Below are positions 1-64,000 of a DNA stretch of 64,000 bases, one piece after another. The position numbers were made by a program, and so were the translations under genes. Positions within the stretch are counted from its first letter, which is position 1, and every line of letters begins with the position of its first letter. This DNA is from Clostridiales bacterium (lineage in GTDB: Bacteria; Bacillota; Clostridia; Christensenellales; JAISNN01): positions 5,643 to 69,642 of the forward strand of contig JAITOU010000027.1 in the NCBI GenBank assembly GCA_031289755.1. Reading direction: 5' to 3'. Below the pieces are notes generated by a model, which saw nothing but the letters and a program-made list of their open reading frames with translations, made no database searches and was not told where the DNA came from.

Positions 1-282
1 AAGCAGGTGAAAGAAGCTTTTACAGATAATATACGAGCAAGGAAAGTTTATAATAGTAAAATGTGGGGGTTGAGCGTAAAAACTAAAGAACGAACAGAAC
101 AAAAATTTGGAAATGGGATTATATTTGGATTAGTTGTTACGTTAAGAGAAATAAATGGTGTTAATAGAATAGAAGACTTTATCAATCAATGCTCACTTAG
201 AGGATGGCTTGTTAACAGAGTTAACGTTGATAGTAGGATCAATATTTACTACAGTGCCGAAGAAGATATTGTTTTTAAATAG
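1..282 (+). CDS. hypothetical protein, 3' end (reading frame open to window edge)
   Basis: ORF track 7..282. The frame stays open back to base 1. The region is AT-rich compared with the rest of the window. No recognisable motif. Confidence 0.3.
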   Translation, partial: KQVKEAFTDNIRARKVYNSKMWGLSVKTKERTEQKFGNGIIFGLVVTLREINGVNRIEDFINQCSLRGWLVNRVNVDSRINIYYSAEEDIVFK

Positions 283-384
283 TAAAAAATAAAGTACATG
301 GCTAAAATGCTTAACTACGAAATGTGGATAATCATGTTCTATTTTTCGTCTTTTAAACTTTTAAATTAATATTTATAACAATTT

Positions 385-413
385 TTGACAAGAACGGAAA
401 TATATGGTATAAT
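385..413 (+). promoter_or_regulatory. sigma-A-type promoter (TTGACA-N17-TATAAT)
   Basis: ttgaca at 385-390, a 17-nt spacer, and tataat at 408-413, about 90 nt upstream of the 502 ORF. Confidence 0.6.
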
Positions 414-501
414 ATTAAAAATTAGACTTTTTAAATCACGGTTTGAGTCATTGAAGAGGTCTAATTAACGAAGCAAAGGATAGCGGCGAGTCGGGGACAA
501 A

Positions 502-1674
502 ATGGCAAAAAGAAAATTTTTGAAAAAAAACGAGCTTTTTATCAAAGCCTTCAAGAATATAGACGTTCTGGATTCCGGTAAAAAAAAGAACGTCAATTTT
601 TACATTACAAACAGCAGAGTTGTAGTGAGAAGCCAAAATGATAAAAAGAGTGTTTTTTTTGGAGAGGTCAAGCTTGACGACATCGAACGTGTCAAACAAA
701 AAATTACGACGAAGCTGCGTTTTGTCTATATAGCTATTTCGCTCTTATTTGCGTTTTATGTTTATCTCGCTTATTTCAAGGCGGAATTAGGCGCGGTGCT
801 GTATCTCTTTTTTCCGGCAATCTTCTTTTTTGCATTCAGAGGACTTTTTTTGCGCGTCAAGAATATCGCGCTCTTGTTTATTTTGGCACTTGCTTTGATA
901 TGCCTGAATGTGTTATTGGCGCAGATTAACGGCAGGGCGGAGTATTGGGTCTTGATTATCGATTCGGCGGCGGCGATATTTTATATGGCTGCCGGCTTGA
1001 CGCCCGACCGCTTTGCAAGGCTTGCCATATTTGTAACCGTCAGCAATTTTATCACATACGGCGACCTGAACGACATGGTGCGTTCGGGGCTTATCAACGA
1101 CAACAACGACGACTATGTGGACAAGCTGTTGGCGGGGATAACCGATTCCGACGTCAGGAGAAGCAAAAAAGAAAAAAGACGCTTCGGCGACAAAAACGCA
1201 TTGAACGGACTCAAAGACCGAATCAACGGACAAGCATATACAAACGTCGAGATAGACGGCTATAATCCCGGCGGCGACGTCAACGGCGCGCCGGCAAGCC
1301 TTAACAGGGCGGTCATCAGGTCGCGCATAGATTTTTATTACATATACAACAAAAAAAGCACTGGGCTTTACAGCAGCTTGCGTCATGTCGTAGAACGCAA
1401 TAATATCAAGAAGGCAAACGCAAAAAACGCCAATTCGTATTTTATGCAAAGAATGCACGAGCACAGTGTCTTTGACCAAGCGGTAAAGAATATCCGCACG
1501 GTCGAAAACCTTCACGACCGTATGGACGGCTATACCGCGCCGCCGCCAAAAAAAGAAAGCCGCCGCGCCCGCAAAAAAAGAGAACGCCAAAAGGCACTTG
1601 CAAAAAAATTGCCGCCGCCGACCTTTCCGCCGCCGCCCGACAAAAGGCAGCAAGCGAGCTACCGCCGCTCTTAA
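502..1674 (+). CDS. hypothetical multi-pass membrane protein with a basic, proline-rich C-terminus
   Basis: 390-aa ORF. It has a soluble N-terminal ~70 aa, then several hydrophobic helices (FVYIAISLLFAFYVYLAYF, LYLFFPAIFFFAF, LLFILALALICLNVLLA). The tail is KKESRRARKKRERQ...PPPTFPPPP. No family recognised. Confidence 0.6.
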   Translation: MAKRKFLKKNELFIKAFKNIDVLDSGKKKNVNFYITNSRVVVRSQNDKKSVFFGEVKLDDIERVKQKITTKLRFVYIAISLLFAFYVYLAYFKAELGAVLYLFFPAIFFFAFRGLFLRVKNIALLFILALALICLNVLLAQINGRAEYWVLIIDSAAAIFYMAAGLTPDRFARLAIFVTVSNFITYGDLNDMVRSGLINDNNDDYVDKLLAGITDSDVRRSKKEKRRFGDKNALNGLKDRINGQAYTNVEIDGYNPGGDVNGAPASLNRAVIRSRIDFYYIYNKKSTGLYSSLRHVVERNNIKKANAKNANSYFMQRMHEHSVFDQAVKNIRTVENLHDRMDGYTAPPPKKESRRARKKRERQKALAKKLPPPTFPPPPDKRQQASYRRS

Positions 1675-1783
1675 AAAAGCCGACGGCGAAGGTCTTTTAG
1701 ATTATTACATAAGCAAAAAGGTATCGTCATCCGATACCTTTTTTTTGTATTAAAATATTTTCCTAAGTCTTTTTTAAGCTCAA

Positions 1784-3058
1784 TCACTTAACGTACTTGA
1801 CAGTATTACATAAAAAACAGGAGTTTGTTTCGCTTGTGAGCTGAATGCTTCCGTCCGAAATTTTTGTTTCGATAAGGGCATTCTCGGGGACAAAGCAAAT
1901 GGTTTCAATGCAGTATTGACCGGGTGACATTATCCTTATTTTTCTCCCTACGATATCGCCGTTAATCGACAAACACAAGTACGGTTCTCCCAAAACAATG
2001 TGAAAGACGTCGATATAGGACGATATTCTCATGATTTTGTTTCCAGAACCGCTGTTAAAACGCGTAAGGTCTTCCGTGCCGAAGCCGTCCGCATCCTTCC
2101 AATCGTATTTTAGAGAGCCGCCTTCCGATATGATTTCAACTCCGTTTTTTGTCATCATGCCGTATTCAGGGAAGAACTTTTCGGCAGGGTCGCCCGGAGG
2201 TCCTTGCGGACCGGCATCTCCCTTTTGACCGGGGTCGCCCTTTAAGCCTTGCTGTCCGACCGCCCCCGTATTGCCTTGTGTCCCCGTCGCGCCTTTCGGT
2301 CCGACAGGACCCGTTTGACCGGGAATGCCTTGATCTCCCTTAGGTCCTTGCGGCCCTACTTGACCCATCGGACCTTCCGGTCCTGTCGGTCCCGCGTCGC
2401 CTTGCGGTCCTTGCGGCCCTATCGGTCCGGGACAGCCCTGCGTGCCTGCCGGACCCATAGGTCCCATAGCTCCTGTCGGACCTTCCGGTCCTGCCTCTCC
2501 GAAGTCGCCCTTAGGTCCTTGCGGTCCTGACGGTCCTTCCGGTCCGGCAGGACCTTGCGGTCCTCTCGGACCTTGGTCGCCCTTAGGTCCGATAGGACCT
2601 CTCGACCCCGTCGGTCCTTGCGGACCGGGATTGCCCTTTACGCCCTGCGGCCCGATACAGCCGGGGTCGCCCTGCGGCCCTATGTCGCCGCGAATACCTT
2701 GCGGACCGGGCATACCCTTAGAGCCGGACGGACCCTTTGGTCCTATCGGCCCGGCACAGCCTTGTATTCCTTGCTGTCCGGCTTCGCCCTGTTCGCCCTT
2801 GATACCTCTCGGACCCATAGGTCCTTCCGCGCCCTGCGGTCCCGGCGGTCCGACGGGGCAGGGATTACACGGCGGAAGTGTTTTTTGGTCGCAGCATTTA
2901 GGCGTCGGACACAAAGGTTTTCCCGGAATTTGGACATTACCTTGCGGTCCGTTCGGATAGACGGGAGAAGAAATGTAATAGCCTGCGTCGCAACCGCACT
3001 TCATATTGATTTCGGCGTCGCAATATTTACAGCGATATATCTTGTTAAAATTATTCAT
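1784..3058 (-). CDS. collagen-like triple-helix-repeat protein (BclA/exosporium-like architecture)
   Basis: 424 aa with GGAGGT upstream of the ATG. The N-terminal ~69 aa contains nine Cys. About 75 uninterrupted G-X-Y triplets follow. The C-terminus is a ~130-aa globular domain. No signal peptide. Confidence 0.85.
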
Positions 3059-3234
3059 GCTACCTCCGTTGTAAATAACACATATGAAACAAGCCTCTAT
3101 CGGCGGTTTTTGATTGCTCCATATATTTTATCCTATTCATATAAAAAAATATTTGTTAATGGAAGGTAGTAGTTTGTTATTACATTTGAATGAATTTTAG
3201 GCGAAAAGTGCGGGAGAATAGGGGATATTTGCTT

Positions 3235-4911
3235 TTAAAAACCGAGAGCCGAGCCGGTGTATATCTCTCCGGTTTTGAGATTGAAGTATAATTCTTTTTC
3301 CGTTCCGTCTTCGGCAAAGGTTATTTTTATATCCTGTTGGGAGATGTATTCGGCGGAGATGATTTTTGAAGCACGTTTTGTAAAGGCGTTTTTAAGAGCT
3401 TCGGTTTGTCTTGGGTCGTACTTGTTGATGTCGTCGGAAACAAAGAGAACGCCGCCGAACAAATTGTTTATGCGTGCGAGAAGAAGCTTTTGTTCTTCGG
3501 TAAACTTGATGTTGTCGTTGCGGAGAAAAAAGACGTCGGGGTCGCCGCAAAAGGCTCTGCCGTTTAGGTGACGGCGGAAGATTGTGTTGTTGATAGAATT
3601 TTGGGTGGAGATGATTTCGGCGTTGACACCTAAGGTGTTGTAATATCTTCCTTTGTAGGTCAGGTCGGCGTCGCAGCCCGTGCGGCAGGCATCGACATAT
3701 CCGAATGCCGCGCCGAGCGGAACGCCGCAGCCTAATATCAGCTTGTCCTTTGCGCATTCGCGCAAAAATTCCATAGCTTCGCACATAATCGTTCCGCGTG
3801 TTTTGTTGTTTCTGGGCTGCATACATTGCGAATAAAGAAAATCGAGTTTGAGCATATCGAATTTCCATTCGCCGGTCACGACGTCAAAAACATTTTTTAT
3901 GTATTTGCGAACGTCTTCGTTGTAGATATCAAGGCTGTACGCGCCTTTCCATGCGACCACTCCGAGCAGGGGTTTGCCGGTCTTATTGTCTTTTATCAGC
4001 CAATCGGGGTGCTGTGCCGCGAGCTTTGAAGCTCTTTGGGCATTGAACGGAGCGAGCCACAGTCCGGCGAGAAAGCCTGCGTCGTGGATTTTTTGAGCGG
4101 CATACGCCATTCCGTTCGGGAATTTTGACGGGTTAGGGTCGAGCCAATCGCCGACAAAGGTTTCGTAGCCGTCGTCAATTTGAAAAATATTTGCTTTGTC
4201 CTTGACCTTTGTCAAGCCTTCTAAGTCGCGGAGTATTATATCCTCGTCTATTTTTTGGAAGTAATTGTACCAGCTTGTATAGCCGGACATAGCTTTGATT
4301 TTCAAATCCTTTATTCCGTACGCCGAAAAATATTTGTCAAAAACGTCGTCGTATTCGCCCGAGATGATGGCTATATCAAAGACCTTGTATTTGCCGTCTA
4401 AGGTCAGCCCTTCGACGTCTTTTTCTATGACAAAAGAGCCGACGTTCATGTCGCGCTTAAAAATCGTAAAGCCTTCTCTTTCGGACAGCGAGCCTAATAG
4501 CCGTACTTCGCTGCCGTGACGGAAATAGCAGTAGGTAAAGCTGTGAAAAAGACCTTTCTTTTTGGGATAATCCACAAACAAATAATCGCCGGAGACAGCC
4601 GCGAGAGCTTTGAGCTTAGGGTGAATTTCGGCGATAGGCGTCACGCCCGTTTGCTTGTCGCCGATACCGTATTCACGCGACGTAGTCCATGCGGAATATC
4701 CGTTGGAATAAAAAAGCTCGTCTTGAAGGCGGTCTATTGTGTATAAGAGCGCAAATTTTTTGAGCGAGCAGGGTAGCTTTGTCGTCAAAAACATTTGCAA
4801 ACGGTCGGCTTTTATAGAGTATTCTATGTCATAGTGTTCCGTATTGAGCGCAGTTTGAGAATACTTGACGCCGTTTAATTCATATTCGATTGAGAGAGAA
4901 AAATTGTCCAT
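3235..4911 (-). CDS. alpha-galactosidase (GH36/clan GH-D melibiase-type)
   Basis: 558 aa. Motifs: FQIDDGYETFVGDWL, GLWLAPF, HPDWLIKD, FDMLKLDFLY and CGDPDVFFLR, typical of melibiase-family enzymes. Confidence 0.8.
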   Translation of the reverse strand: MDNFSLSIEYELNGVKYSQTALNTEHYDIEYSIKADRLQMFLTTKLPCSLKKFALLYTIDRLQDELFYSNGYSAWTTSREYGIGDKQTGVTPIAEIHPKLKALAAVSGDYLFVDYPKKKGLFHSFTYCYFRHGSEVRLLGSLSEREGFTIFKRDMNVGSFVIEKDVEGLTLDGKYKVFDIAIISGEYDDVFDKYFSAYGIKDLKIKAMSGYTSWYNYFQKIDEDIILRDLEGLTKVKDKANIFQIDDGYETFVGDWLDPNPSKFPNGMAYAAQKIHDAGFLAGLWLAPFNAQRASKLAAQHPDWLIKDNKTGKPLLGVVAWKGAYSLDIYNEDVRKYIKNVFDVVTGEWKFDMLKLDFLYSQCMQPRNNKTRGTIMCEAMEFLRECAKDKLILGCGVPLGAAFGYVDACRTGCDADLTYKGRYYNTLGVNAEIISTQNSINNTIFRRHLNGRAFCGDPDVFFLRNDNIKFTEEQKLLLARINNLFGGVLFVSDDINKYDPRQTEALKNAFTKRASKIISAEYISQQDIKITFAEDGTEKELYFNLKTGEIYTGSALGF

Positions 4912-5191
4912 AAATACCTCGCCGTAAAATTATTTAAAAAAGATGTGACGGCATTTTAAATACCCGCTAAGTAGATTGACTTTCTTTATTTTTATTATAG
5001 CATAAAAATTGTTTTTATTTACTATTAATAATGTAAAAATCGCCAAAAGCTTTTATATTACGGCATAAATGAATAATTTTTTTGTACATAAATAATTTAT
5101 AATAGATTTGTCTGCGTGATATCGGGCAGCCGTGAAATATCCGCGCCGAAGGGACGGATTTTTAAAAAATTTTGAAGGTATAAGGACGAGC

Positions 5192-5527
5192 ATGAATTGC
5201 AAAATATCCAACTATTTATTATCTTTGGGCTTTATACCTAACAAAATAGGATATAAATATCTTGTGGACCTGATAAAAATGGGTATCGAAGGCGTAGATA
5301 TTTTGCCCTTATCAAAAAACGGATATCTTCTTCTCGCGGAGAAATATCTCAAATCGTCGTCGACGATAGAAAAAGATATTCAGAACGCCGTTTCATCGGC
5401 GTGGCTCAAAGGCGACGTCGACGTCTTGAACAACGAATTTGGTTCGACGATAGATATGAGAAAGGGAAAGCCTTCAAATAAGCATTTTATTTTGACGGCG
5501 ATAGAAAAAATCGGATATTACGGCTAA
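5192..5527 (+). CDS. stand-alone Spo0A C-terminal (DNA-binding) domain protein
   Basis: GFIPNKIGYKYLVDLI...TIEKDIQNAVSSAWLKGDVDVLNNEFG...KGKPSNKHFILTAIEKI aligns with the B. subtilis Spo0A effector domain (GVPAHIKGYLYLREAI...[26 protein letters not shown]...KPTNSEFIAMVADKL). There is no receiver domain. I prefer the ATG at 5192 (AAGGA upstream) over the GTG at 5132. Confidence 0.75.
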   Translation: MNCKISNYLLSLGFIPNKIGYKYLVDLIKMGIEGVDILPLSKNGYLLLAEKYLKSSSTIEKDIQNAVSSAWLKGDVDVLNNEFGSTIDMRKGKPSNKHFILTAIEKIGYYG

Positions 5528-5782
5528 GGCGGCACGGCGCGGAGCGATGCGCGGCTTGCCGCAGAATGTCCGCTTTGATTTTGACCGGAAAATTTGACGG
5601 CTTAGCCTAAGGGTATACATTATACTTTTCGATTCGCGCTCCGTTGCCCTGATTTTATGTCGCAATAAGATAAAAATAAGCGCGGACGGCAATTTAAACA
5701 CGGAACGCAAAAAACGCTTTGGTTACAACGTATGCGGACTTAAAGCAAAAAAGACGTTTTTTCAAAAAAAGAGAGGCTTTGA

Positions 5783-6574
5783 ATGGGGCGTAAATTAGTA
5801 TTCACATCAGGAAAGGGCGGAGTCGGAAAAACCACTATGTGCGCGAACATAGGTATAGCTTTGTCTATACTCGGCAACAAGGTCGTGATGGTGGACGCGG
5901 ATATCGGTCTAAATAATCTCGATGTCGTCATGTGTATGGAAAATAAGGTGACTTACGATATAGCCGATGTAGTGGAGGGGAAATGCCGCCTAAAACAGGC
6001 TCTCATACAGGACGCGGATTTTCCGAGCTTGTATGTGCTTCCGTCCTTTCACAATTATGACACGGCGAATATCACGGCGTCAAATTTTAAGAGCATAACC
6101 GATACTCTCTCAACCGGCTTTGACTATGTGATAATCGATTGCCCTGCCGGTATAGACTCCGGCTTTCACAGAGCCGTCGCCGCCGCGTCCGAAGCCTATG
6201 TCGTCACTACGCCGCATATATCGGCGGTCAGAGATGCCGATAAGGTTATGGCTCTTTTGAACGGTTATCCGCTGCTCAATATCGGTCTGATAGTCAACCG
6301 CGTTCGGGGCGATATGGTGGTCAACGGTGAGATGATGACGGCGGGGGACATTTCGAGATTGCTTAAATGCACGCCGACGGGCGTAGTGCCGGACGACGAC
6401 AGCATAAGCATAAAATCCGATATCATGCGCCACACGACCGAATGCGAGGTCAAGCAGGCGATAATGATACTCGCCGAAAACATTTCGAGCGGTAAGCGGC
6501 ACATCTACGACTGTACAAACGATTACAGGGGGATTTTCGGCAAGCTCAAAGTCAAGATAAGAAAAATGTTTTGA
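5783..6574 (+). CDS. minD: septum site-determining ATPase MinD
   Basis: 263 aa. Deviant Walker A SGKGGVGKTT, VVMVDADIGLNNLD, and full-length MinD-like colinearity. Confidence 0.9.
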   Translation: MGRKLVFTSGKGGVGKTTMCANIGIALSILGNKVVMVDADIGLNNLDVVMCMENKVTYDIADVVEGKCRLKQALIQDADFPSLYVLPSFHNYDTANITASNFKSITDTLSTGFDYVIIDCPAGIDSGFHRAVAAASEAYVVTTPHISAVRDADKVMALLNGYPLLNIGLIVNRVRGDMVVNGEMMTAGDISRLLKCTPTGVVPDDDSISIKSDIMRHTTECEVKQAIMILAENISSGKRHIYDCTNDYRGIFGKLKVKIRKMF

Positions 6575-6620
6575 TACCGCAATCGGCAAGATTTAGATTT
6601 CACGGAGTAGTGGGGAAATT

Positions 6621-6863
6621 ATGAAGGAAGCCAATAAAACCGCCGGACGGCTCAAAAATGTTCTCATGATAGATAAAATAAAATCGCCGTCGGGACTCGA
6701 AGACGTATTGAAAAGCGACGTGTACGGAGTATTGGAAAATTATTTCGATATCATTCCGCCGAGCATAGACGTAAGGCTTAATATAGACGAAAACAACTTA
6801 TACGATATAAGAATATCCCTAAAAGCCAAAAACGCCAAAAGTATCGGTATTATCATTAAATAA
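6621..6863 (+). CDS. minE: cell-division topological specificity factor MinE
   Basis: 80 aa immediately after minD. AGRLKNVLMIDKIKSPSGLEDVLKSDVYGVLENYFDI resembles the MinE signature AKERLQLLLVHDR...LEMIKEDIL.VIS.YV.ID. Confidence 0.7.
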   Translation: MKEANKTAGRLKNVLMIDKIKSPSGLEDVLKSDVYGVLENYFDIIPPSIDVRLNIDENNLYDIRISLKAKNAKSIGIIIK

Positions 6864-6989
6864 CGGGATAGCGTCGGGAACATTTCTTAAAAGTTCATCT
6901 CATTTGTGCGGTCTTCCCCTTGATATTTTCACGAAAAAGACCTATAATTAAAGCCTAAGCTTTGATTTGTTTGTGAAAAGGAGAGAAAG

Positions 6990-7856
6990 ATGACCCGTGA
7001 CAAGATGATTAAAAGAGGATTGCTCATAAAACGCGCTATGGCGTTTATTACAAAAATAAACCCCGTTAAGCCTAAGCTTGTCGGACAAGAAAGGTTTGTC
7101 GATACGGTGCAAGGCAAGATAAGAGTTTTAGAATACGGCTTCGATAGGCAATGTATCGAACCGCTGTATGCGGATATGCACGGCGGCGGTTTTATTCTTT
7201 TGTCCGCCGATATCGACGAGCCTATGAACCTTTATCTGAGAGAAAAGACAAAGGTAAAAATAATCAGTATCGATTATCCCAAAGCCCCCGAAAGGCCTTA
7301 TCCTATCGCCGTAGAAGCGGTATATGACGTTATCAAGCACTATGCCGACAATGCCGCAGCCTACAAAATCGACGCGAGCCGCATAGGTATCGGGGGACAC
7401 AGCGCAGGCGCAAATTTGGCTGCGGTCACTTGTCTTCGGGCGAAGGAAAAGGGGGATTTGTCCTTTAAGCTTCAACTGCTGGATTATCCGCCGTTAGATT
7501 TATATACCGACCCTTTTGACAAGCCGACACCAAAAAAGGCTATACCGCCAAAAATGGCGGAGGCATTTAACGCTTGCTATGTCGAACGGGAAGACGCGTC
7601 GTCGCCTTATGCTTCGCCTGTTTTTGCATCGTCGGAGCAGCTATCTCAAATGCCGCCGGCTTTGCTGATTGTCGCGGGACGGGATTCGCTTCACGACGAA
7701 GGAGTAAGGTACGGCGGTATGCTGAAAGACGCCGGAGCTTCCGTCGAGCTTCATGACTTCCCGAATGCGAAACACGGCTTTACGATGAACAAAAAAGCTC
7801 CCGACACCGCAAAAGCACTTGAAATCATGGCGGATTTTATCAACAAAAACATATAA
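6990..7856 (+). CDS. alpha/beta-hydrolase fold-3 (HSL-type) esterase/lipase
   Basis: HGGGF oxyanion motif, a GGHSAGANLA nucleophile elbow, and C-terminal D...H (GRDSLHDEG, AKHGF). AAAGGAG lies upstream of the ATG. Confidence 0.8.
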   Translation: MTRDKMIKRGLLIKRAMAFITKINPVKPKLVGQERFVDTVQGKIRVLEYGFDRQCIEPLYADMHGGGFILLSADIDEPMNLYLREKTKVKIISIDYPKAPERPYPIAVEAVYDVIKHYADNAAAYKIDASRIGIGGHSAGANLAAVTCLRAKEKGDLSFKLQLLDYPPLDLYTDPFDKPTPKKAIPPKMAEAFNACYVEREDASSPYASPVFASSEQLSQMPPALLIVAGRDSLHDEGVRYGGMLKDAGASVELHDFPNAKHGFTMNKKAPDTAKALEIMADFINKNI

Positions 7857-8002
7857 AATTTATGCGTCGAATCAAAAACTTTCAGACGTTTGTTTTTAGG
7901 TCGTTTTTTTTATTTATAAAAAAAGCTGTAAAAATCGCTCTTTAATAAATCTTGAATGAAAATTCTATTTTATTTTTTTTAAATTTATGATATAATAAAA
8001 CT

Positions 8003-8839
8003 ATGAAATATATTCATTATACTTTCAACTACTTAAAAAATAAAAATAAGTTTTGGAAATTGGCATTTTTTACATTTTTGCCCGCCGTTTTGATGGGCTT
8101 TATTGCGCCGCTTCCGACCTTAAACGAGTTTTTATTTGATTTTTTTGCCGTAGAAAACGACTTTTGGCATATTTTTATCAACGTCACGGGATTGACCGTG
8201 CCGTCTGCCGCGCTTTGGCCCGTGTCGCTCATTGTCGCCGCCTTGACGCTCAGTTATACTTCGGCGATTATAGAACGCGATATGCACGTCGGCGACTTTC
8301 ATTATGTGCAATTCGGCAGAAGTATCAATAACAATTTTTTTGCGTATCTTTGCTTTATCTTCTTTTCCGTCGTAGGCGCGGAATTTATGCTTTTTGTAGC
8401 GGCACTCTTCATCAATCTCTGGGTCGTAGTTTCTAACGGTCTTACCGGCTTGGCTTTTGTACTTACCTGCGTATCTTTGCTGCTTGCGGTATTGCTGTTG
8501 GCGGCGATTTTTTCTATGATTATTATATGGCCGGCGTTTATGATTTATACAGGCACAAAGCCTTTTTCGGCACTCGGTAATATCCTTAGGCTCAAACGCA
8601 GCAAATGGGAAATAGCCGCCGCCGTGATACTCCCCGTGCTTGTGTACGAAGTCATTATAATAGTTTTTACGCTCTTCAAAATAACCGCTCTCGAAAAAAT
8701 CGTCAATATAATATTTTTGACCTTTGTCGGGGTATATTGTCCCGTGCTTATCAATACCGTTTACTATGATGTTTCGGGGCAGGAGAGAGAGGATTTAAAG
8801 AAGCTCAGTCTGTGGAATCGCCGCAATAACGTAATGTAA
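8003..8839 (+). CDS. hypothetical polytopic membrane protein
   Basis: 278 aa with about 6 hydrophobic helices. No recognisable family. Confidence 0.55.
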   Translation: MKYIHYTFNYLKNKNKFWKLAFFTFLPAVLMGFIAPLPTLNEFLFDFFAVENDFWHIFINVTGLTVPSAALWPVSLIVAALTLSYTSAIIERDMHVGDFHYVQFGRSINNNFFAYLCFIFFSVVGAEFMLFVAALFINLWVVVSNGLTGLAFVLTCVSLLLAVLLLAAIFSMIIIWPAFMIYTGTKPFSALGNILRLKRSKWEIAAAVILPVLVYEVIIIVFTLFKITALEKIVNIIFLTFVGVYCPVLINTVYYDVSGQEREDLKKLSLWNRRNNVM

Positions 8840-8925
8840 AAGCGCAGGCTTTTTGACGGGCGGCTCGCGGCTTATCGTAATAAACTTATGAAGTGTCCGA
8901 CGGTTTAAAAATAAAGGATTGTATT

Positions 8926-9846
8926 ATGTATTTGAAATATTCCGTATCGATATTGTTGTCTAATTTGGGTTTGGTCTTTAAAACCTTTTTATATTCCGTA
9001 TGTATCCTGCTTGCCGCCGCCGCCATAGGCGCGGGGATACTTGTACCTACCCTAAAACCTGTCTACGAAGAAATCGAAGCCGACGGCTATATAGACGAAG
9101 TGAGCGACGTCACAAACGGCTTGCTGCGCGACGGAAATATCGCCAAGGCGTCAGAAGAATATACCGATATATACAACGGCGTCGTTGAAATTATTCGGCA
9201 GCATACCGGCAAGCTTTTTTTTAGCTACGGTTACGTCGTGTTTTTGATGTTGTTGGTCGGATTTTTTAAGGCTACCTTTGATTATGCTTCCGCGTCGCTT
9301 TTGAACGACTATATGTCGTCTAAGCTGAGAAGCAGACTCATGCCGAAATATTTATTGATGGCGGGCAAGTCTTACGGTTATGCCGCGCTCAAAGTTTTGA
9401 TTTCGGGAGCGTTGACCGCCGTGATTTTCCTTTTGCTCGCGCTTTTTGTGCGCTATACCGCGCCGTTTATCAATTTCTTTACGGCGACCTTTGCCATATT
9501 GATAAGCATATTGCTTTTGTCGCTGAAATTCGTTTTGTTTGCGGATTGGCTGCCTAATATTTTGAACGGCGACAAGGTAGGCGACGCTCTCAAAAAGAGC
9601 GTTAAAGACAACACGCGTCTGGTCTTTGGCAATAAGTTTACGACGGCGTTGTGCTTCTATACCGTCATGACGATATGCGTTTTGACCTTTACGCTGACGA
9701 CCTTCGGCTTTATTTTGTTGATTATAATCCCTATAAGCACCTGTCTGTTGAGAATAATGGAGCTTACAAATTATTACGCATCCGTCGGCAATAGGTTTTA
9801 TACCGACGACTTTACGATAAAAAATCCCGTTAAAAATATAAAATAG
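8926..9846 (+). CDS. hypothetical polytopic membrane protein
   Basis: The ORF track gives 8893..9846. I prefer the ATG at 8926 (AAAGGA 7 nt upstream). Multiple hydrophobic helices. No family recognised. Confidence 0.55.
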   Translation: MYLKYSVSILLSNLGLVFKTFLYSVCILLAAAAIGAGILVPTLKPVYEEIEADGYIDEVSDVTNGLLRDGNIAKASEEYTDIYNGVVEIIRQHTGKLFFSYGYVVFLMLLVGFFKATFDYASASLLNDYMSSKLRSRLMPKYLLMAGKSYGYAALKVLISGALTAVIFLLLALFVRYTAPFINFFTATFAILISILLLSLKFVLFADWLPNILNGDKVGDALKKSVKDNTRLVFGNKFTTALCFYTVMTICVLTFTLTTFGFILLIIIPISTCLLRIMELTNYYASVGNRFYTDDFTIKNPVKNIK

Positions 9847-9949
9847 TATTTGACTCTTCCTACTCTCCGCCGACATATTTTGCGTCTTTTTGCCTTATAT
9901 ATTGCCGTCAAAAAAATGTGTGCGCTTGTATTTATTCGGCAACTACAAG

Positions 9950-9988
9950 TAAAAAATAAAAAAGGCGCGAAAAATTGCGTCTTTTTTA
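9950..9988. terminator. bidirectional intrinsic terminator
   Basis: An A-run, then the hairpin aggcgc/gcgtct (9963-9982), then a T-run. It lies between the convergent genes ending at 9846 (+) and 10011 (-). Confidence 0.55.
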
Positions 9989-10010
9989 TATTTGCTTTCA
10001 AGCACAAAAA

Positions 10011-10667
10011 TTACCTTCTTATGCCGCCCGACGGAAACAACGGCAAATCGAATGCGCCCGTGCATACTTCTTCGGTAAATTCCTGACAAGGCGGTATGAA
10101 GCAATATCCGTATGACGGAACAAGCAGCTCGACCTCGATGACGACCTTTGTGATTATTGTCAGGCAGCAGGTTACGTTAAAGGTATTTGCGCCTATATAA
10201 GAGCCTTCCGGACAATTGCAGTTGACGACCGTATCGATTTCAAACGGCATAATCGACGGTTCGGGTATAAACAGGAGAATATCGGCGGCGACCGTAAGGT
10301 CTGCCGTACCCGTGTAGCGTGTGTTTGCCGCGTCGACAAAAATGACGTTCAGCGGAACCGTTATATTAAATCTGCATCTGGAACAGCCCTTGTTGTCGCT
10401 CAACGGCTCTATGACGAGATTTGTGATAATACCTACATATGTAGAGCTTGCGGCACTGACGAATCTGAAAGGCTCGGACGGAGTCGATGTGGTCGGCGCA
10501 TAAGCCGTGACGACAATATTTTCATTTTCGAGTGTTTCCTGCCTGATACAGGCGTCAAAAACCTTTTTGACCTGTATGCAGACCCGTTCGTTAAGACCGC
10601 CGAGAGGGTTTCCGTTTATCGGACCCGGAGTCCTTTCCGGTCTCGGATTGTTATTTAAAAAAGACAT
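10011..10667 (-). CDS. hypothetical cysteine-rich protein (possible spore-surface component)
   Basis: 218 aa with a strong GGAGGTGA Shine-Dalgarno. About eleven Cys, including GCSRC, NCNC and TCC clusters. N-terminus is PRPERTPGPINGNPLGG. No signal peptide and no confident family. Confidence 0.6.
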   Translation of the reverse strand: MSFLNNNPRPERTPGPINGNPLGGLNERVCIQVKKVFDACIRQETLENENIVVTAYAPTTSTPSEPFRFVSAASSTYVGIITNLVIEPLSDNKGCSRCRFNITVPLNVIFVDAANTRYTGTADLTVAADILLFIPEPSIMPFEIDTVVNCNCPEGSYIGANTFNVTCCLTIITKVVIEVELLVPSYGYCFIPPCQEFTEEVCTGAFDLPLFPSGGIRR

Positions 10668-10696
10668 AAGTCACCTCCGTTTTTATTCAAAACTAA

Positions 10697-10866
10697 TAGC
10701 TTTCTTGCAAAACTAAATTTGTATAGATAATGTACAGATTTTTGTGTCTGCCGAGCCTTACATGACAGGTGCGTAAGCCTTAGCGTTGCGTAATTGATTT
10801 GCAAAGTTCGGCAGAAGCAGGAAGCTATGCCTTAGCTTGCGTGAAGTTAGTTTTGCAAGAAATCTA
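10697..10866. repeat. MITE-like inverted-repeat element, family 1 (copy A)
   Basis: Termini are ta|gctttcttgcaaaactaaatttgtatagata ... aagttagttttgcaagaaatc|ta. The body is colinear with the copies at 26400-26515 and 44355-44522 (inverted). Confidence 0.75.
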
Positions 10867-10954
10867 ATAATATTATATGTAATACATATGATTATGTTAC
10901 CAAAAACGGCGTATTTTTTTGTCGTTGCGGACCCAAAATAAGGAGAAATGCTAT

Positions 10955-11824
10955 ATGACAGATTTGCATATACACACAAGGTACAGCGACGGAACGGATA
11001 CTTGCTCGGAATTGCTCGGCAAGCTGATACTCAACGGAATAACGACCTTTTCGATAACCGACCACGATTTTGCCGGCGGAAATTTTGCCATGATAGAAGA
11101 ATTGAACCGTGCGGAAGCAAAGTTAAATTTTGTCACGGGAATAGAAGTGTCGTCGATATTTGACGGCACGGAAATGCACTTGCTCGGTTACGGCTTTGAC
11201 TTGGACAACGACGGTATCAAAAAACTTATCGAGAACGGAAGCCGCTTGCGTAGAGAGAAACTCTTTGCGATGTTTAATCACTTAGAGAGTAAGCACGGAA
11301 TATTTTTACCCGAAGCCGATAAGGACGAATTGAAAAACCGTGTCGTCGTAGGCAAGCCGAATGTAGTCGCTTTGATGATAAAGAACGGTATTCAAGGAAC
11401 GGTCGGCGAATTGATAGAGCGGTATTTGGATGATTTGGATACCGAGTCGTTTAAGTCTGACGCAAGGAGAGTTATCGAAGCCGTCTTAAAGGCGGGCGGC
11501 GCGGTGTCGCTGGCGCACCCGATAGAGATTATGAAAGAATACGGTTGGGATTTTGCAAAAATCGGAAGCCTTGCAAAACGGCTTAAAGACGTAGGGCTGA
11601 CCGCCTTAGAGGTCTTTCATTCGTCGCACGGGCAAAAAGAGCTTGCCGAATACAAGACCATAGCGGATAAGTACGGCTTGCTTATATCCGGCGGCAGCGA
11701 CTATCACGGAGAGTTAAAGACTGTTAAGCTCGGACGGCTAAATGCCTGCGGCAAAGAGATTGCCGAAGAAGATTTGACTATTCTTTCGGCGGTCAAGGTA
11801 GTATATAAGGGGGCGGAAGAATGA
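10955..11824 (+). CDS. PHP-domain phosphoesterase (TrpH/YciV-like)
   Basis: N-terminal DLHIHTRYSDGT, ITDHD, later SLAHP and GGSDYHG metal-ligand motifs. ATG at 10955 is preceded by AAGGAG. Confidence 0.85.
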   Translation: MTDLHIHTRYSDGTDTCSELLGKLILNGITTFSITDHDFAGGNFAMIEELNRAEAKLNFVTGIEVSSIFDGTEMHLLGYGFDLDNDGIKKLIENGSRLRREKLFAMFNHLESKHGIFLPEADKDELKNRVVVGKPNVVALMIKNGIQGTVGELIERYLDDLDTESFKSDARRVIEAVLKAGGAVSLAHPIEIMKEYGWDFAKIGSLAKRLKDVGLTALEVFHSSHGQKELAEYKTIADKYGLLISGGSDYHGELKTVKLGRLNACGKEIAEEDLTILSAVKVVYKGAEE

Positions 11825-12729
11825 AATCAAAGGTAAATTTTCACATACATACTACGCACAGCGACGGCGGTAAAACACCCGTCGAGATTGCCGCTCTCTT
11901 GGCGGACGCAGGCGTAAAATATTTTGCAATAACCGACCACGACCAAGTGTCGGGTAATACCGAAGCGGCGGAGCAGGCAGCGAGACACGGCTTAAAGCAT
12001 ATCGACGGCATAGAGCTGTCGTGCTGTTTTGCGGACGGCGAAATCGGCTTGGACGAGTCGTGGGTGGTGCATATTCTCGGACTTGGCGTGGACATTGCAA
12101 AAATGCAGGCTGAGCTAATACGGATTGAAGGCGAAAAGGACGTAAGGCTTCGCGAATTATTTGATTTGCTTGCCGCTGACGGCTACAAGATAGAATCCAA
12201 ACGCGTGACGATAAACGGCAGAATTACGGCGCGTAAAACGATAGCAAAGGAATTGATAAATAAAGGCTATGCCGCGAACGGCGACGAATGCTACGAAAAA
12301 ATTCTCAACGCCGAAAAGTACCGCAAGTACGCAAAAGCCAAGCCGTCAATAAGAGAAGGGATAGCGATAATCCACGCCTGCGGCGGTCTTGCCGTATGGG
12401 CGCACCCTTTCGGCGTGACAAGGGGCGGTAAAAAAGAGATAAGAGAAGAGCAGGTCATAGGGCTTTTAAGCTATATGATTGCTTACAAAATAGACGGTAT
12501 AGAAGCGTATTATCACAAATATTCGCCGGAACGGATTCGGCTCTTAGAAGGGCTTGCCGATAGCAATCAATTGATAAAGTCAATCGGTACGGACTTTCAT
12601 TGCTCGCCGTTTGACTCCGATAAACACCCCGAATACGTCGAGCTTCAAAAAAAAGAAAGTATCGTCTTCGATGCGGACGGCATATCGCCCGACGAAAGGA
12701 TAGCGGAAATTTTGGTGAATAGGGGATAG
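11821..12729 (+). CDS. PHP-domain phosphoesterase, tandem paralogue
   Basis: NFHIHTTHSDGG, ITDHD, WAHP and GTDFH motifs. Its start overlaps the upstream stop (ATGA). Confidence 0.85.
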   Translation: MKSKVNFHIHTTHSDGGKTPVEIAALLADAGVKYFAITDHDQVSGNTEAAEQAARHGLKHIDGIELSCCFADGEIGLDESWVVHILGLGVDIAKMQAELIRIEGEKDVRLRELFDLLAADGYKIESKRVTINGRITARKTIAKELINKGYAANGDECYEKILNAEKYRKYAKAKPSIREGIAIIHACGGLAVWAHPFGVTRGGKKEIREEQVIGLLSYMIAYKIDGIEAYYHKYSPERIRLLEGLADSNQLIKSIGTDFHCSPFDSDKHPEYVELQKKESIVFDADGISPDERIAEILVNRG

Positions 12730-12860
12730 CTTTTTGCCATACGGCAAGAGAAATTGACCGGCGTCGGGATAACTAAATTTGCCTTGCGGCAAGTGAAATT
12801 GACTGCGTCAGTGAAGTTCGGCAGAGCCGAGTGAAATTGCGGCGGTCGCCGCAGTTATTG
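12730..12860. repeat. cluster of short GC-rich hairpins, each preceded by a GWGAAATTG-like word
   Basis: Hairpins: ttgccatacggcaa, (agagaaattg)accggcgtcggg, ttgccttgcggcaa, (gtgaaattg)actgcgtcagt, cggcagagccg and (gtgaaattg)cggcggtcgccgca. The cluster lies between convergent genes. Confidence 0.5.
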
Positions 12861-12893
12861 TAATCATATTAAAAAACACAATTTTTTTTAAAT

Positions 12894-15539
12894 TTATCTT
12901 TGTTTGACTTGCACCGAATCGGCTTTTTTCTTTGCTTTTCTTTCGACAAGCTTGACGATTTCGACGACCACTATCGGGAAGGCTGCTATTGCGAGAGCTA
13001 TCAGATATAGCTTGACGGGGAGCAGTACAAGTCCGAAGGCGTCCGAAACGAAAGGCGTAAAGATGACAAAGAGCATTAGCGCAAAGCCTGCAAGAGCGGC
13101 GAGATTGAGCTTTTTGTTGGAGAAAGGATTCATTTTAAAGAGCGAGCGGTCGGAGCGCATATTGAAGGAATGAATGATTTGCGTCAGAGCAAGAATGATA
13201 AATGCCGTTGTCTGCGCGCCTTCGTGACTGCCCGTGACATAGCTTCCGAGCCAATATCCCAAAAGCGTCAATGCGCCGAACATAGTGCCTTGTAATAAAA
13301 TTTTTGTTCCGTAGCCGTGAGCAAAAATGCCTTCCTTTGCCGGCTTAGGCTTGCGCAGCATGACGTCGGGGTCTATTTGTTCCATGCCGAGAGCGATTGC
13401 GGGCAGGCTGTCGGTGACGAGATTTATCCAGAGAAGCTGCATAGACAAGAGCGGCGGCATTTTGAATATCAGCATGGCAAAAAACACCGTGAGAATTTCG
13501 CCGATATTCGTGCCGAGCAGATAGCCTATGACCTTTTTGATATTGTCGTATATGCCGCGCCCTTCCTTGACGGCTTGTATGATTGTGGCAAAATTGTCGT
13601 CGGTTAAGGTGATGTCCGCCGCCCCCTTGGCGACGTCCGTGCCGGTGATACCCATAGCACAGCCGATGTCTGCGGCTTTTAGAGCCGGAGCGTCGTTGAC
13701 GCCGTCGCCGGTCATAGAGACGATTTCGCCTTCGTCCTGCCACGCCTTGACTATGCGTATTTTGTCGGAAGGGGATACCCTTGCATAAACGGCGATGTTT
13801 CTTATTCTTGCGCGCAGCTCGTCGTCGGACATACGCGAAAGCTCTTCGCCCGTGACGGCTTCGCCGCCGTCCTTTAATATGCCGAGTTCTTTGGCTATTG
13901 CCGACGCGGTGATTACATGGTCGCCCGTTATCATGACGGGGGTTATACCAGCACTGCGGCATTCGTCTACGGCGGCTTTGGCTTCGGGACGCGGCGGGTC
14001 TATCATGCCGACAAGCCCCATAAAGGTCAGTCCGCGTTCGAGTTCTTCGATATTTAGGTCGCCCGACTCGTTAAGCTCCTTATAGGCGACGCCGATTATA
14101 CGGAGTGCTTGCTTGCTCAAAGCTTCGTTTATAGCGGCGGCTTTTTTTAAATCGCCCTTGACACAGCGCGGCACAAGCATATCGAACGCGCCTTTGACTA
14201 CGGCTATGCGTTTGCCGCCCGTTTCGTTGACCGACGTCATCAGCTTGCGGTCGGAATCGAACGGAAGCTCGGCTATGCGCGGATATGACGACGATAAGGA
14301 AGCTTTATCTATTCCGTTTAGCAGTGCGGCGGCGACAATCGACGTCTCCGTAGGGTCGCCTATATGAATTTCCTTTCCGTTGTCGTTGACGACGCTGCCG
14401 TTACAGCACAGGACGGCGTAGGTCAAAAGCTTTCTGATATTATCGTCATTATTCGGGCTTATATCGTCGGCGTCCGCCGAGCCGTCAAGGTAGGCTTTTT
14501 TGAGAGTCATTCTGTTTTGGGTCAGCGTTCCCGTCTTGTCGGAGCATATGACCGACGCCGAGCCGAGCGTCTCTACGGCCGGCAGACGGCGTATAATGGC
14601 ATTGCGTTTGACCATTCTCTGTACGCCGATAGCGAGAACGATAGTAACTACGGCGGGGAGTCCTTCGGGGATAGCCGAAACCGCCAGCGAAACCGCAGTC
14701 ATAAATAATTGGCGCGGGTCGATATGGAAGAGCAAGCCTATCAAAAAGATTATCGCGCAAGCGCCGAGCGCGACAAAGCCGAGATATTTGCCCATTTGGG
14801 CGAGCTTTTTTTGGAGCGGCGTGCCGGAATCGGTCTGGTCGTTTAAGAGATTGGCGATTTTGCCCATTTCGGTATTCATTCCGGTAGAAGTGACTATCGC
14901 CTTTGCCGTACCGTAAGTAATACTGCAACCCGAAAAGACCATGTTTGACCTGTCGCCCAAGGGCGCGCCGCCGTCGGGGAGAGCGTCAAAGGCTTTTTCG
15001 GCGGCTACCGATTCGCCCGTCAGAGCCGATTCTTCGGATTTTAAAGACGATGACGAGATAAGGCGTGCGTCCGCCGGAATCATGTCGCCGGCTTCTAAGA
15101 GAATCAAATCTCCCGGAACAAGCTCTTCGGCGTCTATCACGGCGTCCTTGCCGCCGCGTATGACCTTTGCGTGGGGAGCGGACATACTTTTTAGAGCGTC
15201 TAAGGCTTTTTCCGCTTTGTTTTCTTGCGAAACGCCCATGACGGCGTTTAATATGACTATAAGGACTATCAGGGCAGGCTCAAAAAATTCTTTAAGACCT
15301 TCGTTGTTGAGTACCGCGAGAACAAAGGAAACTGCGGCGGCAATCAAAAGGATAATTATCATTACGTCCTTGAATTGCTCAAAAAACTTGCGCAGATAGC
15401 TTTTTTTCTTTGTTTCTTTCAGTTTATTTTTTCCGTATTTTTCGGTGAGAAAGGGAAGCGCGTCGAGATTGACGCCCGTTTTTAAATCGGAATTAAGTTC
15501 TTCCGCGAGTTCGGTGGGTTTTTGGGTGTGTGGAAGCAT
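12894..15539 (-). CDS. P-type Ca2+-transporting ATPase (P2A/YloB-like)
   Basis: 881 aa. Motifs: [11 protein letters not shown] phosphorylation site, [22 protein letters not shown], and 10-TM topology. Confidence 0.95.
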
Positions 15540-15617
15540 GAAACGGTCTCCTTAATTTGGATATCGTGGCTGAGAACAAAAGCAAAGAGTGACGGCTTGC
15601 ATATTACGAGCAAAAAA

Positions 15618-16523
15618 TCACGGTACGAAGATTTCAAAGGTGTTTTGCTGATAGGTAATCTCCGCATCTCCGACGGGACCTCTTTCGCCGTCGATATTCC
15701 ATGGAGTATTGGTGAGTGATTTGACCGACATAGAGTTTACCTTTCTTATGACGATATGCTTTGTATCCTTTATGTTTTCTATTTTTTTCAGGTAAGTTCT
15801 CACCATAGCGAGCAGACTGACGATGAGCGGAAAGAAGCCTTTTTTTCTCTTTGACAAAAGGACATAAAAGAAATCCTTGTTGTCGTTGTATTGCTTTGTC
15901 ACAAGCAGTCCGCCGATATGGGCGTTGTTAAGACCGGCTACAAAGGTGTAGAGCGAGTTGTGTTTCTCTCCGTCTAAGGTGATTTCGAGCTGTTCGCCGT
16001 GCCGTCCTTTGTCGTGAAAAAGTATTTCGAGATAGTAGGCGAGCTTGCCGATTTTTCTCTTCACTTCGTTTTTTGCCGTGTAGCTTGACGACGTAAACAT
16101 ACCGGCACCGATTAGGTAGCAGGCCGGAATTCCGTTGATGAACATTGTGCTTTTAAGCTTGGTTTTGCCGTTTAAGATGACTTCTACGGCTTCCTTGTAG
16201 GTGAGCGGTATTTTGTTCGAGCGCGCAAAGTCGTTTACAGTGCCGCTCGGTATGTATCCGACAACGGGACGGTCGGGCTTTCCGACGATGCCGCGAAGCA
16301 TTTCGTTAAATGTGCCGTCGCCGCCCAAAACGACAAAGACGTCGTATTTGCCGATGTTTTCGCAGGCGATGTTTTCGGAGGTAACGTTTTCGAGAGTTTC
16401 TTTCAAATCGACGGTTTCGTATTTTGTTTTTAACCTGTTTACTATTTCTTCGATTTCTGCCGGAGATTTGGAATGACCGCTTACGGGATTATTGATAATC
16501 AAACATTTCATAATTTTTTTCAA
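15618..16523 (-). CDS. diacylglycerol/lipid kinase family protein (DagK/YegS-type)
   Basis: 301 aa. Motifs: NPVSG, VVLGGDGTFNEMLRG and IPSGTVNDFAR. Confidence 0.85.
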   Translation of the reverse strand: MKKIMKCLIINNPVSGHSKSPAEIEEIVNRLKTKYETVDLKETLENVTSENIACENIGKYDVFVVLGGDGTFNEMLRGIVGKPDRPVVGYIPSGTVNDFARSNKIPLTYKEAVEVILNGKTKLKSTMFINGIPACYLIGAGMFTSSSYTAKNEVKRKIGKLAYYLEILFHDKGRHGEQLEITLDGEKHNSLYTFVAGLNNAHIGGLLVTKQYNDNKDFFYVLLSKRKKGFFPLIVSLLAMVRTYLKKIENIKDTKHIVIRKVNSMSVKSLTNTPWNIDGERGPVGDAEITYQQNTFEIFVP

Positions 16524-16969
16524 TCCTATTTTTTTAAATTTTGATAACGTTTTTTTTAGAGCCGCATTAAAAAAGGAGATAAGGACGGCTTATAAATATA
16601 TCGTTTCGTTAATTATATTATAACACATAAATCTTGTCAATAAAAAAGGGCAATTTTACATGATTTTTTGCTTAAAATCAGCCGATAATGCCTTGCAGTC
16701 GGTCAATTTTGTAGATTTTTAGGGGAATTTGCGTCAAGACGGGGCTATCTGTCACGCCGCAGGCGATTCCGTAAAAAGGCGGAAGCGGCGGCAGAAAATT
16801 GATGAAACGCCCTTTTGCAGCCCTAAGCCGACGCTTAGTTTTTTTGACGGCTTGCCCACGGGATACAAATACTCTCCGTGAGCCGCAAAAAAAATTGTTA
16901 CGAAGTCCGTGTTTTATGATATAATATAATTGACTTGTTCGGTGAACAGGTATAGATGAGTAGGTCTAT

Positions 16970-17133
16970 TAGATTAGTCCTATAACCTATCCGTCGATAT
17001 ATTTTGCGTCTTTTCGCTTTATGCGGCGTTGCATTTTCCTTGTGTAACTTACGCTACACGGCGTCAAATGCGCCTTGTATAAGGCAAAAATCCGCTAAAA
17101 TATGTTTGCCGTGTAGGTTATAGTACTAATCTA
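16970..17133. repeat. MITE-like inverted-repeat element, family 2 (copy C)
   Basis: ta|gattagtcctataacctatccgtcg ... cgtgtaggttatagtactaatc|ta. The whole unit is self-complementary. It is homologous, in reverse orientation, to the outer element at 26320-26588. Confidence 0.75.
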
Positions 17134-17185
17134 TTGTAAAAAATTCAAAAGAACAAATAAAATCATAAAGACAGTAAGATAAAAT

Positions 17186-18199
17186 ATGTTGACCGAAATA
17201 ATAAATTCAAACGACAAAAAAGCAATGCTTAGAGCTGCGGAGCTTATAAAAGACGGGCAGGCGGTAGCCTTTCCGACGGAGACGGTATACGGCTTGGGCG
17301 CAAACGCCTATGACGGAGCTGCCGTTGCCAAGATTTTCGCGGCAAAAGGACGTCCTTCGGACAATCCGCTTATTGTGCATATCGAGAACATGAATATGCT
17401 TGACGATATCGCCGTCGGAATACCCGACGATTTTTATGTGCTTTACGAAAAATTCATGCCGGGACCTTTGACGGTCATATTGCACAAAAGCAAGCGGATA
17501 GACGATATAGTCACCGCCGGTCTCGATACCGTCGCCGTTCGTTTTCCGCGCCACCGGACCGCCGCCGAGCTTATCAAAAAAAGCGGCTGCCCTCTCGCCG
17601 CTCCTTCGGCGAATATTTCCGCGCATATCAGCCCTACGACGGCTCTTCATGTCTATAACGACCTTAACGGCAGAATCCCTATGATTATCGACGGCGGCGA
17701 ATGCTCCGTCGGTATCGAGTCGACTATATTGGATTTGTCGGGCGACACGCCGACGATACTCCGTCCCGGTGCCGTCACCTTAGATATGCTTAGAAAGGTT
17801 TTAAAGGAAGTTACCGAGATAAAGAAAACCGTACACGAAATGCCGGTGAAAGCTCCGGGAATGAAATACAGACACTATTCGCCCAACGCCGAGCTGTATC
17901 TTATAGAGAACGCAGACAGGGGAATGACCGTGTACGACGCCGCCGTGTCGGAAGGCAAAAAGGCGGTCTTGATAGCCAAAGCCTCCAACGTACCGCTGTA
18001 CGGCGGCAGAAATATTTTCAGCATTCCCGACGATTCTAAGGGCTATGCCAAAAAGATATATTCGCTCCTGCGCCTTGCCGAGAACGACGCCGACGCAATA
18101 GTCTGCGAAGAACCCGAGCTTAGCGGCTCCGGCTGTTCGGTCATGAACAGGCTTTTAAAGGCGAGCATACGCGACGACAAAAGTCCGTGCAAAAAATAA
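17186..18199 (+). CDS. tsaC: L-threonylcarbamoyladenylate synthase (Sua5/YwlC type, with C-terminal Sua5 domain)
   Basis: 337 aa. Motifs: AFPTETVYGLGANA, KGRPSDNPLIVH, SANISAH, and TILRPG in the C-terminal domain. Confidence 0.9.
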   Translation: MLTEIINSNDKKAMLRAAELIKDGQAVAFPTETVYGLGANAYDGAAVAKIFAAKGRPSDNPLIVHIENMNMLDDIAVGIPDDFYVLYEKFMPGPLTVILHKSKRIDDIVTAGLDTVAVRFPRHRTAAELIKKSGCPLAAPSANISAHISPTTALHVYNDLNGRIPMIIDGGECSVGIESTILDLSGDTPTILRPGAVTLDMLRKVLKEVTEIKKTVHEMPVKAPGMKYRHYSPNAELYLIENADRGMTVYDAAVSEGKKAVLIAKASNVPLYGGRNIFSIPDDSKGYAKKIYSLLRLAENDADAIVCEEPELSGSGCSVMNRLLKASIRDDKSPCKK

Positions 18200-18532
18200 A
18201 AAGTATACGGGAATAAAAACAGATACTAAAATATCAATATTTGATGGAAAATATTGATATTTTTTAGATTTTTTAATGTATTTCGGCAAGAGAGTAACGG
18301 AAAGCTCGGAATAGTACTTTTTGATAATAGCAGGAACGGATATAAAATACAAGGAATTATAGCAAAGATTAAATAAAAACAGAGTTTCCGTTTAAAAAAA
18401 AACGAAAAAATCGGCATAAAGTCGGGAATGGAATTAGCATAAAGTCGGGATTTTACTTGACAGATGCCGAGCATGGAGATTTGATATACGCTGTCGAACT
18501 TTTTTAATTGAGTTAAATAAAAATAATTCTTG

Positions 18533-18558
18533 CATACCCGAAAGGTATGTTTTTTTTT
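18533..18558 (+). terminator. orphan intrinsic terminator (no adjacent upstream + strand CDS)
   Basis: Hairpin catacc-cgaaa-ggtatg followed by T9. The nearest upstream + strand CDS ends at 18199. Confidence 0.55.
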
Positions 18559-18567
18559 ATGTCCGTC

Positions 18568-18596
18568 TTGACATAAAGGCAAAAAGACCTTATAAT
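18568..18596 (+). promoter_or_regulatory. sigma-A-type promoter (TTGACA-N17-TATAAT)
   Basis: ttgaca at 18568-18573 and tataat at 18591-18596. It lies 57 nt upstream of the MFS gene ATG. Confidence 0.65.
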
Positions 18597-18652
18597 GATA
18601 TCGTTAGCGCGGCGGCAAAAATGTCTTGCGGCAACGGACAAACGGGAGAAAT

Positions 18653-20215
18653 ATGAAATTCGGATATAACGATACGGTAAAAAAACTGACAAAACGCATT
18701 TGGGTCAGTTTGATTTTGTTCGGACTCTTCGGGCAACTTGCTTGGGCGGTCGAGAATATGTATTTTAACCTATTTATCTACAACACCGTCGCCAAAAGCA
18801 CACGCGCCGTGACCGTCATGGTTCAGGCGAGCGGCATTGTCGGCACGGTCACCGCGCTCATTATGGGTACGGTATCGGACCGTATCGGCAACCGAAAGGC
18901 TATGCTGTCGCTGGGGTATATTTTTTGGGGCATTTCGACGCTTGCTTTTGCTTTTATCAATACCGAAAACATACAAAATATCTTTAACATCGACCCTGCG
19001 GCATCGTCGGGGCTTTTTGGCTTGTCGGGCAACGGCGCGACGCTTACGGTGGCGGTTACGCTCATAGCTATCATTGTTATGGATTGCGTCATGACGTTTT
19101 TCGGTTCGACGGCAAACGACGCGGCGTATAATACATGGGTCACCGACAATGTGGACGGCAAAAACCGTTCAAAGGTTGAGAGCGTGCTTTCGACATTTCC
19201 TTTGGTAGCTCTCTTAATCGTTGCAGGCGGCTTCGGGTTGCTGCTCGGTGAGAACAATAACTATCCGCGAATGTTTTATATATTGGGCGGTACGGTCACG
19301 GCTTGCGGCGTGGCGGGGCTGTTTTTTGTCAAGGACAGAAAGGGGCTGTCACCCGAAAAGCTCGAAAAGCTTTGGAAAAATTTGGCTTACGGCTTTTTGC
19401 CGTCTACCGTGAAGCGGTATAAGCCCTTTTATATCGTCTTGCTTGCATGGTTATTGATATCGATTGCGGCGCAGATTTTTATGCCGTATTTGGTCATATA
19501 TCTGGAACAGTATCTAAAATTTACCGTCATAGAATACAGCATAATTTTAGGCTCTATGGTCTTGTCCGCCGCAATAGTGATTGTCATTCTGGGACGCGTC
19601 ACCGAAAAAATCGGACGGTTTAGAATGCTGTTGATAGGGTGTGCCGCCTATACCGTCGGATTGTTCAGCATATATTTTGTGCATGACGTCGGCAAAACCG
19701 CGCTCATGGTGACGCTTGCGGGTACGGGCTTTGTCATGCTAATCGGAATGCTTCTTGTGACGACGACGCTCGGCGCGTATTTGAGAGATTTTACGCCCGT
19801 AGATTCGGCAGGCAAGCTGCAAGGCGCGCGCATGGTCGCGCAGGTCCTTATACCGATGTTTACCGGTCCCGCTATCGGCGATGCAATCAATCAAGCTATG
19901 GCGCGAAAAAATCCCGACCTTACATATATCGACATTACAACGGAGATGACGGCGAATATTCCCGCGCCGGAGATTTTTTTGGTCGGGTCACTCGTTTTGC
20001 TGACAATCCTTTTGCCGATTTTTCTTTTGCGGCGAGAGCAAAAGAAACACGGTCTTGTCATGCAATGGCAGCCGTCAGGCTGTGCCGAGCCGACTCTCGG
20101 TATCGGTCGGGAGCTTCAAAAAAGCGACGGCGCGGATTGCGCCGATAATAGTCAAACCGACGGTACGCAGACGCCTTTAAACGATACGGAAGCGACCGCC
20201 GAAAAAAAAGTATAA
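18653..20215 (+). CDS. MFS/GPH-type transporter
   Basis: About 12 hydrophobic helices. GTVSDRIGNRK loop motif. ATG at 18653 is preceded by GGGAGA (the ORF track starts at 18626). Confidence 0.8.
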   Translation: MKFGYNDTVKKLTKRIWVSLILFGLFGQLAWAVENMYFNLFIYNTVAKSTRAVTVMVQASGIVGTVTALIMGTVSDRIGNRKAMLSLGYIFWGISTLAFAFINTENIQNIFNIDPAASSGLFGLSGNGATLTVAVTLIAIIVMDCVMTFFGSTANDAAYNTWVTDNVDGKNRSKVESVLSTFPLVALLIVAGGFGLLLGENNNYPRMFYILGGTVTACGVAGLFFVKDRKGLSPEKLEKLWKNLAYGFLPSTVKRYKPFYIVLLAWLLISIAAQIFMPYLVIYLEQYLKFTVIEYSIILGSMVLSAAIVIVILGRVTEKIGRFRMLLIGCAAYTVGLFSIYFVHDVGKTALMVTLAGTGFVMLIGMLLVTTTLGAYLRDFTPVDSAGKLQGARMVAQVLIPMFTGPAIGDAINQAMARKNPDLTYIDITTEMTANIPAPEIFLVGSLVLLTILLPIFLLRREQKKHGLVMQWQPSGCAEPTLGIGRELQKSDGADCADNSQTDGTQTPLNDTEATAEKKV

Positions 20216-20605
20216 GGAAAAAAATATGAGCTTACAGCATGAAATCACAGAAAATAAAAATTGTTTTTTGCCAAAGTACGAAAGAAAATAAGAAAATGCA
20301 ATTTAATATCCGTAAAACAATTGACAAATAGCAAATTTTATAATAAACTATAAAAAGAATAAAGACACAAAAGAGTTATTTATGAAAAATGTAAAAAACA
20401 CGGCAATAATCAAAGAAAAATACGAAGGAAAACGCGATATAATATCAGCTATATCGGGGGGGGTACACCTATTATATAGCCGTATTTTATAATGCGCTAA
20501 AACAATTTAATATATTATCAAAAAATCAAAACAATTCCGGTTTTTCACTTAGGTGAGATAACGGAGTTGTTTTTTTGTTATAAAAAAAATGCGGAGGACA
20601 AAAAG

Positions 20606-21634
20606 ATGTGTTTTACACGGCAAAAAAACTTAACCTTCGGCGGCAATACCGAGCATATCGCTTGGGTATATGACGCGAGCGGCGACAGACGCTTATCGGT
20701 TTTTGCGGAAAGTCCGCATGAGGTATTGTGCGTCAAGGACGGCGCGTTCTGCGAAACGTACCGCAATCAAAAGGCGGTGCTTAGTAACAAGCGAAAGGAC
20801 GGACTGCTAAAGCTGTATTTTGTCAACGTCAAGCTGCCTATGAGCGACACTTGGGGTACGCAGGAAAGGTACGAATACAAGGACGCAAAAACGGGACGCA
20901 TAATCGGCATAGGCTGCCGCGGCAGTTATGCCTTTCATATCTGCGACAGCAAAAGCTTTATCGAAAAGATTTTCGGCATACAAAAGCTCATGACAAAAAC
21001 CGAGCTTTCAAGCATAATGAAATCCAAGCTGATGGACGAAATGAGCGACCATTTTGTGTCGGCTCTCGTCAACGAAAATATTTCTTATGAAGAATTAGAC
21101 TTATCCCGGAAGACGATTGCCAAAAGCTTTCTTCCGATTTTAAATACGTCTTTTGAAAAATACGGTATACACGTCGAGGAATTTATCATCGAAGGCTTTG
21201 ACAAGCCGGAAATATTGAGAGACAGGAGCAATAAAAACGTTGACAAGGCGGAGGATTTTGAGGATATCACGACGGACAACGAGCGAAAATCCGAGCTTCT
21301 CAAGCAATACGCAGGACTCGAAAAGCAACAAATGGAGCTTTCGGAGACGAGAGCGACGCATTCTGGAAACTTAAAGCGGATTCAAGCCGCCGCCGATAAA
21401 GACGTAGAAAAGACGGGCTATGAAGCTAAGGAGATGACTTACAAAGAGCTAAGAGAGCAGGACAGAGAGGACATCGGCAATATTGCCGCCGCCGAAGCAA
21501 AGGTGAGAGAAGCGACAAAAATTCCGGAAGTGACGGTGATAGCAAACGCCGCACAAGACGGCAAATGTCCGCATTGTGGGGGAGCGGTTACGGCAAATCA
21601 GATTTTTTGCCCGACGTGCAGAAGAAAGTTGTAA
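20606..21634 (+). CDS. SPFH-like (COG4260/YdjI 'virion-core-like') protein with a C-terminal zinc ribbon
   Basis: ATG at 20606 has GGAGGA 7 nt upstream. A globular N-terminal ~200 aa is followed by a charged coiled-coil segment. The terminus is CPHCG-x10-CPTC. Family assignment is by recollection of the YdjI architecture. Confidence 0.7.
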   Translation: MCFTRQKNLTFGGNTEHIAWVYDASGDRRLSVFAESPHEVLCVKDGAFCETYRNQKAVLSNKRKDGLLKLYFVNVKLPMSDTWGTQERYEYKDAKTGRIIGIGCRGSYAFHICDSKSFIEKIFGIQKLMTKTELSSIMKSKLMDEMSDHFVSALVNENISYEELDLSRKTIAKSFLPILNTSFEKYGIHVEEFIIEGFDKPEILRDRSNKNVDKAEDFEDITTDNERKSELLKQYAGLEKQQMELSETRATHSGNLKRIQAAADKDVEKTGYEAKEMTYKELREQDREDIGNIAAAEAKVREATKIPEVTVIANAAQDGKCPHCGGAVTANQIFCPTCRRKL

Positions 21635-21663
21635 TAAAAAATAATATATAGGGAGCAAAAAAA

Positions 21664-23748
21664 ATGGATACAATAAAGGTCAAATGTACTACGTGCGGTG
21701 CGCAGTTGTCGCTGTCGGAGTCGGGCAAGACGGCAGAGTGTCCGTATTGCCACAATTTCTATGTGGTGGAGACCGCCGAAAAGCTCAATCACGTCGCGGA
21801 CGAAAAGACGGGCAAGCTCAAAAACCTGAAAAAGCAATTAGACGGAGCGGTCGGCGTCAACGACGTACGGAATATGTCAAAGCACGCTTCGGCGATTCTC
21901 GGCATAAATCCGTCGGACTATACGGCGGTATATTACCATGCCTACGCGGAGCGCGCGCTCGGCAAGAGCGCGTATCTCTATGACTTCTACGCAGCCGCGC
22001 CTTTGGCTCATACGGAGAACGAGCTGCAAGAGATAATCGGGCATATCAATCTTTACAGCGATTTGAGAGAGCGGTCGAGAGTAGAGACTTTTTTGATGTC
22101 GCTCGGCGATATCGACAAGGAGCGCACGATAACCGAATACCGCCGCGAGTTTAAAAGGCGTGAGACGTTGGAGCAGCTTTATGACGATATTCCGCGCGAC
22201 GTCTTTGTCTGTCACAGCAGCAATAATAAGAGCGACGCGGAAGACGCGGTATCGGCTTTGGAGAACGACGACAATATTTGCTGGATTTCCACAAGGAACT
22301 TGCGCCCGAACGATTCGGAAAACTATTGGTCGGATATCCGAAAGGCGATAAGGTCCTGCGGAATATTTTTGGTCGTTTCGGGAGCCGATGCTATGATCTC
22401 AAAGGACGTCAAGCAAGAAATCGAGCTTGCGCGAGAGCTTGGCAAGCCGCGCTTAGAATTTAAAATCGACGGCACGCCGCACACGCCGAAATTCAAGGAT
22501 TTTTTTGACGGTATAAAGTGGGTGGATGCTATCGGCGGACAGCGGTCGGTCGCGCTTCTCGAGCTTTGCAGGCGGGTATACGACGAAAAAGAAAAGCTCT
22601 TGAATAAGGACAAGAAGCCGAACGAAATAGAAGAAATCAAACGGCTGATACAAGAGCAAAAGACCGTCGCGCCGGTTGTCAAGCATACGGAGTATGCCGC
22701 GTCTTACGCTATGAACGAAGAGGCACTTTTAAAGAAAGCAAAGCTGCAAATCGAAGAGGGGGATTTTGCCGGCGCAAAAATAACCTGCGATAAGATAAGC
22801 GATATCAACATAGAATGCGCCGAGTTGTGGATAGATTATCTTTTGATTGAATACGAAAAGAAAAATCTCAGCCTATTTAAGACTTTCGATTTTATCTATG
22901 ATTATGAATCAAATTATGCGATATGGAATGAGAGAGAATATAAAAATGCGATAAAGTTTGCAAACGCCGCCCAAAAAGAAGAGCTTGAAAGTGTAGCGGA
23001 AGAGATAAGAACTAGAAAAAAAATTGCGGAAAATGTAGCCCAATACGACAAATTCGAGAAAGTCCTTTATGGAGAAACGGCAATACAAGAAGCTTTTGCT
23101 TATGAACCTGTTTACTCAAAAAAAGTGGACATCGGCAACAAAATAGTTGAATATATCAACGATTTAAAGAAAGTGTCTAGTTTCGAGTCATATTCCACCG
23201 ATTTAATTGATGATGCCGAAGGATTTAAAAATAGTCTAATAGATAAATATAGTGACCGAGATGAATGGGAAAGCCAGGCATGCAATATGGAAGGTAAAGG
23301 TACAAAATCAGAGAAATTTAAAAGAATAGAAGAATTTTACACTCAAAGAATTAAATTTCTTAACTTATGGTTTCATAACGGCAAAATTCTTTTAAATCCG
23401 AGAGAAGCAATGGACGAAATATTGGAAGAGGTAAGACTTGAGAATGAAAGCAGCGAAGAAGAGGAAAGAAGAGAAAGAAGAGCGTACTTAAAAAAACGTA
23501 AAAAAAGAGGTTTATTATATTGTATCCCATGGTTTATTTCTCTAATAGCAACAATTATAGCTCCTATATATGGTATGTTACTGGCTGCACTTAGTGTCTT
23601 CGCTTCCATTCCTTTATTTATCGTTGCAACGGTATACAGACATAATCAACTATGGGACGGAAAGAAAAATCCGAGAAGAATGCATATATGGATAATAAAT
23701 ATCGTTTTGGTTGTTACAACTATATTATTGCTATCACCTTATGCATAG
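21664..23748 (+). CDS. zinc-ribbon / TIR-domain / helical-repeat protein with C-terminal transmembrane helices
   Basis: 694 aa. N-terminal ribbon is CTTCG-x14-CPYC. The TIR-like core is DVFVCHSS...DAEDAVSALE...ICWISTRNLRPN...IRSCGIFLVVSG...SKDVKQEIELA. The C-terminus has a KKRKKR patch plus 2-3 hydrophobic helices. Confidence 0.8.
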   Translation: MDTIKVKCTTCGAQLSLSESGKTAECPYCHNFYVVETAEKLNHVADEKTGKLKNLKKQLDGAVGVNDVRNMSKHASAILGINPSDYTAVYYHAYAERALGKSAYLYDFYAAAPLAHTENELQEIIGHINLYSDLRERSRVETFLMSLGDIDKERTITEYRREFKRRETLEQLYDDIPRDVFVCHSSNNKSDAEDAVSALENDDNICWISTRNLRPNDSENYWSDIRKAIRSCGIFLVVSGADAMISKDVKQEIELARELGKPRLEFKIDGTPHTPKFKDFFDGIKWVDAIGGQRSVALLELCRRVYDEKEKLLNKDKKPNEIEEIKRLIQEQKTVAPVVKHTEYAASYAMNEEALLKKAKLQIEEGDFAGAKITCDKISDINIECAELWIDYLLIEYEKKNLSLFKTFDFIYDYESNYAIWNEREYKNAIKFANAAQKEELESVAEEIRTRKKIAENVAQYDKFEKVLYGETAIQEAFAYEPVYSKKVDIGNKIVEYINDLKKVSSFESYSTDLIDDAEGFKNSLIDKYSDRDEWESQACNMEGKGTKSEKFKRIEEFYTQRIKFLNLWFHNGKILLNPREAMDEILEEVRLENESSEEEERRERRAYLKKRKKRGLLYCIPWFISLIATIIAPIYGMLLAALSVFASIPLFIVATVYRHNQLWDGKKNPRRMHIWIINIVLVVTTILLLSPYA

Positions 23749-23832
23749 GATATTACCGCTAAATACATCACCCCGATAAAATTTAAGCGCAATTCAAGAA
23801 AAATTATAAAAAATAAATGTTTTGAAAAACAC

Positions 23833-23861
23833 TTGACACAGTTTGGAAAATATGATATATT
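23833..23861 (+). promoter_or_regulatory. sigma-A-type promoter with extended -10
   Basis: ttgaca at 23833-23838, a 17-nt spacer ending in tga, and tatatt at 23856-23861. Confidence 0.55.
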
Positions 23862-23974
23862 ATGTACGGATAAAATAATTTGCCTTATATCTCTATAAAA
23901 GATTTAATCTCTTAAAAAAGACCAATAAGAAAACAATTAAAAAATCCGAAAATTTTAAGGGAGGGAGAGATATC

Positions 23975-24169
23975 ATGGCAGATAAAACTTTGAAGTGCAA
24001 AGATTGCGGCGCAGATTTCGTTTTTACGGAAAGCGAGCAGGCTTTTTACAAAGAAAAAGGCTTTGAGAACGAGCCGCAAAGATGCGTTCCTTGCAGAAAA
24101 GCAAAGAAAGCTCAGCGTAACGGCGGCGGCGGCGGATACGGTTCTTACGGCAACGACAGACGCAGATAG
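23975..24169 (+). CDS. small zinc-ribbon protein (CxxC...CxxC, zf-trcl-like) with a Gly-rich tail
   Basis: LKCKDCGADFVFTESEQAFYKEKGFENEPQRCVPCRKAKK followed by NGGGGGYGSYGNDRRR. GGGAGGGAGA lies upstream. Confidence 0.7.
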   Translation: MADKTLKCKDCGADFVFTESEQAFYKEKGFENEPQRCVPCRKAKKAQRNGGGGGYGSYGNDRRR

Positions 24170-24204
24170 TTTTTTTTTAAACAATCTGTCTATCGATGAC
24201 ATCT

Positions 24205-24234
24205 AAAAACATGCTGAACAGGCATGTTTTTTTA
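24205..24234 (+). terminator. intrinsic terminator
   Basis: Hairpin aacatgc-tgaacag-gcatgtt followed by a T-run. Confidence 0.65.
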
Positions 24235-24271
24235 TTTGTTTCGGCTTTATATGCCCGAAAGTCGGATATAC

Positions 24272-24300
24272 TTGACAAAAAGCGGTATTGTGGTTATAAT
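24272..24300 (+). promoter_or_regulatory. sigma-A-type promoter (TTGACA-N17-TATAAT)
   Basis: ttgaca at 24272-24277 and tataat at 24295-24300. The -10 hexamer is the start of the first 16-bp repeat unit. Confidence 0.6.
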
Positions 24301-24390
24301 AAACTTATCAGATAATAAACTTGTCAGATAATAAACTTGTTAGATAATAAACTTGTTAGATAATAGACTTGTTAGATAATAGACTTCTTG
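24295..24390. repeat. 16-bp tandem repeat x6 ending in a solo family-1 element terminus
   Basis: Units are tataataaacttatca, gataataaacttgtca, gataataaacttgtta (x2), gataatagacttgtta and gataatagacttcttg. The last runs into tagacttcttgcaaacctaacttcgcaatctaag (to ~24415), which matches the family-1 end. Confidence 0.85.
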
Positions 24391-24443
24391 CAAACCTAAC
24401 TTCGCAATCTAAGTCAAAAAAATAAAAGGATAAAGGGACGTAT

Positions 24444-25610
24444 ATGTATAAAAAATACGATATCGAAACCGGAACATGGTCGGCAAGCGCGCTTGTCATG
24501 ATAGTTGTCGGGGGCTTTCTTTTCTCGATGGTTTTGATTGTCTTGCATTGGCTTGTATGGCTTATCTCTTTTGCATTGCTCATCATATTATTGCGCAAGC
24601 AAATCGTATATGTATCCAAAGCCTATACGACCGCAAACAACGGCAGGCTGACCGACGGCAAGGTGACAAAGCTCAACGAACGGCGCAATCCGAACAACCC
24701 AAACGGTCCGAGAAAATACAAAATATCCTTTGAATATTATATCGACGGCGGCAAAAAATCTAAGGCGGGAACGACCGAATGGCTGCCCTTTACGGCGGTC
24801 GGCTGCGCGTATTTTGTAGGCAAAAAGATAAAGGTGGTATATACGGCTACCGACTCGGTTATTATCAAAAAAATATATGACAAAGCCGGTCTTTGCATAT
24901 ATCCCGACACGGCGGCAACGACCGCCGCGCCTTTGATAAGCACGGCTTTAAATAATCCGAAGCCTGCCCCTAAGCCCGACGGCAAGGCGGTACTCATAGG
25001 CGCGGAAGGCGTAGGAATCAAAAAGACCGCAACGGGCAAGATAGCGGAGGATTGGGATTACTTGGCGGCGTTGCCGGGACTTATGGACGAGCATGAAACG
25101 CACAGAAAAATTGTCGGCGACCTTCCCGAAATGGAATTTGGAAACAGCGGAGTAGGCGGAGTGGCATTGCCGCCGCCCGACTTCGGAACGCCCGTGTCCG
25201 ACGCTTCGTCGGTGCGCGATTATGTCAAGCCCGATTATTTGAAGCCTTTGAGCTATGTAAGTCCGGCAGGAGCAGGCACTTCCGCCGACCTGCGCTACGG
25301 TAAGCCGGTTTATTCCAAGCCTTCGGGCTACGGCTCTTTTGTAGAACAGAAGCCTGCGCCGTCTTTGCAGGCGCAGAGTGTAGCCGCGCCGAAAGCTGCG
25401 CCGACGGTCAAGACCGCTTCGGTAAAAATATCCGCGATAAAGGACAAATACGCCACGGTGGAATTGCTGTCCGTCGAGCTTGGTATGTCCAAGTACGACG
25501 TGAGAGAAAAAATCGAATTGTCGCCGACACCGATATTCGCCGTCAAGGACGCGGCGGCCTTGTCTCAAAAGCTGTCATATATCGGAACAAAATCCGAGAT
25601 TGTAAATTAG
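24444..25610 (+). CDS. hypothetical membrane-anchored protein; the C-terminal ~60 aa resembles the ribosomal L7/L12 C-terminal fold
   Basis: 388 aa. Two N-terminal TM helices are followed by a small beta-rich module (KVTKLNERRNP...KYKISFEYYIDG...KIKVVY), then a long Pro/Ala-rich linker. The terminus is ATVELLSVELGMSKYDVREKIELSPTPIFAVKDAAALSQKLSYIGTKSEIV. Confidence 0.55.
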   Translation: MYKKYDIETGTWSASALVMIVVGGFLFSMVLIVLHWLVWLISFALLIILLRKQIVYVSKAYTTANNGRLTDGKVTKLNERRNPNNPNGPRKYKISFEYYIDGGKKSKAGTTEWLPFTAVGCAYFVGKKIKVVYTATDSVIIKKIYDKAGLCIYPDTAATTAAPLISTALNNPKPAPKPDGKAVLIGAEGVGIKKTATGKIAEDWDYLAALPGLMDEHETHRKIVGDLPEMEFGNSGVGGVALPPPDFGTPVSDASSVRDYVKPDYLKPLSYVSPAGAGTSADLRYGKPVYSKPSGYGSFVEQKPAPSLQAQSVAAPKAAPTVKTASVKISAIKDKYATVELLSVELGMSKYDVREKIELSPTPIFAVKDAAALSQKLSYIGTKSEIVN

Positions 25611-25774
25611 GTATCGCAAGGGCATTTATGCGTTTTGCAATGAACGTAAATTAGATGACAAAAAAACGTAATTATGGTATAATACCCGAACCGTACGATT
25701 GCAAAAATAAAAATGTATCGGCTTTAAAAGACGTCCAAAGCAAAAAGGGGAGAGCCGCAGCGGCTCCGTAATCA

Positions 25775-26224
25775 ATGGAGAAAACTATTTCCGTAAACAA
25801 AAAAGCCTATCATGAATATTTTGTCGAAGAGACCTTCGAGGCGGGCGTAATACTCGCCGGCAGCGAGGTCAAGTCCGTGCGTCAGGGCAACGTCAATATG
25901 AGAGATAGCTTTGTCTATATAAGGGGAACGAACGTGCGTCTGATAAATATGCACATCGCGCCTTATGACAAGGGGAGTTTTTTTAATCCCGATGCCAAGC
26001 GTGAACGCATCTTGCTTTTGAACAAAAAGGAAATCAATAAGCTTAGGAGCAAAGCCGACCAAAAGGGCTACACTATAATCCCTTTAAAAATGTATTTTAA
26101 AGACGCTCTTGTCAAGGTTGAGATAGGACTTTGCAAGGGCAAAGAATTGCACGACAAGAGAAAAACCCTAAAAGAAAGAGATATAAAGCGCGACACCGAC
26201 AGACAAATTTCATTTTTGAAATAG
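25775..26224 (+). CDS. smpB: SsrA-binding protein SmpB
   Basis: NKKAYHEYFVEETFEAGVILAGSEVKSVR...LINMHIAPY...RERILLLNKKEI matches SmpB along its full length. Confidence 0.95.
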   Translation: MEKTISVNKKAYHEYFVEETFEAGVILAGSEVKSVRQGNVNMRDSFVYIRGTNVRLINMHIAPYDKGSFFNPDAKRERILLLNKKEINKLRSKADQKGYTIIPLKMYFKDALVKVEIGLCKGKELHDKRKTLKERDIKRDTDRQISFLK

Positions 26225-26319
26225 ACAAAGCGGTGCTTGCAGGCGATATGTTTTACCGTTTTTTATCAGGCGGTTCTCTCGTTTTACCGTTCAAAACCTG
26301 CCATTAGGCTAAAAAATAT

Positions 26320-26588
26320 TAGACTTGTATCATACTTAGACGGTGGCGGATTTTTGGGTTAGACGAGGCGCATTTGACGGCGTGTAGCGTAAGCTGCATT
26401 AGACTTCTTGCAAAACTAAATTTGTATAGATAAGGTATAGATTTTTGTGTATGCAGCACTTTGCAAAACAGGCGCATAGCCTTAGATATGCGAAGTTAGT
26501 TTTGCAAGAAGTCTATTAGGAAAATACAACGATGTATAAGCCTAAAAGGCGAAATAGATGCCGCCGTCTAAGTTAGGATAAAAGTCTA
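26320..26588. repeat. family-2 MITE-like element (copy D) interrupted by a nested family-1 element
   Basis: Termini are ta|gacttgtatcatacttagacggtgg ... ccgccgtctaagttaggataaaagtc|ta. The inner arms (gcggatttttg..gcgcatttgacggcgtgtagcgtaag / ggaaaatacaacg) are colinear with the reverse complement of 16970-17133. Confidence 0.75.
26400..26515. repeat. family-1 MITE-like element (copy B), nested inside copy D
   Basis: ta|gacttcttgcaaaactaaatttgtatagataaggtatagatttttgtgt ... gcgaagttagttttgcaagaagtc|ta. This is the shortest copy at 116 bp. Confidence 0.8.
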
Positions 26589-26610
26589 TTAATTAAAAGG
26601 AGCGAATATT

Positions 26611-27510
26611 ATGCCGATAATTATTCCCAAAGCTTTGCCCGCATACGATATACTTACAAAAGAGAATATCTTTGTAATGAATGCGGAACGTGCCGTCGCG
26701 CAGGATATCCGCCCGATAGAGATAGCCGTGCTAAATCTCATGCCGACAAAAATCGACACCGAAACACAGCTCTTGCGTCTTATAGGCAATACGCCGCTTC
26801 AAGTAAACGTGACGCTTTTAAAGACGGGAAGCTACAAGGGGCGCAATACCTCAGAAGAACATCTCGAAAAATTTTACAAAAATTTTTCATCTGTCAAGCA
26901 CAGGCATTTTGACGGCATGGTCATAACGGGCGCGCCCGTCGAAACGCTTGCATTTGAAGATGTATTGTATTGGAACGAGCTTAAAGAAATAATGGACTTC
27001 GCCGACAAAATGGTGACGAGTACGATATATATTTGCTGGGGGGCGCAAGCCGCTCTTTATTATCATTACGGCATACAAAAGGTCGCCTTAGCTTCAAAGA
27101 TGTTCGGCATTTTCCCGGTAAAAAAATTGGTATGCGACCCGCTTTTAAAGGGTATGGACGACGTGTTTTATATTCCGCATTCGCGGCATACGGCGGTTGA
27201 CGAAAAAGCCGTGTATGACTGCAACGCGCTCAAAGTCCTTGCGGCGTCGGAGCGCGCGGGTATATCGATAGCCAAGTCCGCCGACGACAAAAAGATTTTT
27301 CTTACGGGTCACTCCGAATACGACAGATTTACCTTAAAAAAAGAATACGAACGCGATTTGAGCAAGGGCTTAAAGATAAGCCTTCCGTACAATTACTTCT
27401 CGGACAAAGCCTGCCAAAACGTCAAAATGAAATGGCTTAGCGCGGCAAATCTGATTTTTTATAATTGGATAAATTATTATGTGTATCAGGTGACGCCTTA
27501 TAACTTTTAA
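26611..27510 (+). CDS. metA: homoserine O-acyltransferase MetA
   Basis: MPIIIPKALPAYDIL..ENIFVM...QDIRPIEIAVLNLMPTKIDTETQLLRL, WGAQAALY and HSRHT motifs. Confidence 0.9.
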   Translation: MPIIIPKALPAYDILTKENIFVMNAERAVAQDIRPIEIAVLNLMPTKIDTETQLLRLIGNTPLQVNVTLLKTGSYKGRNTSEEHLEKFYKNFSSVKHRHFDGMVITGAPVETLAFEDVLYWNELKEIMDFADKMVTSTIYICWGAQAALYYHYGIQKVALASKMFGIFPVKKLVCDPLLKGMDDVFYIPHSRHTAVDEKAVYDCNALKVLAASERAGISIAKSADDKKIFLTGHSEYDRFTLKKEYERDLSKGLKISLPYNYFSDKACQNVKMKWLSAANLIFYNWINYYVYQVTPYNF

Positions 27511-27731
27511 CCGGACGGGTTTGGCTTTTTAAAATTTTTGCTTAATATTCAAATTTAATACAAAATTTGTTTACTTTTTGCAGTTTTTGATATAAAATAT
27601 ACATAGTCGGAGTATGGTCGTTATCGGGAGATAACGCAAGAGTGCTTATAGGTTAGTTATTTAACGGCGCGGCGCGTTTAAAGCGTATGCTCCGAAAAAT
27701 ATAAAATATTTTACTTTAAGGAGAAAAAACT

Positions 27732-27944
27732 ATGGCAGGCTCGGCGAGATACGAAATCAAAAAGGTCAAAAGAAAGAACGGTAATCATTTTGTTGACGAA
27801 TACGTCTTTTCATTGATTGCTGCAAACAATAAGGTTCTTGCGGAATGCGAAGAGTCTTATTCGACAAAAGAAGCCGCTATCAAAGGCATAGAGGCACTCC
27901 AAAAAATCGCCGTATCGGCGGACATCAGGGATTTGACTGAATAA
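27732..27944 (+). CDS. YegP/DUF1508-family small protein
   Basis: 70 aa. YEIKK...YVFSLIAANNKVLAECEESYSTKEAAIKGIEALQK fits the DUF1508 repeat pattern. AAGGAG lies upstream. Confidence 0.65.
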   Translation: MAGSARYEIKKVKRKNGNHFVDEYVFSLIAANNKVLAECEESYSTKEAAIKGIEALQKIAVSADIRDLTE

Positions 27945-28124
27945 TTTTGAACGGAATGCGGTTTTTTGTTTAAAGCCGCTTTTGTCCGTAAAACCGCCGC
28001 AGCAGCAGGACGGATATATTTTGTTGTGCAAAATTTTTTGTGCGGCGGCTTAAAACAAGACGGTTATTAACGGTGCGGGGGAGAAACCTAAGCCGTTTAC
28101 ACAGATAAAATTTCGGAGGATTAT

Positions 28125-29288
28125 ATGACGCCTTTTATGGATTATTTTGATTTTGAGCTTCCGTCTTCGCCGGTCGGTATTATAGCAATGCCGGGAGCGG
28201 AGAATTTAGGTAAAAAAATCGATAAATATCTCGTGGAGTGGTACAACAAAAAGGCAATAGAATCAAACAAAAAAACCATTATCAAAGAAACCTTTCTCAT
28301 CAACGCGGTCTTTCCGCGTTTTGCCACCGGTGACGGCAAATGCGTCATTTCCGAGACGGTAAGGGGATTGGATTTGTATATCATAGTGGACGTCGGCAAT
28401 TATCATTGCACCTACAAGCTCTTCGGCAAGGAAGTCCCCATGTCGCCCGACGAGCATTTTGCCGACTTAAAGAGAGTCATCTCCGCCGCAGGCGGCAAGC
28501 CAGAGCGGATAACCGTCATCATGCCGATGCTGTACGGCGGCAGGCAGCACAGACGCAATGCACGCGAGTCCTTGGACTGCGCGATAATGCTTCAAGAGCT
28601 TCACGCGATGGGCGTCAAGGAGATTATAACCTTCGACGCGCACGACCCGAGAGTGCAGAACGCCGTTCCGCTCATGGGCTTTGACAATTTTTTCCCTACT
28701 TATCAGATAATCAAAGCAATATACAATAAGTATCATAATTTTGCTTTTGACAAAAACCATTGCATGATAGTCAGCCCCGACGAGGGCGCAATGGGGCGGA
28801 ATATTTATTATGCGTCGGTACTCGGACTTGATCTCGGAATGTTTTATAAACGGAGAGATTATTCGGTCGTCGTAGACGGCAGAAATCCTATCGTGTCTCA
28901 CGATTATATAGGTTCGAGCGTAATGGGTATGGACGTATTTGTCGCGGACGACATAATCGCTACCGGCGATTCGGTGCTTCATCTCGCCCACGACCTAAAA
29001 GAAAAGGGCGCGGGCAGGGTATTTATCCTTGCCACTTACGCTCTCTTTACCGAAGGCTTAGAAGTCTTTGACAAGGCATATGCCGACGGATATATCGAAG
29101 GCGTCATATCGACAAATCTTTCTTATACGAGAGAGGAACTGCACGGCAAGCCGTGGTATATCGAAGCCGACCTTTCAAAATATATCTCTTACATCATCTC
29201 GGCGTGTAATAGAAACAAGTCGGTAAGCGCGCTCTTAGAGCCTATTTCAAAAATACAAGAGCTTATAGACAAAATGAACGCTAAATAA
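28125..29288 (+). CDS. prs: ribose-phosphate pyrophosphokinase (long ~390-aa clostridial form)
   Basis: RQHRRNARESL flexible-loop region, ITFDAHDPRVQNA, VSPDEGAMGR, and the VADDIIATGDSV PRPP-binding motif. Confidence 0.8.
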   Translation: MTPFMDYFDFELPSSPVGIIAMPGAENLGKKIDKYLVEWYNKKAIESNKKTIIKETFLINAVFPRFATGDGKCVISETVRGLDLYIIVDVGNYHCTYKLFGKEVPMSPDEHFADLKRVISAAGGKPERITVIMPMLYGGRQHRRNARESLDCAIMLQELHAMGVKEIITFDAHDPRVQNAVPLMGFDNFFPTYQIIKAIYNKYHNFAFDKNHCMIVSPDEGAMGRNIYYASVLGLDLGMFYKRRDYSVVVDGRNPIVSHDYIGSSVMGMDVFVADDIIATGDSVLHLAHDLKEKGAGRVFILATYALFTEGLEVFDKAYADGYIEGVISTNLSYTREELHGKPWYIEADLSKYISYIISACNRNKSVSALLEPISKIQELIDKMNAK

Positions 29289-29676
29289 TTAGTTTTAAAG
29301 GCGTTACATACACTTTGACTTGATTGCGAACGGTCTAAAAACCGTTCGATATCTATTAAAGCAGACACGCCGTAGTTTAAAAATACGAATTTTGAAAATA
29401 ATTCTTTATAATATATTGATTTTTGTTTTACGCCGTATATAGCGGTTTTGGGTATATATTATTATTTGCAGGCATATCTTGATATCAGCGAAGTCAAATT
29501 CGGAGTCGCAAATGGAATTTTTTGATATTTTCCGGCATTTTTTATGATGTTTTTTTATCTTTGCAAAAGCACTTTTATTATAGAATTTCATCTTTTTTGC
29601 GGCGCGGATTTTTTTGAAATTATCGGGCGGTAAAAAGGTTTGCGGTTATAATTTGTCAATATCAAAGGAGTCAACA

Positions 29677-31182
29677 ATGAGTAAAGACGAGTTGATAGAA
29701 TTCGGGTGGAACGACAACGATTTAAACAAAGAAAGCCTTCTCGAAAAGGGCATTTTTGAGCTGCGCTTTGCTGCGCGAAAAGTCGGGGTAACTTCGCCCA
29801 CAACACAAAGCAAAGGGGAGCTTGTCGATAATATTCTCAATATTTTATCGGGCAACACGCTGCCCGACGAAAGGGACAAAAGACGCGGACGTCCGCCCGT
29901 GCCGAATTTTTTGGAAAGAAAAAGCACTACGGCACAGCCTGCCCAAAAGAGCGACACCGACGAAGGCGAAGCGCATACCGACGTTCCGTATCAAAATCTT
30001 CCGCCGCGTTCAAATACCTTAAAAGAAAGCGCACCGCTTTTTGACAACGATTTGGAAGTCCGTGAAGGGATTTTGGATATTCACCCTGACGGCTACGGAT
30101 TTATAAGGGTAAAAAACTGCGAATACGACGAAAAGGACGCCTACATTCACGCCGCCAAGATAAAGAGATTGGGGCTTAGATGCGGCGACGTCATAAAAGG
30201 GCAGTGCCGCATGACAAACGACGGCAAGCCTTCTATGGTCATCATCATATCGGTCAACGGACTTCATGTCGAGGAACTGAATAAGCGTCCGTATTTTGAC
30301 GATTTAAAGCCGATTTTTCCCGACGAAAAATTTTGTCTGGAATGCGGCGACAGCCGTAACGATTTTGCCATACGGAGCATAGACCTGATAGCGCCGATAG
30401 GCAAGGGGCAGCGCGCGCTCATCGTTTCTCCGCCGAAAGCCGGCAAAACTACCTTACTCAAAAAAATCGCTAAGGGAATATCAATCAATTATCCCGAAGT
30501 CCTGCTTCTCGTTCTCTTGATAGACGAAAGACCGGAGGAGGTCACGGACATACAGCGTTCGATTAAGGGCGAGGTGGTGTATTCGACCTTTGACGAAACT
30601 CCCGAGCATCATACGATGGCGGCGGAGATATTGCTAAACAAAGCCAAAAGGCACGTGGAGCTTGGCAAGGACGTCGTAATAATGATGGACAGCTTGACGA
30701 GATTGGCTCGTGCCTATAACGCGACCATTCCGCCAACGGGAAGGACTTTGAGCGGCGGTATAGACCCTGCCGCACTCCAAAATCCTAAGAAATTTTTTGG
30801 CGCTGCGCGTAATGTCGAACACGGCGGAAGTCTGACAATCATCGCGACGGCGTTGATAGACACAGGCAGCCGTATGGACGACGTAATATATGAAGAATTT
30901 AAAGGCACGGGCAATATGGAAATCCATCTTGACCGCAGATTGTCCGAAAAGAGAATTTTTCCGGCTATCGACCTAAATAAGAGCAGTACAAGACGCGAGG
31001 ATTTGCTACTGACGCCGCAAGAATTAGACGCCGTATGGGGAATAAGGAGATTGCTTTCGTCGGGCGATACCGTCGAAGCTACCGAAAAACTCATGACTAT
31101 CATGATGAAGACAAAAAACAACGGAGAATTTGTCGACCAAATGAACAAAATGATGCAGTCTATGAAGAAAGGAAATTCATAA
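29677..31182 (+). CDS. rho: transcription termination factor Rho (with an ~80-aa insertion after the Rho_N domain)
   Basis: ATG at 29677 is preceded by AAGGAG. Rho_N ([11 protein letters not shown]), CSD ([14 protein letters not shown]), Walker [23 protein letters not shown] and [14 protein letters not shown] motifs. Confidence 0.95.
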
Positions 31183-31213
31183 AAAATGTAATAGCCTAAA
31201 AGGACATAAGACA

Positions 31214-31873
31214 ATGGTAAACATAGGAAATTCTTGGGACGGGCTGTTAAAAGATGATTTTTGCAGTCAGAATTACACAAAGCTAAGAGAGTTTTTGACG
31301 GAAGAGTATTCGCAGTATACCGTATATCCCGATATGTTCGACATCTTTAACGCTTTCAAATTTACCGATTATAACGACGTCAAAGCTCTGATTTTGGGGC
31401 AAGACCCTTACATAAACGAAGGTCAGGCGCACGGCTTGTCTTTTTCGGTCAAGCAAGGCGTGGATATGCCGCCGTCGCTCATCAATATCTTTAAGGAAAT
31501 GAAGAACGACATCGGCAAGGAATGTCCGAAGAGCGGTTGTCTCGAAGCGTGGGCGGACGCGGGCGTCATGATGCTGAACGCGGTTTTGACGGTGAGAAAA
31601 GGACTGTCTAACAGCCACAAGGGCAAGGGTTGGGAATTTTTGACGGACAGGGTTATTTCGCTCTTGAACGAAAGAGAAAAACCCGTCGTCTTTATACTTT
31701 GGGGAAGAAACGCCAGAGATAAAAAACCGCTCATTACAAATTCTCGGCATCTCATTATCGAATCGGCTCATCCGAGTCCGCTTTCGGCAAACAACGGCTT
31801 TTTTGGCTCGAAGCCTTTTTCGGCGGCAAACGTTTTTTTGAAAAAGAACGGAATAGAAGAGATAAAATGGTAA
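31214..31873 (+). CDS. ung: uracil-DNA glycosylase
   Basis: [21 protein letters not shown] and HPSPLSA motifs. Confidence 0.95.
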
Positions 31874-32037
31874 AAAAATATACGGCATTTATGAGCCGTA
31901 GAAAAGCATTTGACAGTTTTTTATAAAGCTTCAAGCATTATAATAAATAAATTCAAAAAAACGCATACTAATATTGATTTGCATTCGGAATGTATTTGCA
32001 CTCCGGTAACGAATCAAAAAAGGGGAGGCGTTTTTTT

Positions 32038-32472
32038 ATGATAAAAGCAAAATTCTATATTTCAAACGAAAACGTAATTTTTTACGATACGACGGGCAAC
32101 GGCACGGGCGGCGATATGAGAGCCGACTTAAAAGCCCTTAATGCGGATGCGAATCCCGAAACGTGCGACCGCCATGAGCTGATACGGGAATATATGAAGG
32201 ACGGTCTTAGGGTCAAGATAGGCAAAACGCCGCATGAGATGACCGTTAAGCATTATATCAAGTGGGTCTTTGTCGAAACAAAAGACGGCGCAAGCTTCCG
32301 CAACTTAGAACCGATAAATCTTCCCGAAGCGTGGTTTCCGGTCGCCGAAACGGACGTGGTAGATATATACGCCTATTGCAATTTGCACGGACTTTTGAAG
32401 TCCGACGTTCCCGAAAACAAGTACAATCAAGCGTCCGTTTCCCCCGAATTTACAGGCGGCGTCAGAAAATAA
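32038..32472 (+). CDS. superoxide-reductase-like (desulfoferrodoxin ferrous-iron-binding domain) protein
   Basis: ATG at 32038 has GGGGAGG upstream. DRHELI...HEMTVKHYIKW...AYCNLHGLL parallels the SOR ligand motifs KHVP...HPMxxxHxIxW...YCNLHGLW. The N-terminal ~45 aa lacks the CxxC desulforedoxin motif. Confidence 0.7.
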   Translation: MIKAKFYISNENVIFYDTTGNGTGGDMRADLKALNADANPETCDRHELIREYMKDGLRVKIGKTPHEMTVKHYIKWVFVETKDGASFRNLEPINLPEAWFPVAETDVVDIYAYCNLHGLLKSDVPENKYNQASVSPEFTGGVRK

Positions 32473-32648
32473 GAAGGGTACTGTACCGCATAAAACAGAC
32501 GATAAAAGATGCAAGCGTCAAAAAATAAAATATGCCGCGTTTAATTTTGCGGCATATCGCATTTTTGAATAAAAAAAGGCTTACGGCTTTTATAGAGTTT
32601 TCAGAGTGAAAAGCTTAAATGTTTTTAGAGCGAAAAGGCTTAAATTGA

Positions 32649-32677
32649 TTGACAACGTGCGAAATGTTGTGATAATA
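32649..32677 (+). promoter_or_regulatory. sigma-A-type promoter for tRNA-Thr
   Basis: ttgaca at 32649-32654, a 17-nt spacer, then ataata/taatat about 20 nt upstream of the tRNA 5' end. Confidence 0.6.
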
Positions 32678-32698
32678 TATATAGGCTGTTTTGTGTTC

Positions 32699-32774
32699 GC
32701 TGATGTGGCTCAGTCGGTAGAGCAGTTCACTCGTAATGAACAGGTCGTGAGTCCGATTCTCACCATCAGCTCCA
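32699..32774 (+). tRNA. tRNA-Thr (anticodon CGU), CCA encoded
   Basis: Acceptor stem gctgatg/catcagc. D-arm is ggctcagtcggtagagc. Anticodon stem gttca/tgaac carries loop cuCGUaa. T-arm is gtgagtccgattctcac. Discriminator is t, followed by cca. Total 76 nt. Confidence 0.9.
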
Positions 32775-32781
32775 TAAAAAA

Positions 32782-32816
32782 AGACTACGATATGTTGTAG
32801 TCTTTTTTGTTTTTTA
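32782..32816 (+). terminator. intrinsic terminator after tRNA-Thr
   Basis: Hairpin agactac-gatatgtt-gtagtct followed by tttttgtttttt. Confidence 0.75.
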
Positions 32817-32876
32817 TACGAATATAGTTTTTTTGCTTTTGTTTTTATATAGGTACAAATGGTACAGTTTGTTTCT

Positions 32877-34091
32877 TTAAATCAAACCGATAGGGATAAT
32901 CAGAGTTTTACGGTCAATAGCATTAAAACGGTCATTGAGACAAATAATTGCACCCGAGCCTTGCTTCAAGCCGGATTTTTCGATAAGTCGGAATGTGCCT
33001 GTGATTCGCTTGTCAATAGTCGATGCTTTTTTAATCTCTACCGGATACAGCTTTTGGTTTTGCTCTATCAGCAAATCAATTTCGCGCATATCTGAGTCGC
33101 GGTAGTAGTAAATGAAAGGGCGGCGACCTGCGTTTATATATGTCTTCATTATCTCGGATATAGCAAAGGTTTCAAGTAATGCGCCGGAAGCCGCTCCCGT
33201 CATCATTGCGTTTGCGCTGTTCCATTTTGAAAGGAAACATACAAGCCCCGTATCATAAAAATATATTTTTGGCTTTTTAATTGTACGCTTTAAGAGATTG
33301 TTTGAATACGGATGCAAGTAAAAGATAATGCCGAGCGTTTCTAATATATCGAGCCAGCCTTGCGCCGTCGGAAGGGAAATTCCTGCGTCGCGAGCGATTT
33401 CGGTGACATTTAGAATTTGTGCGCTACGCACTGCCGTCGCAGTAAGAAACCGAAAGAATTTTTCTTCATCGACCTGCGCGATTGCTCGTATGTCGCGTTG
33501 CAGATAGGTGGTGATATAGGAAGAATAGTAGAAAGCGGTATCGGAACGCGCTCCGCTTACGATAAGCGGCATTGAACCGTTAAAAATTCGTTCAAAAATA
33601 AACGGCGCATCAATATTTGCAGGCAGCGTCTTGTCGACATAATCGTCAAAATCGGGCAGAAAAGGTCGATTCGGCAAGCCGATAATTTCGCTTAACGCAA
33701 TACCTTGCATATCGAGTATGGCAATACGTCCTGCAAGCGATTCCGAAACACTGCGCATAAGCCGATAAATTTGCGAGCCTGTCAAGATGAAATCTCCCGC
33801 ACGGTGATTTTTGTCGACAATCATTTTGATATACGGAAAAAGCTCCGGCGCATATTGCACTTCGTCTATGCAAATCGGCGGTTTGTATATTTGCAAAAAT
33901 AATTTCGGGTCGTTTTTTGCCATATCGCGGACTGCAATGTCGTCGAGTGAAATATATGTGCGCGGCACGGCTTCTTGCAGGTTTTCTATAAGCGTAGTCT
34001 TTCCGACCTGACGCGGACCGGATATGAGTATGCAGGGATATTCTTTAATCAGGCTTGAAACCACCTGTTCGATGTGACGTTTAATATACAT
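32877..34091 (-). CDS. AAA+ ATPase with C-terminal DUF4143-type domain (COG1373)
   Basis: 404 aa. Walker A ISGPRQVGKTT and Walker B ICIDEVQ. The C-terminal PFIYYYRDSDMREIDLLIE...YPVEIK block is a restriction-endonuclease-like fold signature of this family. Confidence 0.85.
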   Translation of the reverse strand: MYIKRHIEQVVSSLIKEYPCILISGPRQVGKTTLIENLQEAVPRTYISLDDIAVRDMAKNDPKLFLQIYKPPICIDEVQYAPELFPYIKMIVDKNHRAGDFILTGSQIYRLMRSVSESLAGRIAILDMQGIALSEIIGLPNRPFLPDFDDYVDKTLPANIDAPFIFERIFNGSMPLIVSGARSDTAFYYSSYITTYLQRDIRAIAQVDEEKFFRFLTATAVRSAQILNVTEIARDAGISLPTAQGWLDILETLGIIFYLHPYSNNLLKRTIKKPKIYFYDTGLVCFLSKWNSANAMMTGAASGALLETFAISEIMKTYINAGRRPFIYYYRDSDMREIDLLIEQNQKLYPVEIKKASTIDKRITGTFRLIEKSGLKQGSGAIICLNDRFNAIDRKTLIIPIGLI

Positions 34092-34301
34092 AAAGCCTCT
34101 AAAAACAGTTAAACTCTAACTGTTATTAGAGTTTAACAGGAAAATAGATGAATGTCAAGAGGTTTATTATAATAAAAAGGATAAGTTGTTTAAAAACATT
34201 TAAGGGCAACACTCACGCATAGGGAAGTACAGCGCATTGTTAGACGACGTTCTTTACTATAAAACGCGCTTTGCCATAGTGGGAATGCAGGAAGACTCAT
34301 C

Positions 34302-34330
34302 AAAAAAAGCCGCTTAAAGCAGCTTTTTTG
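34302..34330 (-). terminator. intrinsic terminator of the GDPD gene
   Basis: Read on the minus strand: hairpin agctgct-tta-agcggct followed by T7. Confidence 0.6.
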
Positions 34331-34421
34331 TTTTAAAAATTAAATTTTTCGGCTCTTTTGTTGCAAAAACTTCAAGGGATATGCTATACTAAAACCGCAG
34401 TCAAATATTGTCAAACAATCC

Positions 34422-35153
34422 TTACGGCAAGAGTCCTTCAAAAATAAAATTGTCGCAATATTTATTGGCGGTTTCGAGTTCTTCGGGGGTTTTTACGGTC
34501 CAGGCGAGAAGCTTTTTGCCTTCGAGACGGGCGGTTTCGATATATTTGTTGGGAATGTCCGTTACGCTGTATGAGATAAAATCAGGCTTGTTGATTTTGC
34601 GGAAGCGGAGAGATTTTAGAGCGTAGGCAAGCCCTTGTTCTAATCGTTTGCCCTTGTAAAAAGCCGCGAGCTGACCGCGCCAAAGCTCCGGCGCGTGTTT
34701 TTTGAACCAAGAAACGGAAAGGGGATTGAAGGACTGAACGGCGCATTCGCCTTTGTAATCCTTCAAAATATTATATGCCGCTTCTTCGAGCTTGCCGCCT
34801 GCCGTCAAGGTTTTAAATTCGAGAAGCAAGCCGGTTTTGCCTTCGGCTACGGACAATAAATCCTCGAAAAGGGGAATCGTTTCGCCGGTTTTGCCGAGAA
34901 AATAATTTTTGAGGTCGCCGGACGAAAGCTCGGTGATTTTGGAATCGATACCGCACATACGCTTTGTATTCAAATCGTGAAAAAGGGCGATTTTTCCGTC
35001 CTTTAACAGATACAAATCCGTCTCGATATTGTAGCCGTGTTCTATGGCATTTACAAATGCCGATAAGGAGTTTTCGGGGAACGTGTCGTTGTGAAGTCCC
35101 CTGTGAGCAATGCGCCTTTCAAACAGCCAATCCGCGTTTAGTTTTTCTTTCAT
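34422..35153 (-). CDS. glycerophosphodiester phosphodiesterase
   Basis: IAHRGLHNDTFPENSLSAFVNAIEHGYNIETDLYLLKDGKIALFHD is a classic GDPD N-terminal signature. Confidence 0.85.
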   Translation of the reverse strand: MKEKLNADWLFERRIAHRGLHNDTFPENSLSAFVNAIEHGYNIETDLYLLKDGKIALFHDLNTKRMCGIDSKITELSSGDLKNYFLGKTGETIPLFEDLLSVAEGKTGLLLEFKTLTAGGKLEEAAYNILKDYKGECAVQSFNPLSVSWFKKHAPELWRGQLAAFYKGKRLEQGLAYALKSLRFRKINKPDFISYSVTDIPNKYIETARLEGKKLLAWTVKTPEELETANKYCDNFIFEGLLP

Positions 35154-35336
35154 ACATCACACCTCTGCATATGTATTGACGGCGGATAAGAGCAAATGTT
35201 TTGACCGACCGTCGGTATATAATCGACTTATCAAATCACGATAAGTATTGAACAAGTCAAGTAAATTATACTTTTTTTTGATAATAATGTCAATATAATA
35301 AAGTGAAATTAAACGAGAAAAACAAGGAGTAAAAAA

Positions 35337-35582
35337 GTGGGAATAAAAAACAGTTACAGATATTTTTCCAACAAGGAATGTCAATATTATACCGAATGCC
35401 ACGGCGGCGTAGAAAAAAATTGTATGTTTTGTTTTTGCCCCTTGTACGGCTCGGATTGCAAGGGAAATTTTGCCGTATTGAGCAACGGACTTAAAGATTG
35501 CAGCAATTGTATGATACCCCATACCGAAGCGGGTTATGACTACATAATGACTTTTTTAATAAGGAAACCGCGCTCAAATTAG
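35337..35582 (+). CDS. cysteine-rich small domain (PF04071-like) protein
   Basis: GTG start with AAGGAG upstream. ECQYYTECHGG..NCMFCFCPLYGSDCKGNF...CSNCMIPH pattern. Confidence 0.6.
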   Translation: MGIKNSYRYFSNKECQYYTECHGGVEKNCMFCFCPLYGSDCKGNFAVLSNGLKDCSNCMIPHTEAGYDYIMTFLIRKPRSN

Positions 35583-35654
35583 ATGGAATATTAAACTGCG
35601 TCTTTTTTTGCAGCCAACCGCCGATTTAATCTATAAAAAGGGGATAGGTATAAT

Positions 35655-35703
35655 AAAAAATCGGGAGCCGTCATTTTGTTTAACAGCTCCCGATGTTTTT
35701 TTT
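35655..35703. terminator. bidirectional intrinsic terminator
   Basis: A6, then hairpin atcgggagc ... gctcccgat, then gT8. It lies between the convergent 35337 (+) and 35751 (-) genes. Confidence 0.7.
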
Positions 35704-35750
35704 GATTATCAAATAAATATGCCCGTAAATTATTATGTCACAGGAAAAGA

Positions 35751-36317
35751 TTATTTAAAATATCTGTTGAGCAGACCGATAAAGCCCTTGCCGTGACGTG
35801 CTTCGTCCTTTGCCATTTCGTGTACGGTGTCGTGTACGGCATCATAGCCGAGTTCTTTTGCGCGTTTTGCAATCTTCAACTTGCCTTCGCAAGCACCGTG
35901 TTCGGCTTGCGCTCTCAGTTCGAGGTTTTTCTTTGTCGACGGCGTTACTACGTCGCCCAATAGCTCGGCAAATCTCGAAGCATGGTCGGCTTCTTCGTAG
36001 GCGTATCTCTTGTAAGCTTCGGCTATTTCGGGATAACCTTCTCTCTCCGCTTGTCTGCCCATAGCGAGATACATACCTACCTCCGTACACTCGCCGAGAA
36101 AATGCTCTTTGAGTCCGGCTACGACTTCGGCATCAAGACCTACCGCCACTCCGATACGGTGTTCGTCGGCAAAAGGCGTTGCAAGAGTCAGCTTCGCGCC
36201 GCTTCCGTCGGCAAGCTCGCTGAATTTTGCCTTAGGGGCTTTGCACTGAGGACAAAAATCCGGAGCGTCGTTTCCTTCGTGAACGTAACCGCATACTGAA
36301 CATACAAATTTTTTCAT
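35751..36317 (-). CDS. reverse rubrerythrin (N-terminal rubredoxin-like + C-terminal diiron ferritin-like domain)
   Basis: [23 protein letters not shown] is followed by the ExxH-type diiron helices ([38 protein letters not shown]). Confidence 0.9.
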
Positions 36318-36626
36318 ATTAAATTGCTCTCCTTATTAAGAATTGTTATTAATAATATATTAGCACATAAATTTTAGTTTGTCAATATTTTTAAGTAAAT
36401 TTTTTAATTTTTTTATAAGTGATACGCTCATTCGCATGATAGACGGCTTTATTGCTCAAAGACTGCGTAGTATGCTTGCTTTTAGGTTTTTTTGCGGCGT
36501 TTATAAGGCTTTTATAGGGGATTGGGTTCACAAAGAGATAAAAGAATTACTTATGGGTTTATAAGTTTTTTTGCGGTCATGCGCCGTGATTTTTGTCGAT
36601 TTGTTGTTTACTTCTCAAAATTTATG

Positions 36627-36704
36627 TGATATAATCTTATCCACTGAACAAAGGAGTTCATATTTTTAGGGCATTTTTGCCGTAAAATATGGCTCTTTTT
36701 TTTA
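36627..36704 (+). promoter_or_regulatory. extended -10 promoter plus leader: TTATCCA, AAAGGA-hexaloop hairpin, intrinsic terminator (candidate ANTAR target)
   Basis: tg-a-tataat at 36627-36635; ttatcca at 36637-36643. Hairpin tgaac-AAAGGA-gttca at 36645-36660. Terminator agggcattttt-gccgt-aaaatatggctct plus T7 at 36668-36704. The glutamate synthase ATG is 65 nt further downstream. Confidence 0.5.
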
Positions 36705-36768
36705 TACAAAAGGCTTTTTATATAGAAGCCGGATAAAGGAAAAAAGAATTAGTTTAAAAGGATTTTAT

Positions 36769-37872
36769 ATGTTGAAAGAAGGTCAAATAAGGATTCCGTC
36801 GGGGTGCGCGATATCAGGAATCATCAATAAAGACGGCAAGCGGATAGACGGCGGCGAAATAGCCAGGTCTATTGCCGTTATGCACGACCGCTCCAACGGA
36901 CTCGGCGGCGGCTTTGCAGGCTACGGAATATATCCCGAATATAAGGATTATTATGCTTTTCATATTTTTTATACCGACGTCGCGGCTAAGCAAGCGTGCG
37001 AAAGCTTTATCGAAGGGCATTTTGACATAATCAATCTATCCAAAATTCCCGTCCGCAAGATACCCGAAATCACCGACGAGCCGCTAATCTGGCGTTATTT
37101 TGTCGCGCCTTTGCCGACAAAGCTTCACGACAGTCAGCTCGACGAGAACGAATTTACTCTGAGATGCGTCTTTACTATGAATACAAAATTAAAGGGAGTT
37201 TACGTTTTTTCGTCCGGCAAAAATATGGGAGTCTTTAAAGCCGTAGGCTTCCCCGAAGACGTGGCGCGCTTTTACAAATTAGACGAATACAGCGGCTATT
37301 CATGGGTCGCTCACGGTCGTTATCCGACAAATACTCCGGGCTGGTGGGGCGGCGCGCATCCTTTTGCTATACTCGATTTTTCGGTCGTGCATAACGGCGA
37401 GATATCGTCTTATGACGCCAACCGCAGATTTATAGAAATGTTCGGTTATAAATGCACGCTTCAAACCGATACGGAGGTCATCACATATATATGGGATTAT
37501 CTGATAAGACGCTTGAAGCTCACTATGACGGAAGCCGCAGAGGTCATTGCCGCTCCTTTTTGGGAAAAGATAAAGACAATGCCGGACGCGGACAGAGAGA
37601 GACTGACGTATTTTAGAACGGTCTATCCGAGTCTGCTTGTAACGGGACCTTTTTCTATCATCGTCGGCTTTGAAGGCGGCTTATTGGCTCTCAACGACCG
37701 CTTAAAGCTCCGTTCTATGGTAGTGGGAGAAAAGAACGATACCGTATATATCGCAAGCGAAGAATGCGCTATACGCGAGATTGAGCCGTCGCTTGACAGA
37801 GTGTGGGCTCCCGTCGGCGGTGAACCGGTCATCGTCAAATTGAACCAAACGGGGGAAAACAAATGCCTATAA
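36769..37872 (+). CDS. glutamate synthase, class-II glutamine amidotransferase subunit (archaeal-type split GltB)
   Basis: N-terminal IPSGCAISGI nucleophile context, HGRYPTNTPG and VHNGEISSY motifs. Confidence 0.85.
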   Translation: MLKEGQIRIPSGCAISGIINKDGKRIDGGEIARSIAVMHDRSNGLGGGFAGYGIYPEYKDYYAFHIFYTDVAAKQACESFIEGHFDIINLSKIPVRKIPEITDEPLIWRYFVAPLPTKLHDSQLDENEFTLRCVFTMNTKLKGVYVFSSGKNMGVFKAVGFPEDVARFYKLDEYSGYSWVAHGRYPTNTPGWWGGAHPFAILDFSVVHNGEISSYDANRRFIEMFGYKCTLQTDTEVITYIWDYLIRRLKLTMTEAAEVIAAPFWEKIKTMPDADRERLTYFRTVYPSLLVTGPFSIIVGFEGGLLALNDRLKLRSMVVGEKNDTVYIASEECAIREIEPSLDRVWAPVGGEPVIVKLNQTGENKCL

Positions 37873-39368
37873 ATTATGATGACAATACCTACGAGGTTAT
37901 AAGAAATCAAGACAGGTGCATAAATTGCCGCGTCTGCGAGCGTCAATGCGCTAATCTTGTGCATAAATACAGCGAATATTACGGACGAATGACTTCGGAC
38001 TGCATATCTTGCGTCGATTGTCAGAGATGTGTTTCGCTCTGTCCGACAAAGGCTTTAAAGATTATCAAAAATCCTAACAGTTACAGAGATAACGCAAATT
38101 GGAACGAAGCGGCGATAAAGAGCGTCTACAAGCAAGCCGGTTCGGGCGGCGTTTTGCTTTCTTCGATGGGTACGCCGGAGGCCTATCCCGTCTATTGGGA
38201 CAAAATCCTTATCAATGCGTCGCAGGTGACAAATCCGTCCATAGACCCTTTGAGAGAGCCTATGGAGACGCGTATCGCCTTGGGCAAAAGACCGCAGAAT
38301 ATTGTCCGCGACGGGAACGGAAATATAGTCAACACCGTCAAAAACTCTCTTTTTTTGAATGTGCCGATAATGTTTTCGGCTATGTCCTACGGCTCGATAA
38401 GCTACAACGCTCACAAATCTCTCGCGATTGCCGCCGAAAAGCTCGGTATTTTTTATAATACCGGCGAAGGCGGCTTGCACAGGGATTTCTATAAATACGG
38501 CAAAAACACGATAGTGCAGGTCGCGTCGGGCAGGTTCGGCGTCTTTAAGGATTTTTTGAATGCCGGAGCGGCTGTGGAAATCAAAATGGGGCAGGGTGCA
38601 AAGCCGGGTATCGGCGGACACCTTCCGGGCGAAAAGATAGGCGAGGACGTGTCGAGAACGAGAATGATACCGCAGGGAGTAGACGCCATTTCTCCGGCTC
38701 CGCATCACGACATTTATTCCATAGAGGATTTGCGTCAGCTCGTCTATTCTTTAAAGGAAGCGACAAATTACAAAAAGCCCGTAATAGTCAAAATCGCCGC
38801 CGTCCATAATGTCGCGGCTATCGCCAGCGGCGTAGCGCGCAGCGGCGCGGACATCATAGCGATAGACGGATTTAGGGGCGGAACGGGCGCAGCCCCTACG
38901 AGAATACGCGACAACGTAGGCATACCGATAGAATTGGCTTTGGCAAGCGTAGACCAAAGATTGAGAGAAGAAGGCATAAGGAACGAGATATCTCTCGTCG
39001 CGGGCGGAAGCATAAGAAACAGCGCGGATATCGTCAAGGCGATTGCGCTCGGCGCGGACGCGGTATATATAGCGACGGGGGCTTTGCTTGCGCTCGGCTG
39101 TCATCTCTGCCGTTCCTGTCATTTGGGCAAATGCAATTGGGGAATAGCGACGCAAAACCCCGACCTTGTAAAACGCCTAAACCCCGAAACCGGAAGCGAA
39201 CGGCTCGTCAATCTTATAACGGCATGGACGCACGAGATAGAAGAAATGATGGGCGGTATGGGTATAAATTCCATAGAAGCCCTTAAAGGCAACAGACTCA
39301 TGCTTCGGGGCGTCGGCATGACCCAAAAGGAGCTGGATATTCTCGGAATATTTCATGCCGGAGAATAG
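37863..39368 (+). CDS. glutamate synthase FMN-binding/synthase subunit with N-terminal 4Fe-4S ferredoxin segment
   Basis: CINCRVCERQC and CVDCQRCVSLCP clusters, then MSYGSIS, QGAKPGIGGHLPGEK, GFRGGTGAAP and GGSIRNSADIVKAIALGAD. Overlaps the upstream gene by 10 nt. Confidence 0.9.
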   Translation: MPINYDDNTYEVIRNQDRCINCRVCERQCANLVHKYSEYYGRMTSDCISCVDCQRCVSLCPTKALKIIKNPNSYRDNANWNEAAIKSVYKQAGSGGVLLSSMGTPEAYPVYWDKILINASQVTNPSIDPLREPMETRIALGKRPQNIVRDGNGNIVNTVKNSLFLNVPIMFSAMSYGSISYNAHKSLAIAAEKLGIFYNTGEGGLHRDFYKYGKNTIVQVASGRFGVFKDFLNAGAAVEIKMGQGAKPGIGGHLPGEKIGEDVSRTRMIPQGVDAISPAPHHDIYSIEDLRQLVYSLKEATNYKKPVIVKIAAVHNVAAIASGVARSGADIIAIDGFRGGTGAAPTRIRDNVGIPIELALASVDQRLREEGIRNEISLVAGGSIRNSADIVKAIALGADAVYIATGALLALGCHLCRSCHLGKCNWGIATQNPDLVKRLNPETGSERLVNLITAWTHEIEEMMGGMGINSIEALKGNRLMLRGVGMTQKELDILGIFHAGE

Positions 39369-39414
39369 ACGCGGCTCCGGTAAGTGCGGACAGTTTTTTT
39401 GAAAGATTGGAGGA

Positions 39415-39849
39415 ATGTATAAAGTCATGAAAAAGATTTACGTTCGGGAAGAATGGTGTTTGAAATGCCGTCTGTGCGAATACATTTGCGCTTTTGCAAA
39501 TTCGGGCTGCGGCGATATAGTCGCCGCGCTCAAAGATAAGCCGATAATGCCGCGCATAACTGTCGAAGAAGAAGGAAAAATATCTTACGCCGTGTCGTGC
39601 CGTCATTGCGACGACGCATTGTGCGTCAAGGGCTGTATCAGCGGCGCGATAAGCAGGGTGGACGGCGTGGTCACAATCGACAAAAACAAATGCGTCGGCT
39701 GCTGTACCTGCATTCTTTCCTGTCCTTACGGCGCTATCGCATACGGAGCGGACGGAACGGCGACAAAATGCGAGCTGTGCGTTCAAAATGCCGGCGGCTC
39801 TCCGATGTGCGTCAAATATTGTCCTAACCGCGCCATTGTTTTGGAATAA
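39415..39849 (+). CDS. 4Fe-4S dicluster ferredoxin-like subunit
   Basis: CxxCxxC and CVGCCTCILSCP motifs. The start is uncertain (ATG 39415 lies 1 nt after GGAGG; the alternative is ATG 39427). Confidence 0.75.
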   Translation: MYKVMKKIYVREEWCLKCRLCEYICAFANSGCGDIVAALKDKPIMPRITVEEEGKISYAVSCRHCDDALCVKGCISGAISRVDGVVTIDKNKCVGCCTCILSCPYGAIAYGADGTATKCELCVQNAGGSPMCVKYCPNRAIVLE

Positions 39850-39885
39850 AACGCGGATTATATTTTATCAAGGGAAAAACTCATT

Positions 39886-41100
39886 ATGAATTACGTTATT
39901 ATAGGAAATTCCATAGCCGCCGTCGGCGGCATAGAAGGCATACGCCGTACGGACGGCGACGGTAACATCACGGTCGTAGGCGCAGAGCCGCACCACGTTT
40001 ATTCGCGTCCGCTCATATCGTATTTGTTGGAAGGCAAAACCGATTCGGAGAGAATAAAATACCGACCGGACGATTTTTACAAAAAAAATAAATGCACGCT
40101 CAAAAAAGGCGTAAGAGCGGAGAGTATAGATACGGACAAAAAGACCGTATTTTTGGACGACGGCGAAGCGTTGCCCTTCGATAAGCTTTTGATAGCTACC
40201 GGCGCACGCCCCTTTGTTCCCAAGATAAGCGGACTCGAAAATCACGAGTATCACACCTTTATGACTCTCGGCGACGCGTACGGTCTGGAAAAGAAATTGA
40301 AGTCAACAAAGGACGCTAAGGTCCTGATACTCGGAGCCGGACTTATCGGTCTGAAATGCGCCGAAGCGATATATCGCTATGCCAAGGAAATCACTGTCGC
40401 CGATATGGCTGACAGAGTGCTGCCGAGCATTCTCGATACCGAAGGGTCGGCGGTGATAAAAAAACATTTAGAATACAAGGGAATAAGGTTTTTGCTTTCT
40501 ACGGCTGTTGAGCTTGACAAAATGAAATTCGACGTATTGTGCGTCTGCACCGGCGTGATACCCGAAGCTAATTTGGCAAAGGACGCCGGAATAGAAACGG
40601 GGCGCGGAATATATATAGACGCCGAAGCAAAAACAAGCAAGGACGGTATATATGCCGCAGGCGATTGCACCGAAGGTTACAGCGCGGTGACGGGCAGGCG
40701 CGGAGCTATCGCGATATTGCCCAACGCCTACATTCAAGGCGAAACGGCAGGCATAAATATGGCGGGCGGCAATGCCGTCTATGACAAGGCTATGCCGATG
40801 AACGCAATAGGGTTTTTTGGAAAGCATATCCTGACCGCGGGTCTTTATGAAGGCGAAGAGATAAAGAGCGGAAGCGTAAGCGGCGGAGTCTTCAAAAAGC
40901 TTTTTGTAAAAGACGGAAAGCTCAAAGGCTTTATCTTTATCGACGATTTTAAAAGAGCGGGCTTGTATACCGCGCTGATACGCGACGGAATAGATTTGAC
41001 GGGCATAGACGACGCGACGCTTTTGGACGATATCGGCTTTAAGCTTTATCCTAAGGCAGAGCGCGACAAGGTATTGCGCAACCAAAACGAAGGAGTTTAA
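39886..41100 (+). CDS. NAD(P)/FAD-dependent pyridine-nucleotide-disulfide-type oxidoreductase subunit
   Basis: N-terminal YVIIGNSIAAVGG and a second dinucleotide fold VLILGAGLIGLKCAE, plus IYAAGDC. Confidence 0.85.
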   Translation: MNYVIIGNSIAAVGGIEGIRRTDGDGNITVVGAEPHHVYSRPLISYLLEGKTDSERIKYRPDDFYKKNKCTLKKGVRAESIDTDKKTVFLDDGEALPFDKLLIATGARPFVPKISGLENHEYHTFMTLGDAYGLEKKLKSTKDAKVLILGAGLIGLKCAEAIYRYAKEITVADMADRVLPSILDTEGSAVIKKHLEYKGIRFLLSTAVELDKMKFDVLCVCTGVIPEANLAKDAGIETGRGIYIDAEAKTSKDGIYAAGDCTEGYSAVTGRRGAIAILPNAYIQGETAGINMAGGNAVYDKAMPMNAIGFFGKHILTAGLYEGEEIKSGSVSGGVFKKLFVKDGKLKGFIFIDDFKRAGLYTALIRDGIDLTGIDDATLLDDIGFKLYPKAERDKVLRNQNEGV

Positions 41101-41105
41101 CGGAG

Positions 41106-41828
41106 ATGACGATAGACGCGAAGGGAAAATATTTTCAGACTCTCAACAGAGAAATAAAGGAATGCGCCGACGGCGAAATCATAATCGATAATTGCAACGG
41201 ACAGAGATACATCGGCAGCGGTCTCGAAAACAAAACCGTAAAAATCAACGGTGTTCCGGGCAATGCGCTCGGTTCTTATCTTGACAAATGCGATATATAC
41301 GTCAATGGGAACGCCCAGGATGCCACAGGCGACACGATGAACGGCGGAAGGATATTTATCTACGGCAATTCCGGCGACGCCACAGGCTACGCCATGCGCG
41401 GCGGAACGATATACATCAAGGGCAATGTCGGCTACCGTGCCGGAGTGCATATCAAGTCCTACAAGGAGTATAAGCCGGTCATAGTTGTCGGCGGCAAGGC
41501 GGGAAACTTTCTCGGCGAGTACCAGGCGGGGGGCGTAATCATAGTCTTGAATCTCAATAAGGAAGCGAGAGCGGCAGATGATTTTATCGCTAACGGAATG
41601 CACGGCGGCGAGATATACATAAGGACGGAGAACGCCGAGTCGCTTCATTTGTCGGAGCGGCTTATACACAAAAAAGCGGACAAAAAAGATTTTGAAAAAA
41701 TATCCTTTTATTTAGGTGAGTTTTGCAATGCTTTCGGTTATAATTATAACGATGTTGTAAAAGGAGCTTTTATAAAAATCACGCCGGATACTCAAAATCC
41801 GTACAAGCAATTATATGTAAACAATTAA
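41106..41828 (+). CDS. glutamate synthase GXGXG-repeat (GltB C-terminal domain-like) subunit
   Basis: Repeated beta-helix turns: VNGNAQDATGDTMNGGRIFIYGNSGDATGYAMRGGTIYIKGNVGYRAG. Confidence 0.85.
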   Translation: MTIDAKGKYFQTLNREIKECADGEIIIDNCNGQRYIGSGLENKTVKINGVPGNALGSYLDKCDIYVNGNAQDATGDTMNGGRIFIYGNSGDATGYAMRGGTIYIKGNVGYRAGVHIKSYKEYKPVIVVGGKAGNFLGEYQAGGVIIVLNLNKEARAADDFIANGMHGGEIYIRTENAESLHLSERLIHKKADKKDFEKISFYLGEFCNAFGYNYNDVVKGAFIKITPDTQNPYKQLYVNN

Positions 41829-41895
41829 AGCCGCACGGGCGGTCAAAGAGGTACGCCGTAAAGTTTTGGCTTTACAGAGTAATAGGGGGTATGTA

Positions 41896-43128
41896 ATGGA
41901 GTTTACCGAAGCGTCATTGTATGAATTTATCAATTCAAACGACGTAAGATTTATACGTTTGGGTTTTTGCGATATTTTCGGGGTACAAAAAAACATCTCG
42001 GTTATGCCGGGAATGTTTTTGCGCGCTATGGAAGAGGGAATACCCTTCGATACGGCGGCAGTTGACGGCTTTTTGGATATCGAAAAAGCCGATTTGTATT
42101 TAAAGCCGGATATCAAGACCTTTTCGTTAGTGCCGTGGCGTTCGAGTAACGACATGGTGATAAGGTTTATATCGGATATCGTCAAGACGGACGGAGCAGA
42201 CTTTGAGGGAAGCAGCCGAAACATTTTAAAAAAGGTCAGACAGCGCGCCAAAAAAATGGGCTATTCCTGCAATATCGGAGTGAAGTGCGAGTTTTATCTG
42301 TTTGAAAACGACGAAAACGGTTATCCGACAAAGACGCCTTTTGACAACGCGGGATATTTTGACATTTCTCCGCTCGACAAGGGCGAGGACATAAGGCGTG
42401 AAATATGCCTGAATTTGGACAAAATGGGCATAAGACCCGAAAGCTCTCATCACGAACAAGGTCCGGGTCAGAACGAAATCAATTTTAAATATTCCGACAT
42501 ATTGACGACGGCGGACAACGTAATGACCTTTAAATGGGTCGTATCGACGATAGCGGCACGTCACGGCGCTACTGCAAATTTTGACCCTAAGCCTATCCAA
42601 AATGTCAACGGAAACGGTATGCACATCAATATCGCTCTCGTGCATGACGGCGAAAATCTCTTCAAGTTGAAAGACGGAGAGCTTGTCGAGCCCGCAAAGC
42701 AGTTTGTCGCCGGCATAACCGAACGCATCTCCGAGATATCGCTGTTTTTAAATTCAGTCAAATCTTCTTATGACAGATTGGGCAAGTTTACCGCACCGCT
42801 CAATGTTTCGTGGTCTTACGACAACAGAAGCCGCCTTATCCGTATCAATGCCGAGAAGGAATTTTGTCATATGGAATTGCGCTCACCCGACCCGGTCTGC
42901 AATACCTATCTGGCATTTGCGCTGATATTGGCAGCCGGACTCGAAGGTATAGAAAAGAAGTCGGAGCTGTGTCCGCCTTACTGTGAAAACTCGGTGGGGC
43001 AAAAGCATTTAAAGAGCTTGCCTAAGTCCATAGACGAAGCGATAGCACTCGCAAAAAACAGTGCCTTTGTCAAAAGCGTCATACCCGAAAAGGTATTGGA
43101 CAAGTATATATCCGTCAAATCGGAATAG
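41896..43128 (+). CDS. glnA: glutamine synthetase (type I family, short form)
   Basis: ATG at 41896 has AGGGGG upstream. IRFIRLGFCDIFG beta-grasp, HHEQGPGQNEINF, NGNGMHINIAL and MELRSPDP motifs. Confidence 0.9.
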   Translation: MEFTEASLYEFINSNDVRFIRLGFCDIFGVQKNISVMPGMFLRAMEEGIPFDTAAVDGFLDIEKADLYLKPDIKTFSLVPWRSSNDMVIRFISDIVKTDGADFEGSSRNILKKVRQRAKKMGYSCNIGVKCEFYLFENDENGYPTKTPFDNAGYFDISPLDKGEDIRREICLNLDKMGIRPESSHHEQGPGQNEINFKYSDILTTADNVMTFKWVVSTIAARHGATANFDPKPIQNVNGNGMHINIALVHDGENLFKLKDGELVEPAKQFVAGITERISEISLFLNSVKSSYDRLGKFTAPLNVSWSYDNRSRLIRINAEKEFCHMELRSPDPVCNTYLAFALILAAGLEGIEKKSELCPPYCENSVGQKHLKSLPKSIDEAIALAKNSAFVKSVIPEKVLDKYISVKSE

Positions 43129-43219
43129 CCTTAGAGCAGATAACTGCATTATTACCGCTTAGGCAAATTATTATATTGCTTCTCCGATAATAATCCGTAA
43201 AACCTTAGGGAGATATATT

Positions 43220-43786
43220 TTGAGCGAAAATGTTCTTATAGTTTCGTCGCTGGAAAAAGACGCGGAGAAGCTTAGCCGTCTCTTTCATTCGTATGATATG
43301 GAGACGACTATTGTCAGCTACGCGAGCAAGGCGCGCCGTAAGCTTTTGGAGAACGATTTTTCACTCATAGTCGTCAACACGCCCTTGTCCGACGAGTTCG
43401 GTACGGAGTTTGCGATAAACGCCGCCGAAAAAACCTATGCCGGAATTTTGCTTTTTGTCAAAGCCGACCTTTTTGCGACGACCGTCGAAAAGTCCGAGCA
43501 AAGCGGCGTATTTGTTCTCGAAAAACCGCTGACCGCACCCATTAACGAGATTATAAGGCTGATGAGAGCCGTGTCGTTCAGAATGCGTTCGGCACGCCGC
43601 GAAAACGAAAAGCTTACGAGAAAAATATCCGAAATGCGCACGGTGGAACGTGCGAAAATCGCGCTCATACAGTATGAAAATATGTCGGAGGAGGAAGCTC
43701 ACCGCTTCATCGAAAAACAAGCCATGGACAAGCGCGTCGGCAGGGGAGAAATCGCCGCCGAGATTTTAAAGAGATTTGGGGATTAA
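43220..43786 (+). CDS. ANTAR-domain RNA-binding antiterminator with a pseudo-receiver N-terminal domain
   Basis: TTG start with AGGGAG upstream. C-terminal ANTAR region: MRTVERAKIALIQYENMSEEEAHRFIEKQAMDKRV. The receiver-like half has VLIVSS and SLIVVN where canonical receivers have DD and the phospho-accepting D. Confidence 0.85.
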   Translation: MSENVLIVSSLEKDAEKLSRLFHSYDMETTIVSYASKARRKLLENDFSLIVVNTPLSDEFGTEFAINAAEKTYAGILLFVKADLFATTVEKSEQSGVFVLEKPLTAPINEIIRLMRAVSFRMRSARRENEKLTRKISEMRTVERAKIALIQYENMSEEEAHRFIEKQAMDKRVGRGEIAAEILKRFGD

Positions 43787-43790
43787 GTGA

Positions 43791-43830
43791 ACGCCGCGCA
43801 AATTAGATAAATTTTAAGCGGCGTCTTTTT
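43791..43830 (+). terminator. intrinsic terminator formed by an inverted copy of the 45-bp repeat unit
   Basis: acgccgc-(20-nt loop)-gcggcgt followed by cttttt, starting 5 nt after the ANTAR gene stop. The sequence is the reverse complement of the unit acgccgcttaaaatttatctaatttgcgcg. Confidence 0.6.
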
Positions 43831-43905
43831 CGCCGTAAAACGCCTTCTTGTCTTGATAATAGCTCTGCTATTACCTACGCCAACAAGCCGCTTTACGACA
43901 AAAAA

Positions 43906-44165
43906 TACTTGCTTAAAATTCATCTCCTTTGCGCGTTGTTCCCTAAGTCAACGCCGCTTAAAATTCATCTCCTTTGCGCGTTGTTCCCTAAGGGAACGCC
44001 GCTTAAAATTCATCTATTTTGCGCGTTGTTTCACAAGTCAACGCCGCTTAAAATTTATCTAATTTGCGCGTTGTTTCACAAGTCAATGCCGCTTAAAATT
44101 CATCTAATTTGCGCGTTGTTCCCTAAGTCAACGCCGCTTAAAATTTATATCATTTTCGTGGTCTT
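43906..44165. repeat. 45-bp tandem repeat, 5 full units plus 1 partial
   Basis: Units start at 43911, 43956, 44001, 44046, 44091 and 44136. Consensus is gcttaaaatYcatctNNtttgcgcgttgttYcMYaagKSaaYgcc. Units are contiguous with no spacers. Each unit can fold (aacgccgc/gcgcgtt). Confidence 0.9.
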
Positions 44166-44264
44166 TCTTGTCTTTGACGCATTTTTTATTTGTCAGTTAA
44201 TCTCATTTGCGGTATGCGCAGGGTATAGGCGTATGCCGCATTTTTGCATTTTTTGGCTTTTTTT

Positions 44265-44282
44265 GTTTTGCAAGAAGTCTAA
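44265..44282. repeat. solo family-1 element terminus
   Basis: gttttgcaagaagtcta matches the family-1 right end. No partner terminus is recognisable to the left. Confidence 0.5.
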
Positions 44283-44354
44283 TTTATAAAAAAATCAAAA
44301 ATAGGGGGATAGGCATTGTAAAAATATCCTTTTTATGATATAATGTAAAGCGAA

Positions 44355-44522
44355 TAGGCTTCTTGCAAAACAAATTTCGCGCAATTTAAGGCATATCTTA
44401 TTGCGTCTGCCGCGCCTTGCAAAACAGTTACGCAAAGCGTCGGCTTTGTACCCGCTTGTCAAAGTCCGGCAGGTACAAAAATCTAATCTTATCTATACAA
44501 ATTTAGTTTTGCAAGAAGTCTA
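44355..44522. repeat. MITE-like inverted-repeat element, family 1 (copy E, inverted relative to A/B)
   Basis: ta|ggcttcttgcaaaacaaatttcgcgc ... atctatacaaatttagttttgcaagaagtc|ta. Confidence 0.75.
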
Positions 44523-44637
44523 TGGCGTGTTCACATTTGAATAATGTTAACACGTCAAATACGGCTTTTTTAAAAAAGCGGAAAATACTTAAAAAATCAT
44601 GCTATGCCTTTTCCGATTATTTTACAGAAAGGAGAAT

Positions 44638-46263
44638 ATGGACTATAATTTTATGACATTGTCAAAACTTTGGGCGGATTATGTTCCCGATGCTTTCGCA
44701 TTCGATGCGACCGCTTCCGAAGAATCCGAAAAGGACGGCATTGTTTACAAAAAAACCTTTTTTACTTCCGAAAAAGCTTTGGACGGAGACGTAAGGGTCG
44801 CGTGCGGTATTACTCACAAAAAAGACTGCAACGGTCATGTAGTCGTGTATGCCGGCGACCTTTTTAAGGGCGGCGACAAGGAGATGATTTCACGTCTTGC
44901 AGAAGCCGGATATATTGTCGCGGATATTGATTTTTTACGGTCGGAATATCCCGAAAGTTTGTTTTACGGCAAGCCCGACGTTTCTTCGCCGTATTATCTG
45001 TATGCAAAGCCGTCCGCTAAGTATACTTCGTGGTACGTTTGGGCAAAAATGCTCAAAAGAGCGGCGGTATATATGCAGAGCGTCTACGGTTCGGATAAGG
45101 TTATCCTTATGGCGGAGAATAAGGCAACGACCGCCGCATATATGGCTGCCGGTTCGGACAAAAGCTTTTCGGCTCTTGTGACGGTATCGGGCGGCGGATA
45201 TATGTCTTATGACGGAATGTACAAGTACGGCGGCGAAACTCTCGTCATAGACGAAGAAAGAGAATGCTTTATCGCCGGAATAGAGGCGCAGACATATGCT
45301 AAGTTTATAGATATTCCCGTGCTTGTCCTTTTATCGACAAACGGCGCTTTGACCGACATCGACAGGGGCATGGATTTGTTTGACATCTTCGCCGGTCAAA
45401 AGACGCTCGTTATAAGCCCGAATCTCAGAGATTGTATCACGTCCGCCGCCGCCTACAATATCCCTATCTGGCTCGGCGAAGCGTTGAGCGGAGTACCGCT
45501 CAAAAAGAACCCTTCGGGAGAGATTGTCGTCAGCGAATATCAATACTATTTTAATGTCAAGACGGACGATTTTGACGGTATAGAAGCGGTAACGGTATAT
45601 TACAGTACGACAAATACCGTTCCATATTACAGAGAGTGGAAAAAAATCAAAGCGGAAGAGACCGTAGCCGGAGAATATATCGCCAAGCTCGAAATCGGCG
45701 AAGAAGCGGAGATACTCTTTGCCTTTGCGGACGTACATTATACGGACGGGCGTAATCTCTCGTCAAAATCCGTTGTAAAAACTCCTTTGGACGTAATACA
45801 AAAAGAAACAAATATCAAGAACCGTATCATATATTCCAGAGAAACCGGCATCAATTTTGTACCGTTAGGGCTTGACAGCCTTATTGCCGGCGAAAATCTC
45901 ATATCCCAATCGCCGGGGGCATACGGCATAACCGGCTTGACCTCTAAGGACGGCGGTATGATAAATTACAGCATCGGCTCTGCCGATACGGGCGGCGACG
46001 CGGCGGCTCTCCAAGCCGACGCTTACACTACGTCGGACAAAAGCTTTGTGATAAGTATCTTTAAATACGGCACGGACGGTACCGACGGCAAATATTCTTG
46101 CAGTGTAGATTTAAAGGCAGGCGACGAATGGCAGCGTATTTCACTCGAACCGCGTATGTTCAAAAACGACGGATTAAAATACGCCGACAGCTTTGAATGC
46201 GTAAAAATATTAGAGATAGAGAATGCTGACGGTATTATCTTTAACAACATTTTGTTTGTATAG
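44638..46263 (+). CDS. hypothetical protein; the N-terminal half resembles an acetyl-esterase/dienelactone-hydrolase alpha/beta fold but has no obvious GxSxG nucleophile
   Basis: ATG at 44638 has AAAGGAG upstream. LW.DY.P...F opening and HVVVYAGD...AEAGYIVADIDF. The position expected for GxSxG reads MAENKAT. Weak, by-eye similarity only. Confidence 0.45.
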   Translation: MDYNFMTLSKLWADYVPDAFAFDATASEESEKDGIVYKKTFFTSEKALDGDVRVACGITHKKDCNGHVVVYAGDLFKGGDKEMISRLAEAGYIVADIDFLRSEYPESLFYGKPDVSSPYYLYAKPSAKYTSWYVWAKMLKRAAVYMQSVYGSDKVILMAENKATTAAYMAAGSDKSFSALVTVSGGGYMSYDGMYKYGGETLVIDEERECFIAGIEAQTYAKFIDIPVLVLLSTNGALTDIDRGMDLFDIFAGQKTLVISPNLRDCITSAAAYNIPIWLGEALSGVPLKKNPSGEIVVSEYQYYFNVKTDDFDGIEAVTVYYSTTNTVPYYREWKKIKAEETVAGEYIAKLEIGEEAEILFAFADVHYTDGRNLSSKSVVKTPLDVIQKETNIKNRIIYSRETGINFVPLGLDSLIAGENLISQSPGAYGITGLTSKDGGMINYSIGSADTGGDAAALQADAYTTSDKSFVISIFKYGTDGTDGKYSCSVDLKAGDEWQRISLEPRMFKNDGLKYADSFECVKILEIENADGIIFNNILFV

Positions 46264-46308
46264 CGTTATCTACAAACCGCATAGACAATAATTTAAGGAG
46301 ATTTTAAA

Positions 46309-47019
46309 ATGAATAACGAAGAAGAGGCACTTTTGCAACCCCGTCTGACGACGGGCGGCAAAAAATCAAGTAAAAACAGCTTTTTATTAGACGCATTGAT
46401 AATAATGTTTGTCGTCATGCTGGCGTTTGCCGTTTCGGTCGTTTTGAGAGAATACGTTTTTGTATCGACGGATGTCAAGGGTACTTCTATGGAAAACACC
46501 GTTTTTGAAGGAGACGTCGTTTATCTTGTTCAGACCAAAAATATAAAAAGCGGAGATGTTATACGGGTTTTAAATCCTGATAAAACCGATATCGACCACC
46601 CTTATCTCATCAAACGCGTAATAGGTGTCGGCGGTGATACGGTCGAGATACATTATGTCTATAAAGCGACCGACACATATGAAAGAGCGCACCTTAGCGA
46701 CCCTGAATACGCCGGTTATATCTATATCGGCAGTAACGAAAATATGAAGCGTGTCGAAGGCTATGTCTATCTTAACGGCAAACAACTCGATGACGCTTAC
46801 ATCAAAAAACAAGGCGTGACATATTATGGCGGCAATACGGCTAAGTGGGAGGCTGAAACGTCTTCGGATACGTTCATTGTTCCCGACGGACATATATATT
46901 TTCTCGGCGATAACCGTCAGGTCAGTCTTGACAGCCGTATTCTCGGCACTACTCCGTACAGCGAGATTAAAGGCAAGGCGATTTTTCTCATAAGAAATTC
47001 TAAGATAATATTATTATAA
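46309..47019 (+). CDS. lepB: signal peptidase I
   Basis: N-terminal TM helix, GTSMENTV (Ser box), LIKRVIGVGGDTV (Lys box) and GDNRQVSLDSR. Confidence 0.9.
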   Translation: MNNEEEALLQPRLTTGGKKSSKNSFLLDALIIMFVVMLAFAVSVVLREYVFVSTDVKGTSMENTVFEGDVVYLVQTKNIKSGDVIRVLNPDKTDIDHPYLIKRVIGVGGDTVEIHYVYKATDTYERAHLSDPEYAGYIYIGSNENMKRVEGYVYLNGKQLDDAYIKKQGVTYYGGNTAKWEAETSSDTFIVPDGHIYFLGDNRQVSLDSRILGTTPYSEIKGKAIFLIRNSKIILL

Positions 47020-47050
47020 AAACGCACGTTCAAAGAATGGGAAGCAACAT

Positions 47051-48496
47051 ATGAAATTAAATTATAAACAGACGATATTCGTCGGATTGGCATTTTTTTC
47101 CATACAGATATTTTGGCAGTTTTATTATGCGTATATGCCGTTGACGCTTTCGCTCATCTTTGGGCTTGACGACTTACAGCGCGGCGCGGTAATGAGTATC
47201 GACAATTTTATCGCGCTTTTTATGCTTCCGCTATTCGGAATGCTCTCGGACAAGACAAAAAACAAGTACGGCAAAAGAAAGCCGTATATCCTTATCGGCA
47301 CTTTGCTCAGCGTGCTGTTTTTTATCGGAATGGGTACGTTCGAGCATATGCAGCTCAACGCGCTGGTTCAAAACGGTCATTTAACAAATATAGTCGGGCT
47401 TGATTCCGAACAAATACGTCTCACGGCATATGAATTTATGAAGACTAATCCGGCGATATTTGTCGGCTTTATCATCTTTGTCGTCCTGACGCTCTTTTCG
47501 ATGGGAATACACAGGACGCCTGCGGTGGCTCTCATGCCGGACGTCACTTCAAAGCCCCTGCGTTCGCAGGGCAACGCCATTATCAATCTCATGGGCGGAG
47601 CAGGGGGCGTGATAGCGACGGTGATATTTACCTTTCTCGTAAAGGATTATGAGACAAAAATGACGGCATACATAATAACCGCCGCCGTAATGGTTGTCGC
47701 TATAATATTGTTTTTTATATTGGTTGACGAGCCTGCGCTTGTCGCAAAGAGAGAAAAAATCGACCGTGAAAACGGTATCGACGACGGTATTACTGCGGCA
47801 AAGGTCCGCCTTGCTAAGCCGGTTCAAAAGAGCTTACTTTTCCTTTTGGCGTCTATTGCGCTTTGGTTCATAGGCTATTACAGCATATATTCGTCCTTTA
47901 CTATATACGCCAACCAAAATCTCGGAATGGCGGACGGCAAGGCGGGTATCTTTTTTATCATAGCCATGTTTGTATCGGCGGTCGCCTTTATACCTATCGC
48001 ATATTTCTCGTCTACCGCCGGACGCAAAAAGACCATAATGGGCGGAATAATCCTATTAGCCGTGTCATTGGGTGCGGGAGTTTTTGTCACAAAGAACAAT
48101 ATATGGCTGATGTATATCCTGTTTCCGCTTGTCGGGGTAGGCTGGGCGAGTATCAACGTCAATTCCTTTCCTATGGTTGCGGAGATGTCTACCGGCTCGA
48201 ACGTCGGCAAATTTACGGGCTATTATTATGCGGCGTCTATGGCGGCGCAGGGCTTAGCTCCGATATTTTCGGGATTTTTTATGAAGGCGATAGACCGCAC
48301 GGTCCTGTTTCCTTTGGGCGCGGTTTGCGTCGCGCTGTCCTTTGTCACCATGCTTTTTGTCAAGCACGGCGACAGCAAAATGCCGCCAAAAAAGAGCGGC
48401 GAACCGCTCACAACCGATGAAACGTCAAACGCCGACGAAGTACCCAATGTAGGCGAACCGCTCAAAGCCGACGAAACGCTAAACGCCGAAGTGTAA
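47051..48496 (+). CDS. MFS transporter (GPH/SLC45-like sugar:cation symporter type)
   Basis: 12 predicted helices. FGMLSDKTKNKYGKRKPYILIG loop motif. The C-terminal tail has an imperfect repeat, GEPL(T/K)(T/A)DET(S/L)NA. Confidence 0.8.
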   Translation: MKLNYKQTIFVGLAFFSIQIFWQFYYAYMPLTLSLIFGLDDLQRGAVMSIDNFIALFMLPLFGMLSDKTKNKYGKRKPYILIGTLLSVLFFIGMGTFEHMQLNALVQNGHLTNIVGLDSEQIRLTAYEFMKTNPAIFVGFIIFVVLTLFSMGIHRTPAVALMPDVTSKPLRSQGNAIINLMGGAGGVIATVIFTFLVKDYETKMTAYIITAAVMVVAIILFFILVDEPALVAKREKIDRENGIDDGITAAKVRLAKPVQKSLLFLLASIALWFIGYYSIYSSFTIYANQNLGMADGKAGIFFIIAMFVSAVAFIPIAYFSSTAGRKKTIMGGIILLAVSLGAGVFVTKNNIWLMYILFPLVGVGWASINVNSFPMVAEMSTGSNVGKFTGYYYAASMAAQGLAPIFSGFFMKAIDRTVLFPLGAVCVALSFVTMLFVKHGDSKMPPKKSGEPLTTDETSNADEVPNVGEPLKADETLNAEV

Positions 48497-48645
48497 AATT
48501 TTTAAGACAACCGCGTACGGTTGCCTTTATCCTGTTTAAATATATAAAATTTCAAGGCAATCCGATACGGATTGCCTTATTTTATTTAAGTCTATTAAAA
48601 GATTAATGCAAATCTATACGGGGTTGCCTTAATATTTTTAAAATT

Positions 48646-49203
48646 TCAGTTAAATTGCAAATTTGTCCGTCTGATTATGTAATACACGGGTATGCCTATT
48701 CCGTATACTATAACGGCTTGGGAAATAAATATCGACAAGACGTTGATAAAGAAAGCCGCATCAAAGCCGAGTATCAGCCACATGAGCGGCAGCAGGAGAG
48801 CGTTGATAAGGACGGGAAATGCCGCGCCGACAAATTGATTTTTTCTAAAACGGTAGGTAAGACAGCCTGCGATAAGCGTCGCGGCAGTGCCGATGATGAC
48901 GTCTGCCACCCCGAAAGGCGAAAAGAGATTTGTTATAAGGCAGCCGATGGTCAAGCCGATGATATTTGTCCAAGAGAAAAGGGGCAGGATGGTCATAAAT
49001 TCGGCGACACGAAGCTGAACTATCCCAAAGGTGAACGGCTGCAAAAAATAAGAGAGAACAAAATACAAAGCGGCAATGACCGCATTGACGGCGATTTGCC
49101 TTGTCGTCAGACGCGGAATTTTAGAGAAAATTTGCACAAAAAAAGATAGAAATGCTTTGAAAAAGGATTTTACTTTGGTAGAAATTTTTGAGAAAATTTG
49201 CAT
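48646..49203 (-). CDS. queT: queuosine-precursor transporter QueT (ECF S-component type)
   Basis: TTRQIAVNAVIAALYFVLSYFLQPFTFGIVQLRVAEFMTILP matches the QueT/COG4708 signature. AGGAG lies 8 nt upstream of ATG 49203. Confidence 0.8.
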   Translation of the reverse strand: MQIFSKISTKVKSFFKAFLSFFVQIFSKIPRLTTRQIAVNAVIAALYFVLSYFLQPFTFGIVQLRVAEFMTILPLFSWTNIIGLTIGCLITNLFSPFGVADVIIGTAATLIAGCLTYRFRKNQFVGAAFPVLINALLLPLMWLILGFDAAFFINVLSIFISQAVIVYGIGIPVYYIIRRTNLQFN

Positions 49204-49210
49204 AAAAAAA

Positions 49211-49254
49211 GCTCCTGTTTTTATTTTCGTCGGGTTGATACCGGAATACCGACG
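49211..49254 (-). promoter_or_regulatory. probable preQ1-I riboswitch (translational, SD-sequestering)
   Basis: The minus-strand RNA is CGUCGG-UAUUCCGGUAUCAAC-CCGACG-AAAAUAAAAACAGGAG, which is P1, loop, P1', then an A-rich tail ending in the SD. Compare the T. tengcongensis aptamer CUGGG-UCGCAGUAA-CCCAG-UUAACAAAACAAGG. Loop UCC can pair with GGA of the SD. The loop is longer than in canonical examples. Confidence 0.5.
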
Positions 49255-49426
49255 TTTTTTGATTTGACAGGCATAATGATAGCATAAAATATTGTAAAAA
49301 GCTACTGTTTTTTTGCCTTTTACGCTAAACGTCTATACTTTTTAAGTGTTTTATGGTATAATTTTGCATATATTAAAGTGAAGAATAAAAAACTGCACAG
49401 ATTAAGCTTTGACAAACGGAGGGCTT

Positions 49427-49906
49427 ATGTTTGATTTTAACAACACCGATAAGGTATTTAACAATGTCACCAACGGCGGCGCATTCCTTGTCGCCGGTAA
49501 GTCGCCCAACGTCATGACGATAAGCTGGGGAATGACGGGCGTGCTTTGGGGAAAAAAGCTTTTTCTCGTTCCCGTCAGAGAATCGAGATATACAAAAACA
49601 AAATTGGACGAGTCGGGCGAATTTACCGTGAGCGTGCCTTACAATAAGCTCGGCAAGGAATTGGCTTTTTGCGGTTCGCACAGCGGCAGAGATTGCAACA
49701 AATTTCAAGAGACCGACCTGATGACGGTCAAGGCAAAGGCGGTTGACACCTATGTCGTCAACGGCTGCGACTATTATTTTGAATGCTCGGTTTTGGCAAA
49801 AGTGCCGCTGACGGACGAATTTTTGCAATTATTTCCTAAGCTCTACACCGTCAAAGACCTGCACACCTTGTATTTCGGCAAAATTCTAACGGAGTACGGC
49901 AAATAA
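49427..49906 (+). CDS. flavin-reductase-like (FMN-binding split-barrel) protein
   Basis: ATG at 49427 has GGAGGG upstream. NVMTISWGMTGVLWGKKLFLVPVRESRYT is typical of the Flavin_Reduct family. Confidence 0.65.
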   Translation: MFDFNNTDKVFNNVTNGGAFLVAGKSPNVMTISWGMTGVLWGKKLFLVPVRESRYTKTKLDESGEFTVSVPYNKLGKELAFCGSHSGRDCNKFQETDLMTVKAKAVDTYVVNGCDYYFECSVLAKVPLTDEFLQLFPKLYTVKDLHTLYFGKILTEYGK

Positions 49907-49950
49907 TAGACTCGTATCCCGATATTTTTTATTTACCCTTCAAAAAACAG

Positions 49951-50024
49951 TTGACACAAAAAATTGTTTGTGATATTATTTATCCATAGCAAAGGCGCGG
50001 TATATTTACGGCGTCTTTTTTTTG
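49951..50024 (+). promoter_or_regulatory. promoter plus leader: TTATCCA, AAAGGC motif, intrinsic terminator (second copy of the nitrogen-operon leader)
   Basis: ttgaca at 49951-56, N17 ending in tga, tattat at 49974-79, ttatcca at 49980-86, and aaaggc at 49991-96. Hairpin ggcgcgg-tatattta-cggcgtc plus T8 at 49994-50024. The Amt-PII ATG is 257 nt further downstream. Confidence 0.5.
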
Positions 50025-50280
50025 TTTTAAAGCGTTGCTTCCGATGATTTCGGTTTGCGCGCTTTGTCCGTTATGTCGGATACGGTTTTTTTTGAGCGGT
50101 ATTCGGTGATGCGGAGCTATAAAATTTAATTGTATATCGGTTGGCATCGGCACAACGGCGTGTTCCTGACTTTAAGGAGTATGCCGTTCTTTTTTTTGAC
50201 GGAGAGGCGGCAAAAGGGGATTCGCGTACGGACCGTAAATAATTTTGATAAAAATAATAAAATAAATTTTTGGAGGCATT

Positions 50281-51948
50281 ATGGATACTTTTATTTGGTT
50301 TCTAATCGGAGCCGCGCTGGTTTTCTTCATGCAGTGCGGATTTGCGATGGTGGAGTCGGGCTTGACGAGAGCAAAAAACGCCGGCAATATCATCATGAAA
50401 AATCTCATGGATTTTTCTATCGGGACGGTCGTCTTTATGACGCTCGGCTTTGGACTGATGATGGCGGAGGATTATGTCGCGGGCATAATCGGCGTGCCTA
50501 ATCTCGACATCTTCTTTAACTTCAAAGACCCTGCGGTGGCTTCGAGCTTTGTTTTTAACCTTGTTTTTGCGGCGACGGCGGCGACAATCGTGTCGGGAGC
50601 TATGGCGGAGCGCACAAAGTTTTCGGCATACTGTATATACAGCCTTGTCATCAGCGCGGTCATCTATCCGATAGAAGCAGGCTGGGTATGGAATACTGCC
50701 GGTTGGCTTGTCGGTATGGGCTACATCGACTTTGCAGGCTCGTCGGCTATTCATATGGTCGGCGGTATAACCGCCTTAATCGGCGCGATTTTCTTAGGGC
50801 CGAGACTCGGCAAATACAGAAAGCAAAAGGACGGCTCGATAAAGTCGGTAGCTATTCCGGGACACAATCTCGCGATAGCGGCTCTCGGCGTCTTTATACT
50901 TTGGTTCGGTTGGTACGGCTTTAACGGCGCGGCGGCGACCGAGCCGGGACAATTAGCTCTGATTTTTGTCAATACTACGATATCTCCCGCCGTCGCCTGC
51001 GTTGCGACAATGGGGTATACATGGATAAAAAATAAAAAGCCCGACGTGTCTATGACGCTCAACGGCGCGCTTGCCGGGCTTGTCGCCATTACCGCTGGGT
51101 GTTCGGATGTAAATCCTCTCGGCGCGGCGATAATCGGTCTTATATCGGGAGTCCTTGTCGTAGTCGCAGTCGAATTTATCGACCTGAAATTGCACGTTGA
51201 CGACCCTGTGGGAGCGGTAGCCGTACACGGTGTCAACGGTATCTTCGGTACTATTGCGGTAGGTTTTTTTGCTACCGACGGCGGTCTTTTTTACGGCGGC
51301 GGCTTTAAGCTCTTGGGTGTGCAGGTACTCGGTGTAATCGCTATCGCCGCATGGACGGTCGCGACGATGTCGCTTGTCTTCTTTCTCGTCAAAAAGTTTC
51401 ACGGACTCAGGGTATCTAAGGAAGACGAGGTCAAGGGTCTTGACATCACCGAACACGGTTTGGTCAGCGCATACGCCGGATTTTCCACAGCGTTTGAAGA
51501 CCTTTATGACGGTATAGACGTTCCGGAAGGGGCTGTCGCGATAGACGAAGCAGTACCCGTGCAGGTCAAGACGGCAAAGGGCATAGCGTCAGACGTCAAG
51601 ATGTCAAAGGTAGAAATTATATGTAAGGAAACAAAATTTGACGCCCTAAAAGAAGCCATGAGCAAAATCGGGGTAACGGGCATGACGATAACAAAGGTGT
51701 TGGGTTGCGGCGCGCAAAAGGGCAGTACCGAAAAATATCGCGGCGCGGACGTCGAAATCACACTCCTGCCAAAAATACAAGTCGAAATCGTCGTTTGCAA
51801 AGTACCCGTTAAGACGGTGGTAGACACCGCCAAAAAGATTCTATATACGGGAAATATCGGCGACGGCAAGATATTTGTCTACGACGTCGAAAATGTCATC
51901 AAAATACGCACGGGCGAAGAAGGCTACGACGCCCTGCAAGACAGCTAA
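50281..51948 (+). CDS. amtB: ammonium transporter fused in-frame to a C-terminal PII (GlnK/GlnB) domain
   Basis: A single 555-aa ORF. The Amt core carries FMQCGFAMVESG, AAATIVSGAMAER, DFAGSSAIHMVGG and AVHGVNGIFGT. A ~45-aa linker is followed by MSKVEIICK...VTGMTITKVLGCGAQKGSTEKYRGADV...GDGKIFVYDVENVIKIRTGEEG, a PII fold with T-loop Tyr. Confidence 0.9.
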   Translation: MDTFIWFLIGAALVFFMQCGFAMVESGLTRAKNAGNIIMKNLMDFSIGTVVFMTLGFGLMMAEDYVAGIIGVPNLDIFFNFKDPAVASSFVFNLVFAATAATIVSGAMAERTKFSAYCIYSLVISAVIYPIEAGWVWNTAGWLVGMGYIDFAGSSAIHMVGGITALIGAIFLGPRLGKYRKQKDGSIKSVAIPGHNLAIAALGVFILWFGWYGFNGAAATEPGQLALIFVNTTISPAVACVATMGYTWIKNKKPDVSMTLNGALAGLVAITAGCSDVNPLGAAIIGLISGVLVVVAVEFIDLKLHVDDPVGAVAVHGVNGIFGTIAVGFFATDGGLFYGGGFKLLGVQVLGVIAIAAWTVATMSLVFFLVKKFHGLRVSKEDEVKGLDITEHGLVSAYAGFSTAFEDLYDGIDVPEGAVAIDEAVPVQVKTAKGIASDVKMSKVEIICKETKFDALKEAMSKIGVTGMTITKVLGCGAQKGSTEKYRGADVEITLLPKIQVEIVVCKVPVKTVVDTAKKILYTGNIGDGKIFVYDVENVIKIRTGEEGYDALQDS

Positions 51949-52000
51949 TCAAATACCGATAATGAAAATGATGTAAAGGAGAGTGCAGACACTCCAAACA

Positions 52001-52045
52001 AAAAAACAAAGCCGTTAGCTTGATTGCGGACGGCTTTGTTTTTTA
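52001..52045 (+). terminator. intrinsic terminator of amt-PII
   Basis: Hairpin caaagccgt ... acggctttg (9 bp) followed by T6. Confidence 0.75.
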
Positions 52046-52066
52046 GCTTTTTGTACTTAAAAAATA

Positions 52067-52160
52067 TTTTACTGCACAATTTAATGAAGAAATTGTGCAG
52101 TAAAATGCTTTAATTAGTTGATTTACTGCACAATTTGTGATAGACTTTATGCAGTAAAGG
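52067..52160. promoter_or_regulatory. operator-like palindromes (TTTACTGCACAATTT motif x3-4) upstream of fic
   Basis: ttttactgcacaattt-aatgaag-aaattgtgcagtaaaa at 52067-52105 is a perfect 16-bp inverted repeat. atttactgcacaatttg at 52121-52137 pairs imperfectly with tttatgcagtaaa at 52147-52159, which abuts the SD. Confidence 0.6.
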
Positions 52161-52168
52161 AGCATACA

Positions 52169-53215
52169 ATGAGAGTATTTGATTATTCGTTTTTAAAAAA
52201 TGCTATGTTGCCGTCTAATCTGATTGATATTACAAGCGGTATAAGCGAGTTAAAGATTTTGCAGAATATCCGAAAAAATGATTTCAAAGAAATCTTCATT
52301 AAGCTTGAAAGCATAGCCAAAGTTCAATCGGTTAAGGGTTCAAATGCGATAGAAGGAATTATTACAAGCGACAAGCGAATAGAAGAAATAGTCAATAATA
52401 GCAGTGCGCCGTTAAATCACAACGAAGCGGAGATTGCCGGATATCGCGACGCGCTTCATTTGATACATGACGGGCATCAAAATATAGATATCAAAGAGAG
52501 CGACATACTCAAACTTCATCAAACATTGTTGTACTATACGGCATATGCCGAACGCGGAGTATATAAGACAAGCGACAACATGATTTTAGAGATTGACGCC
52601 TTTGGCAACCGCAAGGTTCGTTTTTCGCCCACACCTGCCGCCGAAACGCGTATGGCTATGGAGCAGGCGTGTTTGGCATATGCGGCGGCGAGAGCCGACA
52701 GCGGTATAAATCAGCTTCTATTGATTCCGTGTTTTATATTGGATTTTTTGTGTATACATCCGTTCTCGGACGGTAACGGCAGAATTAGCAGATTATTATC
52801 GCTTCTGCTCTTATACAAGAACGGCTTTGACGCAGGGAAGTATATCTCATTTGAAGAACAGATAAACAAGAGCAAAAATGTGTATTATGAATCGCTCCGT
52901 CTATCATCGGATAATTGGAGCAGCGGCAAAAACACATATGTGCCGTTTATAGAAAATTTTATCATGACGCTTTTGATGTGCTACAAGGAGTTAGATTCTC
53001 GTTTTGCGCTTATTAACGGAAAGCGTGTGACAAAGAAAGAGCGTGTCGAAGCAACTTTGCTCAATAGCTTAATGCCTATCGGCAAAAAAGAAATCGCTTA
53101 CGTTTTGCCCGATGTGAGCGCGTCTACAATAGAAGCCGTACTCTCTGAAATGATAAAAAATGGTAGAGTAAAGAAGCTCGGCGGCTTTAAAGACGCAAAA
53201 TATTTAAGGCTTTGA
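52169..53215 (+). CDS. fic: Fic-family (Fido) protein, class II (N-terminal inhibitory helix), with a C-terminal wHTH-like region
   Basis: ATG at 52169 has AAGGAG upstream. Active-site motif is HPFSDGNGRISR. The inhibitory motif S-N-A-I-E-G ([ST]xxxE[GN]) lies upstream of the Fic core. Confidence 0.9.
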   Translation: MRVFDYSFLKNAMLPSNLIDITSGISELKILQNIRKNDFKEIFIKLESIAKVQSVKGSNAIEGIITSDKRIEEIVNNSSAPLNHNEAEIAGYRDALHLIHDGHQNIDIKESDILKLHQTLLYYTAYAERGVYKTSDNMILEIDAFGNRKVRFSPTPAAETRMAMEQACLAYAAARADSGINQLLLIPCFILDFLCIHPFSDGNGRISRLLSLLLLYKNGFDAGKYISFEEQINKSKNVYYESLRLSSDNWSSGKNTYVPFIENFIMTLLMCYKELDSRFALINGKRVTKKERVEATLLNSLMPIGKKEIAYVLPDVSASTIEAVLSEMIKNGRVKKLGGFKDAKYLRL

Positions 53216-53375
53216 GTACTGCAATACGGACAAGATGTCTGCAAATGAGATGAAAAATGAACGCTTTAAGAAAAGAAATAAACGACTGTAAAAGCTATTT
53301 CCCGACCAAAAACTATCGGCTATTTTGCCTATTGTAGAGATTATAGCGGAAGAAAGTTTTAAGGAGAACATCAAT

Positions 53376-53627
53376 ATGCAAACAGTAAGAGTAACACCGG
53401 ACGGGCAATTGACCTTGCCAAAAGAAATACGCGAAAAGCTCGGACTTAAAAACGGCGGAAAAATAACATTCATTGAAAACGACGAAAATGTTATTATAAA
53501 AAATCAAAGCATTTTAGCTTTAAATGAAGTACAAGAAGCATTTAAAGGAGAATTTCAAAAAGCCGGTTTAAAGAACGAAGCTGACGTTGTACAAATGATA
53601 AAAGAATATAGACGGTCAAAACAATGA
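53376..53627 (+). CDS. AbrB/MazE/SpoVT-family antitoxin-like DNA-binding protein
   Basis: ATG at 53376 has AAGGAG upstream. MQTVRVTPDGQLTLPKEIREKLGLKNGGKITFIENDENVIIK is a swapped-hairpin barrel signature. Confidence 0.8.
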   Translation: MQTVRVTPDGQLTLPKEIREKLGLKNGGKITFIENDENVIIKNQSILALNEVQEAFKGEFQKAGLKNEADVVQMIKEYRRSKQ

Positions 53628-53857
53628 AAATTATACGACGGACTCGAAATCATAAAACCGACGGACTTTATCAAAAAATATGTAAAATAAAAAGAGAGTA
53701 TAAATCTAAATACTCTCTCTTTTTTTTAGCTCATGAGTAGGGTAGATTGTAGCTACTTATTTGTTTTCTTCTCTAAGGTAAGCATAAACGGACAAAACAA
53801 AACCGCTCGCTTTCGCGAACGGCTCTGTCTTTTTATGATGGGATTTTGGAGGTCTTG

Positions 53858-55819
53858 TTATCTTTTGGCGGCTATTACTTCTTCAAAGATAGCTATTGCT
53901 TCTTCGTCGCCGAAGTATATTATCACGCCTAAGGAAGGGGATACGGTGTAGCTCTCGGCCGGGTCTATAAAGCTCTCTGCACCGGCTGTATTTGCGGTCG
54001 CGGTAGGACCGTAGTAGTATTTGATAGTGATAGACAGGTCGTCTTTTGTAAAGACAAGCGTTCTGTCGAGCTTACTGAGAGTGCTTACGAGAGTATAACC
54101 TTCTGCGAGATATGCGTCAGACAGTCCTGTCTTTTCAAAGAAGAGTGCAAGGGTGTTGAGAAGGAAAACTCTTTGTATATTACTGGCATTAGCAACTTTC
54201 TCTTCCGTATTTTCCCAAGTCAATTCGGACTCGAAGGTATCGACTATACCGCCCTCGACAGCTTTATTCCATATAATAAGGTTTGGAACGCACATCTTTG
54301 TATATGAAACGCCGTTGATGGTATAAGCGGCGGTTGAGCCGGTCTTACCGGACTCTTTCTGCGTGTAGCTGCCGGTAAGATTCCATAGACTTGTAAACCC
54401 TACAAAATAATTTGCGATAAGGTTTGCATAGAGTATGGCATGCGCGCCTGCGGTTGAATTTGAAGCGGCGGAGTCAGTATTGCGGATATTAAGGTTACTT
54501 GTCACTCCGTCAAGACGCGGGTCGAACATATAGATTTTGCCTTGATAGTTGATTGCTTGGGCGGCTTTTTGTATTTCCACAAATATAGCCGTAGTATTAG
54601 GACACCATATTCCTCCGAAGAAGATTAGGCGTTCGCCGTCCGCTTCGAGCAAGGCTATCAGCTCCGCATAAGAAACCGTTACAAAATAATCGTTTGTAGT
54701 GAGATGTGTGCTGCTGGTTCTGACCGTGAACGCGTCGAAAGGCTTTAAGCTCTCCGTCACATTGTCAAAGAGTGTACGAAGCTCGGCTTTGTAAGCGTTT
54801 ACCGTGTTAGAATCTGCGTCGCTTGTAAAGCGTGTATCTACTTTGCCTTTGATTGTCGCCGTTGTACCCGCTGCGGCTTTTGTAAAGACGACAAGGAGAG
54901 GGGTGACAACCGCAGTAGTATTGTTTGCCGTGAGCTTTGTACCGGAGATTCCTGTGTTTATCGCACTCAAAGGAGTTACACTTGAAGATATTTTGAAATC
55001 CTTGATATCAAAATTGTTGTACAGATAATCTTTGCTTGAATAATTATAGCCGACTTGTCCTGCATTTGTACCTGTGGCGATAAGTCCGTCAGTACCCGTA
55101 AGATTGGCTATAATACTTTGCGAGAGATTGCCGTCGATTTTTGTATCGAAGACATAAACTTTGTTGATGCCTTTTTCTTTGGCTATCTCGTCGATGTACT
55201 GTATAACGCCTTGCGTATATAAGTCCCATGCTCCGCCGAAGAGAACGATGTAGTCGCCGGCAAGAGTGTTACCGTTGGTCAAAAGGGTGATAAGGTCATT
55301 GTATACGAGCGTTTGGAATACGTTTACATTCTTTACGCCTTCAAAGACCGACTGATAATAATTGAAAGGAAGGGAAGCTGTTCCGGCACCGGTTTCATCG
55401 TCGTCACCGTCGCCGGTTTCGTCGTCGCCGTCGCCGGTTTCGTCGTCACCGTCACCGGTTTCGTCACCGTCGCCGGTTTCGTCGCCGTCGCCGGTTTCGT
55501 CGCCGTCACCGGTTTCGCCGCCGTTGTTTTCTATCGGTATCCATTTAGGTACTAATGTGATGTTGGAGATTATCTTGGTGTCCGAAGCGAAAGCCGTTCC
55601 GTCCTCGTACTGCCAACCGCCGAATGTAAAGCCGTCTTTTGTCGGCTCTTCGTCGGGTAAGGTCACCGTCTTGCTTGCTTGTACGGTGACTGTTATAGGG
55701 TCTGCGCCGTCAACGTTGAAAGAAACGATGTAGGTCTTTTTACAAGCCGACAACACTAATACGCTGATAATAACCAACGCGACTGCGATAATAAGCTTTT
55801 TTGTTTTGTTTTGTTTCAT
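53858..55819 (-). CDS. secreted lipoprotein with a Listeria-Bacteroides (Flg_new) repeat, an acidic GDGDET repeat linker and two internally duplicated ~200-aa modules
   Basis: Signal peptide plus lipobox (VLVLSAC). YIVSFNVDG...DGFTFGGWQYEDGTAF...ITLVPKW. (GDGDET)n. Paired motifs are IVLFGGAWDLYT...KVYVFDTKIDG and LIFFGGIWCPNT...KIYMFDPRLDG. Confidence 0.75.
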   Translation of the reverse strand: MKQNKTKKLIIAVALVIISVLVLSACKKTYIVSFNVDGADPITVTVQASKTVTLPDEEPTKDGFTFGGWQYEDGTAFASDTKIISNITLVPKWIPIENNGGETGDGDETGDGDETGDGDETGDGDDETGDGDDETGDGDDDETGAGTASLPFNYYQSVFEGVKNVNVFQTLVYNDLITLLTNGNTLAGDYIVLFGGAWDLYTQGVIQYIDEIAKEKGINKVYVFDTKIDGNLSQSIIANLTGTDGLIATGTNAGQVGYNYSSKDYLYNNFDIKDFKISSSVTPLSAINTGISGTKLTANNTTAVVTPLLVVFTKAAAGTTATIKGKVDTRFTSDADSNTVNAYKAELRTLFDNVTESLKPFDAFTVRTSSTHLTTNDYFVTVSYAELIALLEADGERLIFFGGIWCPNTTAIFVEIQKAAQAINYQGKIYMFDPRLDGVTSNLNIRNTDSAASNSTAGAHAILYANLIANYFVGFTSLWNLTGSYTQKESGKTGSTAAYTINGVSYTKMCVPNLIIWNKAVEGGIVDTFESELTWENTEEKVANASNIQRVFLLNTLALFFEKTGLSDAYLAEGYTLVSTLSKLDRTLVFTKDDLSITIKYYYGPTATANTAGAESFIDPAESYTVSPSLGVIIYFGDEEAIAIFEEVIAAKR

Positions 55820-56032
55820 TTTGTTGCTCCTCCTTAGGTTTATTTATATTATAGTATATTGATATCGGGAATAAATAATGATTAACATATATATTTGATA
55901 TTTAATATCTAACATATATGTTTTGTATGTTTTATACATTATATTCAATACATAATTAAATGTCAAACGATTTTACGGTGTTTTTTAAAATAAATAAAAT
56001 ATTTTTTTGTAAGTGATTCTTTAATAATAGGG

Positions 56033-56142
56033 GATATTCAAAAACATCATAAATCCTTATAGTAGTCAATATAAGAGAGCATTTCGGTATTTAATATAGT
56101 AGATATTCAAAAATGTCATAAATCCTTATCATCATCAATATA
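56033..56142. repeat. 41-bp direct repeat x2 (69-bp period) upstream of the DUF3794/LysM gene
   Basis: gatattcaaaaacatcataaatccttatagtagtcaatata at 56033-56073 and gatattcaaaaatgtcataaatccttatcatcatcaatata at 56102-56142. Confidence 0.85.
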
Positions 56143-56184
56143 TTATTCTATATAAATAACTAATTCCGAAGGAAGGTTTAAAAA

Positions 56185-57693
56185 ATGGCGGACGAATTGA
56201 AATACGGTGAAATCAAGACGCAATACAAAAAGCTTGTCGCATCGTCGCAAGTAATGGTCGATTTTAACGTCGAAAGCAAAGACGGCAAACGAATAACAAA
56301 GATTCTTTCGATAGTCACCGACCCGAAGGTCACGGCTGTCGACGCGCTCAACGGCGAATGCGTCATAAACGGACGCGTAAACTATAAGATATTGTATCTC
56401 AACGAGGACAATGAAATAGTCAGTCTCGATTACTTTTCCGATTATAAAGACAAGATAAGCGCAAAGGAAGTATTGCCGAACAGCAGATTGACCGTCAATA
56501 CCGATATAGTAGATATAACTATCAACGAAGACGGCATTATCTCGATTTCGCTCGTCATCGAAAACAACGTCTATGCGATAACCCAAGAAGCCCTGCCCGT
56601 ATTAAAGGCTGTGCCGGACAATTATTTTGACGAACGCAGAACTATAACCGTACAAAATTATGCCGACACCGTCAAGAGCCTTGCGGAAGTCGTGGAAGAA
56701 GCTTCGGCGGACGGTACGGTCGGACGGATATTGATGTTCGATACGACGGCGATAATCGATAAGGTGTCGGCAGGCAACGGCATAATCACCGTAGAAGGGA
56801 CGCTTTTTGCCAACGTATTGTATACTTATTCGGACGGAAATTATGAAAACAAACAGATAACCGTGCCGTTTACCGAAGAGCAGCCGGCTCCGGCAGGTAC
56901 GACCTTGCAGGTTTTTTCTGAAGCGGAAATCAAGACCTCAAAGGTCGTATTGGCGGGAACGGAAGACAATAATATAATAAGGATAGAGGCGGCGATAGAA
57001 ATAGCTTCGACCGTCATCGCAAATCTCGAAGAGGAGGTCGTGGCGGATGTTTTTAGCATAACTCACGAGATAAATACGCATACCGAAAAGCTTGTGGCGG
57101 ACAAATACTATGACAGCGTGTCTTTTGGCGAAAACGTCGGGGGAACGATAAATCTGGAAGACAATATGCCCGCAATCAACAATATTTTGGGCTATTTGGG
57201 AGCGCGCAACAACATAGCGTCCTTAAAGTCGTCGGCGGATAAGGCGGTCGTAGAAGGAATACTCAGTCTGACCGTCTTGTACCGTGACTCCGAAGAAACC
57301 GTCAATTCGGTAGGGGTTGAGATACCTTATTCGGTCAATATAAAGGATTCGGCTATCTTTGGCGACTTTACTCTCGAAGGCAAGGGCAAGGCCGGAATAA
57401 TAAACGTCAAAAGACGCCGCGACCGCGAGTTGGAAGTATTGGCGGAGCTTCACTTCAATATCAGAGCATACGGAAAGGATACGGCACAGGTGATATCCGA
57501 AGTGGAAGAGCTTGAAGCAAAGGCGGTCAACGGCAGCGCAGTCAGCATATACAATACGGGAGAAGGGGAAACGCTGTGGGATATAGCTAAGGCTCTTTCT
57601 TGTACGCCCGACGCGGTTTTGCAGCAAAACGAAGACCTTGTTTTTCCGGTCAAGAACCCGGGAAGGGTGATGTTGTATAGAGTTTTAGAATAG
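56185..57693 (+). CDS. DUF3794-repeat protein with C-terminal LysM domain (SipL-like spore morphogenetic protein architecture)
   Basis: 502 aa of repeated beta-rich modules. The C-terminal SIYNTGEGETLWDIAKALSCTPDAVLQQNEDLVFP fits LysM. The architecture matches C. difficile SipL as I recall it. Confidence 0.65.
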   Translation: MADELKYGEIKTQYKKLVASSQVMVDFNVESKDGKRITKILSIVTDPKVTAVDALNGECVINGRVNYKILYLNEDNEIVSLDYFSDYKDKISAKEVLPNSRLTVNTDIVDITINEDGIISISLVIENNVYAITQEALPVLKAVPDNYFDERRTITVQNYADTVKSLAEVVEEASADGTVGRILMFDTTAIIDKVSAGNGIITVEGTLFANVLYTYSDGNYENKQITVPFTEEQPAPAGTTLQVFSEAEIKTSKVVLAGTEDNNIIRIEAAIEIASTVIANLEEEVVADVFSITHEINTHTEKLVADKYYDSVSFGENVGGTINLEDNMPAINNILGYLGARNNIASLKSSADKAVVEGILSLTVLYRDSEETVNSVGVEIPYSVNIKDSAIFGDFTLEGKGKAGIINVKRRRDRELEVLAELHFNIRAYGKDTAQVISEVEELEAKAVNGSAVSIYNTGEGETLWDIAKALSCTPDAVLQQNEDLVFPVKNPGRVMLYRVLE

Positions 57694-57773
57694 TATGTGC
57701 GGTGTAATACTGTGTGGAATTGCGTTTTACAGAGTATTCTATGGTGTGGGTATAGAGAAAATATTATTGTAGT

Positions 57774-57801
57774 GGCGACCCTATGTGGTCGCCCGATTTT
57801 T
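57774..57801 (+). terminator. intrinsic terminator
   Basis: ggcgacc-ctatgt-ggtcgcc followed by cgattttt. Confidence 0.6.
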
Positions 57802-57816
57802 AAAATGACCGGTTTT

Positions 57817-57880
57817 GTAGGGGCGGATTCCATATACGCCCGATTTTTTTTGGACGGGCGGATATGGAATCCGCCCCTAC
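57817..57880. repeat. long near-perfect palindrome (26-bp arms, 12-nt T-rich loop)
   Basis: gtaggggcggattccatatacgcccg-attttttttgga-cgggcggatatggaatccgcccctac, with a single arm mismatch. It lies between convergent genes. Confidence 0.9.
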
Positions 57881-57965
57881 GCGATTGTCGTAGTAGCAAA
57901 CCGCATTAGTTTTTCGCGGTTATTGAGAAAATTACAGTCGTGATTATTGTAATTGCAAAATCACA

Positions 57966-59003
57966 TTAAACTCCTTTTGAGATGCCGTGCAAAAGCTCTG
58001 CGATATGTTTGTTGGGGCTTACGAAGGGGTTGTTTTTTTGGGGTTCGCCGAGCGATTCGCGTATCATTTTGACGAGAGTGGCGGCGTTTAGATATTCTTG
58101 ATAGAGTATTTTTGCCGCGCCTTTGGCGCGGTAATATTCGGCGTTCAGGATTTGGTCGCCGCGCGACGCGTCTTTTGGCAGGGGGATAAAAATTATCTTT
58201 TTGTTGAGAGCGTATAATTCGGCGGCGGTATTTGCTCCGGCGCGTGAAACGACTATGTCGGCGGCGGCAAAAAATTCGCCGATGTTGTCGGTAAATTCGC
58301 AGGATTTGTAGCCGTCGGCTTTGATGTCGGGGTTGCCGCTCTTGCCGGCTATGTGCAGGACGTAGCCGAGCGCGGTCAATTCGTCAAGGGCGTTGTAAAC
58401 ACATTCGTTTACGGCCTTTGCGCCAAGACTGCCGCCTGTTATAAGTATCACGGGCTTGTCGTCGGGTATGCCGAGAGATTTTTTTGCGGCTGTTTTGTCG
58501 TGTCCGAAGATTTCGTCGCGCAGGGGCATTCCCGTATAGATGTACTTAGGGTCGTTCGAGTATTTTTGGTTTTCAAAGCTCAAAAAAACCTTTTTGGCAA
58601 AGGATGCGCTCACTTTGTTGGCTACGCCGAGCGTCATGTCCGATTCGTGAACTACGACGGGAATTTTGAGTATTCCGGCGGCGGTCACGGTCGGCAGCGC
58701 GGCATAGCCGCCTTTTGAATATATGATGTCGGGCTTGATGTCTTGCAGGATTTTTTTTGCTTGAAGTACGGCGTGCGGCAGGACGAGCGGAATTGCAAAA
58801 TTTTTCAGCGGCTTGCTTCTGTCAAATTTGACGGTCTCCGTGCCGAAAAAAGGAATACCGTATTTTTTTGCGATATTTTTTTCCATTCCGTTTTCGCCGC
58901 CCGTGTAATAGATTTTATCAAAATATTCTTTTAGGTAAGGTAATAGGGATATGTTGGGCATTATGTGTCCGGCTGTGCCGCCGCCCGTCAATACTATCGT
59001 CAT
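57966..59003 (-). CDS. murG: undecaprenyldiphospho-muramoylpentapeptide beta-N-acetylglucosaminyltransferase MurG
   Basis: LTGGGTAGHIMPN G-loop, ITGGSLGA and RAGANTAAEL. I prefer the ATG at 59003 (GGAG upstream) over the TTG at 59021. Confidence 0.9.
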   Translation of the reverse strand: MTIVLTGGGTAGHIMPNISLLPYLKEYFDKIYYTGGENGMEKNIAKKYGIPFFGTETVKFDRSKPLKNFAIPLVLPHAVLQAKKILQDIKPDIIYSKGGYAALPTVTAAGILKIPVVVHESDMTLGVANKVSASFAKKVFLSFENQKYSNDPKYIYTGMPLRDEIFGHDKTAAKKSLGIPDDKPVILITGGSLGAKAVNECVYNALDELTALGYVLHIAGKSGNPDIKADGYKSCEFTDNIGEFFAAADIVVSRAGANTAAELYALNKKIIFIPLPKDASRGDQILNAEYYRAKGAAKILYQEYLNAATLVKMIRESLGEPQKNNPFVSPNKHIAELLHGISKGV

Positions 59004-59276
59004 ACGCTTTTCTCCGTCCAAAGAAACTCCGCATAAATTGCGGCGTTTCCTTAAAATTATTTTGTGTTATCCTTAACATAATATGCCGTGCAGGACAAAA
59101 TGTTATTTAACCGTCTTTCTCTTGCCGAAAATCTGAAATTGCGTTTTGTAACAAATTGCCGTCTTTTTTTTAGTGCGCTTCCGATATTTTTTTAAACCGC
59201 GTTCTTAATGCTTTTTTCTGTCATTTTAACGCGTTCAAAGCAAAAAGCAAAAAAATTATTTTACAAAAGCAATCAT

Positions 59277-59305
59277 TTGCCAATATTTTACTTTTATGCT
59301 ATACT
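59277..59305 (+). promoter_or_regulatory. sigma-A-type promoter (TTGCCA-N17-TATACT, TG-extended)
   Basis: ttgcca at 59277-82, a spacer ending in tgc, and tatact at 59300-05. It lies 34 nt upstream of the pgk ATG. Confidence 0.5.
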
Positions 59306-59338
59306 TTTAGGGTAATAATTAAACAGGAGTTTTTTTAT

Positions 59339-60526
59339 ATGAACAAGAAGTCTGTAAAAGATATCAATGTAACCGGTAAGACCTGCCTTGTCAGAGTCGA
59401 TTTTAACGTCCCGATTAAAGACGGCGTTATCACGGATACCACGCGTATCGAAGGCGCGGTGCCGACCATAAAATACCTTATCGGAAAAGGCGCGAAGGTC
59501 ATCCTTTGCTCACATCTCGGTCGTCCTAAGGGTGAGTTTAATCTCAAATATTCCTTAAAGCCTGCCGCCGATAAGCTCGGCGAGTATTTGGGCGTCAAGG
59601 TCAAATTCGCCGAAGACGTCATCGGTCCGGCCGCAAAAAAGGCCAAAGCGGAGATTAAACCGGGCGAGGTCGTCTTGCTCGAAAATCTGCGTTTCCACAA
59701 CGAAGAAGAAGCCAACGACAAGGATTTTTGCAAAACCCTTTCGGAAGGCATCGACGTCTATGTCAATGACGCGTTCGGAACGGCGCACAGAGCGCACGCT
59801 TCTACTGCCGGAGTGGCTCAATACGGATTTTTGAAAACCGCCGTAGCGGGACTTTTGATAGAAAAAGAATTAGAAATAATGGGCGGCGCGCTCGAAGCTC
59901 CAAAAAGACCGTTTGTCGCGATACTCGGCGGAGCAAAGGTTTCGGACAAAATAGGCGTCATAAACAACCTTTTAGAAAAGGTCGATACGCTCATCGTCGG
60001 CGGAGCAATGGCTTATACCTTTTTGAAGGCTCTCGGCAAAAATATCGGCGCGTCACTCTGCGAAAACGACAAGACCGAGCTTGCTAAGGAGCTTATCAAA
60101 AAAGCCGAAGTCAAAAAGGTCAAATTTCTTTTGCCGGTAGACAACAAAATCGCCGACGCATTCAGCAACGACGCAAATCAAAAAATTGCGGAAGGCAACA
60201 TACCCGACGGTTGGCAGGGTCTCGATATAGGTCCTAAGACCATCGCGATTTTTACGGCGGCTATAAAGGATGCAAAAACCGTCATATGGAACGGACCTAT
60301 GGGCGTCTTTGAGTTTGAAAATTTTGCAATCGGCACAAAGTCCGTTGCGGAAGCGTTGAGCAAAATCGACGCGGTGACTATTATCGGCGGCGGCGACAGC
60401 GCGGCGGCGGTAACTCAGCTCGGATATGCCGACAAGATGACGCATATATCGACGGGCGGCGGTGCAAGTCTGGAATTTTTGGAAGGACTCGAACTTCCGG
60501 GCGTGGCTTGCTTGAACGACAAATAA
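59339..60526 (+). CDS. pgk: phosphoglycerate kinase
   Basis: [25 protein letters not shown] and [13 protein letters not shown] motifs. Confidence 0.97.
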
Positions 60527-60614
60527 TCATCTATGGCTTTGGCAACACTGCGTAAATCAGATAATACATCAATAATAAATCATATTATAATAAAGAACTA
60601 AGGAGATTTTTATA

Positions 60615-61370
60615 ATGGGTGAGAGATTACCAATCATTGCCGGAAATTGGAAGATGAACAACACGATAAAAGAAACAAAAGAGCTTTTGACCGCGCTTAT
60701 ACCGCTCGTCAAAGACGCCAAAGCCGAAGTCGCCGTGTGCGTTCCGTATACGTCAATCGCAACTGCACGCAAGCTCATCAGGGGTACGAATATCAAGCTC
60801 GGCGCAGAAAACGTCCATTGGGCGGATAAGGGCGCATTTACGGGCGAGATATCGGCGGATATGCTCAAAGAGCTTAAAGTCGAGTACGTCATAGTCGGAC
60901 ACAGCGAAAGACGTCAGTTTTTTGGCGAGACGGACGAAACCGTCAACAAAAGAGCGCAAGCCGCTTTGAGCCGCAAATTGAAGCCGATTATATGCGTGGG
61001 CGAGCTTTTGTCCGAGAGAGAGAACGGCAAGACCGACGAAGTGGTCATAAGACAGACAAAGGGCGCTTTTGCCGGAATAACTAAGGGCAATTTGAAGAAT
61101 ATAGTAATAGCCTACGAGCCTGTATGGGCTATCGGCACGGGCAAAACCGCCACCGCCGAAGACGCAGACAAGACTATCGCCGTCATAAGAAAAACGATAG
61201 GCGGTCTGTACGGCAAGGTCGCCGCCGAAGCGATAAGGATACAATACGGCGGTTCGATGAACGCAAAGAACGTCACGGAGCTTATGGCAAAACCGAATAT
61301 CGACGGCGGATTGATAGGCGGAGCGAGCTTAAAGGCCGAAGATTTTTCTAAGGTTGTTTTGGGCGCGTAA
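60615..61370 (+). CDS. tpiA: triosephosphate isomerase
   Basis: IAGNWKMN, VGHSERR, AYEPVWAIGTG and GGASLK motifs. Confidence 0.97.
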   Translation: MGERLPIIAGNWKMNNTIKETKELLTALIPLVKDAKAEVAVCVPYTSIATARKLIRGTNIKLGAENVHWADKGAFTGEISADMLKELKVEYVIVGHSERRQFFGETDETVNKRAQAALSRKLKPIICVGELLSERENGKTDEVVIRQTKGAFAGITKGNLKNIVIAYEPVWAIGTGKTATAEDADKTIAVIRKTIGGLYGKVAAEAIRIQYGGSMNAKNVTELMAKPNIDGGLIGGASLKAEDFSKVVLGA

Positions 61371-61445
61371 CAATACAATATCAGACCGACAAAAATCGTA
61401 TCGCAGACTTAACGCGGACAAAAAAGTTAAGAACACGGAGAAAAA

Positions 61446-62984
61446 ATGAAAAAGAAAATGACCGCGCTTTTGATATTAGACGGCTTCGGATATACGCCGG
61501 ACACCTACGGAAACGCTATCAGAGAAAGCGGTATACCGTTTATCGGCGCAATCAAAAAGACTTATCCCTACACATATATCAAATGCAGCGGCGAGGACGT
61601 CGGTTTGCCAAAGGGGCAAATGGGCAATAGCGAGGTCGGGCATACAAATATCGGTGCAGGCAGAGTTGTTTTTCAGGAATTGGTCAAGATAGGCAAGGCG
61701 ATAGAGACCGGCACGTTTTTTAAAAACCCCGAGCTTTTGGACGCTATACGTTCGGCAAAGAACGGAAAGAGTCTGCACATCATGGGCTTATTGAGCGACG
61801 GGGGTGTCCACAGTCATATAGAACATCTCTTCGCCCTTTTAAAATTTGCCGCAAAGGAAGGAGCGGAGAATACTTATATCCATTGCTTCTTAGACGGCAG
61901 AGACGTTCCGCCAAGCTCCGGCAGAGAATACATCATCAAGCTTGAAAATTTTATAAAAGAGATAAACTACGGCAAGATAGCTACCGTCATGGGCAGATAC
62001 TACGCGATGGACCGCGACAACAGGTGGGACAGAGTCGAAAAAGCTTACCGCGCAATAGCCGACGGCGAAGGACTCTTGACCGAAAGCGCGGAAAATGCCG
62101 TCGCGCTCGGCTCGGCTACGGACGAATTTGTCGTTCCGGCAGTCATAGTCGAGAACGGACGCCCTGTCGGCGAGGTCAAGCCCGGCGACAGCATAATCTT
62201 TTACAATTTCAGACCGGACAGAGCGCGTGAGATAACCAGAGCCTTTACCGAAAAGGATTTCACGGGGTTTGTGAGAAAAAAAGGTTATATAGGAGTCAAG
62301 TACGTCTGCTTTACTCAATACGATGCGAAATTCGCCGCATTTGACAATGTGGCAGTAGCCTTTAAGCCGCAGAGTATGTCCGATATCTTCGGAGAGATAA
62401 TAAGCCGCAATAATCTCACTCAGCTCAGAATAGCCGAAACGGAAAAATACGCTCATGTCACGTTCTTTTTTAACGGCGGCAGAGAAGAGCCGTATTTAGG
62501 ACAGGACAACGTTCTCATATCGTCGCCTAAGGTCGAAACTTATGATTTGAAGCCGGAGATGAGCGCGTACGAAGTGGCGGACAAAGCGGTAGAGCTTATC
62601 GATTCGGGTAAATACGACGTTATGATATTAAATTTTGCAAACTGCGACATGGTCGGTCATACGGGCGTGATGTCCGCCGCAGTCGCCGCCGTCAAGGCGG
62701 TGGACAAATGCGCCGAAATGGTCGTGAACGCCATACTCAAAAACGGCGGCGTAGCGCTAATCACCGCCGACCACGGCAATGCGGAACAAATGTACGAAGC
62801 CGACGGCTCTCCGTATACGGCGCACACCGTCTATAATCCCGTGCCTTTTATCGTCGTAAGCCCCGACAAAAGCATCAAGCTGCGCGGCGACGGCAATCTC
62901 GCCGATATCGCCCCGACCATGCTCGACATGATAGGCATAGACAAACCGGCGGATATGACGGGAAAGAGCTTGATAATCAAATAA
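61446..62984 (+). CDS. gpmI: 2,3-bisphosphoglycerate-independent phosphoglycerate mutase
   Basis: LILDGFG, GNSEVGH, LLSDGGVHSH, NFANCDMVGHTG and ITADHGNAE motifs. Confidence 0.97.
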   Translation: MKKKMTALLILDGFGYTPDTYGNAIRESGIPFIGAIKKTYPYTYIKCSGEDVGLPKGQMGNSEVGHTNIGAGRVVFQELVKIGKAIETGTFFKNPELLDAIRSAKNGKSLHIMGLLSDGGVHSHIEHLFALLKFAAKEGAENTYIHCFLDGRDVPPSSGREYIIKLENFIKEINYGKIATVMGRYYAMDRDNRWDRVEKAYRAIADGEGLLTESAENAVALGSATDEFVVPAVIVENGRPVGEVKPGDSIIFYNFRPDRAREITRAFTEKDFTGFVRKKGYIGVKYVCFTQYDAKFAAFDNVAVAFKPQSMSDIFGEIISRNNLTQLRIAETEKYAHVTFFFNGGREEPYLGQDNVLISSPKVETYDLKPEMSAYEVADKAVELIDSGKYDVMILNFANCDMVGHTGVMSAAVAAVKAVDKCAEMVVNAILKNGGVALITADHGNAEQMYEADGSPYTAHTVYNPVPFIVVSPDKSIKLRGDGNLADIAPTMLDMIGIDKPADMTGKSLIIK

Positions 62985-63131
62985 AAATAACCGACCGGAT
63001 TGTGGCGTTTATGTAAAAATTGAAATACAACGCTAATTTAGTTGCTAATTTTTATATATTCGGTTAAAATATTAACGATAAAAACAACAATACAATTTTG
63101 ATAAAAATGAAATTATTTTGGAGGAAAATAA

Positions 63132-64000
<869 letters not shown>

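Follow-up and report, generated by a model that had tools for sequence, protein, structure and literature searches.

An SPFH gene paired with a predicted membrane-anchored TIR gene in an uncultured Clostridiales bacterium and in other bacteria

TIR domains are the enzymatic core common to bacterial, plant and animal immunity, and SPFH proteins and ESCRT-III polymers are common membrane-organizing and repair machinery. We know of no described bacterial system that joins a TIR protein with SPFH/ESCRT-III machinery, and a literature search found no paper joining SPFH with TIR; to our knowledge, current reviews give machinery of the ESCRT-III/AAA/SPFH type as missing from bacteria. In the PspA–YdjGHI (SamGHI) envelope-stress system of Bacillus subtilis, YdjI/SamI is a cytosolic, soluble SPFH protein that YdjG/YdjH bring to the membrane, where it attracts a protein of the ESCRT-III type (PMC8581546; PMC11237479; bioRxiv 10.64898/2026.02.06.704340). 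The YdjI/SamI architecture is that of a soluble Band-7 protein with a coiled coil and, at its C-terminus, a zinc ribbon (PMC11237479), the sequence of YdjG starts MIISYKCPNC (the first ten residues, from a primer), which is zinc-ribbon-like (PMC8581546), and SamGHI senses membrane stress and influences transcription and development (bioRxiv 10.64898/2026.02.06.704340). Archaeal ESCRT loci (the 'Meth_adaptin' systems) also carry an SPFH–coiled coil–zinc ribbon protein (Makarova et al., 2024; PMC10936438).

The window analysed here is a stretch of 64,000 nucleotides from an uncultured gut Clostridiales genome, and it contains two adjacent genes, both on the + strand. The two look like a hitherto undescribed system that ties membrane events to the cleavage of NAD+, built of known parts in a new combination. 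Gene 1 (positions 20606–21634) encodes a cytosolic SPFH–coiled coil–zinc ribbon protein of 342 residues of the YdjI/SamI type, and gene 2 (21664–23748) encodes a zinc ribbon–helical–TIR protein of 694 residues with a predicted membrane anchor. The start of gene 1 is an ATG preceded by a GGAGGA Shine–Dalgarno sequence (an alternative TTG at 20567 is unlikely), and its product is 100% identical to a public protein (P0036, 'MAG: SPFH domain-containing protein [Clostridiales bacterium]'). The spacer between the genes (21635–21663, + strand; 29 nt, TAAAAAATAATATATAGGGAGCAAAAAAA) holds an AGGGAG ribosome-binding site, and no terminator-like site was found on the + strand between them; direct reading and the terminator scan thus bear out the pair of reading frames, the 29 bp gap, the AGGGAG and the lack of a terminator that an earlier note on this DNA had described. 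A tentative promoter-like site (TTGACA-17-TAAACT, 20321–20349, + strand; 10 of 12 matches in a consensus scan) sits within a 390 bp AT-rich stretch upstream of gene 1.

The earlier assignment of gene 1 to the COG4260/YdjI-type SPFH proteins agrees with both its sequence and its predicted fold. Pfam Band_7_1 (PF13421) matches residues 70–207 above the gathering threshold (E = 3.8e-14, 53.3 bits against a cut-off of 24), and a Foldseek search with the AF2 model matched subunits of stomatin, HflK/C, QmcA, prohibitin and flotillin, the alignments to cage-forming SPFH subunits being ~290 columns long with the helix included. The SPFH α/β domain (residues 1–205; 20606–21220, + strand) is modelled with a pLDDT of ~90 and is followed by long charged coiled-coil-like helices (residues 207–303; 21224–21514, + strand), modelled as helices 207–274 and 279–303 with low pLDDT. 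The protein ends in a zinc ribbon, CPHC-x10-CPTC (residues 321–338; 21566–21619, + strand), which was defined by alignment; Pfam zinc-ribbon matches to this C-terminus fall below threshold, and the four cysteines (C321, C324, C335 and C338) are invariant among 17 gene 1 homologues (alignment A5). A hydropathy scan found no transmembrane (TM) segment in members of the gene 1 cluster. Gene 1 therefore shows the features of the YdjI/SamI type, namely no TM segment, coiled-coil helices and a zinc ribbon at the C-terminus.

Gene 2 starts with a zinc ribbon of its own (residues 1–35; 21664–21768, + strand), CTTC-x14-CPYC, the four cysteines of which (C8, C11, C26 and C29) are invariant in all 138 family representatives (50%-identity clusters). 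The ribbon motifs of both proteins had been recognized earlier, with spacer lengths that were off by one as the Gly after the first CxxC had been counted into the motif. The ribbon is followed by a seven-helix domain (residues 36–174; 21769–22185, + strand; model pLDDT ~90) with no Pfam or NCBIfam match, which belongs to no known family. It has conserved polar residues across the 138 representatives (D85, Y90, H127, R135, E170 and Y173) and, among the loci collected, is confined to TIR-bearing proteins. Beyond the TIR domain there is a TPR-like helical region with an E-L-W motif (residues 352–411; 22717–22896, + strand; pLDDT > 90), homologous to the part directly after the zinc ribbon in a TIR-less partner protein (L025, 5039–6226), and a stretch of long, poorly conserved helices (residues 424–609; 22933–23490, + strand; low pLDDT) that differs among homologues. 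The KKRKKR patch (residues 610–615) and the hydrophobic C-terminal helices noted previously were recovered in a hydropathy scan, with three TM helices at residues 617–691 (patch and helices together 23491–23736, + strand). The C-terminus is predicted to be a membrane anchor and, by the positive-inside rule, the N-terminus would be cytoplasmic. This pattern of an N-terminal ribbon and a C-terminal TM region is shared with YdjG, which was compared by its first ten residues and its description. Unlike gene 2, with its single ribbon, YdjG is described with two, together with an NTF2-like domain and a TM region, and it lacks the helical domain and the TIR.

The central region of gene 2 (residues 178–310; 22195–22593, + strand) is a TIR domain by sequence as well as by fold, as had been proposed. 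Pfam TIR_2 (PF13676) matches residues 180–290 (E = 3.6e-10, 40.8 bits against a cut-off of 28), and Foldseek matched the AlphaFold model to the TIR domains of SPARTA, MyD88, SARM1 and AbTir, with target TM-scores of 0.7–0.8 against isolated TIR structures. The glutamate singled out in the earlier note is E252 in the VKQE motif (codon 22417–22419, + strand). It is the predicted catalytic residue, is Glu in 137 of the 138 representatives and corresponds to the catalytic Glu of helix αC in the enzymatic TIR superfamily; the NLRPN motif (BB-loop region) and W207 are nearly invariant, and D248 and S246 are also kept. In a pairwise alignment with a SARM1 sequence, E252 lies opposite what we take to be E642, and VxKE and FxGIKW, presumably SARM1-like, are the best-aligned motifs. 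The animal NADases SARM1 and TIR-1, which are among the top Foldseek matches, likewise have a helical domain before the TIR; they differ from gene 2, which is bacterial, membrane-anchored and without SAM domains, and the similarity of the helical domains is not established (r.m.s.d. of 14–25 Å).

The association of the two genes was assessed in a set of 41 loci with a gene 2 relative, taken from other genomes and metagenomes. An SPFH homologue lies one to six genes from the TIR gene in 25–26 of these loci, on the same strand in 24 of 25, and the loci span Clostridia, Izemoplasmatales/Mycoplasmatota, Bacillales, Elusimicrobiaceae and others. Four gene orders (operon layouts) occur among the SPFH–TIR loci, and the genes within related loci frequently overlap or lie 1–30 nt apart. 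The pairing raised in the earlier note is thus found in other genomes far beyond chance (binomial P < 1e-16 even with a 10% background chance). The SPFH gene is absent from the available flank in 15–16 of the 41 loci; at least three of these contigs end near the TIR gene (L001, L017 and L021), and others, such as L002, have full flanks.

The TIR family is large and has variable C-termini, membrane-embedded and presumably extracellular. A TM segment follows the TIR module in 98 of the 138 representatives. One operon type has a TIR protein without TM segments, and there the adjoining gene encodes a zinc-ribbon protein that spans the membrane with two TM helices. In many gene 2 relatives a cytoplasmic TIR is joined through one TM segment to a large, presumably external LRR or Ig-like C-terminus, and a single locus can hold several TIR paralogues with highly variable C-termini of these kinds. 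The arrangement recalls Toll-like receptors (LRR–TM–TIR), but it is inverted, with the TIR N-terminal and the LRRs, which are of the BspA/LRR_5 type, C-terminal; gene 2 itself lacks any extracellular domain. The resemblance is one of logic, not of descent. In the closest SPFH relatives of gene 1, the next gene encodes a protein with a gene 2-like N-terminal ribbon followed by ankyrin repeats or LRRs, with no TIR or other enzyme domain, so that TIR chemistry may be optional to the function of the SPFH protein. The N-terminal ribbon is the sole part that these partners have in common with gene 2, and it is this finding that indirectly favours the earlier suggestion of the ribbon as a shared interaction mode and that defines a zinc-ribbon 'adaptor' common to TIR, ankyrin and LRR partners. 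The suggestion is weakened by SPFH variants without a zinc ribbon, which also adjoin ribbon-bearing TIR proteins; ribbon-to-ribbon contact is therefore not required.

Some operon layouts of the related loci are extended by genes for an ESCRT-III-like protein and for an AAA ATPase of the classical type, and related loci also contain an XRE-type HTH gene. A profile of 28 ESCRT-III-like sequences aligns with CHMP3 (E = 1e-4, colinear over 160 residues) and Pfam Snf7 is found in 6 of the 28 members (best E = 2.4e-6), which identifies them as ESCRT-III (Snf7/CHMP) homologues, in the related loci only; a tblastn search with the related-locus proteins found no ESCRT-III-like homologue in the 64 kb window. 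The ATPase is a clear classical AAA protein that matches Vps4 (1.2e-54) but scores higher against the D2 domain of p97/Cdc48; Vps4_C was found below threshold in one AAA member only, with no MIT match. In combining SPFH, ESCRT-III-like and classical AAA proteins these loci resemble the archaeal 'Meth_adaptin' systems, which differ in being archaeal and without a TIR protein; the window is without the ESCRT-III-like and AAA genes.

The explanation of the pair that we tentatively favour is a conserved membrane module in which an SPFH assembly organizes a membrane-tethered TIR that cleaves NAD+ when the membrane is disturbed. By analogy with other SPFH proteins, gene 1 probably assembles beneath the membrane into a large ring or cage. 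Gene 2 would be held there by its C-terminal helices, with the ribbon, helical domain and TIR facing the cytoplasm, and we infer a physical interaction in which it serves the SPFH protein as membrane anchor, the part played for YdjI by YdjG/YdjH in Bacillus subtilis. The SPFH oligomer would for its part control how concentrated the TIR domains are locally, or which conformation they adopt. A membrane disturbance (phage entry or lysis, pore formers or envelope stress) could act as the trigger by altering the assembly so that the TIR domains self-associate, and these would cleave NAD+ via the conserved Glu252. The outcome might be NAD+ depletion (growth arrest or abortive infection) or an ADP-ribose-derived signal, and the physiological role could accordingly lie in defence or in envelope stress. 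The pair offers a testable route from membrane damage to TIR activation by oligomerization on an SPFH scaffold, a natural series of architectures for dissection (tail-anchored, multi-pass, and single-pass with LRR or Ig ectodomains) and, for the little-understood SPFH proteins of the YdjI/SamI class, a partner that is linked to a function.

A more speculative extension, which we consider rather doubtful, is that the pair in the window is the smallest version of a widespread, so far undescribed bacterial pathway of membrane surveillance. Membrane TIRs, many with presumed LRR or Ig-like ectodomains, would be organized by SPFH cages via the zinc-ribbon adaptor, fuller versions would add the ESCRT-III-like polymer and the AAA ATPase, and membrane injury or a surface ligand would be turned into TIR NAD+ chemistry in step with membrane repair or scission. 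Prokaryotes would in that case have their own counterpart of the TIR signalling at membrane microdomains, and bacteria an ESCRT-III/AAA/SPFH machine; the related loci supply the bacterial ESCRT-III-like and AAA module.

It is possible, if less probable than the NAD+-cleaving module, that the pair is not an immune system but a regulator of envelope stress or membrane remodelling, a variant of PspA–YdjGHI (SamGHI) and of the ESCRT-III/AAA/SPFH operons in which the TIR reports the state of the membrane. A small ADP-ribose-derived signal or local use of NAD+ would then tune repair, secretion or differentiation. The YdjI/SamI architecture of gene 1 (PMC11237479), the role of SamGHI as a membrane stress sensor (bioRxiv 10.64898/2026.02.06.704340) and the SPFH–coiled coil–zinc ribbon protein of archaeal ESCRT loci (PMC10936438) all speak for such a regulator, as do the ESCRT-III-like, AAA and XRE-type HTH genes of the related loci. 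The chromosomal surroundings also fit: a Pfam scan of ~8 kb on each side found six genes of unrelated housekeeping families, the other flanking genes encoding an unrelated zf_Tbcl protein and a 388-residue protein with no Pfam match. However, the same ~8 kb hold no PspA and no TPM-domain YdjH, which sets the pair apart from PspA–YdjGHI, and no ESCRT-III-like gene lies near it in the window. Further, none of the conserved neighbours was recognized as a candidate receptor for a signal made by the TIR, and the multiple TIR paralogues with variable LRR or Ig-like C-termini suit a diversifying recognition system better.

We consider it unlikely that the TIR serves assembly without catalysis, like those of MyD88 and MAL, with a structural role for the conserved Glu. 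The Foldseek matches do include the MyD88 and MAL TIR filaments, and the partner slot of the SPFH protein is also taken by pure protein-interaction domains (ankyrin and LRR). Against this, the Glu is kept in 137 of 138 representatives that are at most 50% identical, together with D248, S246, W207 and NLRPN, and such conservation typifies bacterial TIRs with enzymatic activity; the best-aligned motifs also presumably resemble those of SARM1 (VxKE and FxGIKW).

Membership of a named TIR defence system with an overlooked partner is very improbable. Thoeris is alike in having a bacterial TIR with a catalytic Glu that possibly makes an ADP-ribose-derived signal, and ThsB-like matches to gene 2 do exist, but they are weak (PADLOC, E = 0.0067, 13.9 bits, the only match; Pfam ThsB_TIR, E = 0.061, 14.2 bits against a cut-off of 21.2). 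In gene 2 the TIR shares one polypeptide with a zinc ribbon, a helical domain and a membrane anchor and has a link to SPFH, and no ThsA-type effector (SIR2, Macro/SLOG–TM or caspase-like) is adjacent. A CBASS or Pycsar effector was rejected as there is no cyclase nearby and no SAVED, STING or cNMP-binding domain in gene 2 or its neighbours, and SPARTA as only the TIR part of its structures aligned (~145 columns), with no pAgo nearby. In agreement with the earlier note, domain scans of the neighbours found no named partner: no SIR2, Macro, SLOG, caspase-like, cyclase, SAVED, STING, APAZ or Argonaute gene lies in the ~8 kb around the pair, and none of these is among the recurring neighbours of the 41 related loci. 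No defence island or mobile element was found around the pair and no relatives were found in phage, plasmid and viral-contig collections; with the housekeeping flanks and the weak PADLOC match, this leaves a defence role without positive support.

That the two genes are functionally unrelated chance neighbours, for which one could cite the third or so of related loci with no SPFH gene in the available sequence, is effectively refuted by the 25–26 co-occurrences among 41 loci, in several phyla, in four gene orders and with tight spacing. A contig of another sequencing run (L029) independently carries the same gene pair.

Gene 1 (20606–21634, + strand) encodes 342 residues from an ATG with GGAGGA ahead of it, and gene 2 (21664–23748, + strand) encodes 694 residues. 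The 29-nt spacer between them contains AGGGAG and has no terminator-like site on the + strand, in line with the two closely spaced open reading frames described in the earlier note. The gene 1 product is identical to a public protein ('MAG: SPFH domain-containing protein [Clostridiales bacterium]') encoded on an 82.6-kb contig, and the pair was found again on a contig from a separate sequencing run (L029); no record came back when the assembly index was queried for an exact copy of gene 2. Gene 1 matches Band_7_1 in Pfam (PF13421; E 3.8e-14, over threshold) and ends in CPHC-x10-CPTC, which agrees with the proposed SPFH protein with a terminal zinc ribbon. Its AlphaFold2 model (pLDDT of 75) comprises an SPFH α/β domain (residues 1–205), about 100 residues of helix and the terminal ribbon. 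The model aligns over about 290 columns with subunits of stomatin, HflK/C, QmcA, prohibitin and flotillin, which form cage- or ring-like SPFH assemblies.

Gene 2 was proposed to carry an N-terminal zinc ribbon, a TIR core with a glutamate at the catalytic position, a KKRKKR patch and two or three C-terminal hydrophobic helices. All of these are present: the N-terminus reads CTTC-x14-CPYC, the match to TIR_2 is over the Pfam threshold (PF13676; E 3.6e-10) and KKRKKR is followed by three hydrophobic helices. The AlphaFold2 model (mean pLDDT of 72) is of high confidence for residues 1–330 and 352–411 and resolves a zinc ribbon (residues 1–35), a seven-helix domain (residues 36–174), a TIR fold (residues 178–310) and a TPR-like region (residues 352–411), beyond which lie low-confidence long helices and the transmembrane (TM) anchor. 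A Foldseek search of the PDB with this model returned the TIR domains of SPARTA, MyD88, MAL, SARM1/TIR-1, AbTir and TRR-2; for isolated TIR domains the target TM-scores were 0.7–0.8. A phmmer search of PDB sequences with the TIR segment gave no useful residue-level alignment with a TIR enzyme, matching only de novo TIM barrels and MAL. In a local alignment with what we take to be the SARM1 TIR sequence, VKQE252 falls on VHKE642 and FDGIKW on FNGIKW, a correspondence that serves as a lead only. An NCBIfam scan of both proteins and the products of the two downstream genes gave nothing useful, and a PADLOC scan of the same four proteins gave a weak ThsB-like match only.

A word-index search recovered 35 relatives of gene 2, which share only the N-terminal 40–70% of the protein. 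An exhaustive search with a profile, covering 1.84 billion cluster representatives, gave 2,126 matches below 1e-30, some of which are LRR-only proteins. Conservation was assessed in 138 representatives, one per 50%-identity cluster, with a near-complete zinc ribbon–helical–TIR module among the retrieved proteins. All 138 have the four ribbon cysteines, and 137 keep the predicted catalytic glutamate, Glu252; Asn212 (138), Trp207 (137), Ser246 (137) and Asp248 (135) are likewise retained. The polar residues Asp85, Tyr90, His127, Arg135, Glu170 and Tyr173 of the helical domain are kept in 116–137 of the 138. Given this residue conservation and the alignment with SARM1, the family looks enzymatically competent.

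Past the shared module the architectures of the 138 representatives diverge. In 58 a single TM helix precedes a stretch of at least 100 residues, which often contains presumably extracellular LRR_5 domains of the BspA type or Ig-like domains. The multi-pass type, to which the window protein belongs, accounts for 22; another 18 are tail-anchored, and 40 have no TM helix at the hydropathy threshold that we used. Two or three zinc ribbon–TIR/LRR paralogues lie side by side in four loci from other genomes and metagenomes (L005, 3–5464; L007, 451–15891; L012, 4549–13413; L036, 4063–11360). Some of them are very large (1,500–1,800 residues) and differ in their C-terminal repeat regions. These arrays suggest that the presumed extracellular part is diversifying.

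The earlier note asked whether a COG4260-type gene is a conserved neighbour of gene 2. Pattern scans provided 41 loci (22 from species-representative genomes and 19 from metagenomes), in which open reading frames were called crudely and clustered by BLASTP. Clustering placed an SPFH homologue one to six genes away from the TIR gene in 25 of the 41, and tblastn added a 26th (L020), so that the neighbourhood is indeed conserved. In 24 of the 25 both genes share a strand, and at least three of the SPFH-negative loci (L001, L017 and L021) are contigs that end near the TIR gene. With an assumed, rather than measured, background of 10% per locus, the binomial P for co-localization is <1e-16. The SPFH-positive loci come from uncultured Clostridia, Izemoplasmatales/Mycoplasmatota, Bacillales, one Elusimicrobiaceae MAG and others; within the 64-kb window gene 1 is the only SPFH gene.

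Four recurring operon layouts can be distinguished. In the first, an XRE-type HTH gene is followed by genes for a long, ribbon-less SPFH protein, a 343-residue coiled-coil protein, a 194-residue ESCRT-III-like protein, the TIR protein and a classical AAA ATPase. The second consists of a TIR protein without a TM helix, a 275-residue protein that begins with a zinc ribbon and has two TM helices, a ribbon-bearing SPFH protein and a ~105-residue helical protein. The third comprises the TIR protein, an SPFH protein with a ribbon and the 105-residue protein of the second layout. In the fourth, an SPFH protein with a ribbon, optionally followed by small proteins, precedes the TIR protein; the window belongs to this layout and is the most reduced form. 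A tblastn search of the window found no homologue of the ESCRT-III-like, AAA, ~100-residue, zinc-ribbon two-TM or 200-residue neighbours; the window thus holds the two-gene core only.

The 194-residue family is ESCRT-III-like: a profile built from 28 of its sequences aligns colinearly with CHMP3 over 160 residues (E 1e-4), and six of the 28 members are hit by Pfam Snf7, down to 2.4e-6. The ATPase of the first layout resembles the D2 domain of Cdc48/p97, and also Vps4 (1.2e-54); since no MIT match was found in it and Vps4_C was matched below threshold only, it is not called Vps4. The operons that combine the XRE-type HTH, long SPFH, 343-residue, ESCRT-III-like and zinc ribbon–TIR genes (L012, 1004–13413; L032, 4456–16865; L030, 1805–7323; L036, 212–10045; L041, 1025–6750) come from the Elusimicrobiaceae MAG and metagenome contigs, and four of the five include the AAA gene. 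A Vps4-like ATPase 'appears absent' from bacteria according to a 2025 review (PMC7619361), and Ravi et al. describe some transfers, with Snf7 displaced (PMC11237479). Reviews regard bacteria as lacking ESCRT-III with a Vps4-type ATPase, and the loci of the first layout, with an ESCRT-III-like gene beside a classical AAA gene, are therefore notable on their own. The 200-residue neighbour was also considered as ESCRT-III-like, which neither profile–profile comparison nor a PDB profile search supported, and the 343-residue coiled-coil protein has no recognizable PDB relative. The 275-residue protein is conserved (L015, 7970–8794; L018, 3570–4391; L034, 3073–3900; L038, 5923–6759) and has no Pfam or PDB relative. 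Its gene is placed between those for the TIR and SPFH proteins in precisely the loci whose TIR protein lacks a TM helix, and the protein may be a separate membrane anchor.

Membership of Thoeris, CBASS, Pycsar or SPARTA fails on their defining features, since no ThsA-like, CD-NTase, Pycsar cyclase, SAVED, STING, APAZ or Argonaute gene was found near the pair, as the earlier note had remarked for ThsA and other named partners. The closest described system to gene 1 is PspA–YdjGHI/SamGHI of Bacillus subtilis, in which the membrane proteins YdjG and YdjH recruit YdjI/SamI, a soluble SPFH protein described as having a Band-7 domain and a C-terminal zinc ribbon, and YdjI/SamI then localizes the ESCRT-III homologue PspA (PMC8581546; PMC11237479; bioRxiv 10.64898/2026.02.06.704340). 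Over the first residues, the extent of the comparison, the start of YdjG (MIISYKCPNC, from a primer in PMC8581546) mirrors MDTIKVKCTTCG of gene 2. [quoted passage not shown] These four sources mention no partner of the Toll/interleukin-1-receptor type; the 'Tir' of PMC11237479 is the CesT/Tir chaperone. Full-text searches of the literature found no precedent for SPFH with TIR or for SPFH with an NADase or defence, and literature searches found none for bacterial TIR with ESCRT-III.

Apart from the exact public copy, the nearest relatives of gene 1 have about 38–45% identity, one being in a Treponema MAG. Six of the closest were examined for a neighbouring gene. In one the SPFH gene stands alone; in the other five, a spacer of 4 nt separates it from a downstream gene whose product starts with the zinc ribbon of gene 2 (M.LEK..CETCGGQLE...C..CGN.Y.V; L023, 9037–9891; L027, 8128–8982; L025, 5039–6226; L051, 1958–3307; L052, 1711–3672). 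The payloads after the ribbon are ankyrin repeats, a TPR-like region homologous to residues 350–430 of gene 2 with LRR_5 and ankyrin repeats, or LRR_5 and ankyrin repeats with an Imm33-like domain. The constants of the dyad are therefore the SPFH–coiled coil–ribbon protein and the N-terminal ribbon of its partner; the payload is, as judged from these sequences, interchangeable, and the ribbon resembles a transferable adaptor for SPFH partners. The suggestion that the two ribbons point to a shared mode of interaction is strengthened by the constancy of the partner ribbon, which does not prove ribbon-to-ribbon contact: the SPFH proteins of the first layout, and those of L010 and L019, have no ribbon and yet occur with TIR proteins that carry one.

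Taken together, the analysis shows what appears to be a co-transcribed, evolutionarily conserved pair, one partner being a predicted soluble SPFH scaffold and the other a protein, predicted to be tethered to the membrane, with the putative catalytic glutamate kept in its cytoplasmic TIR domain. In the related loci a membrane anchor is always supplied, in cis or via the adjacent zinc-ribbon two-TM protein, and ESCRT-III-like and AAA genes are associated with relatives of the pair. The active site of bacterial, plant and SARM1 TIR enzymes is formed by self-association, and SPFH proteins are large oligomers apposed to the membrane. Gene 2 would anchor the SPFH assembly to the membrane and the assembly would govern clustering of the TIR domains, with NAD+ cleavage triggered by membrane perturbation or, in relatives with ectodomains, by ligand binding. 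The output could be lethal NAD+ depletion, serving defence, or a cue for envelope repair, either a signal or a metabolic one. A role in conflict is favoured by the diversifying, multi-paralogue partners, and one in envelope stress by the housekeeping context and the SamGHI precedent. The mechanism is plausible and experimentally tractable, and the module is best described as assembled from known kinds of parts. The interpretation in the earlier note was supported by every computational test, with the function only predicted, and the wider family context outweighs the window alone in interest.

The pair is flanked by housekeeping genes: P-type ATPase, DAG-kinase-like, Sua5 and MFS transporter genes upstream, and zf_Tbcl, an unknown 388-residue protein, SmpB, homoserine O-succinyltransferase, DUF1508, PRPP synthetase and Rho downstream. 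Neither a defence island nor a mobile element surrounds it in the window, no relatives of the TIR module were found in viral contigs, annotated phages or plasmids, and no Rfam RNA element was found within or beside the pair. The zf_Tbcl gene (23975–24169; 64 residues, a PF13451 treble-clef zinc finger, E 2.3e-24, with a Gly/Arg-rich tail) has its own near-consensus promoter (23833–23861) and terminator hairpin (24205–24231). This gene and that for the 388-residue protein (24444–25610) were left out of the module, since they have a promoter and terminator of their own and no conserved adjacency to the TIR family. Just upstream of the latter, a 16-bp unit, ATAATAAACTTGTTAG, is repeated in tandem 5.7 times (24296–24386; 96% matches), overlapping several promoter-like sites; the repeat could provide a series of operators to which a regulator binds. 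The DUF1508 (YegP-like) gene (27732–27944; 70 residues) has the homoserine O-succinyltransferase gene on one side and the PRPP synthetase gene on the other. Adjoining the P-type ATPase gene is a Gut-1 RNA (RF01706; 12770–12842; 59.6 bits, above the Rfam threshold), which fits a gut-metagenome origin of the contig.

Follow-up and report, generated by a model that had tools for sequence, protein, structure and literature searches.

Nested MITE insertions are well known in plants, where they serve to infer insertion preference. Among bacterial repeats, the Correia elements of Neisseria and the ERIC, RUP, and BOX repeats are 100 to 170 bp long, have inverted ends, occupy intergenic sites, and are often co-transcribed as hairpins. 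Correia elements are flanked by TA, and full-length as well as internally deleted size classes occur among such repeats; to our knowledge, Correia elements have no identified transposase partner. Flanking TA is also expected of IS630/mariner elements, which duplicate TA. Within the IS5 family, ISAba27 belongs to the ISL2 subfamily (PMC7031236), and ISs of the ISL2 group, such as ISCaa2/3, are about 915 bp in length and have two ORFs and a 275-aa transposase (PMC3196728).

Here, we analyzed a 269-bp non-coding composite (26320-26588) in a 64-kb stretch of DNA, hereafter the window, from a metagenome-assembled genome named "Clostridiales bacterium," whose next relatives are Christensenellales and Borkfalkia. 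Proteins with Spo0A-C and SipL domains are encoded in the window, and SpoIVA is encoded in a related locus. The composite is probably a MITE inside an older, unrelated MITE, with the inner family (family 1) carrying ends of the IS5 family (ISL2/IS702-like) and having been mobilized in trans; we hold this reading with good confidence. It offers a clean and checkable case of one transposon nested in another, in the genome of an uncultured, gut-type member of the Clostridiales. The features on which the argument is built are as follows.

25775-26224, plus strand: smpB, upstream flank of the composite (Pfam SmpB, E = 2e-58)
26320-26399, plus strand: left arm of the outer element (terminal inverted repeat, 26320-26346), aligning to 16970-17133 when the latter is reverse-complemented
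26346-26398, plus strand: conserved 53-nt core of family 2, 87% identical to 17043-17095
26400-26515, plus strand: inner family-1 MITE, 116 bp, internally deleted, with perfect 20-nt termini TAGACTTCTTGCAAAACTAA
26516-26588, plus strand: right arm of the outer element (terminal inverted repeat, 26561-26588), likewise aligning to reverse-complemented 16970-17133
26611-27510, plus strand: metA (homoserine O-succinyltransferase), downstream flank (Pfam HTS, E = 1e-126); its product shows 100% identity to a protein of a "Clostridiales bacterium" MAG
16970-17133, minus strand: uninterrupted 164-bp copy of family 2, running opposite to the outer element
10697-10866, plus strand: full-length family-1 copy, 170 bp, with terminal 20-mers
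44355-44522, minus strand: inverted full-length copy of family 1 (168 bp), with terminal 20-mers
24380-24413, plus strand: truncated copy of family 1 (solo end); a 16-bp tandem array lies before it and grades into it
44262-44281, minus strand: solo family-1 end, one mismatch to the terminal 20-mer

Removal of the inner unit leaves an outer element of 153 bp (26320-26399 plus 26516-26588) with the ends TAGACTTGTATCATACTTAGACGG and (reverse-complemented) TAGACTTTTATCCTAACTTAGACGG. A preliminary description of this DNA had claimed that its arms are colinear with the reverse complement of the uninterrupted element at 16970-17133 (here, the reference), quoting a 26-mer match between the two; this match is present, with one mismatch. 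In a global alignment, the joined arms were 69% identical to the reference and scored 123, compared to -34 ± 10 for shuffled sequences. When the arms were aligned separately, positions 26-74 of the left arm matched reference positions 38-86 (score 71) and positions 2-60 of the right arm matched reference positions 93-151 (score 33, compared to 15.2 ± 2.4 for shuffles and reached by 0 of 1,000 of them). The junction thus falls at about reference position 92, and the arms, both of which beat their shuffles, are colinear across it. The mobility inference of the preliminary description thereby withstands the refutation that the description itself had proposed, a failure of the arms to align.

The complete 116-bp family-1 unit between the arms was likewise borne out, its two terminal 20-mers agreeing with the consensus without a mismatch. 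The same description had placed this unit exactly at the tip of the family-2 hairpin. It does interrupt the element near its center, but not exactly at the tip: a short central stem-loop lies immediately 5' of the insertion point, which is position 80 of the 153. Independent copies of both families exist elsewhere in the window, in both orientations, and transposition of a family-1 element into a family-2 element is well supported. The pattern is that of plant nested MITEs, in which an older element is split by a younger one whose ends are intact, and the host element is restored once the younger one is removed; the present case differs in being bacterial and in involving two small families. 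That the outer element is the older of the two is suggested by the nesting and by the state of the ends. The nesting itself is ordinary biology and leaves the understanding of MITE function unchanged.

In the window, family 1 comprises three full copies and two solo ends. Its terminal 20-mer was found eight times in the 64 kb when up to 3 mismatches were allowed, compared to 0.01 occurrences expected by chance. As single-stranded DNA, the inner element folds into one long hairpin (-28.3 kcal/mol, z = -7.0). Its ends are complete, but it is without 53 internal nucleotides that are present in the 168- to 170-bp copies, and this deletion sits between two GCCTTAG direct repeats. The copy at 10697-10866 shares 86% identity with the inner copy over 116 aligned nucleotides and 81% with the copy at 44355; since the copies are only 81 to 86% alike, they are not recent.

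Both families have several properties of MITEs. The copies are small (116, 164, and 168 to 170 bp), and no credible ORF was found in any of them, the only ORFs being spurious ones of 24 to 52 aa. They end in terminal inverted repeats of 36 nt in family 1 (86% complementary in the inner copy) and 20 to 25 nt in family 2, and they are dispersed over unrelated contexts, although family 2 has only two copies. All copies are intergenic, and their neighbors, a PHP-domain gene, sua5, metA, and two genes without a Pfam match, are unrelated to each other. In size, inverted ends, intergenic sites, and the presence of size classes, the elements resemble the Correia, ERIC, RUP, and BOX repeats, and they share TA flanks with the first of these; however, they have no sequence similarity to any of the four.

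Two tandem arrays lie next to the solo ends of family 1. Within 24272-24413, 5.7 copies of the 16-bp unit ATAATAAACTTGTTAG follow a perfect TTGACA-17-TATAAT promoter and shift base by base until they equal the solo family-1 end; each unit also makes a promoter-like TTGTTA-16-GATAAT site. A 45-bp tandem array (43911-44145, 91% matches) is found just past an ANTAR-domain gene (43220-43786), which is clustered with genes for glutamine synthetase and glutamate synthase. This array has an inverted partner copy at 43781-43824, and the solo family-1 end at 44262-44281 lies beyond it.

The two copies of family 2 are in opposite orientations, are 69% alike, and have no known partner. The uninterrupted element has 20-nt inverted ends that are 95% complementary, and its hairpin has a z of -7.6. 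Five positions in the ends differ between the two copies, each of them altered on both arms together, which makes the copies look like representatives of two subfamilies. The core holds a short stem-loop, TGTAGC-GTAA-GCTGCA, that finishes just 5' of the insertion point. Identity between the copies is 86.8% in the core, compared to 60.5% elsewhere in the element (Fisher p = 6e-4). The core (26346-26398, 17043-17095) is thus better conserved than the ends, which is the opposite of the usual MITE pattern.

Most of the spacer between smpB and metA is taken up by the composite, whose last base lies 23 nt upstream of the metA start codon. Since metA genes often carry regulatory leaders, it might be read as one functional metA leader, a riboswitch or attenuator, instead of two mobile elements. 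This reading is close to refuted, and we give it almost no weight. Even at E = 10, an Rfam scan of the region returned no relevant family, only weak matches to plant miRNA hairpin models, and a riboswitch or leader was rejected on these results. Both parts of the composite recur beside unrelated genes and in either orientation. The related species point in the same direction: in three of them, with MetA proteins 75 to 79% identical to the one encoded here, no family-1 or family-2 ends were found in about 65 kb. In one (L099), smpB and metA are only 4 bp apart, and in another (L098), a 472-bp spacer consists of unrelated tandem repeats with a unit of about 95 bp. Relatives thus lack either family and have different spacers or almost none, which identifies the composite as a lineage-specific gain and not as a conserved leader. 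The spacer repeats of L098 (9529-10000), which are unrelated to families 1 and 2, comprise four to five tandem units containing AAGACTTAT.

No presence/absence polymorphism or empty site was found in a close strain, the only other sample with this organism, reached through SmpB and a 218-aa protein, being 100% identical. In a publicly available assembly of this strain from short reads, contigs break within the family-2 core and within the 16-bp array, a typical effect of repeats on short-read assemblies. Recognition of these repeats is therefore of value for annotation, as they break such assemblies and occupy the leaders of housekeeping genes, metA and sua5 among them. Searches in wider collections gave no further copies: the family-2 core had 0 matches in the metagenome collection, the 14 matches to family-1-specific ends in that collection included no true family-1 copy, neither family matched viral contigs, and BLAST of both family-2 sequences against plasmids found no match. 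In the full-text literature, the family-1 end sequence retrieved unrelated primer matches only. Five metagenome contigs (L103, L106, L107, L111, and L113) carry a near-palindrome, TTCTTGCAAAACTAAATTTGCAAGAA, after which some 80 nt are conserved (GGGTGCGTGGGCTTTCTGCCG...GTTAACGTAG...); an Rfam scan of four of these loci gave no match at the gathering score.

Mobilization of both families had been attributed to a transposase of the IS630/Tc1-mariner type. The evidence from the family-1 ends leads elsewhere. A scan with the terminus TAGNYTTCTTGCAAAACWAA, covering one genome per species, recovered 96 loci, compared to an estimated 17 or so expected by chance. They are mostly from Campylobacterota (Sulfurimonas, Sulfurovum, Nitratifractor, and relatives), and across the loci of this phylum the same terminus leads into several different interiors. 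Among the 96 loci are 27 paired-end elements of 57 to 905 bp. The 905-bp element is an insertion sequence, found in L069 (837-1741) and also in L084, that shares the terminus TAGACTTCTTGCAAAACTAA with family 1; the identity extends over 20 to 23 nt. One family-1 end, in the orientation of 26400-26515, equals the end of the L084 element on the side of the transposase C terminus over 23 nt, or 26 nt with the adjacent bases. Beyond about 23 to 26 nt, similarity between family 1 and this insertion sequence ceases.

The two ORFs of the 905-bp insertion sequence overlap at an A8 run, and the fused (frameshift) protein of 280 aa reaches 178 bits on the NCBIfam model NF033581, "IS5 family transposase" (cutoff, 140), and contains the Pfam domains HTH_Tnp_4 and DDE_Tnp_4. 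Its plasmid-borne relatives include the following.

Sulfurospirillum IS: 57% protein identity to the fused transposase
IS702 family: 45% protein identity
ISMae4 family: 45% protein identity
ISAba27 family: 40% protein identity

The end motif is kept in these relatives, as TAGACATCTTGCAAAACTC in the Sulfurospirillum IS and as TAGAACTCTTGCAAAAGTC in an IS702-family copy. Given the identity of its ends with those of an insertion sequence whose transposase fits the IS5-family model, family 1 carries ends of the IS5/ISL2 type and not of the IS630 type; the ISL2/IS702-like subgroup is assigned from the 40 to 45% protein identity to named ISs and from published descriptions. The likely mobilizing enzyme is thereby corrected from IS630/mariner to an IS5/ISL2-type transposase.

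With about 0.9 kb and two frameshift-joined ORFs, ISCaa2/3 are built like the 905-bp insertion sequence. MITEs derived from IS5-family elements (IS702, ISMae4, ISAba27, ISCaa2/3) are, like family 1, small, non-coding, and multi-copy, and have GA after the TA. They differ from it in that the family-1 interior is unrelated to the partner insertion sequence and this partner was found only in Campylobacterota. Family 1 also stands apart from the Correia elements by its clear match to IS5-family ends. In Campylobacterota, many MITEs of 57, 59, 90 to 92, 104 to 107, 128, and 383 bp end in TAGACTTCTTGCAAAACTAA (L003-L097), and their interiors are of at least several unrelated kinds. Outside this phylum, elements with these ends were seen in a Bacteroidota MAG (L015, 225 bp) and in an unclassified MAG (L022, 57 bp). 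The identity of ends across phyla hints at a wide horizontal spread of a single IS lineage.

As first described, the window contains no transposase: none of its 50 ORFs of at least 120 aa has a transposase domain, and tblastn found none. Among the fetched loci, none from Clostridia encodes a transposase; all transposase-bearing loci are from Campylobacterota, so the partner insertion sequence in the present lineage is deduced, not seen. We infer that an IS5-family transposase is, or formerly was, active in this lineage of Clostridiales. In the proposed course of events, a family-2 element some 153 bp long, the older of the two, would first have resided between smpB and metA, and a family-1 element would later have been pasted into a TA near its center. 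The terminal inverted repeats of family 1, about 20 bp long, would serve as binding and cleavage sites for an IS702/ISAba27-type (ISL2-like) DDE transposase of the IS5 family. This enzyme, supplied in trans from an insertion sequence of about 0.9 kb that is, or formerly was, elsewhere in the genome, would excise the family-1 element and insert it at TA. Family 2 presumably moved in the same way.

TA is present on both sides of all five full copies of the two families in the window, in agreement with the initial account, and on both sides of 22 of the 27 paired-end elements in other genomes. Like these copies, MITEs derived from IS630/Tc1-mariner elements are bordered by TA and have short inverted ends, and mobilization of both families by such a transposase would account for the TA beside every full copy. 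The end sequence of family 1 sets it apart from such MITEs: the only transposase-bearing element with matching ends belongs to the IS5 family, and the end motif is retained by relatives down to 45% protein identity. Nor is TA duplication diagnostic of IS630/mariner, since among PIF/Harbinger elements and IS5 relatives duplications of 0, 2 (TA), or 3 bp occur (PMC12730594). We therefore consider IS630/Tc1-mariner mobilization of both families very unlikely; it is disfavored for family 1 and could still hold for family 2.

As TA is a palindrome, a target duplication is indistinguishable from a part of the inverted end, and under either reading of the TA the junction differs by 1 to 3 nt from the uninterrupted copy. 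In the preferred reading, the TA would be the duplicated target site and not belong to the inverted end. No empty sites for the 27 paired-end elements were found among the fetched loci. We also considered a Harbinger-like duplication of 3 bp (TWA) and rejected it, the bases past the TA not being repeated.

Promoter-like sites adjoin three of the family-1 sites, all of them called as consensus matches only. At 44316-44344, a TTGTAA-17-TATAAT site with an upstream TG (10 of 12 matches) ends 11 nt before the copy at 44355; on the minus strand, a site at 10900-10872 faces the gene at 10011-10667, with the copy at 10697-10866 in between; and the perfect TTGACA-17-TATAAT at 24272-24300 precedes the tandem array and solo end. 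The copies lie in untranslated leaders near promoters, and the position of these sites makes it probable that the elements are transcribed as leader hairpins. A regulatory effect of the copies would be speculation. Within the composite itself, the search for a promoter yielded a single weak site, which overlaps the metA start codon, and this candidate was dismissed.

These observations also bear on the reading that the repeats are former transposons, now immobile, that the host has retained as leader-RNA hairpins or promoter-proximal modules, with the nesting recording ancient movement only. The three abutting promoter-like sites, the strong hairpins (z of -6 to -7.6), the divergence of copies that are not recent, the conservation of the family-2 core above its ends, and the failure to find a transposase in the lineage all fit it. 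However, the promoters concern three sites only and are consensus matches, the elements are absent from the same genes in related species, and in neither family do the elements keep a constant orientation toward the downstream gene, an argument against an RNA role that depends on direction. We judge host retention of immobile repeats to be improbable, although less so than mobilization by an IS630/Tc1-mariner transposase. It is tempting to speculate further that the family-1 end belongs to a large, apparently undescribed, cross-phylum group of the IS5/ISL2 type that repeatedly spawns MITEs with unrelated interiors, and that the copies and the 53-nt family-2 core are retained here as promoter-proximal leader hairpins; taken together, these two propositions are a long shot. 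Trans-mobilized MITEs, one nested in the other, remain our preferred reading of the composite.

Several further features of the window were recorded. A Gut-1 RNA motif (Rfam RF01706, 59.6 bits) at 12770-12842 lies in a 164-nt intergenic gap between a PHP-domain gene at 11821-12729 (plus strand) and a P-type ATPase gene at 12894-15539 (minus strand). At 20567-23748, a 694-aa protein with a TIR_2 domain is encoded directly after an SPFH/Band-7 protein, and these genes may form a defense-type pair. On the minus strand, 1784-3058 encodes a 424-aa protein with collagen triple-helix repeats, which accounts for the GGTCC-rich periodic repeats of 9 and 18 bp at 2190-2860.

Follow-up and report, generated by a model that had tools for sequence, protein, structure and literature searches.

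Two nitrogen operons of a Clostridiales bacterium, one for glutamate synthase (glt) and one for an ammonium transporter fused to PII (amt-PII), begin with short leaders that look alike, and the first operon ends with a gene for an ANTAR protein. Both lie on the plus strand of the 64,000-nucleotide stretch of DNA analysed here (the window). What do the two leaders share, and is the likeness in the DNA or in the RNA? Is the ANTAR protein reading them, and does it use one RNA hairpin or two? What would activate it? An initial annotation, made from the window's letters, had described in both leaders a TG-extended -10, TTATCCA 0-1 nt past it, CAAAGG in the context of a hexaloop, and then a hairpin with a T-run, and all of these are present. 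It took TTATCCA as part of the shared motif, left a second hexaloop hairpin to be found, and proposed that the ANTAR protein antiterminates both operons, an interpretation that is, as a whole, partly supported.

The operon behind the first leader (36769..43786) encodes, according to Pfam, a split glutamate synthase (GATase from 36769, Glu_synthase from 37863, Fer4 from 39415, Pyr_redox from 39886 and GXGXG from 41106), followed by glnA (41866-43128) and the 188-aa ANTAR regulator (43220..43786; PF03861). The glnA-ANTAR intergenic stretch of the window holds no terminator, and a terminator read from the sequence (ACGCCGC...GCGGCGT followed by CTTTTT, 43793..43830) closes the operon after the ANTAR gene; the regulator gene thus belongs to the operon that its product would antiterminate. 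Two ORFs just past this terminator (43909-44289, 126 aa; 44599-46263, 554 aa) have no Pfam match. The glt promoter (36607..36635) matches the consensus at 10/12 positions, with a -35 TTTACT (36607-36612), a 17-nt spacer, the TG extension (36627-36628) and a -10 TATAAT (36630-36635). It is followed by an attenuator (36645-36703) made of two overlapping elements. The first is a candidate antiterminator hairpin, TGAAC/AAAGGA/GTTCA (36645..36660), with a 5-bp stem closed by the pair C36649-G36656 and a stability of -4.0 kcal/mol when folded alone; its hexaloop departs from the family consensus described below, and orthologous hairpins and covariation speak for it. The second is an intrinsic terminator (36650..36703; T8 at 36696-36703) in which the hexaloop and the hairpin 3' arm open the 5' arm, and whose fold reaches -22.4 kcal/mol (z -5.7).

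The amt-PII promoter (49951..49979) is closer still to the consensus, with 11/12 matches (-35 TTGACA 49951-49956, 17-nt spacer, TG 49971-49972, -10 TATTAT 49974-49979), and the gene that it serves (50281..51948) encodes an ammonium transporter fused to PII (Pfam: Ammonium_transp 400 bits, P-II 89 bits). The leader in between is more elaborate. Its first attenuator (amt #1, 49989..50023) has a degenerate hairpin, GC/AAAGGC/GC (49989-49998), which overlaps a terminator pairing as AAAGGCGC.GUA....UAC.GCGUCUUU and ending in T8 (50016-50023). With a 2-bp stem and -0.9 kcal/mol, this hairpin is no more stable than shuffles and falls short of the at least 3 bp of a canonical ANTAR target; the initial annotation was right in contrasting a clean 5-bp stem in glt with a weak one in amt. 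It was also right that the weak stem overlaps the terminator 5' arm in the amt leader, and folding extends this to glt, AAAGG opening the terminator 5' arm in both. A better copy of the motif, missed in that first reading, lies further downstream (amt #3, 50149-50197): the candidate hairpin GGCAC/AACGGC/GUGUU has a 5-bp stem (-3.1 kcal/mol), overlaps a 14-bp terminator followed by T8, and resembles the GCAC-AAAGGC-GTGT amt leaders of loci L008, L021, L038 and L044. The window thus holds three copies of the motif: glt, amt #1 and amt #3. The middle of the amt leader (50029-50093) has a hairpin, AAAGCGUUGC...GCGCGCUUU, preceding a terminator-like one, TGTCCG-TTATGT-CGGATA, with CGG and T8 (50065..50093); the latter lacks the motif, having neither an A..G hexaloop nor a competing upstream arm. 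A 21-codon ORF starting at 50051 lacks a Shine-Dalgarno sequence and was discounted for that reason.

Is this arrangement conserved? We fetched 80 loci around related ANTAR genes, every one of them chosen through its ANTAR gene. Close relatives of the protein occur only in metagenomes, and relatives of 40-50% identity in Clostridia and some Treponema. The gene directly 5' of the ANTAR gene is glnA in 77 of the 80 loci, as in the window; about 30 have a split glt operon ahead of glnA, and about 15 an Amt-PII gene in the vicinity. In front of glt, amt and, where it is the first gene, glnA, the leaders follow one plan: a near-consensus promoter, a short hairpin, a variable segment, and then a repeat of the hairpin 5' arm with a complement of the loop and a T-run (typically TGAAC AAAGGC GTTCA ... 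TGAAC GCCTTTTT). The closing pair of the hairpin is invariably C-G and its hexaloop reads AANGRN, AAAGGC being by far the commonest; in the alignment A1 and A2 are invariant and G4 is present in at least 90%. The A1/G4 hexaloop hairpin in which the initial annotation saw an ANTAR signature is thus the conserved, covarying core of nitrogen-gene leaders across the 80 ANTAR-linked loci. The terminator 5' arm is built, at its base, from the loop and 3' arm of this hairpin, and the terminator 3' arm repeats the hairpin 5' arm. Consequently, the hairpin 5' arm and the terminator 3' arm compete for one partner, and hairpin and terminator are mutually exclusive.

The motif precedes glt, glnA, glnN (GSIII), asnA, asnB and amt genes, and the glnN, asnA and asnB genes that carry it are divergently transcribed. 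In A. thermocellus both the glt and the glnN leaders have the single-hairpin motif, and the glnA-ANTAR linkage is found there as well. Seven Treponema loci (L016, L019, L042, L050, L076, L077 and L080) have the glnA-ANTAR pair, perhaps a sign of transfer from one phylum to another; within 330 nt 5' of glnA these seven carry no motif. A search of Rfam (release 15; gathering score and E≤10) with the leaders of the window and seven loci gave no match; the best weak one, gltS (RF02982), at 15.5 bits against a cut-off of 47.5, was taken as chance. Elsewhere in the window there is an unrelated Gut-1 RNA (RF01706; 12770-12842, plus strand; 59.6 bits, gathering score 50).

Could such a pattern arise by chance? 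An anchored scan of 1.3 Mb, with C-AANGNN-G, the loop complement and a T-run as sole anchors, gave 99 hits versus 7-21 in shuffles; it replaced earlier permissive hairpin/terminator scans that were too noisy (423 versus 199 and 326 versus about 115 in shuffles). From its anchors and the downstream gene, and not from stem pairing, 57 leaders were picked, and a hairpin stem of at least 4 bp is present in 52 of these 57 as opposed to 1 of the 42 remaining anchored hits, which are mostly ordinary terminators. Matches of the form TGC-AAGGGT-GTGC at HAD genes of Ruminococcus-type loci were likewise taken for ordinary terminators. When the leaders are aligned in fixed register (A2), pairing holds in 83% of the hairpin-helix cells, with 92 double changes and a covariation score of 0.597, compared with 0.205 in shuffles (0/500 reach 0.597) and 0.05-0.21 when the helix is slid, and the terminator helix has 93.4% paired cells, 188 double changes and a score of 0.655 versus 0.258; the independent changes are fewer than these cell counts, as much of the covariation separates gene classes. 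Stems are near-constant within a class: GAAC/GTTC for glt and glnA, CAGC/GCTG for glnN, asnA and some amt genes, CAC/GTG for other amt genes. The comparison establishes, as a prediction from sequence, two mutually exclusive and covarying helices directly past strong promoters of ANTAR-linked nitrogen genes.

What, then, is TTATCCA? It lies at 36637-36643 in the glt leader, as discriminator or initial transcribed region, and at 49980-49986 in the amt leader. The pattern TTATCCA-N1-12-CAAAGG occurs twice in the window, in these two leaders, versus 0.04 expected; TTATCCA alone is not enriched (7 in the window versus 9 expected). Among the other loci it is retained in the glt leader of L084, and L001, the closest genome relative, has TTATTCCA instead; both are close relatives, and pattern matches in L018 and L041 fall inside coding DNA. 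The other 50 leaders lack it, and their spacers between -10 and hairpin are unrelated, which does not agree with its initial description as part of the shared motif. Since it lies across the expected start site, TTATCCA reads as a promoter-proximal sequence, lineage-specific and outside the conserved RNA motif. Could it be a DNA element nonetheless? TTATCCA together with the promoter core TGATAT(A/T)AT might form an operator or promoter element through which a transcription factor or the initiating nucleotide co-regulates the two operons, beside the attenuators or instead of them. About 22 nt are common to both window promoters, and the persistence of the sequence in the two relatives and its position over the start site fit such a role. 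However, it is missing from the other leaders and no commoner in the window than expected, it shows no visible dyad symmetry, no gene for a DNA-binding regulator is adjacent, and a DNA operator leaves the covarying hairpin and the terminator unexplained. We regard it as unlikely. A TnrA/GlnR-type box looked for by eye over both promoters has a mismatched right half-site.

Several other features of these 5' regions deserve mention. The 5' UAUCCAU of the amt transcript (49981-49987) could pair without a mismatch with AUGGAUA, which spans the amt start codon (50281-50287), and UUAUCC of the glt transcript (36637-36642) with GGAUAA at 36732-36737, of which L084 retains only GAUAA; both complementarities were noted post hoc and could be a helix closing 5' to 3' end or chance. 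Locus L083, whose ANTAR protein is 74% identical, has the glt promoter GGTATAAT and neither hairpin nor terminator ahead of the glt start (3400-3545); its attenuator is lost or was never gained. In L001, a direct repeat resembling GCATATAAACCGC recurs about five times in the segment from the attenuator to the glt start (1279-1397), with nothing similar in the window.

Does the regulator need one hairpin or two? The initial annotation had sought a second hexaloop hairpin, and such a hairpin is not conserved: one with an A..G hexaloop can be drawn inside the terminators of 12 of 57 leaders, where chance would give 4.9; apical loops measure anything between 3 and 20 nt, and true apical A..G hexaloops occur in three leaders only. 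There is no space for it upstream either. The promoter matches the consensus at 9/12 positions or better in 50 of 54 leaders, and in 40 of 50 a gap of 7-12 nt separates the end of the -10 from the first paired base, which puts the hairpin at about +1 to +5 of the transcript. In the window, none of the three elements has a second hexaloop hairpin, the terminator tips being UUUU, UAUU and GACUUUA. Measured against the published dual-hairpin ANTAR-target model, the hexaloop and its overlap with the terminator agree and the tandem hairpins do not; the conserved element corresponds to the terminator-overlapping "P2" of that model without the "P1" recruitment hairpin.

Might a second hexaloop have been overlooked, so that these are canonical dual-hairpin targets and the regulator, like EutV, needs both? 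The three leaders just mentioned are Ruminococcus-type amt leaders (L026 10759-10813, L028 7290-7344 and L030 2799-2853) with a second hexaloop, AAAGAA or AACGAA, at the terminator tip, a dual-hexaloop form nested within the terminator; the glnA-ANTAR genes of these loci have no attenuator. The glt leader of L007 can form AACC-AAAGUU-GGUU, and Table S2 of Ramesh 2012 lists dual-hairpin matches at Clostridial amt and GS genes. Against this, besides the low count of internal hexaloops, the variable apical loops and the tips seen in the window, glnN and asnA terminators have just 3-17 nt available inside the stem and the promoter leaves no room upstream. A dual-hairpin target is, we think, quite improbable for the family.

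A covariance model of the terminator fold, R1, was built from 51 non-window leaders (alignment A3), and its counterpart R2 has the hairpin fold instead. R1 finds amt #1 (49983-50023; 28.0 bits, E 2.5e-4), amt #3 (50146-50193; 24.6 bits, E 0.0017) and glt (36642-36704; 21.9 bits, E 0.008), but window E-values are modest throughout (2.5e-4 to 0.27) and generic A-tract terminators score similarly: 21-24 bits on both strands at 52000-52045 (E 0.0025-0.01) and 20.5 bits at 9953-9989 (E 0.016). These two are ordinary bidirectional A-tract terminators with AAAGCC/AAAGGC bases, located between or after unrelated genes. The one at 52000-52045 was rejected as a fourth copy on three grounds: it matches on both strands, follows amt-PII and precedes a Fic gene. 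R2 separates the two groups, with 24.2 bits for amt #1 and 17.4 and 15.1 bits for the other leader elements compared with 10-12 bits for generic terminators. Hence, motif searches must score the upstream arm, generic terminators reaching 20-24 bits in R1. The check proposed in the initial annotation, an alignment of leaders from related loci with a covariance model, came out in favour of conservation backed by covariation, and models built without the window place its three elements among their top matches. That the leaders are ordinary promoter-proximal terminators, or that a factor other than an ANTAR protein reads the hairpin, the ANTAR-like loop being an A-tract joined to a G+C-rich terminator base, is very improbable indeed: the scores of generic terminators in R1 and the lack of an Rfam family would suit it, but the upstream arm is missing from generic terminators, whose scores fall in R2, the C-G closing pair, A1, A2 and G4 vary little or not at all, the motif is restricted to nitrogen genes beside an ANTAR gene (all loci being ANTAR-selected), and the 18 nt ahead of the terminator are too short for a riboswitch or T-box.

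Is the protein at the end of the glt-glnA operon equipped to read these hairpins? Its ANTAR domain (residues 130-183) scores 50.9 bits with PF03861 against a cut-off of 27.3. Across 78 family members, the EutV contacts K147, K149, E160 and M172 correspond to R144 (77/78), K146, E157 and M169 (each 78/78). EutV R142/K143 aligns with M139/R140 in the window regulator, and at the position of EutV Tyr164, which stacks on G4, every family member has a His (His161), as AmiR does. The AlphaFold2 model (pLDDT 91.3) predicts a receiver-like α/β domain, a long coiled-coil helix (108-153) and a three-helix ANTAR bundle, and matches the structures of RNA-bound EutV (6WW6_B, TM 0.77), EutV (6WSH, 0.73) and AmiR (1QO0, 0.58-0.66). 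The receiver-like domain has lost its acidic pocket: S9/S10 take the place of DD, which no family member has, and the phospho-Asp site at position 53 is N in 70/78 members, including the window protein, and D in 8/78. The lysine equivalent to CheY K109 is retained as K102. The missing pocket and the missing kinase gene next to the ANTAR gene had both been pointed out in the initial annotation; the former turns out to be family-wide, and no adjacent kinase gene was found. Judged by its residues, this is a genuine ANTAR protein with a receiver that is predicted to be non-phosphorylatable across the family.

How would the pieces work together? We think it likely that the leaders are NitR-type attenuators, in which the ANTAR protein brings about antitermination through a single hexaloop hairpin. 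The near-consensus promoter would fire, and the first nucleotides of the RNA would fold into the short, C-G-closed AANGRN hairpin. By homology, the ANTAR protein would bind this nascent hairpin, probably as a dimer on one loop, as EutV does. The bound hairpin would stay closed until RNA polymerase clears the T-run, allowing read-through into glt-glnA-ANTAR and amt-PII. If no active regulator is at hand, the far more stable terminator would displace the hairpin and transcription would stop after 60-70 nt. In the amt leader two such checkpoints would stand in series, and positive feedback would be expected at glt, the regulator being encoded within the operon that it antiterminates. Some observations count against these single-hairpin attenuators: the 2-bp stem of amt #1, the AAAGGA loop of glt, L083 with its missing attenuator, and the finding that EutV requires both hairpins for antitermination in vivo (PMC3369931, PMC8934654). 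It is also known, however, that a minimal ANTAR site needs no more than a single hexaloop and that the EutV dimer binds one hexaloop (PMC8934654).

How much of this has been seen before? A system of the same kind is NitR (formerly GlnR) of C. saccharobutylicum, an ANTAR antiterminator of GS/GOGAT genes according to PMC6316151. In the glnA-nitR-gltAB clusters of C. saccharobutylicum and C. acetobutylicum the ANTAR gene directly follows glnA and is linked to GOGAT, as here, and antitermination of GS/GOGAT under nitrogen limitation has been proposed (Stutz et al. 2007, cited in PMC6316151 and PMC4676874). Compared with the NitR cluster, the window has the order glt-glnA-ANTAR with archaeal-type split GOGAT subunits, and its regulon adds an amt-PII fusion with tandem attenuators; for the C. 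acetobutylicum NitR system an antisense RNA is described. For the orthologous Clo1313_2030-2036 cluster PMC4676874 gives co-expression. In addition, Ramesh 2012 (PMC3369931) reported ANTAR-type matches ahead of GS, GOGAT and amt genes of Firmicutes, with C. thermocellum amt among them. Given NitR and Ramesh et al., the regulon as such was already known. Two things set the present system apart from the published RNA family: there is one hairpin, placed 5'-terminally, and the receiver is dead throughout the protein family.

The eut leaders of Enterococcus faecalis, read by EutV/EutW (PMC3369931, PMC8934654), share with the window leaders the A1/G4 hexaloop, the conserved closing pair and the hairpin 3' half within the terminator 5' arm, and the proteins share fold and contact residues. 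EutV targets, however, have two hairpins, for recruitment and antitermination, both of them required, whereas here the terminator-overlapping one stands by itself, at the start of the transcript; EutW phosphorylates EutV, whereas the window protein has neither phospho-acceptor nor kinase and a His for the G4-stacking Tyr. In AmiR/AmiC of Pseudomonas aeruginosa and NasT/NasS the receiver-like domains also lack the phosphorylation residues, AmiR shares the His, and activity is set through sequestration by a partner protein, a precedent for partner control here, but AmiR and NasT targets are described as dual hairpins. A parallel for the RNA comes from Geobacter sulfurreducens, where GnfR binds a conserved CAGGCAANGGCGCC overlapping nitrogen-gene terminators (PMC2995071). 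This element reads GGC-AANGGC-GCC and so agrees with the leader family studied here in loop consensus and in the C-G closing pair, and its sites overlap the leader terminators of nifH, glnK and amtB; RNA binding and antitermination were shown experimentally for GnfR (PMC2995071). Unlike the window system, GnfR/GnfK consists of a phosphorylatable response regulator with its kinase, works at sigma-54 promoters, and belongs to a different phylum and a nitrogen-fixation gene set.

What would then switch the regulator on? As the receiver-like domain cannot be phosphorylated, one may guess that a protein or a ligand sets its activity instead. The initial annotation favoured a protein partner such as GS or PII; the two things that suggest it are the dead receiver and the adjacency of glnA, and it too is a guess. 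No gene with an AmiC/NasS-like periplasmic-binding-protein fold is adjacent, the conserved neighbour being glnA. Put more broadly, it is conceivable, though we hold it only tentatively, that an ANTAR switch not modelled before, in which one 5'-terminal hexaloop hairpin is enough for antitermination and a recruitment hairpin is dispensed with, is widespread in Clostridia and some Treponema, and that its permanently non-phosphorylatable regulator family senses nitrogen through a protein partner, most plausibly the GS encoded directly upstream.

For the family, these leaders suggest that dual-hairpin models under-detect such sites: Ramesh 2012 gives only amt for C. thermocellum, whose glt and glnN leaders carry the motif. 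An RNA signature of about 40 nt predicts a regulon of glt, glnA, glnN, asnA, asnB and amt in Clostridia, where nitrogen control is poorly understood, gut, rumen and cellulolytic species such as A. thermocellus included. The leaders are also a natural test case for one hexaloop as the minimal ANTAR site, and they isolate a question: what activates a non-phosphorylatable ANTAR protein that has no gene for an AmiC/NasS-like partner? If the tentative proposal above is true, a GS-type partner would be the missing nitrogen-sensing input of Clostridia.
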